NCBI GenBank assembly: GCA_946965045.2 | Contig: OX337238.1 | Coordinates: 806,001 to 870,000, forward strand | Reading direction: 5' to 3' | From: Epithemia pelagica | Taxonomy: Eukaryota; Protista; Bacillariophyta | Length of the DNA: 64,000 bases | Shown here: piece by piece, positions 1 to 64,000 of the stretch | Layout of the letters: every line of letters starts with the position of its first letter | Position numbering within the stretch: the stretch's first letter is position 1 | Position numbers and translations under genes: made by a program | Notes under the pieces: model-generated | What the model saw: only the letters and a program-made list of their open reading frames with translations | What the model was told of the DNA's origin: nothing | Databases searched by the model: none

Positions 1-1862
1 TGGACAATGACATCGTATCGGATATAGGCATCCTCCATACCATCGGCTTTCATCATGTGAAGGTATCGTTGCAACTCCAAGGGTTTGCGAAAAATACCCT
101 TCGTGGTGACTTCTTCAAATTGTCGTTGTTGAATTGTACAGGGACGCAAAAATTGGGTCGAATCAAACACCCCACTCGCTTCCGACCATCTCATGACACC
201 GTCGGACAGGAGGCGGTACGACGTGAAACAATAGAGCTGCACATTGGGAGGATAGGGAAACATGGTGAGTTCGGCCGGGGTGCGAAGAAATTCTTTTTCC
301 TGGTTCAATGTGGCCGCGGATACATGATTGGCAAACTTGGAACGGGGCGACCAATTGGTGGAAAAGTCCTTCCATGCCGTCTCCCACACTGGTCCATAAT
401 CCAAGGTAACTTCTTCATCTTGGTCGATATCTCGAAGAGCCACTAGTTCCAAAACAAGACCGGACTTGTTCATGTGGATCAACGACGAGGGTGTTTCTTG
501 GAGCATGCTCGAGTTGGACAATTTGGACCAACGAAGCATTGTGTTGGCATTGCTCCCAGCATGGTTCACATAACAGGTCATGGGTCCGTACGGAATCAGG
601 ACCATGGAGCTGCTGGGATCCTCAAATGCATAATTCAGGAGCAACTGACTTCCCTTTTTCCATACATGCTGCTCCATGTTCATGCTCTTGTACATTTCCA
701 TAAACTTGCGAGCAACTGGAACGACAGGGACGGGCGCGACTACTTGACCTTGGAGCATGTTTCGTGTGGCAAACGCGCCATGTCCAGCCTGAGGGATATC
801 GGAAACCTCGCGACGTAGGTTGTCCAGACACAAGCCATTTTCCTCGAGCCAGTCCAAACTGCGAAGATTATTCGAAATGGTTGCATTGACGAGGCCCTTC
901 TCCACAGAGGATATCACGTTGGGCATCTTTTTCGGCAGGACTCTCAAAACACTTGAATATCTCGAGGGTACACTGTTGACAAGGTTCCAGAGTTCAGCCG
1001 CCTTGGGGGAGGATATGTCGCCTTTGACGAGTTTGTGTATCTTTTCCAGTATAGGGTTTTCTGTTTTGTCCAGTGCCGTGTAGATTTCCTCTAGAGTTTT
1101 ACCCGCAGACGACGCTTCCAATTTGCTTTCATACCACTTGGTATTGGACATCCAAAACAGTTTCCAGATTATTTCTGCTTGCGGCGAACCCATGTCGCCG
1201 TCCACAATAGAGGAGAACGATTTCAGGATGGAGTCTGCCCTTTCAAAATCATCCATTGAGGGCAATCGTTTCAGATCGGGATCATTTGCAATATGGCGGC
1301 TTCCATAAGGGACAAAGATCTCTTCTCCGGCCTGAATGTCTCGGGTTGCGACCAAGTGCATGCCGTGATAATTCGAGGACGCACCGGCACCCACGTCGTG
1401 GTACCTGTGAAGGACTTGGATATTTTCGGGGGGTCGCATCTCCGCATTGTCCAGTACTGGATTCGTATTGGCAGCCATGGAAGCGCTATAAGGAAGGCTC
1501 ACGACTTCATCGGCTTCAAAGGATGCCAATGTGGCCGATCCATCGTAGACATACTTGGACAAGATCCAATTGTTGGAGTTGTACCCGGATCCTTCAAGTT
1601 TGAGGTACTTGTGTCGAAGCATGGTGTGATATGTTCGATCAATGAAATTTATGACAATATCATCACTCAAAATCTGTTGATTGGCATTGACGTGAAGGGC
1701 CGAGTAGACACCCAGACCAGCATTGGGCATGGACGAGGGCGCAAGGTAAAAGGCGCATTTTGTCATCGAATTACAGTCCTCTCCTTCGCATCCTGTGGTC
1801 TGACCCAAACAGAAAGAAAAGGAAGAAAGGGATCCCAAAAGAAGGAGAAGTTTAGTGATCAT
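1..1862 (-). CDS. Secreted protein with two SET-like domains (diatom BacSET-type protein methyltransferase), 3' end runs off the window
   Basis: Hand translation from ATG 1862 gives MITKLLLLLGSLSSFSFCLG (signal peptide), then FYLAPSSMPNAGLGVYS...MAANTNP...LVATRDIQAGEEIFVPYG, and a second SET-like unit SDIPQAGHGAFATR...YVNHAG...LVALRDIDQDEEVTLDYG. The frame is open to base 1 and is absent from the ORF track because it has no stop in the window. Confidence 0.88.
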   Translation of the reverse strand, partial: MITKLLLLLGSLSSFSFCLGQTTGCEGEDCNSMTKCAFYLAPSSMPNAGLGVYSALHVNANQQILSDDIVINFIDRTYHTMLRHKYLKLEGSGYNSNNWILSKYVYDGSATLASFEADEVVSLPYSASMAANTNPVLDNAEMRPPENIQVLHRYHDVGAGASSNYHGMHLVATRDIQAGEEIFVPYGSRHIANDPDLKRLPSMDDFERADSILKSFSSIVDGDMGSPQAEIIWKLFWMSNTKWYESKLEASSAGKTLEEIYTALDKTENPILEKIHKLVKGDISSPKAAELWNLVNSVPSRYSSVLRVLPKKMPNVISSVEKGLVNATISNNLRSLDWLEENGLCLDNLRREVSDIPQAGHGAFATRNMLQGQVVAPVPVVPVARKFMEMYKSMNMEQHVWKKGSQLLLNYAFEDPSSSMVLIPYGPMTCYVNHAGSNANTMLRWSKLSNSSMLQETPSSLIHMNKSGLVLELVALRDIDQDEEVTLDYGPVWETAWKDFSTNWSPRSKFANHVSAATLNQEKEFLRTPAELTMFPYPPNVQLYCFTSYRLLSDGVMRWSEASGVFDSTQFLRPCTIQQRQFEEVTTKGIFRKPLELQRYLHMMKADGMEDAYIRYDVIV

Positions 1863-2128
1863 CTTGACGACAACGGCATCAAATAATAGAAGACCCGTTC
1901 AACAAGTTTGTCGAATAGAATTGTGGCTGCACAGGTCGTGTGAGAACAGGAAGGTCGCTCGGCTCGGCATGTACTCCACGCGCAAAGCGTGACAAACGCG
2001 CCTGCACTGTCTTGCTATCTGGGCTATGTCTGTAGTTGGACCGTAGACCATACGTAATCCTAGAGTTCCAAGCTACTCCTATTACTCCCTCTAAAAACGA
2101 GATGAGTGTTCACCTAAAGAGAAGAGAG

Positions 2129-2184
2129 GAATATGTTGGTCATAGAGAGATGGCGGGACGAATATGTTGGTCATAGAGAGATGG
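2129..2184. repeat. 25-bp exact direct repeat, period 31 (GAATATGTTGGTCATAGAGAGATGG x2)
   Basis: Copies at 2129-2153 and 2160-2184. Confidence 0.85.
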
Positions 2185-2370
2185 AGGAACGACAAAGAAC
2201 AGAAGAACTAATCAACGATCTATGAGTAAGAGTGTCTCTACATGAAACTTTGCATTAGCTCATCTAAAGAAAGTCCTCGACGTCTCTTCTCTGTTGTTGA
2301 TGGTCTCTGCCTTGGCCGTGAATCAAGAAAATCGTCTTCTTTGAACTCATCATCGAGACTTCGTTGTGTA

Positions 2371-2544
2371 CTTCCATGCGATCGTGAGAGTCTTGGTGTG
2401 CGTTTATGATCGTAAGATAAATTCCTCTCTCAAACAGCATATGCACTTGTAGCTATCATCTGATAGCGTGTGAACTTTACCATGCCATGCAATCTCAATC
2501 GTCCTGAGCATTATCTTCCATGATATCGTGAGACTCTTGGTGTG
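2371..2544. repeat. 30-bp near-identical direct repeat, 144 bp apart
   Basis: CTTCCATGCGATCGTGAGAGTCTTGGTGTG at 2371-2400 versus CTTCCATGATATCGTGAGACTCTTGGTGTG at 2515-2544. Confidence 0.75.
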
Positions 2545-2672
2545 CTCCTGATCGCATTTGTCCGAGGCAAGGTCCGTTCTCACGCAGCTTGTGAACTTTT
2601 GCATCTTTGCTCGATCTCAGCGGATCATTTGTGAACTTTGCCGCGTGAGATAATCTCAATCATGTACATACA

Positions 2673-3074
2673 TCAGCGGAGTGCTGCTTTGAAACGACCC
2701 TGTGCTTCAGAGACTTTTTCTTCTGAACGCATTCGCGGAACCGATAACATCACATCGCATGACTTCAGTGGTGAGCCCGTGATTTCATCCAATGGGACGG
2801 GTCTTGCTCGTTCTGCGGGATGCTTCCATTGTTGCACTGTAAGAAGTTCTTCATGCTTTGCGTCACTTGCCGTTGAACTCGAAGAAAGCTCATGAATGGT
2901 GGACAACATGGGTCTATGGCGGCTGTTCAAATCGTACCGGACCACCCTTCGTCTTGGTCGATTGCGTGTTGCTATTGCGGACGACTCACCCCATCGATCG
3001 TGCCTTGCTTCGCCGATGCAAGGTGGGTCCATCGGAAGGAACCGAACTCGTTCTAGTCTTTGTTCATTTCCCAT
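2673..3074 (-). CDS. Hypothetical small protein (DRW...RRVVR motif)
   Basis: ATG-initiated 133 aa ORF. It shares a DRW[GD]E...basic...RV[VR] layout with 8085..8621. No domain recognised. Confidence 0.4.
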   Translation of the reverse strand: MGNEQRLERVRFLPMDPPCIGEARHDRWGESSAIATRNRPRRRVVRYDLNSRHRPMLSTIHELSSSSTASDAKHEELLTVQQWKHPAERARPVPLDEITGSPLKSCDVMLSVPRMRSEEKVSEAQGRFKAALR

Positions 3075-4807
3075 TGCGTATTGTGCTTTCTTTCATTCTG
3101 CTTCTGATGCCAGTGGTGTCATGAGTTGAAACCTGTCCTGGTTGCTTCCGTCAGAATGGAGTAGACGTGCAGCTCTCAATACGCTCCTTACTCTTACGAA
3201 TGTATGAAGGGGTGTTTAGTTTCCATTGTGTGTAACGATTCACACATTATTCACTTTTCCAGCATTGTCAATCACGCCTGTTGGCTTAACAAAACAGAAA
3301 TACAAAAGGAGCCACAATCATTTAGGCCCTACGATCTTTGTCTCAACGGAGGACACCGAAAACTCTTCTGTTCCTGATTGGGAAAAAGTGAGACGATGAC
3401 TTACGGCAGATGTCTACGAGAGTCGTACTTACGAACGATTGCCCAACCAAGTTTCGGGAGTGATCTTTTATGCCCAACGGAAACGCAGACTCGACCTTTC
3501 TCCCACAAAATGAACACAACCGGAAGGACACCCGGGATGCGTCATGCGTCTGGAGCACGTCGTCCATGTGATTGTAGATAGTGGCACTTTACTAGAACAA
3601 CAACAACGCGCTTTTCGAACTTCTTCCGTCCCGACTGACTCGACGGACGATTTATTTGTTGCAGCTCAAGCTATAGCCCCGGTCTCCATGGAGTGTGATT
3701 CTCTGGGTTCAATGAATGTCCAACGATGTCCAACGGAGGAAGGCACATGAAGCGCGCTTCTTTTGCTGGAACCAACAACCAACGTCCCGAGAACCGCAAC
3801 CCTGACCGATCGAAGAAAATAATTTGAATTTCATTGTTGTGCTTCCGTCATGGCATCCGATCCATGTGCTACTGGAACCCTGACAGTCATTCTGGTGTCC
3901 ACCCAAACCAGCCCGGGAGACATGCTGCCGTTATAAAAATGCCACTAGAACAACTTAACCTCCGCCATGTATAACCAGGCATATCAACTGCATCCATCGA
4001 CGAAAAATGACAAGAACTCACATGAGTCCCTGCTGGTTCATTGCCATTACAGATTCTGTTTACCGACAAGGTGTTCGAGTGACGGTATATGGAACCTTCT
4101 AGAGAGATGTTGTCAAACCATGGCTGGACTTTCTCTACTCTCGTGGACAAGGCTCCCTTTATTGAAAAGTCTGAAAAGTCACAATTCTTCTTTCTGTACA
4201 GCCTCTCATGAATTCTTTGCTTGTCAAGTTTCATGACTGTCAGAGAACTTAAAGGTGCCAATTTCGTTTTGGGGAACGCAAGAATGCACAGGACGATACG
4301 ATCAACTTGCCTCTTGTCTACGGTAAGGCAAGCTCACCCCAACACCTCAAGTGCTTAACAGACAAGACGATTCGATTGCAGCGCTTCTTGTGACGAGTTT
4401 GCGTCTATCCTACGCTACGAGTATCAATCGATCCTTTTTGCTAGCAGAGCAGTTAGATTGCTATGGTGTTAAAATGCAGTCATGAAACGCAACGACGAGA
4501 AAACAAGTGTGTATGGTGGTATATCTTTGGTATTTTAATGAGTGAGAATGATTCGGAACGGTAAGGTACACATGCAAGGAAGGAGGAAACGGTTTCGGGT
4601 ATCACCTCCTCCATGTCCCACACACGTTTTTTCTTCTTCCTTTCGCCGTGCCGAAGAACTGTGTGTGGATAGGATGTGTGTGATGATAGGGGTGAATAGT
4701 AGGTTTTTGCAGTAGAGAGATAGTTTGTGGTATAATCAAGCGTGCGCGCCCGGAAAAATGGGTGTCCAAACGACACGAGTGCGCGGCACAAAACACGGTG
4801 ACTGGTT

Positions 4808-5860
4808 TCATGGCACAAAGAGAAACTCGTCATCGTCAATGGTGGTGTGAACAATCTTATCAAACAGGACACCCACACCATAGGCAAAGCCGCCTCCGAA
4901 TCCAGCAATAAACAAATTTTCCATGGCGGCCGAAACCCAGTTGCCACGAGTGGCCCAGGTTTTAATGGCACCGACACACAACAAGGCTGCCGTCGTGCCG
5001 GTGGCCGAGGCAATCAAGCCAGGCAAGGGCTCCAAAAAGACAAAGGGAAAGACCGACGGCAAAGAGCCAGCAGCGAACAAGACACAAGAAAACAATCCAG
5101 CCTTGAGTGGCGATCGTTCTTCGGTATCCACAACTCCAAATTCCAGAGCCGTCATCACCTTCAAAAGGGCCTCCGAGTCATTCCGGTAAAAGGCCACCAG
5201 CCGATCCGTCAATTCTCGTTGTTCTCGCGAATTAATGCCAATGATTTCCAAATGATCTTGTAGTTCAGCCAATTCGTGATCCCGGAAGTGCTCAATGTGA
5301 TGCTTTTCCAGAGTAATCTCACCTTGCAAGACTTCGTTTTGACTCTTGGTGGCAACGTATTCTCCAGCGCACATACTGACTGAACCAGCAATGCCTCCGG
5401 CAATGGCGGTGAGCAAAATATCGGCCGAGGACAAGCCACCACCGGCCACACCTGCCACCAACAAAAAGGTTGACACGAGACCATCGTTGACACCCAAAAT
5501 GATATCACGCCAATATTGTCGGGTGGCACCCAAATGAGGTTCCTGTTCATCCAATGAATTCAATTTTATTCGCTCTTCATCGTTGGAGTTATCGCCATTC
5601 ATTATATCCGTTGCGTCTCCTGTCGTGCGACAGTCCACAAATATATCGTCGTTGATGGAGTCTTCGGTGGATTTGCTGCTGTTGTTGTTGCTATGCGTGC
5701 CACTGTGGTCGGCCAATAACTTGATGCCTGGTTTGATCTGTCCGCTGCTTCGTTTCTCGTTGTTGTGACTGCTATCGTTTTCATAGCCCGGTGGGGCCAA
5801 GGGAGAAGGTATCACAATATCAAGTTCACAGGGTGGTAGATTTGGGCGGTCCATTTGCAT
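4808..5860 (-). CDS. VIT1: VIT1/CCC1-family vacuolar iron/manganese transporter
   Basis: RDIILGVNDGLVSTFLLVAGVAGGG...AGSVSMCAGEYVATKSQNE, a cytosolic His/Glu-rich loop and three C-terminal TM helices (AAGSLPSVFPF...LLCVGAIKT...ENLFIAGFGGGFAYGVG). Confidence 0.93.
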   Translation of the reverse strand: MQMDRPNLPPCELDIVIPSPLAPPGYENDSSHNNEKRSSGQIKPGIKLLADHSGTHSNNNSSKSTEDSINDDIFVDCRTTGDATDIMNGDNSNDEERIKLNSLDEQEPHLGATRQYWRDIILGVNDGLVSTFLLVAGVAGGGLSSADILLTAIAGGIAGSVSMCAGEYVATKSQNEVLQGEITLEKHHIEHFRDHELAELQDHLEIIGINSREQRELTDRLVAFYRNDSEALLKVMTALEFGVVDTEERSPLKAGLFSCVLFAAGSLPSVFPFVFLEPLPGLIASATGTTAALLCVGAIKTWATRGNWVSAAMENLFIAGFGGGFAYGVGVLFDKIVHTTIDDDEFLFVP

Positions 5861-7022
5861 CGAAGGCCAATTCGGCCGTCTCTAGTCACGTACTGAGCAG
5901 CTCTCGAGTACGCCCAAACAAGTAAGTAAGGTCAGAGTGGAGGTACAGATATGTTGTTGCCAATGCTTTTGTTGTTGCCGGCAATATTTATGTTCGTCTG
6001 TCAACGATGATACAGGTGGTGATGGCTCCCAAGATTCCTCACGAGACACAACACGATATCACCACGATGAGAATTGGAAGAAATGGATTCCACACGTGGT
6101 GAATGCAATCAATGGATCTGTATGGCGTTGTTGTTCCCGATAAGAGGCGGGGTAATACAAAGAATAAATGGATGATGATGTATGATGTGTGTTGATCTCG
6201 CTCTCTGAAGTTTTCTTGGCTCTGGTCGATCTGTGAGAGATGATTGTTCTGTGGAGTCGTTCGCTTCAAAGACTCCCTGGACAGCAGAAGGAGGGAGGAG
6301 AAGAGCAGCAACCGAACAACAGGTGTGCGTGGTGCCGGAGTGTATCTTTTCTGCTGGTTGTGTGGTGACGGTGGACGTCGGTTGGATGGTCGAACGTCAA
6401 ACACCTGTCTGACGTCAAAGCATCGATTGCCCAAAAATCCTTTCCAGAAAGTTTCCATGTCACAATTCCTTTCGGTTGGTCCACGGTGTGGCCGTCCTTC
6501 GAAATTCTTGTTCGGTGGCACCCATCGGAATCAGGCGTTGCGTCCGGCCGTCGACCGATCCATCAACGCGCACCCGGCCCGCGCGTCATCATCCCCCATC
6601 CGACAGCTGCTGTGATCCCCCAGCTTCCGCCACCCCGCAGATTAGTCGCAGACAAATGGTGCCCGGTGCCCGGTCACAAAATGACGTCTCTAGAAGCAAC
6701 GACAATGATGCCAACCTCTATCGTATTATCGTTGTTGAGAAGTGTAGCGCCTCCCATCACAGGATTGTTACACGTCTTATTGGATCAGAACCACAGCCTC
6801 GATCCGTCAAAAATGATATTCATCGGTTCTGAAGAAATATGATGGTGATTGACTGCCCCCGTCAACCAGGCAAAGGTCACAGTGCGTATCACATCGCATC
6901 AACGAATGATATGGCGTACGCAAATGGGCTGGCAATCCTTGGATCTGAAACTCATCCATGGTTTGATTCATTTATGCAATGAGAAATCTGGACTTGCAGG
7001 TCACAGTTTTTGGAAGGTGCAT

Positions 7023-7983
7023 GACGGAAAGGAGAAGGTGCATGACTCAGCGTGGTACACCCACCGAACCGCAATGACTCAAATACGAGAGAATCTCTTG
7101 GCACTATCATCGGAATCAAGCAGCCGCGACTACTCGTACATACACATCAAAGATTGGACCGACACAAAATGCGTTCAGATGTGGCGTTCAGATGTGGAAG
7201 GAGCGTACGGATACGTTCCCAATATATTGCTTCGCATAATCGTGCTCGCTCCTCTTATCCGAATGTGCTTTGTCGAGACGCGAGAAAAGCCCGTCCATTT
7301 TGTGGCCCTGCACGTATAATGAGGATGAACAGACAGCGCCGCGGTCGGGTTTTCTACGCACAGCTTACAGGCAAATCGAATCTATCAAACATTCACTATA
7401 CAAATACGACAAAGAGAGACCTAGCGGAGAATAAGCACAAGAAACTGCCTTGTTCTGGTTGATACAACAAGCAGGGAGCCTTGCATCAACAGCAAATAAA
7501 CGGCAGGACGGAACGGAGAAGATGAATGACTCAGCGTGGTACACCCACCGAACCGCAATGACTCAAATAGGAGAGAATCTCTTGGCACTATCATCGGAAT
7601 CAAGCAGCGGCGAGTACTCGTACACATTAAAGATTGGACGGACACAAAAAGCGTTCAGATGTGACGTTCAGATGTGGAGCATGCGGATACGTTCCCAATC
7701 TATTGCTTCGTATAATCGTGCTTGCTCCTCTTTTCCGAATGTGCTTTGTCGAGACGCGAGAAAAGCCCGTCCATTATTTTGTGGCCCTGCACGTATAATG
7801 TGGATGATGAACAGACAGTGTCGCGGTCGGGTTCTCTACACAGTGCATACACGAAAATCGAATCTATCAAACATTCACTATACAAATACGACAAAGAGAG
7901 ACCTAGCGGAGAATAAGCACAAGAAACTGCCTTGTTCTGGTTGATACAACAAGCAGGGAGCCTTACATAAACAACAAATAACA
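7023..7983. repeat. Tandem duplication of ~480 bp (period ~484), probably non-coding or a decayed coding fragment
   Basis: Copy 1 ~7023-7500 and copy 2 ~7507-7983 share long identical runs, e.g. TGACTCAGCGTGGTACACCCACCGAACCGCAATGACTCAAATA and AATCTATCAAACATTCACTATACAAATACGACAAAGAGAGACCTAGCGGAGAATAAGCACAAGAAACTGCCTTGTTCTGG, with small indels. Confidence 0.92.
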
Positions 7984-8084
7984 TGCAATGAAAGTTTGGG
8001 TTTTCAATGAATCTCATGCAACAAAGGGAAGTTCCATGATTTCTTGATTGATGGATTCGCAAAATACTGCAAGCCCTTCCACCA

Positions 8085-8621
8085 TTACGCACTTTTGGCA
8101 ATGATTGGTAAACAATCTGGTAATGACTCTGATGGAAGAGTGGATGGCATCTCGACGCCAGCTTCAGGAATTTCCATACCGTTCTTCATCAAGTTCGTGG
8201 TATAATATGCCACTGCCTGCGTCCTCCGGTTTGGTCGAGCCTTTAGTCGAATCTGTGGCATTCCATTCGTGCGGATGCACGTGTCGGAGATCTGATCAAA
8301 TTCTTCTGGAACCAGCTCTGGCAAGGACCCCTGGTTCCGGTGGTTGGAAACCTTGCTCTTGATCCAGTGTTGCGATGGTGACACGTCCAGATCCGTCCTC
8401 CACAGCAACTGATCTTGGCCATGAGGTGAATGTTGGTGGAGTGCGTCGTGATAGGTACAGAGAGTTCTTCCGCCATGATCCATGGCAAATCGCACTCGTT
8501 TCTTGGAGCGTCGTTCGTGGTTCCGGCATTCATCCCATCGATCAATGGTGGCGTCCGGGCATGGTTTGTCTACAGGGAGCCTGCAAACTCGACGAGTATG
8601 AGAAGCTCTAGTAAGGTCCAT
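8085..8621 (-). CDS. Hypothetical protein (DRWDE...KKRVRF motif)
   Basis: ATG-initiated 178 aa ORF with protein-like composition and no recognised domain. Confidence 0.55.
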   Translation of the reverse strand: MDLTRASHTRRVCRLPVDKPCPDATIDRWDECRNHERRSKKRVRFAMDHGGRTLCTYHDALHQHSPHGQDQLLWRTDLDVSPSQHWIKSKVSNHRNQGSLPELVPEEFDQISDTCIRTNGMPQIRLKARPNRRTQAVAYYTTNLMKNGMEIPEAGVEMPSTLPSESLPDCLPIIAKSA

Positions 8622-9866
8622 GATGAGAATAACAAGTAGGAGTATCTCATTCTACAAAAGCGAGAGATACTGATTACTGGTTTGGTGAGACTGATTCTTC
8701 AATCTTTTGGTTCAAAGTTGTCATCCTGTATGAGTTGGTTGGTTGCTTCCGACTTTCCCTCTCACTTTTCACCAACAACTACTTTGATTTGGAGTATCGA
8801 TAAATCCTTTGGCTCCAAGGTCTGTTTCATCTCTTTCTTTCTTGTAACCGAAAACCGAACGCAAATAATTCATTCCGAAACATTGAATCGGGCCATGCAG
8901 AAATCCCTGCGAGAAATCAAGGAAGTGAACCCCCTTCTGATTCTGAAAACACAAGCCTTGGGCGAGACTTTGAACTTCTTTGAACAGACAACATCATAAT
9001 AGAGAAACAGAGACAGCTCTGCTGTGTCTTGTGTCTCTGTTCCTGTTCGGTGTTCGGTCAATTCTCAAGGTGATTGGTGATCCGCCCAGTGCCCTCCCAA
9101 ATTTCTCGGCTCGCGTCTCGCAAGGAAATCTTTTTACTTAAGCTCAACTGAGTTCTAAAGTATAGCCCTTCACAGCTATGACATGATGAGCTTATTAAGA
9201 ATATTTCACTGATTAGTTCTACCCACTATAGGCTTATGTAAGGGCTTACTATCATCTGCTGCACAAGATGTCATAGGAGACTTCTTTCCCGAACTTTGCT
9301 TGACACGTCATGCGCATGTGAGTTGGGGGATCGTGAAAGACATACATTCTTCTGATAAAAAGTAGATCTTTTCCCTACCAGTACTAGTCTCTACCTGTAC
9401 GAGTACTAATAGTCGTATTGTACTCCTACTGGTACGAGTACTTCGACCAGGACTCCTATTCTGGATCTTGTATTTGGTAGCGATAGCACAAGGCCAACAG
9501 GGCTTACCATTATCTTGAAGAAAGTGATTCGGGCGCTCCCTTTGTATTTACACTTCATTTATTGCCCTTGCATATTGAAAGCTGAAAGTTGATGGATGCC
9601 GAGCGATGGAAGATGGAATCTGGAAGCTGGAATCTGAGCTGGCGAGTTACCGGTTGAGCTGCATCATTCTGGATTCTGGATTGCCAATTACCCTTTAGAA
9701 AACCTCAGGTATGAACAGTACCATTACCACTAATTAAAGTACTCTAAGCCTCAAGAGAGATCTTGGCACTTGTCAGAGGGTGCGAGGAGCACACGAGACG
9801 ATCTCGTCATAATTTTGCTCTTCCAACAACGTTTTCGCTTCGTCCACCAACTTTACTCTGCAAACC

Positions 9867-10508
9867 ATGCCCGCCTCCTCACCCACAGCTGAGCGATCCG
9901 TCGTCCACTACTCAACGCCAGGTTCCTTGAGAGACGCATTGAGTGAGACATATACCAGTGACGACTCGGATTGGATTCTGGGGATTACCGACAAGGAAAC
10001 AACAGTTGTACAGACCGTTGCAGGGGAGCATCGGCGGTTGTCCGTCTTGGGGTCCTACAACATTCTTGACTCTCCACCCGAACTGGAGTTTGATTGCATT
10101 ACTCAAGAGGCAAAAGACTACTTTGATGTACCTATTGCGGTGGTAACCCTGGTTGATCTGGGTCGCCAATGGTTCAAGAGTATTAAAGGTCTTGATGCCA
10201 AGGAAACCCCAAGAAGCTGCTCGTTTTGTGCACATGTCGTTCAGCGACAAGATGAACGCTGCAACCCAGTTATGGTCATTCCAGATGCTACGAAGGATGA
10301 TCGTTTCAAGGACAATCCATTGGTCAAAGATGGACTCAAGGTTAGATTTTATGCTGGTGCTCCTATTGTCAGCCCGGAAGGACCCAAGCTTGGATCATTC
10401 TGCATCATTGACACAAAGCCACGTCCAGGAGGTCTAACGATCAAAGAACAACTTCGCCTTCAGGATCTAGCTCGTCTGATTGTCTATCAAATGATCACCC
10501 GCTGTTAA
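9867..10508 (+). CDS. Stand-alone GAF-domain protein
   Basis: RLSVLGSYNILDSPPELEFDCIT...VVTLVDLGRQWFKS...RSCSFCAH...PDATKDDRFKDNPLV...RFYAGAP...GSFCIIDTKPR is the typical sensor-kinase GAF pattern. The stop follows directly with no output domain. Confidence 0.9.
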   Translation: MPASSPTAERSVVHYSTPGSLRDALSETYTSDDSDWILGITDKETTVVQTVAGEHRRLSVLGSYNILDSPPELEFDCITQEAKDYFDVPIAVVTLVDLGRQWFKSIKGLDAKETPRSCSFCAHVVQRQDERCNPVMVIPDATKDDRFKDNPLVKDGLKVRFYAGAPIVSPEGPKLGSFCIIDTKPRPGGLTIKEQLRLQDLARLIVYQMITRC

Positions 10509-11528
10509 TTTTGTACAAAAGGGACGAAGAGACGGTAACGACAGAGCTGAGAGCTTGGACTCGGAGGGCTTCCTGAATCCAACACGCGAATTGAACTGAG
10601 ACAAATAATGACAATCCCAATCACATAGTTAGCCGGTCTCCCCCAACCCAGACCCAACCGCTATCGTAAGACAGTAGCTACCACATTGTTTACAACAACG
10701 TAGTCGTGCAATGAACAAGTTTTTGTAATTTTAGTGTAAGATTATGGAGGAAGGCAATAATAAGTAGTGCTCAGGGCTCGTGTCGGGGCACTCAAGGGCA
10801 ATAATCAAATGAGAATTGAGATCGGAACTCGTAGTGGCCCAACCCGATCGTCATTGCTCATGATTCATGATGAATGATGATGACGTGCTCACAAGTTTTT
10901 TTACTCGTACAGATCTCCATCGCGTATCTCGCATCACTGAGACCCAGTTTTTCCACTGCAACTTTGGACTTTGGAGCCTGAGCAAGCCAATCCAATCTAG
11001 CGACTATGATACAGGTATCCATAGCCGGCATATCCATATTCGTGGAGATATGTACAAAGTACGACATGATGACGAGTCGATTCTCATTCAATGTTCTCAA
11101 CTTCTTCTTCTTCGCTGAATAACATAAACATACGACTACCTCACTGAACTGAAACATCTATTTTCACTGTTTCTTGAAGTCAAGCGATATTGATGTTACC
11201 CGAAGGATCCGATGGTGGACGAAGGAAAGCTAAAGCTGCTTTTTGATACCATTGCGATTGCTCCTGACAATGGCAGCAACATCATCCTCTAACACAATAG
11301 AGCGAGAGCCATTGGCAGAAATGAGTAGCATGTTCGTTTAATTGGCTACCTATCTCTAGAGGAGTAGAGGTTTTGTGACGCTCAAATGAGGAGGTACTTT
11401 CGGTAGACGAGCAGACGCTCGTGGAACGTGGACCATACGCGTTTGGGTCGCTTCACGAACATCAATGTCGACAAGCGTCATTCGATAGAAAAAGTTGCCC
11501 ATGGCACTCCAACTCCACCTGGTTGACA

Positions 11529-13544
11529 ATGATCGCACCGTTGTATTTTACATTCATCCAATTCTTCTTTGTTGGATCAGCTCTTCTGGTACAAAATCCA
11601 TCTTTCACAACTAGTCGTGCGAAACAAAGCGACCATGCCAAAGAAAAAGACTTGGTGTTTGTTGGCCATTTTCGAAACACCGTCCCAGACACGCAGCACG
11701 GCGGTCCATGTGGAGGACGACCGTCTCAAGACAGATCGAGTTCAGCTTTATCATGCATACCAACGCCTGATGTCGAACAGGAAGGATCCTCTGTTGAAGA
11801 AGAAGTAGACTCGATTGATATGGACAAAAATAACAAATACATTCTTGGCTTGATTGATAATTTGACAACGGCTCTCGACAAGTACATTCTTACTGGGTCA
11901 AAGACTGCCGTGACACAGGCCCAAAACATTCTTGTGACAATTGAATCTCTTGCCGAGAATGAAAAACTGGTCCTTAGGGCACGCAGAATGTTCCAGCGAG
12001 CGGGGATTGTCTTGCCCTCCTCTTCACCCTCAACCAGTGCAGGTCAAGTTGAGGGATCGATGGGCAACGCGGCGATGAATGGAGACGCTTCGGACCGAAA
12101 ACGTGAGGCCGAAGAAAGACTCAAGTGGGAAGAATCGAGAAAAGAAGTGGCCACACCTGTCACTCCTTCAAAAGACTCTAGTTTCACACAGGAAGGAGGT
12201 CGATCTGCGCTGAGTCGGAGAGCCATGGCAAACGGAAAACCAGATTTTCTCATGGGTCAAGTTATGAATCAGTCGCTTGAGAAGATCACTTCATCAAGCA
12301 ATGATAAAAAAGAGCTTGAGAAGGCTCTGTCCTCATCCATAGAGGCCAGTGCAGTTCAGCAACCCGAGGACAATGCGACGAGTGAAGAAGCGGCTGATAA
12401 GGTTGCCGAGCTCGTTGCTCGAGCCGGAGCTGCTTCTTCGTTTAAAGGAGAATCCCTCGGTATTGGCGGGCTCGATGACGTTCTCGCCGAAGTGAAACGT
12501 CGCGTATGGACTCCACTAGCAGCTCCACCTCGATTACTGGATGAACTTGGCATCTGCCCAGTCCGTGGCTTGCTGCTTTACGGAAAGCCTGGCAACGGAA
12601 AAACACTCTTGGCGCGCAAGCTGGGTCAGATATTGTCTCCGCTACGTCCCGTGACGGTGGTTTCTGGACCAGAAGTGATGGACAAGTTTGTGGGAAGCAG
12701 TGAAAAGAATTTGCGTGAAATTTTTGACCATCCACCCGATATATACGATTCGTTTCGAATTGGGGAAAAAGATGGCGGTGCTTCCATTGCGAACGCGGCC
12801 TTGCATGTTGTCGTGATGGATGAGTTTGATGCCATTGCTCGTCGACGAGGGGGCCGTGGAGGCACGGGTGGAGACCAGAGCGACGCCGGCGTAGCAAGAG
12901 ATAGCGTCGTCAATCAGCTTTTGGCCAAAATGGATGGCGTAGATCCCCTCTGTGTTCCGACCTTGGTGATTGGCCTCACCAATAAGCGCAGCTTGATCGA
13001 TCCTGCTCTTCTTCGACCGGGACGATTTGAAGTTCAAGTCGAGGTACCTCCGCCGCGAACGACGGAACAACGAGTGAGTATTCTCAAGGTGCACACCCAC
13101 AATATGCACCAAGCAAATCGCTTAAGTTTGTCAGCCGGAAAGAATGGTGAAAGTGATAAAGACTGTACAACGCCGGAAGTATCGTATGATGAGATGTTAC
13201 AGACCCTTGCGGAAAAGTGTGATGGCTTCTCGGGGGCGTCATTAGCAGGTCTTTCCAGAGCGGCCGCGAGTCGAGCGTTGGAACGAGCTGTGGAAGATTC
13301 CATGACTATGGAGGCTGCCAATGGCGACACTTTGGGTAGCTCCTCACGGCTGCTACGCGAATGCATGGTGACCGTGGCGGATTTCGAGGCGGCCATTGAG
13401 GACATTCGTTCCGGCATGGGTGACAGTGACCACAGCATTGAAGACGAGGAAGAAACTGAAGAAAAAGAATCTTCCAAATCAGAAGACAGCGATGTAGGAA
13501 CGGATTCTGAGGAGGAAGTGGGAGATTCAAGTGGTGGAGAGTGA
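11529..13544 (+). CDS. NSF/Sec18-like AAA+ ATPase with one AAA module and an N-terminal signal peptide
   Basis: GIGGLD, Walker A GKPGNGKT, SGPEVMDKFVGSSEKNLREIF, Walker B VVMDEFDAI, VNQLLAKMDGV, and SRH IGLTNKRSLIDPALLRPGRFEVQVEV. The first ATG is at 11529 (MIAPLYFTFIQFFFVGSALL); the track's GTG start at 11421 is an unlikely extension. Confidence 0.88.
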   Translation: MIAPLYFTFIQFFFVGSALLVQNPSFTTSRAKQSDHAKEKDLVFVGHFRNTVPDTQHGGPCGGRPSQDRSSSALSCIPTPDVEQEGSSVEEEVDSIDMDKNNKYILGLIDNLTTALDKYILTGSKTAVTQAQNILVTIESLAENEKLVLRARRMFQRAGIVLPSSSPSTSAGQVEGSMGNAAMNGDASDRKREAEERLKWEESRKEVATPVTPSKDSSFTQEGGRSALSRRAMANGKPDFLMGQVMNQSLEKITSSSNDKKELEKALSSSIEASAVQQPEDNATSEEAADKVAELVARAGAASSFKGESLGIGGLDDVLAEVKRRVWTPLAAPPRLLDELGICPVRGLLLYGKPGNGKTLLARKLGQILSPLRPVTVVSGPEVMDKFVGSSEKNLREIFDHPPDIYDSFRIGEKDGGASIANAALHVVVMDEFDAIARRRGGRGGTGGDQSDAGVARDSVVNQLLAKMDGVDPLCVPTLVIGLTNKRSLIDPALLRPGRFEVQVEVPPPRTTEQRVSILKVHTHNMHQANRLSLSAGKNGESDKDCTTPEVSYDEMLQTLAEKCDGFSGASLAGLSRAAASRALERAVEDSMTMEAANGDTLGSSSRLLRECMVTVADFEAAIEDIRSGMGDSDHSIEDEEETEEKESSKSEDSDVGTDSEEEVGDSSGGE

Positions 13545-14332
13545 TTTGTATCGCAGTTGCTCTTTTTGGAAATATGGAACCCGAGCTCTCATTCGAGTCT
13601 GGGAGCGGACATGGACACGAAATCTCTTGTCCACACAAAGAGTGAAGAGGAAGGTGAATGATGAACTCAGAACCCGAACGAGCCAGGTTGGCGGTATCCT
13701 ATTATCTTCACAAATCTCATTCTTGTAAAGGGTTATTCGCTATTAAGATCGCGTTACATATTGCTTCGACATTTCTATTGTAGGTCGTCAATAGAAGATG
13801 AAGAAATTCACTGTACATTCGTCAATAAGTTCGATTGGCCATTCACAATGCTCATGATGCCATGATTCCTTGACCACCATTGAGCCTTATACTGCATTTT
13901 ACATTTTTCCGTCATCCGTCATCGTCATCCATCGTTGATTGATCCAAATCCCCCAAGACGCAAGCCTCCCTACCTCCATGTCATCCAAGATTTTTCAAGA
14001 AGACGGTTGAGAGGCGGGGCAATATGAAGGCTATATTGTTTGATCGGATGTCCCGACGCCGGCTGGTCATCCCAATTTTTCGTTGTCCCGAACGAACACA
14101 ACACACACGGTTTTCGTCGAACGAGCATTCTGAAATGCATGTGGGAACGGAGCACATGCCTACGAGCACGATATACCGTGCTAGAGTGAAAGAGTTTTCT
14201 CACCAAAAATCTCGGATACTCTAGAGCACTGGAAGTGAACGCTGGCGCTCCCCTCCAAATCTTGTCCAGAGTGCCGAAGCAGTGCGGCCAAAAATACCCA
14301 AGTGTTATTGTCGATTGTCGTCAAAATTTAGA

Positions 14333-15358
14333 ATGCGGCAGGATGCACATGAAGCGGTACACAACGTCCATCGCCTGACCAACGCGACTTGTCGTCGTCG
14401 TCCCTCATCATCATTCCAGGAGACAGACGATCACGCATTGCGGATTGTACAATCCTTGACCACCATGAGAGCGGCCAGCGACGTTGGCTTTCGCCAAGCA
14501 CCACCACATGCCTCCCACCCTGGTTACGACGAGAACCAGAATGGTGGATATGACCCTGCCATTCTGAATCGTACCTCGTCGGATATGAATGAGGCCAGTC
14601 TAACAGAATCCATAGAAGACATGTCTCGACAACAAACCAAAAAGGCTTCGAATGGTATGAATTCGTCACCAAACAGAACGAGATCGGCCTATTCCGAAGC
14701 ATTATTTGACGAATCACGGCATCAACGGTCACTGCAAGACAGATTGTCCGCAGCTGCAGCATATTTCACAACCTCTGGTGACGAAGATCTAGAGGAAATT
14801 GACCGCGATGAAAGAGACCGGAAACATTCTCTGGTGGTGTCACTTGTCTCCTTTCTTCTGTGCGACGACAATGGTTGTTCGTATTCCGACAATGTGACAA
14901 GTAAGAAAAAGGGATGCCGCTATCACGTGGATGACTCAAGTGTCATTGAAGAGATATTTTCTGTAGACGATTATGGAACGGAGGATAAAGACGAAGTGGA
15001 AGATTATTCGGACATGTTGGATCGAATGCTCTTTCGAACGGCTAATAGTTTGGACGAGAATGAGAGCGATGAAGACTCGCTGGTGGAAACCGAGTACACG
15101 ACCGATTACTCGGTGGAAACAGAAGAAACGAGCGAATCATCGTACTTCACAGCACCCAATTACATTCCAATTCGATCAAATAAAGCATCACGCAAGAACA
15201 ACAAGAAGAAAAAGCCTACTTCCCGAATGTCCGGCCCGCCCAAGAAAACACTGAACAAAGGCAAGTCCAAGAAGGAAAAAACAAGGGAGTCGAAGCCACC
15301 AAAACGTTCCAAGTACAACCCCAAAAAACCATGTTATTCGGTGCGCTACGATTTCTAA
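14333..15358 (+). CDS. Hypothetical low-complexity protein (acidic middle, Lys-rich C-terminus)
   Basis: Long open frame 14282..15358, first ATG ~14333 (MRQDAHE). No recognised domain. Confidence 0.6.
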   Translation: MRQDAHEAVHNVHRLTNATCRRRPSSSFQETDDHALRIVQSLTTMRAASDVGFRQAPPHASHPGYDENQNGGYDPAILNRTSSDMNEASLTESIEDMSRQQTKKASNGMNSSPNRTRSAYSEALFDESRHQRSLQDRLSAAAAYFTTSGDEDLEEIDRDERDRKHSLVVSLVSFLLCDDNGCSYSDNVTSKKKGCRYHVDDSSVIEEIFSVDDYGTEDKDEVEDYSDMLDRMLFRTANSLDENESDEDSLVETEYTTDYSVETEETSESSYFTAPNYIPIRSNKASRKNNKKKKPTSRMSGPPKKTLNKGKSKKEKTRESKPPKRSKYNPKKPCYSVRYDF

Positions 15359-15867
15359 GGGGGGAAGTTTCAAGCAACCATCAGCACTATAGATAATTGT
15401 AGTGTATCCATTTGTTATCATAAGTTTTCGACCGGAAGAGACAATATATGATCCAAGCACAGCCACAGTCTAGCTCCTTAGGAAAAAGATTAATGTAGCT
15501 GTCATGCATGGCCACAACGAGGAAATTTGAGTTCCTAAGGCCGTCACGAATGCCTCTGTAACCAATCAAGCTTCCTTCATAGTCTCAAGGCTGTGCAAGT
15601 GGATGTGCGATCGAACAAAGAAGGAAGACGCCCCTTTTCCGTGCCGTCAAGTCGAGCTAAGAAAGTAAGTGCATGAGCAACGAGATAATTCCCTGGGATG
15701 GTATCGGGAGAGCAATTTGTATAGCCTGCGATCGACCCCGCAAATCAAGATCTTACGTTGCAGCATTCGCCAGCAACACGAAGGGACCCTGTCACATACT
15801 CGTTCCAACATTGCCGGACATGTGTCATCACAGCTAGGAAGATATCGATGAGGTCCCGTTCTCCGTC

Positions 15868-16938
15868 TTACTGAGAAAATGGGAACTTTTGATTCATATC
15901 AACTTGGTAGTAACGCTTTGGATCCTTCTTGGCTTCTCGAAACAGTTGCTGTCGTTGGGATTGTCCTTCCCAATCGCCTCGCCGCATTTCAGCCGGTGGT
16001 AACAATCCTTCGGCTGTATTCCCCGAAGGACCAAAGGTATCCAACTCATCGGATTCTACAAACCACAGGGATCTTTGACGATTTCTCAACACAATGAGTT
16101 TGGTGTACTTGAGTTGTTTGCGAATGCGTTCACATCGTTCTCGATTGGAAAGCGAGGAGGACAAAAGGTTGTTGTTGTTGTTGTTGCTTCCGGCCAAAGA
16201 TTCGACACGAAACTGAACCGTTGTATCCTCAAGTGTAAAGTAAAATTCGCCAACCGACTCTTCTCCCGTCGAACCGTCCGTGAACAGTACTCGCAAGTAT
16301 CGTCCTTGTTGACGCAACACATGTACTTGATCTCCATGTTGTGCTGATACGGTTTGAATGGCTTGCTTCAGGGCCAACATGCGTTGTGCTACTTCCTGGT
16401 CCTCTTGATTGCCCTCGTCTCCATCCTTTTCCTTGTGGTTGTCTCTCTCCACTACCGGTACTGTCGTGTCGGAATAATCCCAGGGCTCGGCAAACACAGA
16501 GGGAGCATCGTCTTGAGATGAGACACATCCAGCTGGTCCCGTGGCCGACTTTTTGGAGGGACAGTCGGCCAGCAAACCATCCCATACGCCCAAACAGGTG
16601 CGGTCGTTGCAAGTTTCATCTTTTCCCACGGTTTCGGCAGCTCCGGTTTCCGTCCGGAATGCGCTCCACAGCAAAAGGCTTTGGGTACAACTGGTCAACA
16701 TGGAACGACGCGTCAAGGCATCCACGGCAGAAGGACTGGTCTGCGAAGCCTCCAAGAGATCTGTAACAACTTGGTTTGAGTCGACCATGCCATGTGGTCC
16801 ATCGGGAGAAACCAATGACGTCGATTGCGGCATTCGGTTGTCGCTGAAAACGAATCCATTTTCGAGACTGCACCAAGATTCAACCAGCCTTATGAACAGG
16901 ACATTCCACAAGAAGAAGTTGAAAAGCAACCACGCCAT
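15868..16938 (-). CDS. DUF1499-like protein, probably thylakoid-lumen targeted
   Basis: GVWDGLLADCP...GCVSSQDD...FAEPWDY...GEFYF...VQFRV...NRERCERIRKQL. ATG 16938 gives a signal peptide (MAWLLFNFFLWNVLFIRLVES), a transit-like region and a twin-Arg motif LTRRSML...LLLWSA. Confidence 0.75.
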   Translation of the reverse strand: MAWLLFNFFLWNVLFIRLVESWCSLENGFVFSDNRMPQSTSLVSPDGPHGMVDSNQVVTDLLEASQTSPSAVDALTRRSMLTSCTQSLLLWSAFRTETGAAETVGKDETCNDRTCLGVWDGLLADCPSKKSATGPAGCVSSQDDAPSVFAEPWDYSDTTVPVVERDNHKEKDGDEGNQEDQEVAQRMLALKQAIQTVSAQHGDQVHVLRQQGRYLRVLFTDGSTGEESVGEFYFTLEDTTVQFRVESLAGSNNNNNNLLSSSLSNRERCERIRKQLKYTKLIVLRNRQRSLWFVESDELDTFGPSGNTAEGLLPPAEMRRGDWEGQSQRQQLFREAKKDPKRYYQVDMNQKFPFSQ

Positions 16939-17712
16939 GGTGAAGTCACAAAGAACCCAAACGATGTTGACCGAGAGGAACAGCGCATCACAAGATTCCC
17001 AAAAAGAGAGGGCCACAACACTAATACGTAGTACGTACTTGTACGTGGTCAGTCAATGCAAGTCGACCCCATACGCAAGCCGACATTCGAGGTCCCCCAA
17101 ATGGCTCTGCATGCGTGGATGGGACATGTGGGGGTTAAATAAGATTGTACAAAAATCTATTATCTTCTAAGTAGTGTAGGTTTTCATTGTCACGACTCCG
17201 TTGTCACATTTTGAAAGTTTGGAATTTGGAAGATCGACCTGTTGATGGTTGATAAGGTGATCCATGAAAGCGTCCCAGTGATATGCGGGCACCCTTCATG
17301 GCAAACGATGGTCTCTTTTCGTACCAGAGTGGTAGGATTATCTGCTTCCACCGGCGCCACTACTGTTCTTTCCATGCATAGGCACGAGTACCGCCGAAGC
17401 GCGTGGGGGATTTGATTTCCGTTTCAAGCTTCACCCTTGTGCAAGATGAAACGTCGAACATACCCCAAGAGCCATTCGCCCATCAGTTTCCGGTAACCCT
17501 CTCATCGCACACCCTCACATTGAGTCACAGTACAAAAGCACAAAACCAGTCTTTCGTTGTGCACCACAACGGCTCTCTTGATGAACTGGAGTCGTACAAA
17601 TGAGTGCTCCTCGCACTTCCTCACGCATCCTTCCAAAAGCTTTCCATTCGTCTCATAGATTTCAGTCGACGAGATACGATAACACTCCATTGAAAAGGCA
17701 ATAGATATACAA

Positions 17713-19359
17713 ATGAATCAATGCACAAGGACTTGGCAGTCCTTGGCCGTTGCTCCCGTGACACCCTCACCTTCATTTCTGTCGAGCTATCGTTCCTGGA
17801 ATGATGACTGCGTTGATGACACAGCTCCAGAACTGGACTTCGTGATGGAAATCAATGACATGACTCGTTTCAACCCCCACAATGACAAGGAGATCGAACC
17901 CTTGCATTCCACGCAGGCACCAATCATGCAGACAGACAATGCCGAGATTCCAGTCCGAATGTTCCAAGTCGAGGCATACCCAGTTTCCGCAGCAGACCAC
18001 CAGGACTATTACGACCTCCAAGAGTCGATGGAATCAGAAACGGCAACGACTGAACATTCGAATGCGCATGATCTCATCGAGTCAATGGAATCGACTACGA
18101 CCAACGCACGAGTGAAGGATTACGACGAACTGCCAGTTCTCGATTATCCAATTCCTGACGACGTATTGGAAGCAGAAGTAACAGGCCGAGTGGCAACCGC
18201 AGAAACCAATGACGCCCAAAACGACGAGGGCAACTTCCGTTTCTACCAAACACCCGAGACTCCACCCCGCACGAGCAGTCCCATGGAGCACCAGACGCTC
18301 CCTGCCGTCATACCGCCCTGCAACGGCAACTTCTCGGAGCACGAAAATACCGCACACTCAGTCACTTTGGACGAATCCGACGACGACACAATCGTCTCTT
18401 ATCGAGCACCGAAGACTCCACCACCAACGAGCTACGCTGACCACAAGGCTCGCGTTTTTGTTACACCTTCTATCGGCAAATGTCCTCCTCAGGTCCTGCG
18501 TGATACGAAATCCGATCCTTGGGAGAGAATGACACGCGAGGACTACAGCGTTTGCAGCACAGGAAATCATGATCCACCTTCTGATCCGTGGGAAAGAATG
18601 ACAGGAGAAGACTACAGCGTTTGCAGTACAGGTCATCGTAGCCAAAACTCAGATCCATCTGAGAGAATTACACGCGAAGACCACAGCGTTTGCAGTGCTG
18701 GATATGAGTCTTTGACTGACGAGGATATTTGGGTACTGCATAACACACCCATAATGGATATCGCACCAGAAGTCGGAACTGCTAAAGTCGGGACCACCCT
18801 TGGCCGGGGTTGGAACACCGGCACATCCGTTCAAACAAAAAGCGGAGAGCCACGCCGTTTCGCTCATTGGACACCCGAGGAAGACGAGATTCTGAAGCAA
18901 GCGGTCAAGTCCGAAGAGGGACACACCATCAGTTGGACTTTGATTTCCAAAAAGTACTTTGATGGAAAGCGCAACATGAACCAATGCAAAGGAAGGTGGG
19001 CAAAGCTTCAGCGAAGTACAATGCCATGGACAAGTCAAGAAAACGAGTTCATTGTAGAATGCCGAAGATTAAATGAATCTTTTTCTTCCATTGCAAAAAA
19101 GCTTCACGGTCGCACCATGAGTCAAATTCGGGAGCATTACAACAATGTGATCAATCCGATCCTTGATAAATCACCTCTCACAGAGGAAGAGAAACATATT
19201 ATTTTTCAAAAACAAAAAGAAGTTGGCAACAAATGGAGTACCATTGCCAGATTTTTGAAAGGACGTTCGGAAACTCAAATCAAGAATTGCTGGCACAACG
19301 CCAAAATGTCCCAACGCCGTCGTCTCAACAAGATTCGACAAACTGGGGCAACTGCATAA
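17713..19359 (+). CDS. MYB transcription factor with three C-terminal Myb repeats
   Basis: WTPEEDEILKQAV...SWTLISK...QCKGRW; WTSQENEFIV...RTMSQIREHYNNVINP; LTEEEKHII...GNKWSTIARFLKGRSETQIKNCWH. Confidence 0.9.
   Translation: MNQCTRTWQSLAVAPVTPSPSFLSSYRSWNDDCVDDTAPELDFVMEINDMTRFNPHNDKEIEPLHSTQAPIMQTDNAEIPVRMFQVEAYPVSAADHQDYYDLQESMESETATTEHSNAHDLIESMESTTTNARVKDYDELPVLDYPIPDDVLEAEVTGRVATAETNDAQNDEGNFRFYQTPETPPRTSSPMEHQTLPAVIPPCNGNFSEHENTAHSVTLDESDDDTIVSYRAPKTPPPTSYADHKARVFVTPSIGKCPPQVLRDTKSDPWERMTREDYSVCSTGNHDPPSDPWERMTGEDYSVCSTGHRSQNSDPSERITREDHSVCSAGYESLTDEDIWVLHNTPIMDIAPEVGTAKVGTTLGRGWNTGTSVQTKSGEPRRFAHWTPEEDEILKQAVKSEEGHTISWTLISKKYFDGKRNMNQCKGRWAKLQRSTMPWTSQENEFIVECRRLNESFSSIAKKLHGRTMSQIREHYNNVINPILDKSPLTEEEKHIIFQKQKEVGNKWSTIARFLKGRSETQIKNCWHNAKMSQRRRLNKIRQTGATA
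18511..18712 (+). repeat. Three in-frame 69-bp (23 aa) tandem repeats inside the MYB gene
   Basis: Units start at 18511, 18580 and 18649: SDPWERMTREDYSVCSTG / SDPWERMTGEDYSVCSTG / SDPSERITREDHSVCSAG. Confidence 0.9.
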
Positions 19360-20012
19360 ACATTCGCATGAAGGGTTGGGGACAAAAATGCAACTGAATT
19401 GACTTGTAAAACCAGAAAATGTAAAGAGTAATATAATACTTGATTCCAGATACGACTCTTTTGCCTCTTATCGACAGCACCGTCCATTGTTGTGGTCGAA
19501 ATGACGTAGAAATGAGGTATTGCATCTCTCAATCTTCTGGTATCACGGCGTAGACACTTGATGATTCAAGTAGGTACTGGGTCGGTTGCAGCACTCTCGA
19601 CATGCGCCACCTCGTTTCGTAACTCAATGCAATGAACACTTCCTCGCTTTAAATCCTCGGAGCGCAGCACAAGAAGAATTCGTACATTCGAATACAACTC
19701 GACTCCACACCATGGTATTGGATTTGTCTTCGGGATCTTTACTCGGAAAGAAAGTCAAAGCGGTTGATCGAACTGATGTAATCAATAACATTAAATGATT
19801 GGGTGATGGCCGCTGAGAAGTGTGTTACTCATCCGCGACCAAATCAATAGCTTAAGTAGTAATCTCCAGCGGGAGTCTTCATATGATTGAATCACTATAA
19901 TAATTTGAGATGAATTAGCATAAAATATTTCAACGCTGGGGGTCTACGCCACAAAAAGATCTTTTCGGGATCTGGCGCAACAACAGCAGACCACCTTCTG
20001 CTGCCAGTGACA

Positions 20013-20752
20013 ATGATGTGGTTGCGTTCTTCGAGCCGTGCGCTGGGGACTGCTCGTCCAAGGTGGTCGACTGGATTTGCCGCTGTCGGAACCAAACGAT
20101 GCTTTTCTGCCGTCATCAACTTGAGCGATAACGAAGCTGTCCAAAAGTTCATTCGACAAAAACCCAAATCCGTATTGTACTTTACGGCGGTACGTCAAGT
20201 TCAGGAACTGGGGTTGGATCAAGTCGAACCGAACAGTCGACGGCCCCAATCGGATTTATCCAATGACCGAGCGATCTGTCGCCTTTTCACTTGAGAAGCA
20301 AAGTGTGCTCGCACGTCACAAAACTAACCTGTCCCCTTCTCTCTTCTTTTTGCAGAACTGGTGCGGCCCCTGTCGACAAATTAAACCAATTTATGAGGAA
20401 ATGTCTGGCAAGTACGAAGATATTTCATTTGGAAAGGTTCGTTCTGACACAGTAAAGATTGACTCGGTCAATTGATCTTTTCTGCTCATAACCCTTACCT
20501 TGTGTTCTTGCTGTGGTGGTTCTTTCTGGGTACTGATGTTATGGTCATTGATTGCAATCCATGTTGGGTTCGATGCTGCTAAAGGTCGATGTTGATGAAA
20601 ACCAAGATGCAGCAGCAGAATATCAGATTCAAGCCGTCCCAACCTTTGTCTTTTACGATCGCTCCACGAACGAGGATGCGCCCATCAATCGCTTTGCCGG
20701 TGCCGATCCCAATCAATTGGAATCTCTTACCAAAGAATTACAAGACAGATAA
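20013..20752 (+). CDS. TRX: Thioredoxin (WCGPC) with a mitochondrial-type presequence, 3 exons
   Basis: Join 20013..20189, 20356..20436, 20585..20752 gives ...VLYFTA|NWCGPCRQIKPIYEEMSGKYEDISFGK|VDVDENQDAAAEYQIQAVPTF. Donors are GTACGT and GTTCGT. The second acceptor is AAG. Confidence 0.92.
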
Positions 20753-21028
20753 AAAATTGAAACCACTCTACGTATAGTACAGAAGAACCTCACCCAAACA
20801 CTTATTTTCTAAGATACGTGTCGCACTCCACAATGAGATAGACTCTGTGTTTCGAGACTAGACGGGTCCCGCATTTTCACCTCAAAAACTGAAGTGTCTC
20901 CCGATCTTCATTGAGGCCGCAATACAAAAAGAGAGAAAGCCACTCAAAGACAATGTTGCTCTGTACTGCCGCAGCCGCATTCAAACATCATGTTTTGAGG
21001 AGAGATCTTGGGTATATTCTGATGTGAA

Positions 21029-21649
21029 ATGCGTGCTGCAATGTATAAAATCTTACCATTCGAATGTTGCTGTAGCCAACAGTCTACCAGGAACCGCACT
21101 GTTACCATTCTGTGGCGTAGCTTTGCCAGCACCAACGACGAATTGGCGAATGCCTTGGGCAAAGCCGCAGAAAGGCTGAAACGAGAAGAGAAAAATGATT
21201 TGAACACTCAGAAACTCAATGATATTGATCAGAAATTAGGTGATATCAACCAACGCCTTGCTGAACTGACAGAAGCTATTCGCTCCAGTGCGAAAGATAC
21301 CTCTGCGAAATTGGAGAGTTCGTGTGTGAAGATCACAGCGCTAGAAAGTAGGTTGGTGGTGACAAGGCTGGCTGAAAAACGAGAATCACGTCTTCAATCT
21401 GCTACAATTTGTGCTGATCTGATCACCAAAAAAATCAAGAACATCATGTATGATACTGATACCGTTATGGTTTTAGAGATCTTGTGGGCCTTTCAAAATC
21501 GCAAGAGTTACACATTACACTTTACATGGAGAGGAGATACGACCCGCAAACTTGCCCAAGTCTTGGAAGACGCAATTGGGAGCAGCGTTGTCGTGGCCAA
21601 GACTCCACAAGGTCGATACCCGGAGAGATACATACTTTCTTTGCCATAG
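21029..21649 (+). CDS. Family A copy 1 (most divergent): presequence + coiled coil + small C-terminal domain, unknown function
   Basis: LANALGKAAERLK...ESRLQSA...VLEILWAFQN...LAQVLEDAIG aligns by eye with TAKAVAAVADKLK...ASRLQFA...VECLLLTFRQ...FAKVLEDYIG of copy 5. Confidence 0.7.
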   Translation: MRAAMYKILPFECCCSQQSTRNRTVTILWRSFASTNDELANALGKAAERLKREEKNDLNTQKLNDIDQKLGDINQRLAELTEAIRSSAKDTSAKLESSCVKITALESRLVVTRLAEKRESRLQSATICADLITKKIKNIMYDTDTVMVLEILWAFQNRKSYTLHFTWRGDTTRKLAQVLEDAIGSSVVVAKTPQGRYPERYILSLP

Positions 21650-22218
21650 TTTCACTTTCCCGATGTGCATCAGGCGGCTTTTAGAAAGGAACGAATGCGA
21701 TATACATTTTCAGCCGTTTCAGACCAATATTCAATAGTTCCCTTATCTTTCGGATCATAGCCCAAAGGCTCTCTCTTCTTTCATCAAATACGAAGCAAGA
21801 GAACTCACTTGATGTTGTTTGTCACGGCAGCATTTTGCTGCGTTATTGCTCCGAGACATCCGTAGCTTCTGATGTTTTATATCCTTTTTCTTGAATTCTT
21901 TTCAACGCTTGGAAAGCGATGATTAAAGGTCTCACAACTCTTGCAATCGCGCTACACTGCCTATCACAAAGAGAAAAGAACACACGTTCATAAGTTCAGG
22001 GCAGGCATTCTCGCAAGGCACGAGAATCATTTTTACAGTACCCCTCAAAAGACTGGAGTTTGGCAGTGATGCCAGCTGGCACCATTGATTGATCTCCTCC
22101 CTATCGGTTTCACTGCAAACTCCAACTCGACCATAGTTCACCCGAAATCCAGCTCCTCCACACCAAACCGACGTTCGATTGAAAGAATCCTAGATCCATT
22201 TTACTTTTCAAAATCAAC

Positions 22219-22505
22219 ATGTCTGGTCAAGATCGCAGTCGCAGTGGCGGAACCCGGTAAGCCACACAATACCATGCCATTGACCCATATCTTTGCGTTG
22301 CAGTGGACTCGTTCCTCACTCCAGTGGTTCTTTTTCCTTTCACAACAGAGGATTCGGCTCGCCTCGTCCCATGCCTTCCAATTCATCCTACAACTCCAGG
22401 CCCTCCAGTGGGAAAGGTCCCGGAAATGCCGGTGGTTGGCCTTCCACGACGGGCAAGCCCAGTGGAGGCAACCGTTCGAATAACCCTCCCCGTAAGCAAA
22501 AGTAG
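22219..22505 (+). CDS. Family B copy 1: ~79 aa Gly/Ser/Pro-rich microprotein, 2 exons
   Basis: Join 22219..22256 + 22304..22505, intron GTAAGC...TTGAC...TTGCAG (47 bp, short). Product MSGQDRSRSGGTRGLVPHSSG...GKGPGNAGGWPSTTGKPSGGNRSNNPPRKQK. The motif frame is retained in other copies. Confidence 0.55.
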
Positions 22506-22888
22506 TCAAGCGTTTAAAAGCGGAAGGATCTAAGACATGACCAAAAGCTTGCTGAAAATCATGCGGTCCAGACCACCGCCTCTCCTCCTCCATCCCCTTG
22601 CACCCATTACCATACGCAGAGAGTCGCTCGAGTTGTTCCAAAAGTGCGACGCCAGGATGTTTTGGGCATGCTTTCGGCTCGTCCATCGTCACATTTCAAC
22701 CACAGGACAGAAATGAACAGTGCCCTTGACGGCGATTTTCACTGCTACGCCAAACCATTTCTTAGGATGGCTAGTGTTCCTTTCGTCCATCATAGAGAGA
22801 GTTTTCAAGCATCCGATGGATGGATTCCCATTGACCGTTGTGTCGTCATTGGAATCCCTATCGATTTCACCGAAAATTCCGATGGAAG

Positions 22889-22975
22889 CTCCAAAGTTTA
22901 CCGCAACCTCTGATTGGATCTCCAAAGTTTTACCAGTAACTCTGATTGGAGCTCCAAAGTTCACCGCACAAAAAG
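22889..22975. repeat. Three 31-bp tandem repeats (CTCCAAAGTTTACCGCAACCTCTGATTGGAT consensus) upstream of B copy 2
   Basis: Units start at 22889, 22920 and 22951. Each contains a variant of the GTT(C/T)ACCGC motif. Confidence 0.85.
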
Positions 22976-23048
22976 TCCAACTCCTCCTCTTCAACATACT
23001 TGGTTTTCATTGAGAGAGAAAGACACTCGTCGGAATCTCAAAGTGACC

Positions 23049-23392
23049 ATGTTTGCTCCCATTCGTAAGCGCCTTCTCGTTGCCAATCGCACTGTTGGGA
23101 CTCGTCGGTAAGACACCAGCAACTCCTGTAAGAATGTCGATTTTCAGTGGTACCATTGTCTTGGTTCTCACCCCAATCATGCTTGGGATTTTGGCACAAA
23201 CACAGAGGACTCCACTCGTGCCGTCCCATTCGAAACAAGGATTCCAACCAACCCAAACCTCAGGAACAGCAGCAGCAAGGTGGTGGAAAAGGCAAAGGAA
23301 AAGGTCCCGGAACTGCCGGCGGCTGGCCCTCCACGACGGGCAAGCCCAGTGGTGGCAATCGTTCGAATAATCCACCCCGAAAGGACAAGTAA
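23049..23392 (+). CDS. Family B copy 2: ~86 aa microprotein, 2 exons
   Basis: Join 23049..23064 + 23148..23392 (GTAAGC...TTTTCAG, 83 bp) restores the frame ...QQQQGGGKGKGKGPGTAGGWPSTTGKPSGGNRSNNPPRKDK. The donor homologous to B1 (23108) would be out of frame. Confidence 0.45.
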
Positions 23393-24433
23393 AAGAAGTT
23401 ACCATGAGATGTCGAGTCGAATGCGTGAATGATGCGAGTCGAGTGCTTGGCTGTTGTTGTTGCAGCAATCTCAACGAGTGGATGGATAGAATGGAACGTA
23501 ATTCTTATAGCATCATGAAATAGACAGGCACGAGTTCCTATTCATGCTGCATGCGCAGCTCGTTGGATTGATCTCTCCATGCCGCCATCTTATCTCCTTG
23601 CCGCTCGGTCCATCCATTCTCGAAGAGGGGGGAACGTCCAAAGACGACAAAAAGTATCTTCCATGTATCAGTTAGAAAGTAGCCTTTGGGTACTGTGAAA
23701 GGTATATTAAAATATACGCCCTAGCGAAAAGATCCAGAAAATGTTCGATACAAAAAGATCCCTAATCTCGTAAGAGAAAACGAGCAGCGATGAAGTCATC
23801 TTTTGGATATCGTAGAATCTCTGGAAGGGATCTCCGTTTCGTTTCAGTTTTGCCATGACAGGAATCGAAACCATCCGGACCTTCCGTAGCCAACCAGAAC
23901 CAGACTGAGTGGTGGTCAGCACGACTTTTAGTCATTCGCAGGGATTGCTGTGCAGATCACCTTAGACTCCTCTTCTGGTCCTGAAGTTCCACGAGGCTCC
24001 GCAACATACAAGCGATGTCGTCAGATGCACAACAGTCCCCACTCCAGAGAAATCAGGACATGGATATGATATTATGATGATGTGGCCTTTGCCCGAAAGG
24101 GAGCATTCGAATTTGGCGGCAGGACGGAAGAATCAAGTGGTCGCGTTTTTGCTTGAACAAGCGATCTGGTTCACCGCAAAGTTTGGGTCTCCTGTCGTCA
24201 TTACCGATCCAAGTTCACCGCAAAGTCTGAGGGTCTCGTACCGTAACCAGCACAGAAAGGCTCCAAGAAACCACTTGTGGGTTGGTGTGATTCCTCGTAT
24301 TAGTTGGTAGTTCTGTAACAAGCGAAACGAATTGTCTCATTCACTGGTGCATTGAACATCCCGGTTGAAGAGTGTAGTTCCTATCCACAAGAGGGGTGGA
24401 TAACACAAAAGATTCAGTTCAGGCAACATCGAC

Positions 24434-24874
24434 ATGTCGGTGGATGAAACAGCCAAAGCCTTTGCCATTGTGGCTGACAAGCTCAAAGAATCCGAAAAGA
24501 CAATCGAGGTTGAGAAAAAATTGGACAACCTTACGCAAAGCTTGGGTGTAATTTCCAAGTCGCTGGATCAGTTGAAACAAACCAGTGCAGCTCAGTTGAA
24601 AGAGTCCAAACTCCAATTTGCGATGAACTACACCCAAAAAATTGAAGAACATTATTCTCGAGAATGTTCTAGCTCCGGCCGTTCTTGGATTACCAGGCAG
24701 TTTGTTGAGCGTACGTTGATGTCGTTTCGCCAGAATCGAGCTATCTGGCTTCGCAAAGGTATGAACGAGGACGACAGAAATGCCTTTAAGGACGCGCTTT
24801 ATTGGTATCTGGGTCACCCCCCTAATATACGATATGTTGATACGGAACAAAACTACGTCATTGAATACGCATAA
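24434..24874 (+). CDS. Family A copy 2 with an inactivated presequence (leaderless 146 aa form or pseudogene)
   Basis: The core is intact (ETAKAFAIVADKLKESEK...LKESKLQFAMNY...ALYWYLGHPP). The upstream leader homologous to copy 3 lacks its ATG and has an in-frame TAG (24308) and a further TGA. Confidence 0.65.
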   Translation: MSVDETAKAFAIVADKLKESEKTIEVEKKLDNLTQSLGVISKSLDQLKQTSAAQLKESKLQFAMNYTQKIEEHYSRECSSSGRSWITRQFVERTLMSFRQNRAIWLRKGMNEDDRNAFKDALYWYLGHPPNIRYVDTEQNYVIEYA

Positions 24875-25009
24875 CGTCCCATGTCCATTTAAGCCATACC
24901 AATGAAAGGACAAGATACCGCGGTGAATACTGAAGTTTTCCATTTTCGAACGGAAACAGACCAAAGTACATTGGTAGCCTTCAACATATAATTCTGTATC
25001 AAATCAATT

Positions 25010-25560
25010 TGGCAGCTCTAAACATCGGCATTCCCAGGTACGGTGTTGAGTTTCAGTATTCGATGTTCGAACTTTCGATTTGAAGGATGCGAATAGAATA
25101 TGTATATAGTATAGTTTGAAATCTCCAATCCTGATTAGCTTCCTTTTCAAAAGACTCCTTGGATATTCCGTCAGTTCTCCGTACTCAAGCCAATATGTTG
25201 CAAAATTGATATCATCATAGTCTACGGGTAACCCAACTGATGAACCTTGTGTCCAGTGATGTTTTCGTGACTGCATCTGTAAGTGTATGATACATGGGCA
25301 TGGCGGCTCGTGAGAGGGCCAACACTACTTTCTTGGGAGTGCCGAGATTTTGAGAAAGGACCAAAATCTGTTTGTGTACCCATTCCTGAGGATGTGAACG
25401 ACAAGGACCCTCACCCTCTCAAAAGTCAGGTCGTAGATCAAAGATCCAACCACCCTGTTTACAACAAGACCGCTTTCGTTCTTTGCACGTTTAGGAAATC
25501 CTGCATGGTTCCCTCCCCTTGCTTGCTTTTTTGTATTTCGGCGACTGAAGTAGTCGACCC
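25010..25560. repeat. Module C copy 1: degenerate spacer, repeated at ~27560-28080 and partly at ~29555-29650
   Basis: Shared blocks include AAATCTCCAATCCTGATT, GCAAAATTGATATCATC, CAACACTACTTTCTTGGGAGTGCCGAGA and TCAGGTCGTAGATCAAAGATCCAACCACCC. Confidence 0.8.
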
Positions 25561-25569
25561 ACGATCACC

Positions 25570-25854
25570 ATGTTTGGTCAAGATTGCATTCCCCCGGTAA
25601 GTCACATACACTACCACCATGTGATGTGATCCGGATGCCCTGCGCTATACAATGGAATTACTCCTCTATCTCTTGTTTCTGTCTGGCCCTGCGCCGACCA
25701 GACAGTCCTCCAACAAACCCACAGCACGTCATCTGGTGGTGGGAAAGGTCAGGGAAATACTGGTGGTTGACCCTCCACCACGACGACGACGGGCAAGCCC
25801 AGTGGTGGCAACCGTTCCAATAACCCGCCTCGATTAAAGAGTCAATCCGGATAG
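25570..25854 (+). pseudogene. Family B copy 3, pseudogene
   Basis: ATGTTTGGTCAAGAT...GTAAG start like B1. The motif reads GGKGQGNTGG*PSTTTTTGKPSGGNRSNNPPR, with TGG changed to TGA at 25768. Confidence 0.7.
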
Positions 25855-26801
25855 AGAGGACGTAGGATATTCTTGAATTCTGTATATCTCAGGCTCCACT
25901 TGCCTTGCATTAAGCCTAGTTAGTTCAATGGTCTGCGAGGAAAGGCTTCTCACGCCTGTATCCATGGTATGTCGACTCTTCCATTTGTAGACAATCGTGC
26001 TCCGCAAACAAGACGGCTTTTCCGTCGTTCTGAAATTTGAAATCGAAACCATATAACTGCTAGGAAGTAGAATCTTGCTAGAACTTCAATAATATTAAAC
26101 TATACACCCTAGCATAAAGATACCATGATTATGGTCGACAAAGAAAGATACGCCCGGGGTATCTTTCCAAACACATTTCAAGAATGGCGTATTACACAGA
26201 AAAGAACAGCAGTCCGGAATACACAGAAAAGAGACGAGTCCGGAAGATCGCGAAATCTCTTATAGAAAGAGAGAAAAGGCAATAGGCGAAATGCGAAAAA
26301 GCTGGTTTTATTTGTCTGAATGGAAGAACTTGTTGTCGCCCGTCTCCTCGAAAGTGCCATGGACCACATCCAACAGCAGAATGAACTCTCTGTAATCCTC
26401 AAGCCTCTCCCCTAAATTGAAAGTCGATGTGTCGTGTTTTCAGGAAGAACTTGACACTAGCTTACTCGGGGAAGGTGCTCTCTTCTTCTTTCACATGAAT
26501 TCGTTCACATCAACGCAAAAGGGAACCATATCATCCTCGCATGGTCGTGTAAGCTTCACGACGCATACAATCAACGTCATGAGAGAGAGGGATATACAGC
26601 ATACAACAGTCCTCATTCAAGAGGAAGCAGCTCATGGATATGACGTGTGGCCTATGAGAGTCGGAAAAATCTGGTGGTCGCGTTTTTGCTTGAACTACCG
26701 ATCCGGTTCACCGCGAAGTCTGAGTATCTGAGTAGCATGCCGAATGCCGAGGGAACCAACAGCGTTCCTGCAACATAGCTCAAAAGCATTGTGGAGATAG
26801 A

Positions 26802-27401
26802 ATGATTGGTGTGATTCCCCGTACTGGGTGGCGATTCTGTACCAAGCGAAACCAATGGAGTCATTCACTGGTGCATCGACCGTCCCGATTGGAAAGTTTC
26901 CTTCCTATCCACAAATGGGGTGGACAGCACAACAGCTACAGTTCGGGAAAAATCGAAATGTCGATGGATGAAACAGCCAAAGCCTTTGCCATTTTGGCTG
27001 ACAAGCTCAAAGAATCCGAAAAGGCAATCGAGGTTGAGAAGAAATTGGAAGACATAACGCAAAGATTGGGTGTCATTTCCAAGTCGCTGGATCAGTTGGA
27101 ACAAGCCAGTGCCGCTGAGTTGAAAGAGTCCAAACTCCAATTTGCAATGAACTATTCCGATCACATCATCGCGCATTATCAACGAAACCGTCCTGGCAAC
27201 AACCGCTATTTTAGGATTTACACTGTACTTGTTCATGATACGTTGATGTCGTTTAGACAGAATCAAGGTATGTGGCTTCCTGAAGCTATGGACGAGAACG
27301 ACAGAAAAACCTATGCGGAGGCGCTTTTTTGGTATCTGGGTCATCGCCCCATTATACAATACAACGATGAAGAACAAAAATACGCCATTAGATACGCATA
27401 A
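26802..27401 (+). CDS. Family A copy 3 (intact, 199 aa) with a mitochondrial-type presequence
   Basis: MIGVIPRTGWRFCTKRNQWSHSLVHRPSRL is Arg-rich and acid-free. It is followed by a coiled coil and TLMSFRQNQGMWLPEAMDENDRKTYAEALFWYLGHRPIIQY...KYAIRYA. Confidence 0.8.
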   Translation: MIGVIPRTGWRFCTKRNQWSHSLVHRPSRLESFLPIHKWGGQHNSYSSGKIEMSMDETAKAFAILADKLKESEKAIEVEKKLEDITQRLGVISKSLDQLEQASAAELKESKLQFAMNYSDHIIAHYQRNRPGNNRYFRIYTVLVHDTLMSFRQNQGMWLPEAMDENDRKTYAEALFWYLGHRPIIQYNDEEQKYAIRYA

Positions 27402-27559
27402 CGTCCAATATCCATTATAGCCATATCGGTCAAAGCAAAAGACACCACTGTGAATATTTAAGTTGCCCATTTTCGATCCGGAAAGGACCAAAGTGAATCC
27501 GTAGCCGTCAACATAATTCTTGATCAAATCAATTCGTTTTGTCCCATTTCCACACCTTG

Positions 27560-28080
27560 TCAGCGCTGAATATCTGCATTCCAGGTACGCTGCTGAGTTC
27601 CGATATTCGCCACAGGGGCCTGTTTGAACTTTCCATTAAGGATGCGCATTGAAGAAGTGTAAAGCTTGAGATCTCCAATCCTGATTTGCTTCCGTTTCAA
27701 TCGACTCCTTGGGTATCGCGTCTGTTCTCCGTACTTAGGTCAAATATGGTGCAAAATTGATATCATCGTGGTCTCCGGGCCAGTGATGTTTTCGTGGTTG
27801 CAGCTGTAAGTGAATGATCCATGGGGGCTCGTGAGATGGCCAACACTACTTTCTTGGGAGTGCCGAGACTTTGATAAAGACCAAGATCTGTTTCCGTACC
27901 CATTCCTGAGGATACAAACGACAAAGACCCTCACCCTTCTCAAATGTCAGGTCGTAGATCAAAGATCCAACCACCCAGTTTAACCGCTTTCGTTCTTTGC
28001 ACGTTCTAATATATCATGCATGGTTCCCCTCCCTTGATTGTTTTTTTGTATTTCAGCGGCTGAAGGAATCGACCCACGAT
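27560..28080. repeat. Module C copy 2
   Basis: Collinear with 25010-25560. The A2-C1-B3 and A3-C2-B4 units have a period of ~2520 bp. Confidence 0.8.
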
Positions 28081-28084
28081 CACC

Positions 28085-28370
28085 ATGGTTGGTCCAGATT
28101 GCATTCCCCGTGTTGAAAGCTGGTAAGTCACATGCAATACCACCATGTGATCTGGATGCGGTACAATGGAATTAATGCTCAATCGCTTGTTCGTCGTAGA
28201 GTATTTGGCCACCCGTCTCGCCCTGCGCCAATCAGACAGCACTCCAGCGAACCCACAGCACGTCACCTGGAGGTGGGAGAGGTCAGGGAAATGCTGGTGG
28301 TTGGCCCTCGATGACGGGCAAGCCAAGTGGTGGCAGTCGTTCCAAGAACGCATCCCTCAAGCAAAAGTAG
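28085..28370 (+). pseudogene. Family B copy 4, degenerate
   Basis: The C-terminal frame reads GGGRGQGNAGGWPSMTGKPSGGSRSKNASLKQK*. The upstream homologous segment (RRVFGHPSRP) is in another frame. Confidence 0.6.
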
Positions 28371-28657
28371 GCACGGCTGCTTGGTATATGGAACGAGAAA
28401 CGCGCCATCGTCCGTTTGCCGGGTGAATCAACTTAATTGCTGATATCGGTGCAGGCGCACGAAACGGGACCTAGAAATAGTTGGTCTTGATAGTACGGTG
28501 AGTATCCCGGAAAAAATCCACGATATCCTTCGGCTCATTGAGGAATCCAAAGAGAACATTTGTGGTTGCATCAATGTATCATATTTCATACATTGAGGAT
28601 CTCTGAAAAAGTTTGCTCTCTTCGCTAGAGACTAGTTGTTGTTGTTGTTGTGTCATC

Positions 28658-29270
28658 ATGTTTGGTGCTATACCTTGTGTTATTTTCCTTTTCTGTTCCA
28701 GCCGCTATGAATGGTCGCATTTGCCGGCTCAGCAGTTTCGAGCACATTGCGTCGATGTTTCGCTTCGTGCTGGCAAGAAAGACGGACAATCCCAGCAATC
28801 CACCCCAACGAAGAAGCAGAAAAAGAAGGTCTCTGGAGGAGAAACCACCAAAGCCTTTGCCATTGTGGCCGACAAAGCTCAAGGAATCCGAGAAACCAGT
28901 TCAGTATAACAAAACGTTGGACAAAATAGCCCAACAGCTGGGCGTGATTTCCAAGTCGCTGGATAGATTGAAGCAAGACAGTGCCGCCGAATTGAAAGAA
29001 ATCAAGCTCCAATTTGCCATGGACTACACCGAAGATATTGCCCGGCATTTTTCTCGACACTCCCATCGTGCCTTCTATTATCGTCTGAACCAAGATTCTG
29101 TTAAGGAAACTTTGATGTTGTTTCGACAGAATGGAGGTTACTGGCTCCCCGAACCTATGGACGAGCACGACAGAAAAGCCTATGCGGACGCGCTTTTTTG
29201 GTATCTGGGTCATCGCCCCAGAATACGATATGATGATGAAGAAGAGAAATACTTCATTAGCTACGAATAA
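28658..29270 (+). pseudogene. Family A copy 4 with a +1 frameshift (pseudogene or assembly error)
   Basis: ATG 28658 gives MFGAIPCVIFLFCSSRYEWSHL...ETTKAFAIVADK. GACAAAGCTC has one more A than GACAAGCTC in copies 2, 3 and 5 (28874-28876), and LKESEK...ALFWYLGHRPRIRY continues in the next frame. Confidence 0.8.
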
Positions 29271-29774
29271 GTTTTCAGGTACATTATAGTCGGTTCCGAG
29301 TATTGAAGATTTCCGTTTTCGTTCCGGAAAGGAGTAAATTGATTTCATTTCACATATCCGTTTGCTTCATTTTGTCAATTTCTTCCTTCCCCTCTTTGGG
29401 GTAAAATCAGCAGCATCCAATAGTCGTCCTCCAAAGGTTGCGAAAGGTCGTCGGTTGCCTTTGAAGCTCTTCTCGGATGACCATGGGTACACTCATCCGT
29501 CCTGGTGAATCCTTTGCTTAAAAGGCTTTGAACAATGCTTTGTACACCTTGTCAGCTCGAAAACTCTGCATTTCCAGGTTCGCTGTCAAGTTTCAGACGG
29601 ATGCGAATACGAAAAATGTATAAAATCTCCCGTCCTGGTTTGCTTCTTTTTGAGGGGTAGGCGATATTGGTCACGTTTACAACTCAAACAACCGATCGAG
29701 TTCACCGCAAAGTCTGAGTCGCCTGTCGTGTCATCCACAAATCCCACAAAGTCCAAAGCATTGCGGAGACAGAA

Positions 29775-30338
29775 ATGATTGGTGTGATTCCCCGCACTGC
29801 TTGGCAGTTCTGTACCAAGCGAAACCAATGGTCTCATTCGCTGGTGCATCGAATCTCTCGAATGGAGACTTTACTTCCTGTCCATAGAAATTTTGGTGAA
29901 AATTACAACTCGGTGGACGAAACAGCCAAGGCCGTTGCTGCTGTGGCAGACAAGCTCAAAGGATCAGAAAAGACAATCGAGTGTGACAAGAAGTTGGACA
30001 ACATTATCCAAAAGTTGGATGCCATTTCCAATGAAGTGAAACAAGCCAGCGCCGCCGAGTTGAAAGCATCCAGACTTCAATTTGCCATGCGTTATACCGA
30101 ACATATTGCTCAATCGTTCTCTCTATGCGATGATAGCTACAGCTCTTATAACATGAACGAGGACTCGGTTGAATGTTTATTGCTGACCTTTCGACAGGGT
30201 CGAGGTTACTTTCTCCCCGAAGAAATTGAGGTAGAGGCGTGTGAAGACTTTGCCAAGGTTCTTGAAGATTACATAGGCCATCGACCCGTCGTGGAATATG
30301 ATGATGAAGTTGGCTGCTTCTTCCTCAGGTACTACTAA
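29775..30338 (+). CDS. Family A copy 5 (intact, 187 aa)
   Basis: MIGVIPRTAWQFCTKRNQWSHSLVHR leader nearly identical to copy 3. Core ETAKAVAAVADKLK...ASRLQFAMRY...YIGHRPVVEY. Confidence 0.8.
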   Translation: MIGVIPRTAWQFCTKRNQWSHSLVHRISRMETLLPVHRNFGENYNSVDETAKAVAAVADKLKGSEKTIECDKKLDNIIQKLDAISNEVKQASAAELKASRLQFAMRYTEHIAQSFSLCDDSYSSYNMNEDSVECLLLTFRQGRGYFLPEEIEVEACEDFAKVLEDYIGHRPVVEYDDEVGCFFLRYY

Positions 30339-30496
30339 TAGCACACCATGTGCGTGCACAAATTAAGAGCAACGGAAATTTTCAATCCATGTGGACACGC
30401 ATCTAAACAAACCCTTCTTCTAGCGTGCAGTTACCCTTCCTTGGGCGGACGATTTGTAGAACCATGGACCACCCGATTGTTTCCCGAAGAAAAAAA

Positions 30497-31021
30497 TCAG
30501 AACCCCGTCAGACCCTTTCCTTGCGCCATGGCCCGTTCGGATAAATCCGACAGTTCCTGGGGATAAGCCGCAATAAGACGATTGGATTCCCGTAGTAGCG
30601 TCCATCCTTCCTTGGCATGTGGGAAGAGCTTTTGGTGAATGGCCTTGTCCAGGAAGGCAGTTTCATGCATGTAGAGTCCAGCGCGGCTGAAGCATTCGCA
30701 GCATTCCGCTTCGCTAAGCACGTGTTTGTTTTTCAAATCAGAGTACCGTTGATGACCCTTTTCCACGTTTTCAAGAATCAGTTTATGGTTGTCCGTCATT
30801 TGAAATTCCCCGTGCTTGATGCTGGTGTACAGAGGTTCGTGTTCATCTTCACCGGACGGTAATTTCCCAGGCATTTGCGAACGCTGCAACAACGAACTTG
30901 AAGAAGTTGGGCCCAATGACGATGTTGTCGGCGCGCCAGCAAGATTGTTGGTAGAGCTGGAATCCTTGTTGGTTGAGATACCGCGTGACAAATGCGTAGA
31001 CCGTTGATCATGGGATTCCAT
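30497..31021 (-). CDS. Hypothetical protein embedded in the array (Ser/Thr-rich N-terminus, helical C-terminus)
   Basis: ATG-initiated 174 aa ORF with protein-like composition, divergent from family A copy 6. Confidence 0.55.
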   Translation of the reverse strand: MESHDQRSTHLSRGISTNKDSSSTNNLAGAPTTSSLGPTSSSSLLQRSQMPGKLPSGEDEHEPLYTSIKHGEFQMTDNHKLILENVEKGHQRYSDLKNKHVLSEAECCECFSRAGLYMHETAFLDKAIHQKLFPHAKEGWTLLRESNRLIAAYPQELSDLSERAMAQGKGLTGF

Positions 31022-31161
31022 CGTTGTCGATGAAGTTAAGATTGAGGTCGTACTGGAGGACGAAATTTGCCATTAATCCCCGACTCTGGCGCCGCCGTCA
31101 CGGTCAAAACCACAAGACTGAACTCAATCAGAAATCAGAACCAAGGATGCTACTACGTCTA

Positions 31162-31194
31162 CGTCACGTCACGGACCACGGGCGTGACGTGACG
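31162..31194. promoter_or_regulatory. Perfect 12-bp inverted repeat of ACGT-core (bZIP-type) elements in a divergent promoter
   Basis: CGTCACGTCACG (31162-31173), a 9-nt spacer, then CGTGACGTGACG (31183-31194). The repeat is seen directly; the function is inferred. Confidence 0.5.
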
Positions 31195-31457
31195 CGCCGT
31201 CAAAAAGTGACGAAAGCACGGGCTACTGCGCGGAAAATATTCGCGGTTCGCGCGCGGAGCTCGTACGTTGAGTTTACCCGAAAATTTGGGGTAAGGTAAA
31301 CAGGATCTTTCGCACCCCGTTGTCGTGCCCACGTCACCACACCAAAGATACCTTATACCTCCCACCATCCATCATACGCACTTATAAAACAAAAAACATC
31401 AAACCATACTACTTTCTAGACTTGTCTGGTCCATTCTACTGATCGTTTGACGAAATC

Positions 31458-32173
31458 ATGCTCGGGTTCCTTCCTTTGATTGCCTTTTTGTATTTCAACC
31501 GCAGAAATGGTAGCTCCGACTCGTCCGTGGCGCCAATCTTTCGAATCGAAAAGAACCACCATTCGGCACGAACACTCGTCGGAGACGACCAGACGAACAG
31601 CAGACATGTCGCTGTGAGTGCATCGATGGAGAATTCCAGAGAGACTGGGCCAAGCAAAGAGAGTGAGGCTCCCAAGAAGAAGCGAAATCGTTCCAAAAAC
31701 AAGAATAACAACAACAGCAATGGAGGAACGATGGGTGAAATGGCCAATGCCTTTGCCAATGCGGCCAAATTGCTTCAGAATGCCGAACAAAAGGTGGAGT
31801 ACGATGAAACATTGCTGGACATGGAACGTCAACTGGGTATCCTCGTTCATTCACTGGACGAATTGAATGAGACCAATGAGGCGCAGTTAAAAGAATCGCG
31901 ACTCCAATTTGCCATGAGGTATACGGCAGAAACGGCACACAAATTCAATGACGCCTGCAATTCCGTCCACCATCACATTGATGCATCCTATGTCGAGGGA
32001 GTTTTGTGGTCGTTTCGCAAGAACTGGGCTCACCTGTTACCGGCGGCATGGGATGAACAAGCCAGAAACATCTTTGTCGTCTTGTGTTGCACGAAATTTT
32101 GGGTCATGAACCAACCATGGATGCCGTACAAGATGGGGACCATGCTGGAAGGTATTCTGTTCGCTATGACTAA
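31458..32173 (+). pseudogene. Family A copy 6 with a frameshift near 32075-32088 (pseudogene or assembly error)
   Basis: MANAFANAAKLLQ...LKESRLQFAMRY...VEGVLWSFRKNWAHLLP. The homologous tail LHEILGHEPTM...YSVRYD* (stop 32171-32173) lies in another frame than the 287 aa track ORF. Confidence 0.75.
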
Positions 32174-32474
32174 AGATCTGCGTCATTTTCACTGGGACAG
32201 CAGTTCCCTGGGTGACAAATCTGTGCAAACCATTGTTCACTCCATGGCCCCCCGCGGCAGCAAGGTTGTCGAGAGGTATGCCTGCTACTGTGACAAGCTA
32301 ATGACGAGAAGTGCTCAATAAAAGAGATGGAGAAGTCAAATGACCAGCATCAATGGCAATATGGAGATTAAACAACTAAGCGTCCGATGAGAACCTTTCT
32401 CTCCTTCTCTACGACATGTACTTCCTTCGCAGACCTATATATATCCTGCAATTGATCTTCCGACAAGTCAAAGA

Positions 32475-33659
32475 TCAAAGATCCCATGCACTCGGCGCGT
32501 CGGTTGATTCTTGATTTCCGTTTTTGGTCTTGCTACCATCGGGGCAAAACTCTTGGAGGAGCTCTTCGACAATGGGACGGTGATCGTACTGGACATTAAA
32601 CTCAAACCACTTCTTCATTTGTCCCTTGGTTTGAACTTTGGACTTGAGGAAACGGTTTGGACCAAAGGCAAAACTTTCGGCTACAATACGAGGCAGGACA
32701 CCTTGGATTTCCGCGACGTGGACACAAAGACGAATTCCTCCGTCTTGTAAAGGTTCCCCCTTACGGTCCACCGCGACAATGTAATGTTTGGCGTCGGGAC
32801 TGGAACGCCGCAAACTTTCTTGACAAGAGAAGTATCCAGCATAGGATCCTCCATTGAGCATGTAGTTCTTGGCGTTTTCAATGGCTTGGCGGTCACGAAG
32901 GGACTTAATCTCGTACGCGCTCTGACACGCAGAACACTGCATGTCGTTCCAGCTGCGGCCACCGCGACACCATTTCAAGGTCAGTTTCCTCATACACTCC
33001 GGGTTGCGACAGGAAACGGAGGAATTGTTGTTGATATGTGAGGCAACCAGTGCTTCGTACACAAAACCCAACAGTTCGCCCGCCTGCATTCCATTGGCTC
33101 GCCATCGGCGACCGTAATATTTTACCCTGTCTTCTCGAATACCAGCATGTTCAAATCGATAGAATGGATCCAAATGCATGCGCTTGAATTGGTTGGTTCT
33201 GTACTTGGGCTTGGGGACTACGCAAAACCGGTGATTGAATTCTTCGAGGCCGTATTTCCTCGCCATTCGTGCTTTATCTGGGCCCTTGATGTCCTTCGAA
33301 TCAACAACGAAGTAAGGAGGAAAATGATCAAGATCGTCAACGTATGAGGTATCTAGTCCGACTTGGCGTTGAAGGTGATCACGTAATACATTCTCAATGG
33401 CCTCATTTGGGTCTGCCGGAAGGTCACGAAGATCCTCGTCGTAGTTTGACAGTAGTTCTTCATAACTGTCTTGAGGGTCGTGAGCCTTGAGCATCGTTTT
33501 GATAACATCCTTGGCAAACTGACGGTGCTTCCTACGAGCGTCTGGGGATTGAATCGTCAAATTGACTCCCCATTCCAACAAATGAATGCTCAAGCTGGGA
33601 GGAAGGGTGTTTCCGTCTTCCAAAGCTTTCGTAAGTTCGACACAAAAAGCGCCCACCAT
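32475..33659 (-). CDS. Putative Zn-binding PD-(D/E)xK nuclease-fold protein, DpnI/DRP-like
   Basis: E202...C217xxxxC222...D239xxC242xxC245xxxxE250xK252S...LNGGSY parallels the DpnI catalytic domain (E..CPNC..D F CxxC..ELKS..INDGAY). Recognised by eye. Confidence 0.6.
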   Translation of the reverse strand: MVGAFCVELTKALEDGNTLPPSLSIHLLEWGVNLTIQSPDARRKHRQFAKDVIKTMLKAHDPQDSYEELLSNYDEDLRDLPADPNEAIENVLRDHLQRQVGLDTSYVDDLDHFPPYFVVDSKDIKGPDKARMARKYGLEEFNHRFCVVPKPKYRTNQFKRMHLDPFYRFEHAGIREDRVKYYGRRWRANGMQAGELLGFVYEALVASHINNNSSVSCRNPECMRKLTLKWCRGGRSWNDMQCSACQSAYEIKSLRDRQAIENAKNYMLNGGSYAGYFSCQESLRRSSPDAKHYIVAVDRKGEPLQDGGIRLCVHVAEIQGVLPRIVAESFAFGPNRFLKSKVQTKGQMKKWFEFNVQYDHRPIVEELLQEFCPDGSKTKNGNQESTDAPSAWDL

Positions 33660-34436
33660 TGCTTCCTCTTGTTGCCTCGATTGTATCGCCTTTCTTCAAT
33701 GACAAGATCGTCCATTCTGTGGGAAGAATCCAACACACGAAGCAGATAGCGCGAACAAAGTTTCACGTCAAATCCTCATTTGAATGGCTCTTATTGGCCG
33801 GTGTAAAGCCAGGTTATGACTCATGCCCTGCATCCACTTTTCTTGAGCTCGAATGAAAATTACTGGAAGAAAGCTGTTGACCCGGTAGGTTGACCATGAA
33901 TGTCGCTCAAAAGGACCTTTGTTCACCCCATGGAGTAAACTCTATAACTGTTCTCATAACAACGGCTTCCGTAGCTCTAAAGTCCGCCGGCAGAAGAAAG
34001 GGAGTATAGCAACTGCGCTCTAGCTGGTGCTCTAATGTGCGCCTTCTCAAAGATTCAATGTTGTCATGTGGTGCCATACTTGATTCCCTTACGCAGGTGC
34101 TCTCGAAGAGATAGACAATCGATTGGTGGCTATCCATACAGAGATTTCCCGGTAAGGAAAAGATCATTTCGCTTTACAGCATATGGAACAGCAATCCTTC
34201 AATTACTTTGAAGAGGTGACTTCGATCACGATGAGTAGCGATTGTTGGATTGAGAAAAGTCTGGGCTTTCTGACTAGTAGGAGTAGTACGGTTTTCACAA
34301 GTACCTTTCCAATCAGCTGCTCAAACGGCTTGGAACAAAACCACGAAGAAAAGTATGGGGGATATTGTGTCTGGTTTTGATTCTATATGTTTTTTTCAGA
34401 GTATCTCTACTGTTACGACAGGGCACCGTTTGGTAG

Positions 34437-35630
34437 TTACAAAAGTTCAGCGTAGACTCCGGTTCCAGGGCATCGCAAACGGACTAGGGTCAACTCCGTG
34501 CATTTTGGGCACTGCGAATTATCGCGTCGATTTACCACAATGTAACCCATGCGGAGCAAATGGTTTTGCAAGTCCACCATATCCGTAGGACTAAGAGGTG
34601 GGTTGAAATAATGAATCTGTCCAATCAAGCAATAATGATTGAGCGTCGAGAAGAGAATCAACCAACCCCGGCCGTGAGTAGGAGTGCCAAATAGAGGCCA
34701 ACAGGAACTTCTCTGTAACAAGGAATCAATGACGTACCTCCACAAGAATCTGCATCGGCATCAAAAGCTGTTCGGATTCTTCCAAGTGTTCCAGCTGCGG
34801 CCACGAACGAAAAAGTCCAATTTCGGAACCTTCAACGTCAATCTTCAACAAGTCAATGCGCTTATGTCCCAGTTTCTGTTGCATCTCCAACAACGTCCAG
34901 GACTTCCCAACCATATTTTTCTTGGCAGGTGGTGCTGATGGGTCTCTCGGATAGGCCGTCAAACAGACATGGTGAAAGGTCAAACGTGGGTTTTGTGGGA
35001 CCTGATAGCGACTGAATCGGCCAGTACAGTCAAATGTGTGGACTTCGCATGGAGTCTTTTCCAACACATCCAGTTCAAATTCCCACTGGTTGTTACTGCC
35101 CAGTGAATAGACAATGCATTTGTCTTCATTCTTCGGAACGATACTTCCTCTTGTTGTGGGTGTTATGACATAACTTCCAAGTTCCTTGAGGCCGCAAACC
35201 ACTTTCGTGTCGTCAGAGTCACATGGTGCGCCAATACACTGCTGGTCAGTGCAGTTGGCCAATTGATTGAAGGGGAAGAATCGCTGGTGGAGGGTTGCTG
35301 ATAGATTGCTTTGCTGGCCTCAGTGCCTTGGGCCACACGTCCATGGGTCAGCATTTCATTCATTTTGTTCGAAAGTGTGTCTAACGGCTTGGCGATCGAC
35401 TGCAAATAGGGATTCTGTGTACAGATCCTTTTGGAGAATGCAGCTGCCATTTCCACTGTCACTTGTTTACTCTGAAGCTCCGTTTGGACATATTCTAGAA
35501 CGTCAACACTTGACCGACGGTCTCCTTCTAACATCCAAAAGGATGGAAGGGACAGTAGGATACAGACCGAAAGTATATACCACAGGTGTTTACCACGAAG
35601 GCTCCACTCAGTTCTATTAGCTTTCATCAT
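34437..35630 (-). CDS. METTL24/FkbM-like SAM-dependent methyltransferase, type II membrane anchored, 1 intron and 1 frameshift
   Basis: N-terminal TM (LWYILSVCILLSLPSFW), KVVCGL, CIVYSLGSNNQWEFE, CEVHTFDCT, IDLLKIDVEGSE, QILVE|IH. Intron 34737..34617 (GTACGT...ACAG). A frame break at ~35290-35320 precedes HQRFFPF. Confidence 0.85.
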
Positions 35631-36008
35631 CGTTATGTTAACGAACGGTATTTTTGATTTGAGAAAAATTTGTGGACGAAGGTTGATCGCAGCCCAAAGC
35701 CGCGCATGGCACCCCATATCACGCCGGACTCTCTAACGCTTACCGACCAGCATTTATAGCCCGAGACTCAGGACTTGACCTGCAATCCCCTTAACCATAT
35801 TGTAGTAGGAGGCTCAGCCGAAGACCCGAACCCTCCACAAAAAAACGAGAATCTTTTTCTTCGTCGCATAAAACAACAGAATACCGGTAAGGAGACAACA
35901 AATATAACACTCGGTCTCTGTATCTCACTTTGTCTATTCTTGATCTGACCTGCGTGGTAAAGACACGAGGGAATCGGTTATCGGAACGACCGAAGGAAAA
36001 GTACAAGA

Positions 36009-37097
36009 ATGAGCAGCAAAAACAACGGTGATCCGACCAAGGATCCAGGCAAGCCACAGGGCGGTGCGAACACTACCAAATTGCAAACCTTCACGCTGGT
36101 GGATCAAAATGGCCCTGTATCGTCATGGCAGTGGTCCATGGGTGCCTTGGTCTTTGGTTTCTTTGTGGTACAATGGGTTGCCTCTATTCTGTCACCCCTT
36201 TTGTTCGGCTTGTCCTTGTATTTTCAAAACTGGATCGGAGTCTTGCTCATTATCGGCGTGACGATACTGGCCTATGTGCCGTGGTATCCCAATCCGCATC
36301 CTGTGGCCGAAGCCATTCGACATTTCTTTGTCCACAATACACCCTTTTACTTTCGGTCCATGAAAGTGATTAGTGAAGGCCAACCCTTACCCGGCCAAGT
36401 GGATTCTCCTTCCACAACAACAACAAAAGCGACGAATGAACCCCCGACTCTGTTGTCGGTTCATCCACACGGAATATTCACACTGGGTTGGTCCATGCTC
36501 TACCTTCGGTTACGGTAGGTGGACTTTTGCTTTTCCAGTGCCTTTTTTGTGTCGCCTTTTTTTCGCTTGTTTTCGCGCGTGACGGGCAATCCAGCTAGTG
36601 CTGACAAGGCCAATATGCAAGCCTTGATGCGAAAGGGTCGGCATTTGGCTCTGATTCCGGGAGGCTTTGAAGAAGCCACCTTGACCATCAATAGTCCTAC
36701 GGTGGAACGGGTCTACATAAAGAACCGCAAGGGCTTTATCAAATTGTGTTTGCAACAGGGCTATCAAGTTCGGCCCGTGTACAGTTTTGGCGAAGTCGAG
36801 GCCTATGACAATGTGCAAGGACAATTCTCGTTGCGACTCTTGATGAATCGTTATGGCATTCCAGCTGTGATCCCCTTTGGATGGTTTCCCCTTCCCTGTT
36901 TGCCCAAACCAAATGTGAATTTGTTGGTCGTTGTAGGACCACCCCTCGTCCTTCCCAAAGTGGCCCAGCCCTCCAAAGAGGACGTACAAACGTGGCATGA
37001 CAAGTACATGGAAGCCTTGCAGGCACTGTACCATCGATACAAGGTTGAGGCCTATGGTCCAGAATTGGCCAAGACCAAGAAATTTGAACTTTGGTAG
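36009..37097 (+). CDS. DGAT2: Diacylglycerol acyltransferase type 2 with an in-frame TAG at 36516-36518
   Basis: HPHG motif (SVHPHGIFTLGW), LIPGGFEEA, RKGFIKLCL, PVYSFGE and VVVGPPL. The two track ORFs (36009..36518, 36519..37097) are in the same frame. Confidence 0.88.
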
Positions 37098-37755
37098 AAC
37101 TTACAAGATACAAAGAGTCATAATAGTAGACTTTTCATTTTCTCACTATAGAGGTTCTTTGGACGACAAGTCAGGATGGCAACGAGTCTGTTCAGGATAC
37201 CTTTCATATCACTAAGTAGTGGGAAAGCACCGCAAATAGCTGTCAATCAACTACAAGGTCTTGAATCCGTTTCTTGGTGGCATTGTTGTCTTACCTATTG
37301 ACACTGACTCATTCACACTGAGGTCAACTTTTTCATTTCATATTCGTCTTGAGACGGGAAGAGCCGAAATGACATGGTTTGTGAACGTAGCCCATGCGGA
37401 CCATCACGAAAACGTGCACGTATGGAGCGTGAACTGGTGCAGTGGCTCGCCGCGCGGACCATACATATGGAGCAGCCCACACGATCAAGACTATAATAAG
37501 TTTAAGCCCTACCTCTTTAATCCCGAGGGGTCCCGCTTCATCCGTGAGCAGTCGCGTGGATCGCTGTAAAAGTGGTTGGATGTTGGATCGCATTAAGTGG
37601 TCAGTGAAATGAAAGATGACCGTGTAGGGTCCGATGAATGTCCGCCAATTGTGACAGTGAGAGCAACAGCGAGACCATTTCGATTTCAACTCTGTGTTCT
37701 TGTGTTGGCGAGACTGCTGCAAATCCATTGCATTACGTTGTGTTGATTGAGAAAT

Positions 37756-38398
37756 ATGGTACGTCCTTGGAACAAGAAAAACCGCGTATCCATTTGAACA
37801 GACGAGTGAGCATGGCCGTGGTTGTTGTCGTTCTGATGTCCACCGACTCTCACACAAACGGCCTGCTCCTGGAACGACCTGTCGTTGCTCGTCTGCTGCT
37901 GTCGTCATGTTTGTTTCTGCGGTTCCTGTCACTGTTCAGATTCGATTTTTCTTGTTACAAAATCGTCAAGGCAAGACGCGATTATCCAAATGGTATGTTC
38001 CTCCCCCGACAACAACCTCAAGTGGAGCCACAACTTCGGCCGAAGCCGAAAAGGCTCGAATTGAAGCCGAATGTCATCGACTGGTAACGGCACGTGACAA
38101 GAAATACACCAACTTTATTGAATACAACAGTTACAAATTGATTTATCGACGATACGCTGGTTTGTTCTTTACCATTGCCGTCGATGTCACCGACAATGAA
38201 TTGAGTTATTTGGAAACCATTCACTTGTTTGTCGAATTGCTCGACAGTTATTTCAGCAATGTTTGCGAATTGGATATCGTCTTTAATTTTAACAAGGTGT
38301 ACAGTATTCTGGATGAATTTATGCTGGCGGGGGAAATGGAGGAAACAAGCAAACGAGAAATTTTGGACCGGGTCAAACTCTTGGAGAAAATGGAGTAA
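37756..38398 (+). CDS. AP2S1: AP-2 complex sigma subunit, 2 exons
   Basis: ATG|GTACGT at 37756-37758, intron 37759..37939, then exon 2 [19 protein letters not shown]...[10 protein letters not shown]...[36 protein letters not shown]. Confidence 0.92.
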
Positions 38399-39099
38399 CA
38401 CTGTGGTCCTGTATGTGTTTTGAACGAATGATGATGGTCTTTTTCTCCGAGGGAATAATACCACAACAACAACAATGTAAGGGAACGTTCCAACCCAACA
38501 ACCACTATTTCGGTGCGTGATGCAACCTGCGAAGGATTCATCAAGTTCTCTGTCGTTTTTGGATTGGAATTCTATTATGTCTGCCTCAAAATCTGTTTCA
38601 GTAAGGAATATAGAAGCTCGTCTGTATGCTGTGCTGTTCTTTTCTTTCTCTCCTTCAAACCTAGGAGTAGCAATTTCAGTTGTATGCCCAATTTGCGAGC
38701 CCTTGGAGAGATGTTAACATTATTTCTGGATCGAGTTATAGTTTGAAGGGAAATCTCTTGTATTCATGATTTCAATGATGGGTTTTCGTGTCCATATAAC
38801 GAATGAGCAACATAGGAGAAGGCCTATCTAGGATGACTTGGGCGTCCAAGGTCCAAGGAACAAGACTACCCATCCCAACATTTGCTCTATGTATGTGGTT
38901 TGACGCGCGAGATGGCCGACTGTTCGTGGTCGCGGAAACAACAAGATCCGGTAGTCACGATTTTTAAAAGTCAATGCCAACAAAACACATTCAAGATTCA
39001 AGATAACCTTACCTTTGTGCTCTCATAAAGTGCACAGGTTTCCAAACCAGAACACACACCATCCTACAATCCATTAGAATAGACATTTCTACAACCACA

Positions 39100-39875
39100 A
39101 TGATCATGAGACTGCAAAGTTTGCTTGTCATGACGGCGTTCCTCATGAACTCGGCGACCCGAGTCGTGGCCTTTGCCCCTGGTCTGAATACACAACCTTC
39201 CAATCCTTCTTTGTCGCTGCCCACCGCTTCTTGGAAGACTTCTTCAGCGCCATTCCAGTCTGCCGTGTCGATGGGCAACCACAAACGAACCTCTCCAAGC
39301 ACAGCGCTTTTTGCAGTCACAACAGGCAAGCTCGAACCAATACGGCCCAGCACGACTTGCTGCGACACTTGTCCTTTCCTCGCTTTACGGCCCATGCCGT
39401 TTTTGTGCCCTTTTTGTATGCCACGACAGCAGAATTGGGACAAGTCTGTGGAGTCGAATGGTTGCAAGGTGCTGGTATTCAAACCGCCGTCTTGGTCGCT
39501 GCTACCGTCTTGGGCGTTGTCTCTCGCGTCCGCTTTGTGAATAGTTCTGGTATCATTTTGGCCGATCAGAGTGATGATCCAGATGTACCAGAAGATGCCT
39601 GGGAACGCAACTTGTTGTGGTTCACCTACGAGGACGTTTCGGTCTTGTACATTTTGCCCGCCATTGTCTTGGCTCTGGCCAATTTGGTGGTGGGAATTCA
39701 AGCTTTTCAACAAGGTACGGATCATACCAGCACGGCTGCCTGGTTGATTGTTTCGGCTGTCGCCGTCTTGTATGGCAATGCCAAACCCTCCTATGTGGCA
39801 CGATTCACGGGAAATCTTGCCGAAGTCGTCATGCTTTGGGCTCTCTTTGAAGCCGTTGTCAGTGTGGCGCAGTAA
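39100..39875 (+). CDS. Plastid-targeted multi-pass membrane protein of unknown function (one-base frame break at the T5 run 39308-39312)
   Basis: Signal peptide ending ...RVVA-FAPG (ASAFAP-like) plus a Ser/Thr-rich transit peptide in frame 39100. The hydrophobic TM-rich body is in frame 39231. One extra T joins them as TALFCSHNRQ. Confidence 0.7.
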
Positions 39876-40985
39876 GACCACCAACCGACAGTCACATATA
39901 TAGCGCAATGGTAGAATGACCAAATCCCCCCTAAAACCTTATAGATTTCTTTTTGCAAACGCGTAAGAAGAAGCACTCTGAATTCTACTACATCCCCGAC
40001 AATATTATGCATAGTACAGTGGACCCGTCCCCGTCCGATCGTATACTCCGAATGACCTCTAAAACAAATGGATATCTGGTTTGTGCCACTTGACATTAGT
40101 CGAAGGAAACATGGATTTTCGCTGGCATGTCTTTTGCCTTTTGCTTTAGTATCTCTGTCGCATCGGACTCGAGAGTGAGAGTCTCTCCAGTTTTTAGAAG
40201 GTTGTGGTTTCCATAATGGCCGTCCCAGCAGCTAGGCAAAACAACAATACTGATGCTCGAATACAAACCACAATGGCCAACCTACAATAGAGCATTTCCA
40301 ACCGAAAATGTCTCATCATCATAGATTGAATGACCGCAATACGTATCAACCTACACCACGGAGGCATCCATTTCAAACGAGCTTTACTCGATAACGGTTA
40401 CAGCTCATGTGCTGCATGTTGTGTGTTTTATGACATCTCACACAAACACAAAAGGTCCTCGTGTACGTTTCTCCCGATTCCGATACATGCCCGAAAATTG
40501 CTTCCAGTCTCATTTGCTGAATGAGAGTTGGTTTCTCATTCGAGAAATGCTAAAAAAACAATCCTTTTATTCATTGCATTCCGTAGAAAACTTTGCAATG
40601 TCGTTTGTATGGTCCTTACTGAGAATAATGCCCTTGTCCCTCATCTTCTTTTGATTCGTACTCCTGTGCTCGTCCTTGTTCACTTTGTCATTGCTCTCCA
40701 TTGCATTTCAATTCTCCAGATCCCCCGTGTGCACCAACCGTTTCGCGAATCTTTTGTTCCACGGAACCAGGGTTGCCAATTCCATCGTCAATAGGCGGGC
40801 CACAGCAACAGCTACTCCTTGGCTTTTGTACCATTTAGATCCTTTGCTGCGGCTCTCTTGGTGTCTTCCTTGGATAGTCGTCGTTGATCGAATGCTCGAA
40901 TGGCTTTTGAAAGGCATTCCTCCCAAGAGAAAAAGAGTCATTTCCTCTCTGTGTTTTGCCCTTTTGCTAGAATGGGTTGACATTA

Positions 40986-42776
40986 CTAACTTGTCCGTTT
41001 CGTCGTCGTCCTTGTCGTCGTGGATGCCGCCGCAGCTTCGGCCTGGGCCGCCGCATGGCGCAACAAGGGGGGACAATGGGTATCCCGGAACCACGTTTCC
41101 ACCACGGTCAAGGCTCGTGTCACAATTCCTACGGTTTCGTCTTCCTCTTTCGCAGCCCCGTTCGACGCCGCCGACGACACAACCCAACCACGGTTTACCA
41201 AGGAGGATCCCTTAAAGCACTTTTGATAACTTCGAGTCCTCCATCTGTGATACTCCTGATACAAGCGTCGGATCCAATGCAATTGCGTCAAGACGTGCAA
41301 GTACCCTGGAACCGACAAGCTGCTTTCCAAAGGACCTGTGGAGGCTACTGCTGCTGCTGCTGCTGTTGGTAACAGGGTGGTGGAACCCGCGGCGTGAGGC
41401 GTGACGATGGTCCTGGAACAGTCGGCACCACTGCGAAGTCTCAACAACGACGACGACGACGACGAAGGACGGCGGAAACTGATACGAGAGGATGACACGG
41501 GATCCGTCGTGTTCCTGTCGTTGTTGGTGCGAGTCGTACATGTTCTAGGTTTTGGGTCGTGTTGCACCTTGTTGTGAAGCCATACTTCCGCTTGATGGGC
41601 CAGGCAGGCCTCATCACTACTCCACGACAATGATGACGACAATTCCAAATGTTCCAAATTGGGAGCCTGTTCGAGACTATGCCAAAAGGACAAGAACCAA
41701 AACAACCAGTCTTCTTCTTCTTCCTCCATGTGGTGGTCCTTGTGGCCCTTGTCGTCCTTCTTGGGATTGGTGTGGTTCTGCCAGGGTGGAGGACCAAACA
41801 AGATGGATTGCCAAGGTCCCTGGAGGGTCAACGAGTGCAAGGATACCCCATGACGGGTCAACACATTGAGCCAGGCACGAGTCAATGCTGCGGCGTGTGG
41901 TTGTGGCACTACCCGGTTGTCGTCGAGGGGCCCACTGGCAGCATGCCAGACAATGGATTCCAAGGCCACATATGATGATGATGATAAGAGTTGCAATCGT
42001 GCCCGTACGGCACCCAGAGGGGCCGGATCCAGAAATTCCACATGACGCAAAGGACAACAACACGACGACACGGATGACGACGAGGCATGCTGAGCGCTCC
42101 ATGCAGTGGTCCAATCCATCAAGAAGCGACAGACAATATCCTTATGAAATGTGTCGTCCTCCTCCTTGTCCAGCGTATCCTGTTGGTGGCGATTGTGGTG
42201 GGAACTTGGTGATTCGTGCTGTCGTTGTTGTTGTGGCCGTCGTAGCAAAAATACGACACGAGAGAGTTGGACGTGAGATACCAAAAGATGAATCCATTCC
42301 TTCCACAAACGCCCCGAATCGTGATTGGCAAATTGGAGCCAATCCTGGGAACATCCATCGAGTTGCAGTGTCGTTGTCGTGGACCCATGAATGGCGTCTT
42401 TCACTTGAGTCCAGTCTTGCAGGGGAACGGCCCAGACCGCGGCGGCCGTGCGTCGTCGCACCGTCGTAGAATCCACACAAAGGGTCATGCGACGACAGGA
42501 TTCGGCGGCACCCAAGGGACGGGTCCAATAAAAGACAAAGGGACACGACGACGAAAAAGACGACGACAATTGTGGAGGAGACTGTGGATTGCTCACGGGA
42601 GACGATCCATAGCGATTCCGCAACAAGGATCGTCGTTTCTTCTTGGACGGGGAGCATGTTGCTGCAATAGGTGGTGGTGGTGATGATGATGATGAGGAGG
42701 AGGATGGTGTTGGTCGTTGCGAGGACGACGACGAGGAGTGGATTTGGTTGTTCCACGGAGTCATCGTTTGTTTCAT
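40986..42776 (-). CDS. Hypothetical low-complexity protein, possibly degenerate RNI/LRR-like segments
   Basis: Open frame 40986..43079 with a plausible ATG at 42776 (MKQTMTPW). It has poly-S/Q/T/E tracts and LRR-like pieces (LHSLTLQG, LEHLELSS). Confidence 0.55.
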   Translation of the reverse strand: MKQTMTPWNNQIHSSSSSSQRPTPSSSSSSSSPPPPIAATCSPSKKKRRSLLRNRYGSSPVSNPQSPPQLSSSFSSSCPFVFYWTRPLGAAESCRRMTLCVDSTTVRRRTAAAVWAVPLQDWTQVKDAIHGSTTTTLQLDGCSQDWLQFANHDSGRLWKEWIHLLVSHVQLSRVVFLLRRPQQQRQHESPSSHHNRHQQDTLDKEEDDTFHKDIVCRFLMDWTTAWSAQHASSSSVSSCCCPLRHVEFLDPAPLGAVRARLQLLSSSSYVALESIVWHAASGPLDDNRVVPQPHAAALTRAWLNVLTRHGVSLHSLTLQGPWQSILFGPPPWQNHTNPKKDDKGHKDHHMEEEEEDWLFWFLSFWHSLEQAPNLEHLELSSSLSWSSDEACLAHQAEVWLHNKVQHDPKPRTCTTRTNNDRNTTDPVSSSRISFRRPSSSSSSLLRLRSGADCSRTIVTPHAAGSTTLLPTAAAAAVASTGPLESSLSVPGYLHVLTQLHWIRRLYQEYHRWRTRSYQKCFKGSSLVNRGWVVSSAASNGAAKEEDETVGIVTRALTVVETWFRDTHCPPLLRHAAAQAEAAAASTTTRTTTKRTS

Positions 42777-43248
42777 CTTGTGTGTGTGTTCTCTGGGGGA
42801 AGGATCGATATGCTGCTGTTGGTCCGACCAAGGAGGAGAAGAAGAATGGATTCGAATCAGAATTGTGTTGCAATTGTGGCTGAGGTTGTTATAGTGGTCC
42901 ATACACTGACAGTGTGGTGGACCGTGATCTCGTCGTCGTCCAAAAACGGTCGTACTACGTGGTTTCCCCCCGAAAGTCGTTCGAGGCAGTATCCAACAAG
43001 AGTGAGGTCTACTATTCCAGGGCTTGATATCTAGATCGTCTCCGTTCAAACAAACCCAAGGTAAAACAGAACAGCGCAAAAAGAGAGACGATGATGCGAT
43101 GTGGGGCGGAGAGGACCGGAAAGGAGGCAGATCATTTTTAGGGGGTAGAAAGCCACCCTTCTTTTATAAATCTGGGGGCACCCCTCAATCATCGCGTCAT
43201 TTTTGTTGTGCGGGCTTCTTCACTCCAACCACCACCAACCAAACGACA

Positions 43249-44141
43249 ATGGGATTCTCCTTGTAAGTAGCAGCATCAGTCACTTTGGGCCAGTTGTGTC
43301 CACTGCGCGTATGACCTGTGGCATCTATTGGTATTAGATGGACTACAAAGAGAACAAGTTGTGGATGGCTCGCAACGGATCGGAGAGGAGAGACGAGCAC
43401 CAATGACAACGACGACGACAACAACAACGACCGTCACTCCTACCTTACAGGATGATGATTTGTAACCGACCGTCCGAATCTTGGAGGTTCCTAAGGCCTG
43501 CGAATATACATGCAAGGAGAAGGGGCCCGACAACTACAGAGCGACAACCACCAACCAAACTCTGTCAGTGCTGCTGTGGACAACCCAGTCTCGAGTCGTG
43601 ACTGTGGTTCTGGTCAATGGACACACTCTGAAGTTTGTTTTGAAAGAGGATGCATTGGCTGGTTCCTTGTGTGACTGGAACTGCTCCATGAGTTGTGTCT
43701 CTGGTCTTGTGTGTCTCTTTGCAATCTCACATTCTTCATGTTGTTGTTGTATGGTACCTGCCCACGTTTGTCTCGTTATACTCCTTCTCTCTCTCTCTGG
43801 TCGTCTGGATCCTTTTCGTTTCTAGATTGTGGACGGCCGAAAATCGTCCCGTGGGTCAAAAATTGGCCGTGGCCACGGCATTCATGGTCACCTTGCCCGT
43901 GGCCACCTTTTATGCCACACATGCATACATGGTCCAAGTCTTGGACTACAAGTCGTTTGACGCTGACAATTGGGCCGGAGCCGCCGCCATTGTCATGACC
44001 AATCTCATTGTTGGAGGCTACTGTTACATGGCCTTTTGGGAAGATTTGGAAGAGCAACAACAACAAGCAGCAGCAGCAACACGTCACGACAATGATGCCA
44101 GTGTACCACGGGTGGGAATTTACAAACAACGAACCGATTAA
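43249..44141 (+). CDS. VMA21: VMA21-like V-ATPase assembly factor, 2 exons
   Basis: Join 43249..43262 + 43826..44141 (GTAAGT...TTCTAG, 563 bp intron) gives MGFSLLWTAENRPVGQKLAVATAFMVTLPVATFY...WAGAAAIVMTNLIVGGYCYMAFWED...KQRTD, with two TMs. Confidence 0.72.
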
Positions 44142-44390
44142 GAATCACACACAGGTAGCCAGACGCTATGCTTCAACACAACACGGTTCGAATCGAACCA
44201 CCAAACGTTCTCGTGTGGTGACCATGACGCGCATGTGTGTGTACACTCCAGTTGATCCGTCCAACCGCAATCCACACACACAAGACCACAATGGTTGCCA
44301 ATACGACACGAACCACCACACTGTCCCACGGAAAAGGGTGCCACCAACCGTGCCAATTTCGTTTCACAAGTAATTGATTAGAGATTGTAT

Positions 44391-44960
44391 CTATAGAAAC
44401 ACGCGACAGACAATTGGATAGTCCATCCCACTCGACAGCTGTAACGTTTTGCATGGTTCTCCGTTGTTCGTCAGGAGCTTCTCGACTCCGAAAACAAAAG
44501 TCCATTCTTCATTGTCACCCATAGAACTCATCCTCCAACAAGAGTCTTTCAAGTGCTTCCCATCAAGGCAGTAAAGTGTCAGTTCCTGAAATACTGTGGA
44601 GGAGGCCAAAAATAGACGTTACGCCATTGGAGGTCGGAGCGGTTTCCTTTCGACTCGTGGGCGGGCCGCAGTCCATGTCGAGCACCTCCATCCAAGTTCC
44701 CTCGCCCCAGAGTTCCACGAAATAGCTTCATAAAGAGGTTTGCCATGGCGCAGCCCCCGACAGGCAACTGCGAAATCATCTGGAGCATATGGCTCGAAAG
44801 GTCACAACCCTTGGCGGTCATGATGTACTGCAGGGGTATAGAGTGGTCCTGGAATCGATCTTCCACAAGACGACGGGAAATTCCTTTTCTTCGTCAACAA
44901 GAAAGTACAGAGCTCTGCTATACAGGTTGCTGACTTTGGCGTGTGGTCCTTGGTCCTCCA
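44391..44960 (-). pseudogene. Fragmented reading frame, possible pseudogene of an unknown protein
   Basis: Three overlapping protein-like segments in shifting frames: MEDQGPHAK...FPVVLWKIDS, QYIMTAKGCD...YFWPPPQYF and VFQELTLYCLDG.... Confidence 0.3.
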
Positions 44961-45495
44961 TGGGCTGTCTCTGCACACAAAACCATTTTGTGAGAAAACT
45001 TGTCCCGACGAGCGGACAAGACCCAAATCAAACATTAAGTAGAACTGAGATTTACTATAGCCCCGTAATGAGCGCGTGCCTCATAGAACACATTTGTTCC
45101 GGCCGTTAAATTGTAAGGAACAATTCAATAAGCCCTTGCAGCGAGAACCCAAGGCGGAGGTCCTGAACACTTTTCGGCATTGACCACGACTCCATCCCTT
45201 CCATTTTTTCTCTCAAACGCAATCCTTCACAGAAACTTGTTGCTGGTGTCTCCATCCACCACAACACGAACAGGGACAAGAGACTGAAAAAATGGTCATA
45301 TGAAACCTCGGATTGACGTCGACGTCGTGTCGGGGAGGAGGAACCGCAGACGACCGAGTGAAACCAGAGATTTCCAGTCCAGAATCAACCACTACCCTCT
45401 CTCTCACACAAATCGTCCTCTGTGCATCGTCGTCCACACCCCGACCCACATATCCGATCGACTCACTTCGCCCTTTCGAATATCCCATCAAGACC

Positions 45496-48400
45496 ATGAA
45501 AAGAGGTTTATCAAGCAAGAACTGCTGTCTCGGAATCAAACAGAGTCATGTCCTTGTTCTCTTCGTCTTCTTCTTTGTTGCATGGTTGGATTCCGTTCAG
45601 GCCAATGACGAAGAACCCGGAATTTTGACCTTTAGTTCGACCTTTTGCGAAACAGAGGTGGGTCTGTATGAAACGCAAGACTTTGATGCCTTTTTGCAAC
45701 TCCAATTCACGTCCGACATTGACTTGGATGCCCCACCCACATCAACAGCAGCAGCCGCACAAGACGACAGCACAACGGTGCGCCGTCAATTGGAACAAGC
45801 CGTGGGGTTGGCCTATTTGGAATTGATTGCCACGGGATGCGATGTGGCACACCATCGAGCCTTTCGAGGACCGCAAGACTTTCCACCCCAAATCATAAGT
45901 CCCTCGAGTAGTACTACTAGTACTAGTACTACCAAGTCGTTGACGGTCGACGAATCGTCTTCCCCCACCTTTGTCCCTTCCTCGCAGCCTTCTACAAGTC
46001 CTTCTACGACACCTACCACATCCATCGCACCGACCTCATCTCCGTCCACTTCCCAAAATCCCACGGCGACACCCACACGGTCCATGTCACCGACAACTGT
46101 ACCAACAATGTCCCGACAACCCTCCAGTCTTCCCTCCGTGCATCCTTCGCCCGGTCCATCCATTGGGGACGAAGTCATTCTTCCGCAACGAGTCAATAAC
46201 CAAGACGATGATGACAATGATGATGAACAAGAAGAAGGAGACAATGGGCCCCCACAACGACGACGCCTGGTCGAGACCACACGAACCAATTCCGTCTTGC
46301 TTCATTTGAAACTCAAACGTCGCATTCCAGTCGAATCTTCTCCAGGAACCCCACCATCCTTGGCCAATGCATTGGACGACGACAACCACAACAACAGCAC
46401 GGTCCGTCCTTCGGACGATCAAGTACTGGCCTTTTTGGAATCTTCCTTTTTCCCCTTTTGTACCTTGACCGACCTTCGCGAATCGAATGTCTTTGTGCAA
46501 GAGGGAGAATGCGCGGATGGCGAATTTTCGACCAGCAGTCCCTGTCGATGTGCCCGAGATTCCTGCTATTGTCCCCTCGTTTCCAATGATATTCAGGCCA
46601 TGACACAGACACGCTTTCAAACCGTGTTGGAACGTTATTTGCCGCTGGTTGGAGGTGGTGGATCGGATCGGGAACGACGTGACTTGACCACAGTGTCGTC
46701 GTTGGAGAGTCGGTCCTTGAACAGCATTAGTGGCATAGCCCAAGTGTCGGAAATGCAAGAGTTTGCCGAATGTCAAGTGACACGGGTACGTCCATTTGGA
46801 AACTTTATGGATTTTGACTTCACAGAGGAACGACACGCTTACACTCTCTTTTTTTAGACCGTCACGTATCGGATTGTTCACTTGATTAACCAAGATCCCT
46901 TGACGCTTTCCGCCAGTATTCAAGAGACCTTGTTGAATTCCTTGACCAACTTGGTCAATACAGCCAATCGCAACAATTGCGATCTCAACTTCAAGCAGGT
47001 GGTGAGCAGTACCTTGGAATTTCGGGATACACCGTCGTCTTCCCGTCGGCACTTGTTGGACCAAAATGGGGACACGTTGTATACCTACGAATGGATTGTG
47101 GTCGTCGAAGAAGTGGACAATGGCATGGACGGCCAAAGCTTTTATGCTGAGCAAGAACAAGAGACCAATGACAGTCCCACTCCTTCTCCTCCGACGGATG
47201 ATTCGGCGGCGGCTATTGTGATGGTAGATGGTACCCGTCGTTGTTTTTGTCCCAAATTTACCGTCTTGTTAAATCGTGGAATTACCTTTACCGAATACAC
47301 CCACCAAGTCACAGACTTGGTGGAATCCGACAATTTGGTTCCCGGTGCAACCACGTTGGATGCGGTGGTGGAATTGGAGGAACGAACCTGTGGAGGTAAC
47401 ACGGGCTTGGTCGAAAGCAGTACGACCGTTGTCTTTCAACTCGCCGTGGGGTTCAATGCCTTGTCTGAATCCGACAAGGTGGAACTGGAACGGGCCTGTG
47501 TGCGGGCCTACAATCAAGCCAATGCGATTCGAGCCTGTGACGCACAACAATACCGCATCACATCCTGTACCTTGTTGCCCCTCGTTCCACAATTGTCAGC
47601 CGTGGACGACGACAGGCCACTGTCCCTGTTGTCGTCGAATCTAGACGGCACTACCGATGCCCGATTGGATTTCAACTTTTCCTGTGTGGGTTGTGTGGCT
47701 ACCGAATCGCCCTTTGCCACGGAATCGCAAGGACGACAACGTCGTTTGGCCCACACGCATCAAGCCATGATGGCCTATGAAGAGTGGAATCAACGCCAAT
47801 TGTCCGACAACAACCACAATGACACTGCCACGTGCATTTGTCCTCGTGGTGTCGAAGAAACCACGGGGGAGAATCGTCCTACCGTGACGGAATTTGTGAT
47901 TGAATTCAATGTCACGGGTCAAGTCGGCGATGCAGACAATGCCTTGGAAGCCAAGCAAGAGGACTGTGGCACTGGAGTTATCCTGTTTGCGGGAGTCACG
48001 CTGGGCATTACGGGAAACCTGACGGCCCTGACAGAGACCGAAACGACGGCCTTGGAAGCGGTCTTTCGAGAAACTGTCAATGCCTTGAGTATCGAATTGT
48101 GCGATCCCAATTACATTTATGCCTTTGCGACCGCCTTGCAAATTGAGGACAATGGCAGTGACGAAGCCGTCATGGATTTGGGATTTCTGTGTTATGGAGA
48201 GGGTTGTACGACGGCCGACGGGGCCGCTCGGTCGGTCTTTTCCGATGCGTCGGAGGACAACTCTCGCCGCCGCCGCCAAGGCCGTCGACTAGTTGCTCCG
48301 GACACTGCATTGTCGGATGACGACACGAACCGCCGCCCAAAGCTGCACTCCTTGTCCAGAGACCGACAAGAACGGTTGTTGGCGGAATTGATCGAGGTTC

Positions 48401-48645
48401 CTCCCGGCACTTCTTGTTGGTGCGATCGTCAAAGTCAAGGCACAACCGCCATTACGCAAGGCTCGTTCAATGCACGGCTCCAACAAGAAATTGCCGAGAA
48501 TTCCCAACGCTTTCCGACCATTAGTGCTGTCCAAGCTACGGGGTTGGAATCCACATCGGCGGCGTCGACTGTCAGGACTGGCCGGGATGTGGTCCTGTTT
48601 CTCGCGTCAACGTGGTCCATCCTTTTGGTGTACGCCTTGCTATAG
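45496..48645 (+). CDS. Large secreted/GPI-type cell-surface protein with P/T/S repeats, RXL processing motifs and repeated Cys-containing modules, 2 exons
   Basis: Join 45496..46785 + 46858..48645 (72-bp intron GTACGT...TTTTTAG, same frame). It has a signal peptide ending SVQA, a PTSSPS-type mucin region, RRRL/RRHL/QRRL/GRRL motifs and a C-terminal hydrophobic tail (VVLFLASTWSILLVYALL). Confidence 0.85.
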
Positions 48646-49099
48646 ATTGTAGAATGCCATTCCAAAGAATAGAAAGTTACTGCTGCTTCTGTTGTCCATG
48701 CGCATGGTTGGTATTCCCACGCAATCAGAAGGATTGCAGTTTGGTAGTGCAACGCAGTCGGTACGGATTGTGCACTTTGGGCCGGTTGGAGAGAGAGACT
48801 GTTTTGGGGTGGTCCAAACACACACACAGGATGCTTGCGCACACAAAAACGTCCATCCACGATGCTGGAACTGTCCACACTCCACACGCAACTACCACCG
48901 AAGCAAGCACAGACGAAATGACGACACCCCTATGTAGTAGTAGTAATGAGACAGGACAATCCAAGAGAACCATCTCACGCACCCAAACCAATTGTGTAAA
49001 CTATATAGTCGTAACGTCCCAACTACTCGTAACACATGATGTTGTTGTTGTTTTTCGGTCCCTTGCTTGTGTTTAATGTTGTGTTTTTATTTAGGATTC

Positions 49100-50776
49100 T
49101 TATTCCAATTCATGACGAGCCAATCCCTTGGCGTCGTTATCGTCTCCTCCTCCTCCACTGGCTCCAATGCCATCCCAGGCGGTGAGAGAGGGTGTGGTAT
49201 AAATTTCTTCGGCCATGGACCAAATTTGCAAAATGTTATCTTCGGACGTGCTGGCCAAGGTCCAGGGCGCCTGAGGATTCCACGCCACATCCGACACTTT
49301 ACTGGTATGTCCACCATGCAAAAACAAGAGTTCGGGCGGTCCATCGGCGGCATCGTCGGCCGATTGTTCGTGTCCGACGCGGGTCAAATCCCACACGGCC
49401 ACCCGTCGATCGGCCGAACCACTGGCCAAGACAGCTTCATGAAAGGGTGCCCAGGAAATGGTAAAGACATCGTCCGTATGGACATTTTCGAGCGAATGCA
49501 ATTTGGCATCCAAGCGTCGCACGTCCCAAATACCAATGGTTTGATCGGACGAGCCCGTGGCAAAAATGTGTTGATCGAACGGATTAAAGGCCACGGAATT
49601 GATATCGGACAAGTGCGCATCTTTCACGACAAAATGAGCCTGTTGGGGATGGGCCCGATCCCACAAGCAAATGCGACGATCGCCGCCCACACTCACCAAC
49701 AAATTGGGATCCTTGTAATGCCAATCGACATCTTCGACGGTATCCTCGTGACCGCGCAATGTCATGAGCGGCGCCACAGTATTCTGGTGGTTCGTCTTGT
49801 CGGAGGATGATGACGACAGGACGCGCGACACATCCCACACTCGCACCGTCTTGTCTTCACTGGCCGTGGCCAAATGACCGGGATGAAAGACGGACCAAAC
49901 CATGCCATAGCCTTCGCGTTCGTGACCGACACAGACAGCTTGCGGACCGACGGGTGCGGCTACCGTCGAGGTCGACGAGGTCGTCATCAAACTGGGATGT
50001 TTGGAGCGATCCCAAATATAAATGTCGGGATTCGGGCCGCGACTGGCCACGACAAAGGGATTTTGGGGCATGTACCGCGCTCGATTGACTTCGCCGCCAT
50101 GGGGAATCTTGTGATGAATGGTAATCTTGCCCACGGTAGGGGTATCTGGGGCCATGCCATAACCACCCATTTCCCCCTTGTCGTGGTCGTATTCCAAGGC
50201 GGCCGTTGTCGTTGTGGTCGTGGTCGTTGGTTTCGGGGCACGACGCTGCGACGTTGTGGATTTGGCATCGGTCGTTCCATCTCCGTGTTGTTGCTGCTGT
50301 TCCTGTTGTTGTTGTTGTTGTTGTTGTTCGTGCGATGGCAAATGTTGTGGTCGTGGCAAGAGACAGGAGGCCACCATGAGATAATTTTGCTCCCCCGTCG
50401 TATGCGTCCCAATCAACAATTGATGTTCTTCCGTCAAGGATTCGTTGTTGTTGGTATTGTTGTTATTAGTGTTATTAGTGTTGTTTGTGGTACTACTCCG
50501 ACGCGTCGTGGGCAACCATTGACAGGTTAACGAGGGCCATTCCAAGGAATGCGTCATGACATAATCGTACAAGAACGGGGTATTCTTTTTCCACACCTTG
50601 TATTCTTCATCAATCAATCGTTCTTCCAAGACATCGGTCGGCGGCGGCAGGGGGTTGTGAGCCGTCGCCACTGCAGTGGTGGGAGGAGGAGACGCCACGG
50701 CACCGACAGTCGTGCTGTTGGTTGCCATGGGGGTCGTTGTAGTCGTTGTAGGAGCAGTCTTGGGATTGTCCGCCAT
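49100..50776 (-). CDS. RBBP4: Histone-binding WD40 protein RBBP4/MSI1 (CAF-1 subunit C)
   Basis: EERLIDEEYKVWKKNTPFLYDYVMTHSLEWPSLTCQWLP, HGGEVNRARYMPQNP, DAADGPPELLFLHGGHTSKVSD, EDNILQIW. The plausible ATG is at 50776. Confidence 0.95.
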   Translation of the reverse strand: MADNPKTAPTTTTTTPMATNSTTVGAVASPPPTTAVATAHNPLPPPTDVLEERLIDEEYKVWKKNTPFLYDYVMTHSLEWPSLTCQWLPTTRRSSTTNNTNNTNNNNTNNNESLTEEHQLLIGTHTTGEQNYLMVASCLLPRPQHLPSHEQQQQQQQQEQQQQHGDGTTDAKSTTSQRRAPKPTTTTTTTTAALEYDHDKGEMGGYGMAPDTPTVGKITIHHKIPHGGEVNRARYMPQNPFVVASRGPNPDIYIWDRSKHPSLMTTSSTSTVAAPVGPQAVCVGHEREGYGMVWSVFHPGHLATASEDKTVRVWDVSRVLSSSSSDKTNHQNTVAPLMTLRGHEDTVEDVDWHYKDPNLLVSVGGDRRICLWDRAHPQQAHFVVKDAHLSDINSVAFNPFDQHIFATGSSDQTIGIWDVRRLDAKLHSLENVHTDDVFTISWAPFHEAVLASGSADRRVAVWDLTRVGHEQSADDAADGPPELLFLHGGHTSKVSDVAWNPQAPWTLASTSEDNILQIWSMAEEIYTTPSLTAWDGIGASGGGGDDNDAKGLARHELE

Positions 50777-51196
50777 GGTCGAGAGGTGGGTGTGGTTTTG
50801 GATCGCACGGAAAAATGAGGTTGTCGTCATTGGCGCTAAACCCTCATCCCTAGTCTTGAAGCTATCGAATCAAAGTTATAGCTGGATGCCTAATGTTCAT
50901 AGTTCCCGACACAAAGGATATAGAGTCTACGGAAACAATGATTGTCCTGGCCGCTGGGGCCGGATGCCTACGGATGTTATCCCCATCTAGTATTATATGT
51001 TATGGAACCGACCAAGTCGTCTTGGAACTGCTCAGGAATCGTACTTGTTTGTATACAGGTACGAGATTGCTGCCAAACGTCACTATCATCGAATGGCACT
51101 CGAGCATTCCCTCGAGTTGCGGCATGTCCACGCAGTATTCGGCATCCAAACACAGCAGAGTCTTGTGTTTGGGTGGGTGGTTCCGGTCCAGTTTTG

Positions 51197-54100
51197 TTAC
51201 GATGCACCGGTACGAATTCGTTTGCGCGGTGGTGGACCGTCGGCGTCGTCGTATCCCGCCACGAGTTGTGCCGCCGTCTTGTCTCCCACTGGTGGTGGCG
51301 GCCCCTGGCGAGTACTAGGTGGTGGTGGTGGACCCTTGGTGCGGTTGCGTTCCCCGCGACTTGTTTTATTCGTTTTATTCTGCGAGGCAGTCACGGCCCA
51401 ATCCAAACACTGTTGACGAGCCTTTTTCAACCGGTCGACATGCACGAGTTCGGCCAAGAAGGAACCCATTCGTTGCGTTGGTTCCTGGCTGATACTAGAG
51501 GCTGGTTCCTCCTCCTGGTTGCTGTCCTCTGAGTGTTTGTTGGTTTTCTTGCTCTTTTTCTTCTTCTTGGTCGGACTATTCATGGCGGTTGTTGTTGCCG
51601 TTGTTTGTCTCATGCGCGTCCACAATCGTTTCCAGACGGCGGCAAACAAGTGACGACACTGGCGCAGCAATGTCACATGCTTCAGTTCGGCCACACATCC
51701 CGTATCGCCACAGGTAATGAGCGACTGTTGTCCCAACCAGGTCTTGGTATGGACCGGGTCCACACAATGATCGCCCGTCGCCGGTCCCCCGTACCGAAAC
51801 AAAAAACTCAGCAAGACGTGACCGGGATCGTCCACACCTCCCAAACTAAGGTGGCGTTGAATGTGGTGGGCCACCAACACATAGAGTTTGAAACTCCCCA
51901 ATCCGCCCTCAAAGGGAATATCCAATTTGTGTTGACCCATGAGAATCTTGAGTACCAATACCACCGGAGCAAAACTAGAAACAGAACAGGGCGGTACCCA
52001 CACAGGTGAGCTCCCTAACAGAACACACGAGAGGAACAGTACCACACTTTACACACGAAAGAGAAGCGCCGAGAACCTACCTGACATAGCGTTCCGACAA
52101 GGTTGCCGCATAGAGAGATGTGTCTGCTTGATTCAATCCACCAATGCTAATGTCCACTTCGACTCCAATCCGAGATTGAAACTTGATAATGGGGACACGA
52201 CTGCCAGTAAACCGAAAACCAGTCAGGTGCAGGACATTCACAACAAAATACTGCGTGCGGTGTGATGAAATACGTACGCTTTTCGGATCAACAGGGGATG
52301 CGACATGGCAAATTGCGATTTTCGCAATTTTCGATACAATTGCGTCAAGGCATCCACGGCATCTTGCCGCTTGATATTGAGCTGGGGAGCCGCCACGTTG
52401 TTTGTCAAATCATTCTTTTTCTTCTCCTCCTCTTCCTCTTGAAGATAAAATCCCACTTCCATGGTTCCATCCTTGCCGTTGTCGTCGTCGTCGTCCTCTT
52501 CCGGAGCACTAGTAGCCTCACTCTCGTCCTCTTCCAGCTCTCGTCTGGCTGGTGGCTTCTTGGTAGGCGTTAGTTTATCGGCCGAGTCGGCGTCACTGTC
52601 GCTCCCCTCTGCCTCCGGCTCGTTGTCTTGTTGTGCATCGTTTGTCGTGTCCCGTTGGGGGTGTTCCATGCCTTCACTCCCCACAGTGGTACGAGACAGT
52701 GGTTCATCCGTGTCATCCTCACTGACCCGTCGCGCGGATGATGGTCCATTGGTTTCTTGTGCGTCCTTGGTCGATGCCAAGACATGGTTGTCGTCCTCCT
52801 TGTTGTTGTCAATGAGTGGTTCTTTCACAGTCGGGGCCGCGACACCAACATCATCCTCTTCCGCCACTTCACACCCAACACGGTCCAAGACAAACAAGGG
52901 TGGCTCGTCGCCCGTGTTTTCATCGTCGTCGTTCTCCTCTCGATGGGTAGTTTCATTCTTGTGTGGTTCGCCGTTGTCGGCCTTGGATGCCACCGAGGGC
53001 TCGTTGGGGATTGCCGTTGGCGTTGCTTCGTTGGGAGATGGTTCCAGGGAGCAATCCTTTTCATTGGTGTCGTTCCCTGGATCCTTATTGTCCTTGTGGT
53101 TGTCGTGGTTGTTGGAGTCGTCCAAACAGGCGGGACGGACAATATCTCCGGGAGACATGGCATTTTCCAAATCGACATGGGCCAAGGCTTGACTCCATCG
53201 TTGTTCTCGTTGTCGTTTCAACTCTTGTTGCGATGGCGTACTTGTTTTGGGGGCTCGAACTGGCGGCGACGGTGGAGGAGGACCGTGAGGGACCGCACCC
53301 CACAAGGCCAAATCGACATCGGATTCAAAGGAACAGACGGCGGGAGCCGCAAAGGATCCAAAGGGTGCAAAGGCCAAGGCATGGCTGTTATTGCTGTTGT
53401 TGTGGTTTGTCTCGGCCGATGCAAAGGGTCCTCCTACGGCGTATGATTGTTGTCGTTGTTGCAGTTTTTGTTGGACGGCGACAAATTGGGGAATGCCATG
53501 AACGACTTGCGTCAAGTGTTGAATCAAGTCGTGTCGGGCCTGAATTTCCGCCGGTTGCAAGCGGACATAGTCGGCAAAGGCATGCAATTCCTCGGTCAAG
53601 TCTTGCAAGGCTTGTCGATCGACATCGTCTGTGGGAAGGCGGATGGAAGACGACGACGACGAGGACGCTGCCGACACGGACGACGACGAACGAGACACTG
53701 GCAGACTCCCCGGTCGTCGTTTCCAGGGAACCTTGTGCAGGCGTGTTTCGTCCCCCGCCAGTTTGGAAGGCAATTGCAAGGGGACGGCCGTCGTTGTTGA
53801 ACTGGTGTCCGCGGCACGCGGGCGTTTTCGAGAGGGTCCGATGTTCGAGAGTGTTTGTTTCACCTGTTGCTGCTGCTGTTGTTGTGGTCTCGAACGCTTG
53901 TCGTCGTTTCGATGCCACGGTATGCTTTTGAATAGGTTGGGGTTGCCTGTCCAGGCCCTAGACGCTACCGGTTTCTCCCTCTTCTTTTGTTTCTTGTTCT
54001 TTTTGCTTTTTGGTTTGGTTGGTTCCAATGGCAGGACCACCACAACATTTTGCGATGGCAAGGGCAAGGATCCATTGCTTTTGTTGTTGGCAGTTGTTTG

Positions 54101-54214
54101 GAGTTTTTGTTTCTTTTTCTTCTTGTTCTTTGTTTTCCAAGACGTCTTGGCTGGTGGTTTCGTAGAAGTTGTCGCCTCCTCGTTTCGTTTGGCGGCGGAT
54201 CGCGTCAGCACCAT
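51197..54214 (-). CDS. Non-canonical poly(A) polymerase Trf4/5 (TENT4/PAPD5-like), 3 exons
   Basis: Complement join 54214..52278, 52200..52081, 51974..51197. Motifs are LTEELHAFADYV, FGSF...SDVDL, KA|RVPIIK...VDISIG, LVLKILM and GGLGSFKLYVLV. Confidence 0.88.
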
Positions 54215-54799
54215 GGTAGTGTTGTTTCACAGGTAATGAATCTCGGTCCAATGATTGGTGGGCAATGCAAGGCGATGCTTGTCGCTGGCACTGGAGAACG
54301 AAACAGCAATCGTTACACAGCAGCAAGAAGCTTTTGGTTTTCGGTCAAACAGAACGAGTCCTTGACGAGAGATTCGACGTTGCAACGGCTGTAGGTGGAA
54401 TTTCAACACCCAACCTTGCGTACTGCCGTCAAACGTATGAAAGCCACACACGCCAATGGAGAACTCCAGTCTACCACCGATGAGGATGACGATGGAGGCC
54501 AAAGAAGAAAATCAACAAGCAACCCACCAAAGCGACAAGAAGAATCTCCACAAAGAGTCCAACGTTTTGTTGTGACAATGCAAACAACCCAAAACACGTG
54601 CGAAACGGAGTTTGTGGTCACGGGAGAAACGGCGAACTTCTGATTCGCCACTTCCGGTCGCACATGTTACGAATATCGGGTGGAGGGCAGACGGGGAATC
54701 TTCCGATGTCGATCGACGGAGAGACAGGTCGCAGAAAACATTCATGACGACAAACGTGAGATCTTTTGTGATTTTTTGAGAGTGTTGGATGTCCTTCCG

Positions 54800-56101
54800 A
54801 TGACGACGTTGACAATGATGATGATACGAAAGCCTCCCATGCATTCTGTTTCTAGTTTGGTCACCCCTTGTATTCGACCACCACGGATTCTGGAACACTG
54901 TGGCATGAAAGCAGGAGCCAGAGTGTTTTCCGGTGCCACAATTCGATGCCAGCCCAAACAACTATCTGTTGTATCACGACCGCCATCACGACGGTGCAAC
55001 AACCACGACAACGGCACCACTTCCTTTGGACCGGTGGGTCGGTCCATTACGACTCCAAAATTCTCCTTGCAAACCTTTGCCACCACATCCTGGAAGAATA
55101 GTATTAGTAGTAGCAAAACTACAGCAGCAGACGACCACGAACCCTTTTATGGAGCACCACGGCCATCCTCGACGTCGACAACCAATTGGAAGCATGTGCC
55201 CTTGCAACTCATGGACACGGTTGCCTCCTTGTTGGATCCTCCCATTCCTTCCACTCCAACAACAACAACAACAACAAGTGCTAGTACCAATCCAGAAACG
55301 ACAACGACAATTCCACCTCCCATTCGCCAGGACGACCGCACGGCGGTTCGTGTGGCGGCCTTGTTGCGCGAATCGGCCACGGCCTTGCGGGATCCTACGC
55401 GCGACGATGCCGTGGCCGCGGTAGGAGAATTGACGAGTCGTCATGCCTTGCATCACTTGCACACGGTCCTGCAAGCCTCATCGTCGGGACGAGACATTTT
55501 GCACCATCGACCCCTCGTTTCCAAGGCGACCATTCCCTATCAAGACTTGATGCAACAAGCGACAACAATCACGACTGGATCCGATGCGTCCAACCTGACC
55601 TTTGGACAGGCCTATGGACAATTTTTGAGGACACATGGCTTTGATCCCGATCATCGCAGTCCGTTACGGTACATAACCAACAACGACGACGAGAATGCCA
55701 GTGCCTATATTTTGTTGCGCTATCGTCAATCGCACGATTTTTATCACGTCTTGACGGGATTGCCACCGACCGTCGTGGGCGAATTGGCCTTGAAATGGTT
55801 GGAATGGTTCCAAACGCACTTGCCCCTAACCGCCCTGGCGGGAGCCGTGGGCAGTGTCCTGACCACGGCGCCCTACGGATTGACTCTAGCCGAACGACAC
55901 TGGTTGTATACCGTGTATTTGCCGTGGGCGTATCGAATCGGACACGAGCAAATGCCCTTTGGGACACTCTTGACGACCTATTACGAACGGGAATGGGACA
56001 CGCCCTTGATGGAATTGCAACACCGCATGGGATTGGAATTTGCGCCGCCCCTTCCACCATCTTCCCCGTCGTCGTCGTCGTCGTCGTCCGGGACGGGCTA
56101 A
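54800..56101 (+). CDS. COQ4: Ubiquinone biosynthesis protein COQ4 with a long mitochondrial-type presequence
   Basis: LRDPTRDDAVAAVGELT, TFGQAYGQFL, LLRYRQSHDFYHVLTGLPPTVVGELALKW (HDxxH...E motif). The ATG choice (54800) is uncertain. Confidence 0.93.
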   Translation: MTTLTMMMIRKPPMHSVSSLVTPCIRPPRILEHCGMKAGARVFSGATIRCQPKQLSVVSRPPSRRCNNHDNGTTSFGPVGRSITTPKFSLQTFATTSWKNSISSSKTTAADDHEPFYGAPRPSSTSTTNWKHVPLQLMDTVASLLDPPIPSTPTTTTTTSASTNPETTTTIPPPIRQDDRTAVRVAALLRESATALRDPTRDDAVAAVGELTSRHALHHLHTVLQASSSGRDILHHRPLVSKATIPYQDLMQQATTITTGSDASNLTFGQAYGQFLRTHGFDPDHRSPLRYITNNDDENASAYILLRYRQSHDFYHVLTGLPPTVVGELALKWLEWFQTHLPLTALAGAVGSVLTTAPYGLTLAERHWLYTVYLPWAYRIGHEQMPFGTLLTTYYEREWDTPLMELQHRMGLEFAPPLPPSSPSSSSSSSGTG

Positions 56102-56750
56102 GAATCATGGCTCCCCCCAAAAACAGCGTGCGCTTCCACAACTTTTATAGAGAGAGAATCTCGAGTAGAAAGAGTCGCCCTGTTCGAGATAAGTAGAGGT
56201 GGGCCTATGGTATTGTTGTTCCAAAACCTCTTTCATGGAACAATCACCACGACAAGAGCATAAAGTGTGTTGGAGTGGCAGCGACAGGACGGTTGAACCC
56301 TCCAACCACTATAAGGCAGCATCTGCTACGATCTATAGAGGCTCAAGGTTTGTCGTACCATACACAAGGCTTTTGTTTCCATCGCCACATTCCGCTCGTG
56401 GAACCAACAGCATCCAAGTCTTTTCCAGCCTTTGCGGCGAACCCGTCTGTTCTACATGTGTCTAGTAGATCGTTGGTCGGGGTTGTCCGACGTCTACGAG
56501 AAAAAGAGTTCACTCTCTTGTACCACTGCTTCTGTGGATGCTACGTCTCTGGAACAAACTGCATTCCTGAGACTCTCGTGTAGGACCGAATCAGGCCAGG
56601 GTTGGACCATTCGCCTTTTTTGTCTTCTTTTCACCCTCTGGACAACTTGCCACTCAAGCATGAACGCCCAACATGTCATTCACCATATCAAGACAGCACA
56701 CGGATGCAACTGAACCATGCAGTGTGTTATAATATAGAAGTGACTGTCTA

Positions 56751-59700
56751 CTACGACAAGCATACAAGCCGCAGTTTTCGTGTCGCGACGCGACTCACGG
56801 CCATGACCAACACAAAAATAACGACTCCGACCAAGGAAGCCAAACACATGTAGAGCATGATCGGACTGCCATCGCTGGGACAGCCAATCATGACCGCTTC
56901 AACACCGGGGACAATGCACCACAAGTAAAATCGAGGAAAGAGGTACCGCAATTGCTTGAGGCCTTCCAAACCCCCTCCAGGACTATAGGTGGTACTAAAG
57001 AACAAGTTGCCCAAAAACGGCAAACCTCCGAGAAGCTGAACCTCATGAAGGTCAAGACTCGTAAAGTTTGAAAGGCAAATACGTGGTGCGAGTGTAAACA
57101 CCAGGTCGGTGAAAAGTCCCACCCATATTTCGGTACGAGCCAAACTGTCATCCTCCACGACCAGATTGGCCACTCCAAACATGATGAGCGATAGTACCAA
57201 CAACAGTAACATGGTCACAATGGTCTTCAGGGTACGATTCATTTGAATCGAGGAATGAACCGAGGCTTCTCCTTCCTCCACCATGGCGTTACGCCAATCC
57301 ACCAAGGACAAAAGAAAGGGATTGAGACAAAAGAAGGAAAGGATGGTGTTTGCAATCAACACCAAGGCCGATGATTCCACCTGAGAATTCCAGTACATCA
57401 CAATGTACAGTGCATAAGTGCCACATGTAAAAAGAGCGAGACTCAAAAAGAAGCTCTTCTGGCCCACAAGTTCAACATCCCAAAAGAATTGAAGAAATTC
57501 CTTCAGATGACCGTGGATACTACCTGTTGTCTGTTGAAACTTATACTCCGCACCAGTCGAAAAGACATCGATCGCATCTTGCCGATCCATGAGTACTCCT
57601 TTGTCTTCGTCCTCTGGTACGTTGTCGTTGCTATTCCCTTGACTCGGACAGTTTTTCTTTACGCGAACAGAGGAGCGATCCATGGAAGAAACATGAATGA
57701 TGTTGGTTGCCGCTGTGGCCAAGGCATGGACATGATCATTTGTAACAAGAATAATATTGTGACTCTTTTTCATGGCCTCCAAAGTTTCAATCATGTACGG
57801 AACAAAGTCATTTGTCACACCCGCAAACGGTTCATCCAAAATGATCAACAAGTTCGAGTCATGAGCATTAATCGTCATTGTGGTGCGTTGTCGAATCAGT
57901 TCAAACAAGAGTAACTTGCGTTGCCCTCCCGACAAACCGACCGTGAATTGACCTGCCATGGTTCCTCCCACGGGAATCATGGACGCTGTTCCTTCATTTT
58001 CATAAATATCCCAAAAGGGCAACTCTGTGGGATCAAATTGAGGAATTTTTGTCACCGGTATATACGGCCGCATGGTATGATATTGTCGAATGTAAACGCA
58101 CTTGGATTTTCGATGTTCGTACAGGTGGTTTAGAAACGTAGTTTTTCCCGACCCCGAACTTCCAACGACTAGAGTCAAACCAGCACCAATGCTTGCATCA
58201 GGAATGGAAATGAGTGAGGCACTATCATTTTTCATGTCGGTGGACAAAGGCTGCAAGCTATGTCCGTTGCTGATCTTGTCGTCAGCAGTGTTATCCTCAT
58301 CAGCAGTGTTATCCTCATTCTCGAGAACAACAGGACCACTTGGGTGATGGGGTGTCGTGGTGTCGTCAGTGGTATCCTCATCCTCGAGAACAACACTGGA
58401 AATGGGCTGCTCAGTTTGTGTTGAAGGGGCACTGGTCTCAACGACTTGTCCACGATGGTCTCTTGGAATGTGTAACGACGAGGACAACGATTGTTCATGG
58501 CGCAACAATTCCTCAATGATACTGGTCATGTTTCTGTTGTGAAAGTAAAAGCTGGACAAATCGTCCATGGAACATAAAGCAGAGGAGGTCGTGACTGTTT
58601 CCGTAGATCCGTCGTCAGTTGCCGTGTTGTTCTTGTGCAAGGCAAGAGAAGAACAGCAAGACCGAATAATGGAACCAAGGTTTGCCATGACTTGTTGTGT
58701 CAGAAACATACCTGCCCAACCGACGAGAGATGTCAAACCCATGTACAAGGCAATCAGGCCGAGATCTTCAGCAGCCGGACAGCCTTCCATACTGTCTTGT
58801 ACGAGGGGAACCAAGCACCAAAGATAGAAGCGGGGAAACAAGTACCTCAACACTTGAAGGGGCTCCCAAACACCTGATACACCGGGACTAAAGGTGGTAC
58901 TGAAAAAGATGGAACCCAAGAATGGCAGACATCCATACATCTGGACCGACGCAAAGTCCAGAGTCGTAAAGAGACTCAAGTAGATTTCCGGGAGGCTTAT
59001 GGAAATACTGTCGGTCAACATACCCCACCATATGATAGCGCGGGACAAGGAGGAAGAGGAGTACAATGAAGAAAGATATCCTGTAGGATGGTCATCCACG
59101 GCTGCATTGACGACCAAGAATTGAACGATGGAAGCTGCCATAAGCAAAGACACAGAGAACAGAGCTTGTAGGAGTCGAAAAAAGGAGAGTGGACGTTGAG
59201 TGTCGGATGTTTTGCTGGCACCAGGGTGTAGCAGCAAGGCTTCGTCTTCTTCTTGTACGGCAATGCGCCAGGCGACTAGGGTGATCACGAAGGGATTAAT
59301 GCAAAAGAAAGTGACCAGGCCACTCGCCACTAGGACCAAAACCCCTTGTTCGTGCGGTGTATTCCAAAACGAAACCAGCAACAGTCCAAAGAAAAGGATG
59401 AGACAAACCAAAAAGACCAACCAATACCCTCTGGACACGATTTCCACATTCCAAAAAAACTTCAAGGCTTGTCGATAGTAACTTGAACGATAAGCTCTGA
59501 TACTTGCTTGTTCAGTAGTTGTCGGTAGCATGGATGGGTGGAAGCTGGCTACTGGTTGATTACTGTTGCTCAATGGTTCCTCTCCTGGTTGTATATTAGC
59601 AGCAGATTCTTCTTCGTCTCCCAAAAGCACGGACAGAGATGTATCCAGCGATATCATTGAGGATGAGGTTGAGATCAGAGCCTGTAGGACTTGCTCCCGA

Positions 59701-60353
59701 TCAACCAGTCCGTGTTTTTGTTGCTGTTCTTGTGGTGGTTGTTCTGTGAACGACGACCGTCTCCTCCAAACGTTTACCAGGGTGCGATCACGAGCCGAGA
59801 CCTCCAACACATAATGTGACAATCTAGCCAGTGCGTTTACATGGTCGTTGGTCACAATAACCACATTGTGCTGTTCTCCCAGCTCTTGCAATTGTTTCTC
59901 AACAAAGGGGACCAGGTCGTCCGTGACACCAGCAAAGGGCTCGTCCAAAAGAATCAGTAAGCGATTTCTTGTAGTGCGGAAGGATGCCGAAGAGGAGGAA
60001 GAGGAGGAAGAGGACGATACAGGAAGGGACGTCACCGTCCGTTGACGAATCAACTCAAACAAGAATAATTTGCGTTGTCCACCCGACAATCCAGGTGTAA
60101 AAGTCCCCGCCAGGGTTCCTCCCACTGGAATGGTACCGGCTGTACCTTCTTTTTCATACACGGACCAATACGGCAGTTGCGTTGGATCAAAGTGTGGAAT
60201 CTTGGCCACTGGAATATAGGGTCGTACCGTATGATATTGGCGCAGATAAATGCAGCGATCGGTGCCGTTCGAATGTTTCAAACGCTCATGAATTTGATTC
60301 AGAAAGGTTGTTTTGCCCGATCCAGAGCTACCAACTACTAATGTTAACGTCAT
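56751..60353 (-). CDS. Internally duplicated ABCG-like transporter (NBD-TMD x2) with truncated NBDs
   Basis: Each half has LTLVVGSSGSGKTT (Walker A), LSGGQRKL (signature), I(L)LDEPFAGV (Walker B) and VTNDH (switch), followed by ~6 TM helices and YLFPRFYLWC. The second half starts at ~58180. Confidence 0.88.
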   Translation of the reverse strand: MTLTLVVGSSGSGKTTFLNQIHERLKHSNGTDRCIYLRQYHTVRPYIPVAKIPHFDPTQLPYWSVYEKEGTAGTIPVGGTLAGTFTPGLSGGQRKLFLFELIRQRTVTSLPVSSSSSSSSSSASFRTTRNRLLILLDEPFAGVTDDLVPFVEKQLQELGEQHNVVIVTNDHVNALARLSHYVLEVSARDRTLVNVWRRRSSFTEQPPQEQQQKHGLVDREQVLQALISTSSSMISLDTSLSVLLGDEEESAANIQPGEEPLSNSNQPVASFHPSMLPTTTEQASIRAYRSSYYRQALKFFWNVEIVSRGYWLVFLVCLILFFGLLLVSFWNTPHEQGVLVLVASGLVTFFCINPFVITLVAWRIAVQEEDEALLLHPGASKTSDTQRPLSFFRLLQALFSVSLLMAASIVQFLVVNAAVDDHPTGYLSSLYSSSSLSRAIIWWGMLTDSISISLPEIYLSLFTTLDFASVQMYGCLPFLGSIFFSTTFSPGVSGVWEPLQVLRYLFPRFYLWCLVPLVQDSMEGCPAAEDLGLIALYMGLTSLVGWAGMFLTQQVMANLGSIIRSCCSSLALHKNNTATDDGSTETVTTSSALCSMDDLSSFYFHNRNMTSIIEELLRHEQSLSSSLHIPRDHRGQVVETSAPSTQTEQPISSVVLEDEDTTDDTTTPHHPSGPVVLENEDNTADEDNTADDKISNGHSLQPLSTDMKNDSASLISIPDASIGAGLTLVVGSSGSGKTTFLNHLYEHRKSKCVYIRQYHTMRPYIPVTKIPQFDPTELPFWDIYENEGTASMIPVGGTMAGQFTVGLSGGQRKLLLFELIRQRTTMTINAHDSNLLIILDEPFAGVTNDFVPYMIETLEAMKKSHNIILVTNDHVHALATAATNIIHVSSMDRSSVRVKKNCPSQGNSNDNVPEDEDKGVLMDRQDAIDVFSTGAEYKFQQTTGSIHGHLKEFLQFFWDVELVGQKSFFLSLALFTCGTYALYIVMYWNSQVESSALVLIANTILSFFCLNPFLLSLVDWRNAMVEEGEASVHSSIQMNRTLKTIVTMLLLLVLSLIMFGVANLVVEDDSLARTEIWVGLFTDLVFTLAPRICLSNFTSLDLHEVQLLGGLPFLGNLFFSTTYSPGGGLEGLKQLRYLFPRFYLWCIVPGVEAVMIGCPSDGSPIMLYMCLASLVGVVIFVLVMAVSRVATRKLRLVCLS

Positions 60354-60553
60354 TTCTTTCCTCTTCTTGTCGTTTCAGTTTCGTCGTCGGATATGTTTGC
60401 CTTTCTGTGCTTTGAAGTTATTGGAAAAACTGGAAAATGTGGTGTGCAATTTTTGTTTGTTCTCTTTGTTCTGAGGTTGAAGGAGTTTACCGAGTTGCGT
60501 CGACAGAAAGTCGTGCGTATTTATTAGAATAAGGACAGAATCTGTAGCATTGA

Positions 60554-60571
60554 GTTAACGGTACCGTTAAC
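60554..60571. repeat. Perfect 18-bp palindrome GTTAACGGTACCGTTAAC
   Basis: Seen directly, between the ABC gene start and the gag remnant. Confidence 0.9.
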
Positions 60572-61162
60572 GTGATCGCTGAAATACAGTAGTAGCGAGC
60601 CGCGACCATACCAAAATATGGCTATGGTATTGGGCGAAATTTAGGATAGTGTAGGCCTCTAAGCTTGAGGCATGAGATAGTCACAATTTTACTTTCGAGT
60701 CACTATCATGCGCGTATTTTGGTTTATCAGACCCAAGACTCTGCGATTACGGTAAAGCTATGGCACAATGGCCTGGGAAGGTCGCGAAATATCTGGATCG
60801 TAGTAATACCGATCCGCCCAAAGGTCGACTAAAGATGTCGTCTACTAGTCTCGTTGAATATCCGGCCTGCAACGGGGTTTGGACCGGACTAGTTTACAGA
60901 TGTGGTCTGCGAGTGCGCACATCTGGGGCAATGGCAGACGCGCCGGTCTTGGCCGTTGACAAGACAAAGCCTGCTATGCGGTCATGAATATTCTATAAAT
61001 AGAACATGAACCGACGATGCAGCTGTGCATGCTTTCTACCTATGAATCGCCCAAATGAGTAAGTGACCGGTCAATGTGACTGGAAGTTCTAACACACTTC
61101 CGAATACGTGAAAGTCCCAATTGCACCTTGCATTGAAAAGCTAGTAAGAACAAGAACCAACC

Positions 61163-62330
61163 ATGGCCGAACCTGCTCCTCCTGCTCCACCGACCGCTCA
61201 AGAGCTCCTTCAAGAACTGAATGGATACATGGAGAACACTCTCTTGATTGGACAACAGGCAGTCTGAGATGCCCTTAACTCACAGGGCCTCACATCCGTT
61301 GGCGATTTCCGCGGACTCAAAGAAGAGGACATCGCTGAAATCTGTGCTAACGCAAGAAAGCCAGGTGGAACGATCCCTTACCCTGCCTATGATGCTGCCA
61401 ATCCTGTTGCTGGTATCCCAGCGATGGTTATGAACCCAGGAGTTTTAGTCGGACATGTCTTGGAGAAACGGTTGAAAATGTTTGGCTATTTTGTTCAGTA
61501 CTTGACCAAAGTTGGCCGTACGTTTAGCCCAGGAGCAGCAACCTTGGACACGGTACAGAGTCTTTACCGTTTGAAAGAAGCAGATGATGAGTACGATAAT
61601 GATATCGAACTTCCGGAAAAGTTGTCGAATGTCGAGAATATCCGATTTGTCCTGGAGGATTTGGACGACTACTTGGAAAGGAAGAGAGGTGTGACTATGA
61701 TTCCGTTGGCAGCTTATACTCGTTCGATGCCAACTCCTCCACCTATCAATCTTGACCCAGGACTCGGATCTCCTACATACTTGCGAGAACTCATTCGACG
61801 TGCACCACTCACTGGTGCCACAGCAGTTGCTGACAAGGAAACAGTATGGGACGTCATACGTCACATTACTCATGATGGCCCCGGATGGGGTTGGGTCCAA
61901 GCCTTCAGCAGAAGCCGGGATGGAAGAGGAGCATACATCGCTTTGAAAAGTCATTACTTTGGTGATGCTTTCCAATCTCGATTGCGTGCAAAGGCTGATC
62001 AAGTGCTTGAATCGACCTATTATGATGGAACAAAAAGGAACTATACCTACGAAAGGTATATTGAGTCACTTCAGAGGGCCTTTACGGACCTTGAGTCTAC
62101 AGGCAAAGTGGTCAGTAATGAAAGAAAAGTGAGAGTTTTACTCTTAGGGGTCGCTGATTCCAGGTTGGAGAGTGCTAAGAATACGATATTGGCCACTCCT
62201 GCTTTGAGGGCAAATTTTGAGGTGGCTTCAAACTATCTTGCTGAAGTCCTTGACAGCAAAGTGTTGTATACAAGCTGAGTTCAAGCGGAATGTCAACGAC
62301 GTAGCGCTTGGTAGAAATTCTACGTAAAAG
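61163..62330 (+). mobile_element. gag: Ty1/copia (CoDi-like) LTR-retrotransposon gag remnant, disrupted and lacking pol
   Basis: ATG 61163 MAEPAPP..., in-frame TGA at 61265, then EDIAEICANARKPGGTIP...NPGVLVGHVLEKRLK...WDVIRHIT...WVQAFSRSRDGRGAYIALKSHYFG...YDGTKRNYTYERYIESL...ERKVRVLLLGV. This resembles diatom copia gag. No protease, integrase or RT motifs follow. Confidence 0.75.
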
Positions 62331-62874
62331 CGCCTGCCATCCTCTTAATATAGCCCTTCTAATTATGCCTCTACCATTCTACCAAAAATCGACCATGGTG
62401 AACGGTCCTTTTGACCGATCTCTTGCCACATAGGAGACGGCTCCGTAATCCCATGCGTCGAATCTCTTCTTCATACATTGGTTGAGCATGGGGAACGTTA
62501 GTTGCCTTGTATTCTTGTTGTAGGTGTTGTTTTATCTAGTTGAAGGTTGTCGGCGCGTGATTTACCACGGCAAATTACGGCAAAACTTCGGCGCAACCAA
62601 TGCACCTCTATCGTAGAATCGAATCATAGAAGATAGAACAAAGACTATGAATATTTGTAGTGTTGTTCACTTCAAAAATGGCACTCTTTGCGTAATATAG
62701 ATGGAACTAAGACTAGAAGTTGCGTCGTTCACAGCGAAGAGGGATGTTCTTTTCGTTGTTGTGACTCACACAGCCGTACCACCGGTAAACGCAACTTATC
62801 ACAGCTATAGAATTAGGAAAGATCCTACTTGTACATACTCGAATGATAACCTTAAAACACTAGTAAATAGTTAA

Positions 62875-63483
62875 TCACTTGTCTTGTGGATTGAAGAAGA
62901 GGTTTTGATGAGGGTACTTGACCATGATCGAACCAAGCGAAATGTTGAAACGATCCATGTCATTGCAGCCCATGTAGATTGTGACAACCTGGGGCTCCAT
63001 GCACGCTTTAGGGGTGATGGAGCAGCGTGTGTAGAGGCGGAAGCGTCCCGTGACTTCTTCGTTCTTGCTCGTCTTTCCGAAGACCTGGTCCAAATGCGAC
63101 AGAGCGATGAACCCAACTGGAATAACCAACGCTGGTTCCTCATGCTCTTTCGTTGCATCCCGGTGGAACATTGCAATCCGAAGGTAGTCAGTCGAGAGCT
63201 CCCGCTGGACAAGCAGATGGCCACGGTCAACGATGTTGGTTCCAGTGTCCGCGCTTCTCGACATGGGTCCAAGGAGCGCACAAACGTTTCTTGCGTAGAA
63301 CGAACACTTGAAAGGAAGACCGAAACCACCCTCACGGTCGTCCTCTTCATTGAACTCGAACTTCTTCTTCCCTGCGATGGCCATCTTCGCGTCTTGTCTC
63401 TTCTTCCTTGCCTCTTCCTGTCGTCTCTGTTTGATTGTTCTAGATGATGATGATGACGGCGGGTGATTCGGAAGCTGCTTCAT
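62875..63483 (-). CDS. Orphan 202 aa ORF among retroelement debris
   Basis: ATG-initiated, with a basic N-terminus (RRQEEARKKRQDAK) and a globular-looking remainder. No family recognised. Confidence 0.5.
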   Translation of the reverse strand: MKQLPNHPPSSSSSRTIKQRRQEEARKKRQDAKMAIAGKKKFEFNEEDDREGGFGLPFKCSFYARNVCALLGPMSRSADTGTNIVDRGHLLVQRELSTDYLRIAMFHRDATKEHEEPALVIPVGFIALSHLDQVFGKTSKNEEVTGRFRLYTRCSITPKACMEPQVVTIYMGCNDMDRFNISLGSIMVKYPHQNLFFNPQDK

Positions 63484-63529
63484 GCTGCAACTTTATTGTG
63501 GCGCGCGCCGATATTGTTCACGAATGAGC

Positions 63530-63936
63530 TGTTAGAATTCTCACCGTCTATGGTGGTTAGATTCTACATCTCATCGATTCCCCATGTCACATAGCCTCGT
63601 GCTATCGCACCATGCCCTCTAGCTTCGAGCTATGTTTCCTAGCTTCGCGCTATATCGACCTATATTTCTTCGCAAATCATGAAAAGTGAGAATAGATTGA
63701 CGAACTCACTCTCAAGACTAAACTGGGTCGTGCGGTATTACAACGGACATAAATTTGGCCGTTGCTCGGACATTATACTAACGCCCTAAGCATACGCGCC
63801 CGAAATCATCGAGCGCACCCAAGCGACATCCGAGCGCTATCGGCATCTATCCGATCCAACGGTCTAAGTATCCCAAGCACGACACACGATCACGCGAGAC
63901 CATATTTCCATTCCCACAATCTCCAAATTGTCAACA
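63530..63936. mobile_element. Candidate LTR (solo or 5' LTR), ~407 bp
   Basis: Bounded by TGTTAG...TCAACA (TG..CA with imperfect inverted ends). No clean 5-bp target-site duplication and no second copy in the window. Another TGTTGA begins at 63981. Confidence 0.3.
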
Positions 63937-64000
63937 AGCTGCGCGCCATGAAAACAACTATGCCAACCCAAAGCAAGAGCTGTTGACCCTGTATATGTTA

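Follow-up and report, generated by a model that had tools for sequence, protein, structure and literature searches.

We identified in the diatom Epithemia pelagica a gene whose product, P0001, is probably a functional metal-dependent endonuclease with a C-terminal domain (residues ~188–358, together with a helix at residues 84–99) remotely homologous to the catalytic domain shared by DpnI, a restriction enzyme of type IIM, and the Dam-replacing protein (DRP) of Neisseria (Pfam PF06044). The same explanation, judged probable as a whole, describes P0001 as nuclear-encoded and non-organellar, and as a member of a divergent, unannotated clade that occurs in diatoms and to which shorter proteins of giant viruses (Nucleocytoviricota) are related. 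The analysis itself demonstrates the homology, the fold as predicted, the conservation of residues and the action of purifying selection, and from these we infer zinc binding, catalysis and substrate. The DpnI/DRP family has been catalogued as essentially bacterial, with a patchy distribution (PMC3424549), and a review of adenine methylation in eukaryotes makes no mention of a eukaryotic DpnI-type nuclease (PMC4738411). A eukaryotic and giant-virus version of a DpnI-type nuclease, forming a previously unannotated family, is new.

The P0001 gene and its domain layout

P0001 is encoded at positions 32475..33659 (-) of the window, by which we mean the whole 64,000-nucleotide stretch of DNA analyzed. 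The open reading frame (ORF) is intact, starts with ATG and specifies 394 amino acids and a stop codon. Translation placed E202, C217, C222, D239, C242, C245, E250 and K252, each with its spacing, exactly where an earlier sequence-only reading of this DNA had put them, with LNGGSY at residues 268–273; its description of the gene as intronless was likewise correct, the complete protein being contained in one ORF. M1 aligned with the start methionine in 84% of 80 homologs. An allelic copy is present on the other haplotype, and the two copies differ by 13 amino-acid changes, none of which affects a key residue. With a dN/dS of 0.13 between the copies, the gene is under purifying selection. Contigs from an RNA-like run (X4), whose type is unrecorded, cover the 5' end of the ORF, with one 152-nt contig per allele; the locus was absent from every run recorded as RNA. 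N-termini are hydrophilic, and no targeting peptide was found in them.

Conservation across the family delineates an N-terminal module at residues 1–187 (33099..33659 (-)), which is family-specific and mostly helical and has conserved positions at W30-G31, P81, A87, D108, P115 and L163-D-P165-x-x-R168-F169. This module had no relatives in the PDB (profile A5 search) or in the DpnI profile (hhalign), and the language-model atlas returned no usable match for it. The DpnI-like PD-(D/E)xK nuclease domain follows at residues 188–358 (32586..33098 (-)), as delineated by profile, hhalign and structure matches. It includes the predicted active-site glutamate E202 (33054..33056 (-)), situated on a helix upstream of the sheet; a putative Cys4 zinc site interleaved with D239 and E250-x-K252 (residues 217–252; 32904..33011 (-)), recognized by conservation and by residue-for-residue alignment with DpnI; and G270-G271-S272 (32844..32852 (-)), which is 90–97% conserved and was aligned by hhalign with D-G-A(-Y) of DpnI. 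The C-terminal tail, residues 359–394 (32478..32585 (-)), consists of a helix at 361–377 followed by a low-confidence segment, as judged by DSSP and pLDDT, and has no winged helix. The earlier observation that a DpnI-type winged helix is missing was thus borne out: just ~36 residues lie C-terminal of the nuclease core, P0001 had no match in Pfam to the DpnI_C winged helix (PF17726), and this family was outside the 25 most often matched by the 80 members.

Relationship to DpnI in sequence and predicted fold

P0001 alone matched PF06044 with an E-value of 0.13 and 12.3 bits, below the gathering threshold of 26.7, and the highest score among the individually listed members was 21 bits. In total, 58 of the 80 members matched PF06044 (best E 7.8e-6), and no other nuclease family was recurrent; it is conservation across the family, not the single sequence, that lifts the motif signal far above chance. 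The domain had to be excised from the full-length profile before the PDB could be searched; the sole PDB match of the full-length profile, Ecl18kI, was a spurious, low-complexity one and was discarded. Using the excised domain profile (A3) in hmmsearch, the top PDB match was DpnI (4esj; E-value 0.0085), and each of the seven key residues had its counterpart in the alignment. Comparison of the diatom family with 101 bacterial DpnI proteins by hhalign gave a local probability of 95.1% (E 3.4e-8), and the DpnI reference used (L025) was validated by its matches to PF06044 (285 bits) and PF17726 (120 bits). Significant profile similarity was confined to ~64 core columns (~64–70 being alignable), and the C-terminal halves of the domain gave an hhalign probability of 0.5%.

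The catalytic residues of DpnI are E25, D53, E64 and K66, with E25 as the active-site glutamate (PMC3424567), and global hhalign paired E202 with E25. P0001 resembles R.DpnI of Streptococcus pneumoniae (4ESJ, 4KYW) and the neisserial Dam-replacing protein in having a glutamate on the upstream helix, two cysteines before the aspartate and two within the Asp-ExK hairpin. Its spacing D-x2-C-x2-C-x4-E-x-K is identical to D53-x2-C56-x2-C59-x4-E64-x-K66 of DpnI, with a distance of 11 from D to E, and GGS[YF] of the diatom family aligned with DGAY of DpnI, both located after ExK. The first cysteine pair of P0001 is C-x4-C (CRNPEC), whereas it is CxxC in DpnI and most family members. Overall identity between P0001 and DpnI is ~13–15%. 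The two also differ in architecture, since P0001 carries the ~187-residue N-terminal module of no known relative and only DpnI has the winged helix, and in host, which is bacterial for DpnI but eukaryotic and giant-viral for the P0001 family.

The AlphaFold model of P0001 had a pLDDT of 84.1 and a pTM of 0.85; the single-sequence model had a pLDDT of 34. DSSP assigned a helix at 194–211, which contains E202, and strands at 228–231, 240–242 (with D239 just before) and 248–254 (with E250 and K252), followed by a helix, a strand and further elements. In the model, E202 on the first helix, D239 at the start of the second strand and E250/K252 on the adjacent third strand occupy the canonical placement of the alpha-beta-beta-beta-alpha-beta core of PD-(D/E)xK enzymes. 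DpnI ranked first and second in a Foldseek search with the model, with a weak E-value of 0.085. It was also the best second-look match by VIA (4kyw_A, chain residues 5–161; Z 7.4, rmsd 4.4 over 147 residues), and in an unbiased VIA scan PD-(D/E)xK nucleases, aligned over residues ~190–355, made up ~45 of the 50 best matches; all Z scores were below 8, a range that may reflect a common arrangement. The helix at 84–99 packs on the nuclease core in the model and lies inside the DpnI structural alignment (model residues 87–356). The top two clusters in a shape search of the ESM Atlas were PF06044. The predicted fold of P0001 is that of the DpnI catalytic domain, with moderate scores. Profile comparison, hhalign and predicted structure agree in supporting the DpnI/DRP-type PD-(D/E)xK core, interleaved Cys4 site and DGAY-like motif proposed from the sequence-only reading.

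The archaeal Hjc Holliday-junction resolvases (1OB8, 2WCW, 1GEF) have the minimal PD-(D/E)xK fold in common with P0001 (Z 5.3–6.2 over ~105–110 residues), but they lack the zinc site, and no sequence or profile similarity between them and P0001 was detected. An Hjc-like resolvase identity was therefore demoted, the resemblance being at the level of the superfamily fold only.

Reasoning from its homolog DpnI, we propose that C217, C222, C242 and C245 hold a structural Zn2+ that staples the active-site hairpin, that E202, D239 and E250 bind Mg2+, and that K252 completes the PD-(D/E)xK center for hydrolysis of DNA phosphodiester bonds. In the diatom clade, the family-specific N-terminal module of ~187 residues would have replaced the C-terminal winged helix of DpnI.

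Distribution in diatoms and giant viruses

Exhaustive HMMER searching recovered 169 related clusters at E≤1e-3, 73 of them at E≤1e-10, so that the family comprises at least 169 clusters (clustered at 50% identity); conservation was read from 80 sequences. Relatives are ~30–38% identical to P0001, the best match from any other organism being 38%. Among the 80 sequences, the four cysteines (C217, C222, C242 and C245) are invariant, and E202, D239, E250 and K252 are conserved at 97%, 99%, 96% and 97%, respectively. A word-index protein search with P0001 returned only the protein itself, and the same search with the domain profile returned 4 family fragments. No extra domains were found by a Pfam scan of ten long members (530–1194 aa).

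The named homologs, all labeled "hypothetical", come from the centric diatoms Ditylum and Thalassiosira, and a Ditylum transcriptome contains one; the gene for P0001 has therefore long been part of diatom genomes instead of having arrived by recent transfer. Homologs of the nuclease are located in ordinary eukaryotic contexts, among cellular genes, and at different loci in different species. A recent date for the horizontal acquisition that had been raised as a possibility from the sequence is accordingly unsupported, and because members occur across centric diatoms and in such contexts, a transfer of any kind, with giant viruses as possible participants, would be ancient.

The taxonomic spread of homologs covers diatoms and giant viruses. 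A 163-aa ORF on a giant-virus contig (L130:4528-5016(-)) scored 33.2 bits against PF06044, above the threshold of 26.7, and scored 19.2 bits on the diatom profile and 26.8 bits on the bacterial DpnI profile. By matching both profiles, this ORF forms a bridge between the diatom family and bacterial DpnI. It is part of a tandem pair or triplet of viral PF06044-type ORFs beside genes for topoisomerase IA and Rpb6. Another such viral protein is encoded by the GVMAG ORF L132:6637-7497(-). A GVMAG trio gave an hhalign probability of 83% to the diatom profile versus 24% to bacterial DpnI, and an ESM Atlas cluster contained 167-aa "Dam-replacing family" proteins from Nucleocytoviricota. The viral PF06044-type proteins and the diatom family have in common a W-x-D-x2-C-x2-C...E-x-K-S...GG signature and an FE helix; the viral proteins differ in being small, stand-alone, extremely AT-rich and devoid of the diatom N-terminal module. 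The bacterial DpnI motif had zero matches in viral contigs, and no viral relatives were found via two peptide patterns from 12 family sequences.

Candidate roles and DNA specificity

We considered several roles and readings of the protein. P0001 could be a housekeeping or structure-specific nuclease that acts in repair, recombination or junction resolution, using a restriction-type core and having no part in distinguishing self from non-self. Hjc-type resolvases, RecU, and the lambda and RecE exonucleases are its next-best folds (Z 5–6.2), the gene is under purifying selection, and the family is widespread in diatoms, among ordinary cellular neighbors at loci that differ between species. However, the sequence-level signal is entirely that of DpnI and not of resolvases, the ortholog identity is unusually low for a core repair factor, and there is no fusion or neighborhood tie to repair machinery. 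Such a role is possible but on balance unlikely.

The enzyme could alternatively serve innate restriction, cutting foreign DNA (bacterial or giant-viral) that is adenine-methylated or otherwise modified, in the manner of DpnI, with the host kept safe by having no 6mA. The catalytic domain is homologous to that of a methyl-dependent enzyme, relatives are present in giant viruses, the family has diverged fast, and the viral bridge ORF matched the PADLOC model "Type II methyl-directed restriction enzyme". The PADLOC restriction models, by contrast, matched neither P0001 nor either of two further members of the family. The diatom Phaeodactylum has 5mC only, without 6mA (PMC12695648). In DpnI, a methyl-binding cleft is formed by L129, R135, W138 and G140, and base contacts are made by Q18, N48 and R126 (PMC4117772). 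Each of these seven residues is at least 96% conserved in the 101 bacterial DpnI proteins, but no match to any of them could be assigned in the diatom family; N48 aligned to a variable column. W351, which is 97% conserved in the diatom family, stands opposite W138 in the low-confidence global hhalign only, and has no glycine at +2. The methyl pocket and base contacts are thus not demonstrably conserved, and the winged helix, the source of the second m6A readout of DpnI, is absent. Because, in addition, the N-terminal ~187 residues resemble nothing known, dependence of P0001 on m6A appears unsupported on these alignments, as does the targeting of adenine-methylated DNA proposed earlier, and its sequence or modification specificity is not inferable from DpnI. 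Plasmids grown in E. coli are routinely used in diatom transformation, which counts against strong restriction of Gm6ATC. We regard DpnI-like innate restriction as distinctly unlikely.

It is very improbable that P0001 is no enzyme but a zinc-ribbon protein that binds DNA or other proteins, its nuclease likeness being a relic or coincidence. Some members weakly match zinc-ribbon families of a general kind, Elf1 and Zn_ribbon_4 among them, and the single-sequence match to Pfam DpnI is not significant; however, E202, D239, E250 and K252 are 96–99% conserved over ~70% divergence, which a structural ribbon would not need, and the entire alpha-beta core, beyond the ribbon, matches nuclease folds. 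The idea that the nuclease acts as the toxin of a selfish toxin-antidote locus, together with the fast-evolving A+B gene array beside it, draws on the last family-A ORF (31458-32321(+)), which adjoins it 153 bp from the P0001 stop codon, and is scarcely credible, as no array-gene homolog stood beside the nuclease at 7 other homolog-bearing loci (tblastn with all ORFs ≥60 aa of window 20–40 kb, in which the nuclease alone matched), nuclease homologs occur in unrelated contexts, and array length varies between haplotypes while the nuclease is intact and constrained.

The probable identification of P0001 as a DpnI-type endonuclease ties diatoms and giant viruses to the DpnI restriction-enzyme lineage, with catalytic and zinc residues intact, and makes P0001 a candidate in ecologically dominant algae either for DNA surveillance of a restriction-like kind or for the exchange of nucleases between virus and host. 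P0001 could bear on the efficiency of diatom transformation, and a new, modification-dependent specificity, if the enzyme has one, could make it useful as a reagent. As a speculation that we think distinctly improbable, diatoms, and possibly other algae, may rely for cell-autonomous immunity on a nuclear-encoded restriction enzyme that derives from DpnI and recognizes modification, directed against methylated DNA of bacteria or giant viruses, with giant viruses carrying ancestral or counter-deployed versions. If true, eukaryotes would have their own counterpart of type IIM/IV restriction, in which a new N-terminal sensor module replaces the winged helix.

Gene model and protein family

The ORF encoding the nuclease P0001 (394 aa, ATG start) was found on the minus strand at exactly 32475–33659, where the sequence-only reading had placed it, and its translation contains the residues named there (E202, C217, C222, D239, C242, C245, E250, and K252) as well as LNGGSY at residues 268–273. 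An in-frame stop lies 12 codons 5′ of the ATG and precludes any start earlier than 33659. The start Met aligned with that of 84% of homologs, so the intronless gene model, as proposed earlier, is complete as a single ORF. The G+C content of the gene (~0.48) is ordinary for the window, and no second nuclease paralog was found anywhere in the 64 kb.

A word-index protein search with P0001 returned only P0001, single-sequence searches of NCBIfam and the PDB gave no match, and the match of P0001 alone to PF06044 (DpnI / Dam-replacing family) was sub-threshold (E = 0.13, 12.3 bits vs a cutoff of 26.7; residues 220–262 on HMM positions 35–75). Exhaustive HMMER searching of 1.84 billion representatives recovered a family of 169 clusters at E ≤ 1e-3, of which 73 reach E ≤ 1e-10; the closest homolog is only 38% identical to P0001. 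Most members are 350–450 aa long, and every named one is labelled “hypothetical” or “uncharacterized”. In an alignment of 80 members with a mean column identity of ~15%, all four Cys are invariant, the catalytic-type residues are near-invariant (E202 97%, D239 99%, E250 96%, K252 97%), and so are G271 (97%), S272 (95%), R299, P323, F330, and W351. Retention of the non-Cys catalytic residues across this large divergence argues that the family members are probably enzymes, more than mere zinc ribbons.

Relationship to DpnI

The P0001 family is related to the bacterial restriction enzyme DpnI by five independent lines of evidence (Pfam, PDB sequence, profile–profile comparison, structure, and bridge sequence), which bear out the DpnI/DRP-type core with interleaved Cys pairs first seen in the sequence. 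Among the 80 members, 58 matched PF06044 (best E = 7.8e-6), the only nuclease family to recur in their Pfam matches. When the family profile cut to the nuclease domain (A3, residues 188–358) was compared with PDB sequences, the top match was DpnI (4esj, E = 0.0085), with both Cys pairs, the Asp, and ExK paired residue by residue. A degenerate DNA motif derived from this alignment was used to fish at least 119 prokaryotic loci, from which 101 full-length proteins were extracted to form a bacterial DpnI alignment; the Streptococcus oralis protein (L025:2469–3233) was verified as canonical DpnI (PF06044, 285 bits; DpnI_C, 120 bits). Local hhalign comparison of A3 with the 101 proteins gave 95.1% probability (E = 3.4e-8) over 64 columns, within which the family GGS[YF] motif falls opposite DGAY of DpnI, and global mode gave 89% over 135 columns, with E202 opposite E25. 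DpnI has an active site formed by E25, D53, E64, and K66 and an unusual Zn2+ with four Cys ligands, one pair located between E25 and D53 and the other in the hairpin from D53 to E64-K66 (PMC3424567); Cys ligands and catalytic residues follow the same order in P0001.

The AlphaFold model of P0001, built from a 150-sequence alignment (pLDDT 84.1, pTM 0.85), has E202 on helix 194–211, D239 directly before strand 240–242, and E250 and K252 on strand 248–254, a predicted arrangement that corresponds to the canonical PD-(D/E)xK layout and places D239, E250, and K252 in the core, as the sequence-only reading had supposed. Foldseek ranked DpnI entries first and second (probability 0.8), but with E = 0.085. 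In an unbiased VIA scan of 48,161 chains, PD-(D/E)xK nucleases predominated over residues ~190–355 (Z of 6.2 for Hjc, 5.4 for SwaI, and 5.3 for DpnI); in a second-look alignment, DpnI 4kyw_A came first, with Z = 7.4 over 147 residues (chain 5–161), 1.5 above the next entry. The two best matches of an ESM Atlas shape search were bacterial PF06044 clusters. P0001 is quite probably a zinc-stapled, Mg2+-dependent PD-(D/E)xK DNA endonuclease.

Unlike DpnI, P0001 has no winged helix, as had been noted before: PF17726 (DpnI_C) was not matched by P0001 and is missing from the 25 families that the 80 members match most frequently, and only ~36 residues follow the core. Among the 101 bacterial proteins, the residues of the DpnI methyl cleft (L129, R135, W138, G140) and the base contacts (Q18, N48, R126; PMC4117772) all reach at least 96% conservation. 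Between the diatom-family and DpnI domains, however, no profile similarity was seen in the C-terminal halves (probability 0.5%), N48 falls on a variable column of the diatom family, and the conserved W351 lies opposite W138 solely in a low-confidence part of the global alignment, without Gly at +2. Residues 1–187 form a module peculiar to the family and predicted to be largely helical (W30-G31, D108, P115, D164-P165-x-x-R168-F169), for which no relative was detected in the language-model atlas, by profile search of the PDB, or by hhalign against DpnI; longer family members (530–1194 aa) carry no recognisable extra domains. DpnI therefore allows the catalytic machinery of P0001 to be inferred, but not its specificity, since the winged helix is absent and the specificity residues are unmatched.

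Occurrence in diatoms and giant viruses

Ditylum brightwellii (MMETSP transcripts and UniRef) and Thalassiosira exigua (KAL7545788.1), both centric diatoms, have family members, and some further members sit on megabase-scale eukaryotic contigs. The neighbours of other members include clathrin adaptor, DAGAT, CREG, FBPase, DSHCT, and an ALG-type glycosyltransferase with an intron. Given these diatom members and ordinary eukaryotic contexts, the gene is old in diatoms and not the product of a recent transfer. In another megabase-scale algal assembly, Copia-type (RVT_2) retrotransposon ORFs lie on both sides of the homolog P0028 (L128:1–3510 and 8241–12665).

A viral structure library gave only two significant matches, both uncharacterised (a Megaviridae environmental sequence, E = 3.4e-4; E5ESH8, 6.4e-4). 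Screening of IMG/VR with the family-specific DNA motif W-x-D-x2-C-x2-C-x3-[YF]-E-x-K revealed five loci, three of them giant-virus MAG contigs of 17–19% G+C encoding proteins of 286–331 aa (L132:6637–7497, minus; L133:204–1070, plus; L134:5011–6006, minus). For these three, similarity reaches 89 residues past the selection motif, and they align to the diatom profile with 83% probability vs 24% for bacterial DpnI. In each, an N-terminal diatom-type nuclease core is followed by a long Asn/Ile/Lys-rich C-terminal region, and the L134 protein has an internal duplication of ~40 residues. At the fourth locus (L130; IMGVR_UViG_3300035698_005799, 91 kb, 27.5% GC), the nuclease genes lie between genes for topoisomerase IA and the RNA-polymerase subunit Rpb6, which identify a Nucleocytoviricota contig. 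Tandem intact DpnI-like zinc-nuclease ORFs of 163 and 293 aa and a 38-aa fragment occupy L130:2995–5016, including two additional tandem ORFs not pre-selected by the motif. The 163-aa ORF exceeds the Pfam DpnI threshold (33.2 bits), matches the PADLOC “Type II methyl-directed restriction enzyme”, and scores 19.2 bits on the diatom profile and 26.8 bits on the bacterial DpnI profile; it is the bridge sequence named above. A Nucleocytoviricota cluster of 167-aa PF06044 proteins in the language-model atlas provides a further lead. Giant viruses thus carry sequences that are intermediate between the bacterial DpnI and diatom groups.

Locus and possible roles

Elsewhere in the assembly, a separate contig carries a further copy, P0153, next to identical upstream neighbours; since both forms occur in the genomic runs X1–X3, they represent two haplotypes. 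The copies differ at 38 nt (3.2%), with 25 codons changed synonymously and 13 non-synonymously (dN/dS 0.13), and every Cys and catalytic residue is unchanged. Directly upstream, a ~2-kb segment (~34229–36193; L127:7467–9431) is polymorphic for presence between haplotypes, in agreement with a loose end at 34223 in X1–X3; Methyltransf_22-like ORFs at 34726–35262 and 35163–35717 (minus) are present on the window haplotype and absent from the other contig, L129.

Among the runs recorded as RNA, none contains the nuclease locus. Run X4 is RNA-like, with patchy coverage and a contig that skips 121 nt at 34617–34737 (CT..AC ends, GT..AG on the minus strand). The skipped segment is a spliced intron of the neighbouring Methyltransf_22-like gene, suggesting that X4 is an RNA library. 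In this run, each allele is represented by one 152-nt contig over 33530–33681, at the 5′ end of the nuclease ORF, a weak hint that the gene is transcribed. P0001 and its relatives have hydrophilic N-termini without signal or transit peptide, some extensions being basic, consistent with a nuclear or cytosolic location.

A housekeeping or structure-specific function is a tentative possibility, at least as likely as a restriction-like, anti-foreign-DNA role. The latter is attractive in view of the giant-virus connection and fast divergence; we nevertheless consider it rather improbable. Dependence of the enzyme on m6A cannot be claimed because the winged helix is missing and the DpnI methyl cleft is unmatched. 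Phaeodactylum has 5mC and no 6mA (PMC12695648). We found no support for functional coupling to the adjoining fast-evolving A+B gene array, of which the nuclease had been proposed as the toxic partner: when all ORFs of 60 aa or more in the 20–40 kb part of the window were compared by tblastn with seven nuclease-homolog loci, the nuclease itself was the only match, the genomic contexts of the homologs all differ, and the haplotypes vary in array length but share a conserved nuclease. Downstream of both the nuclease and the first family-A gene, the array spans ~4.1 kb (~27149–31300) on the window haplotype vs ~1 kb (L129:5364–6427) on the other, so that this individual is polymorphic for the number of array copies.

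A census of PD-(D/E)XK nucleases describes PF06044 as bacterial with a patchy distribution (PMC3424549), a review of eukaryotic adenine-methylation systems does not mention a eukaryotic DpnI-type nuclease (PMC4738411), and literature on DpnI and diatoms yielded only reagent uses of DpnI.
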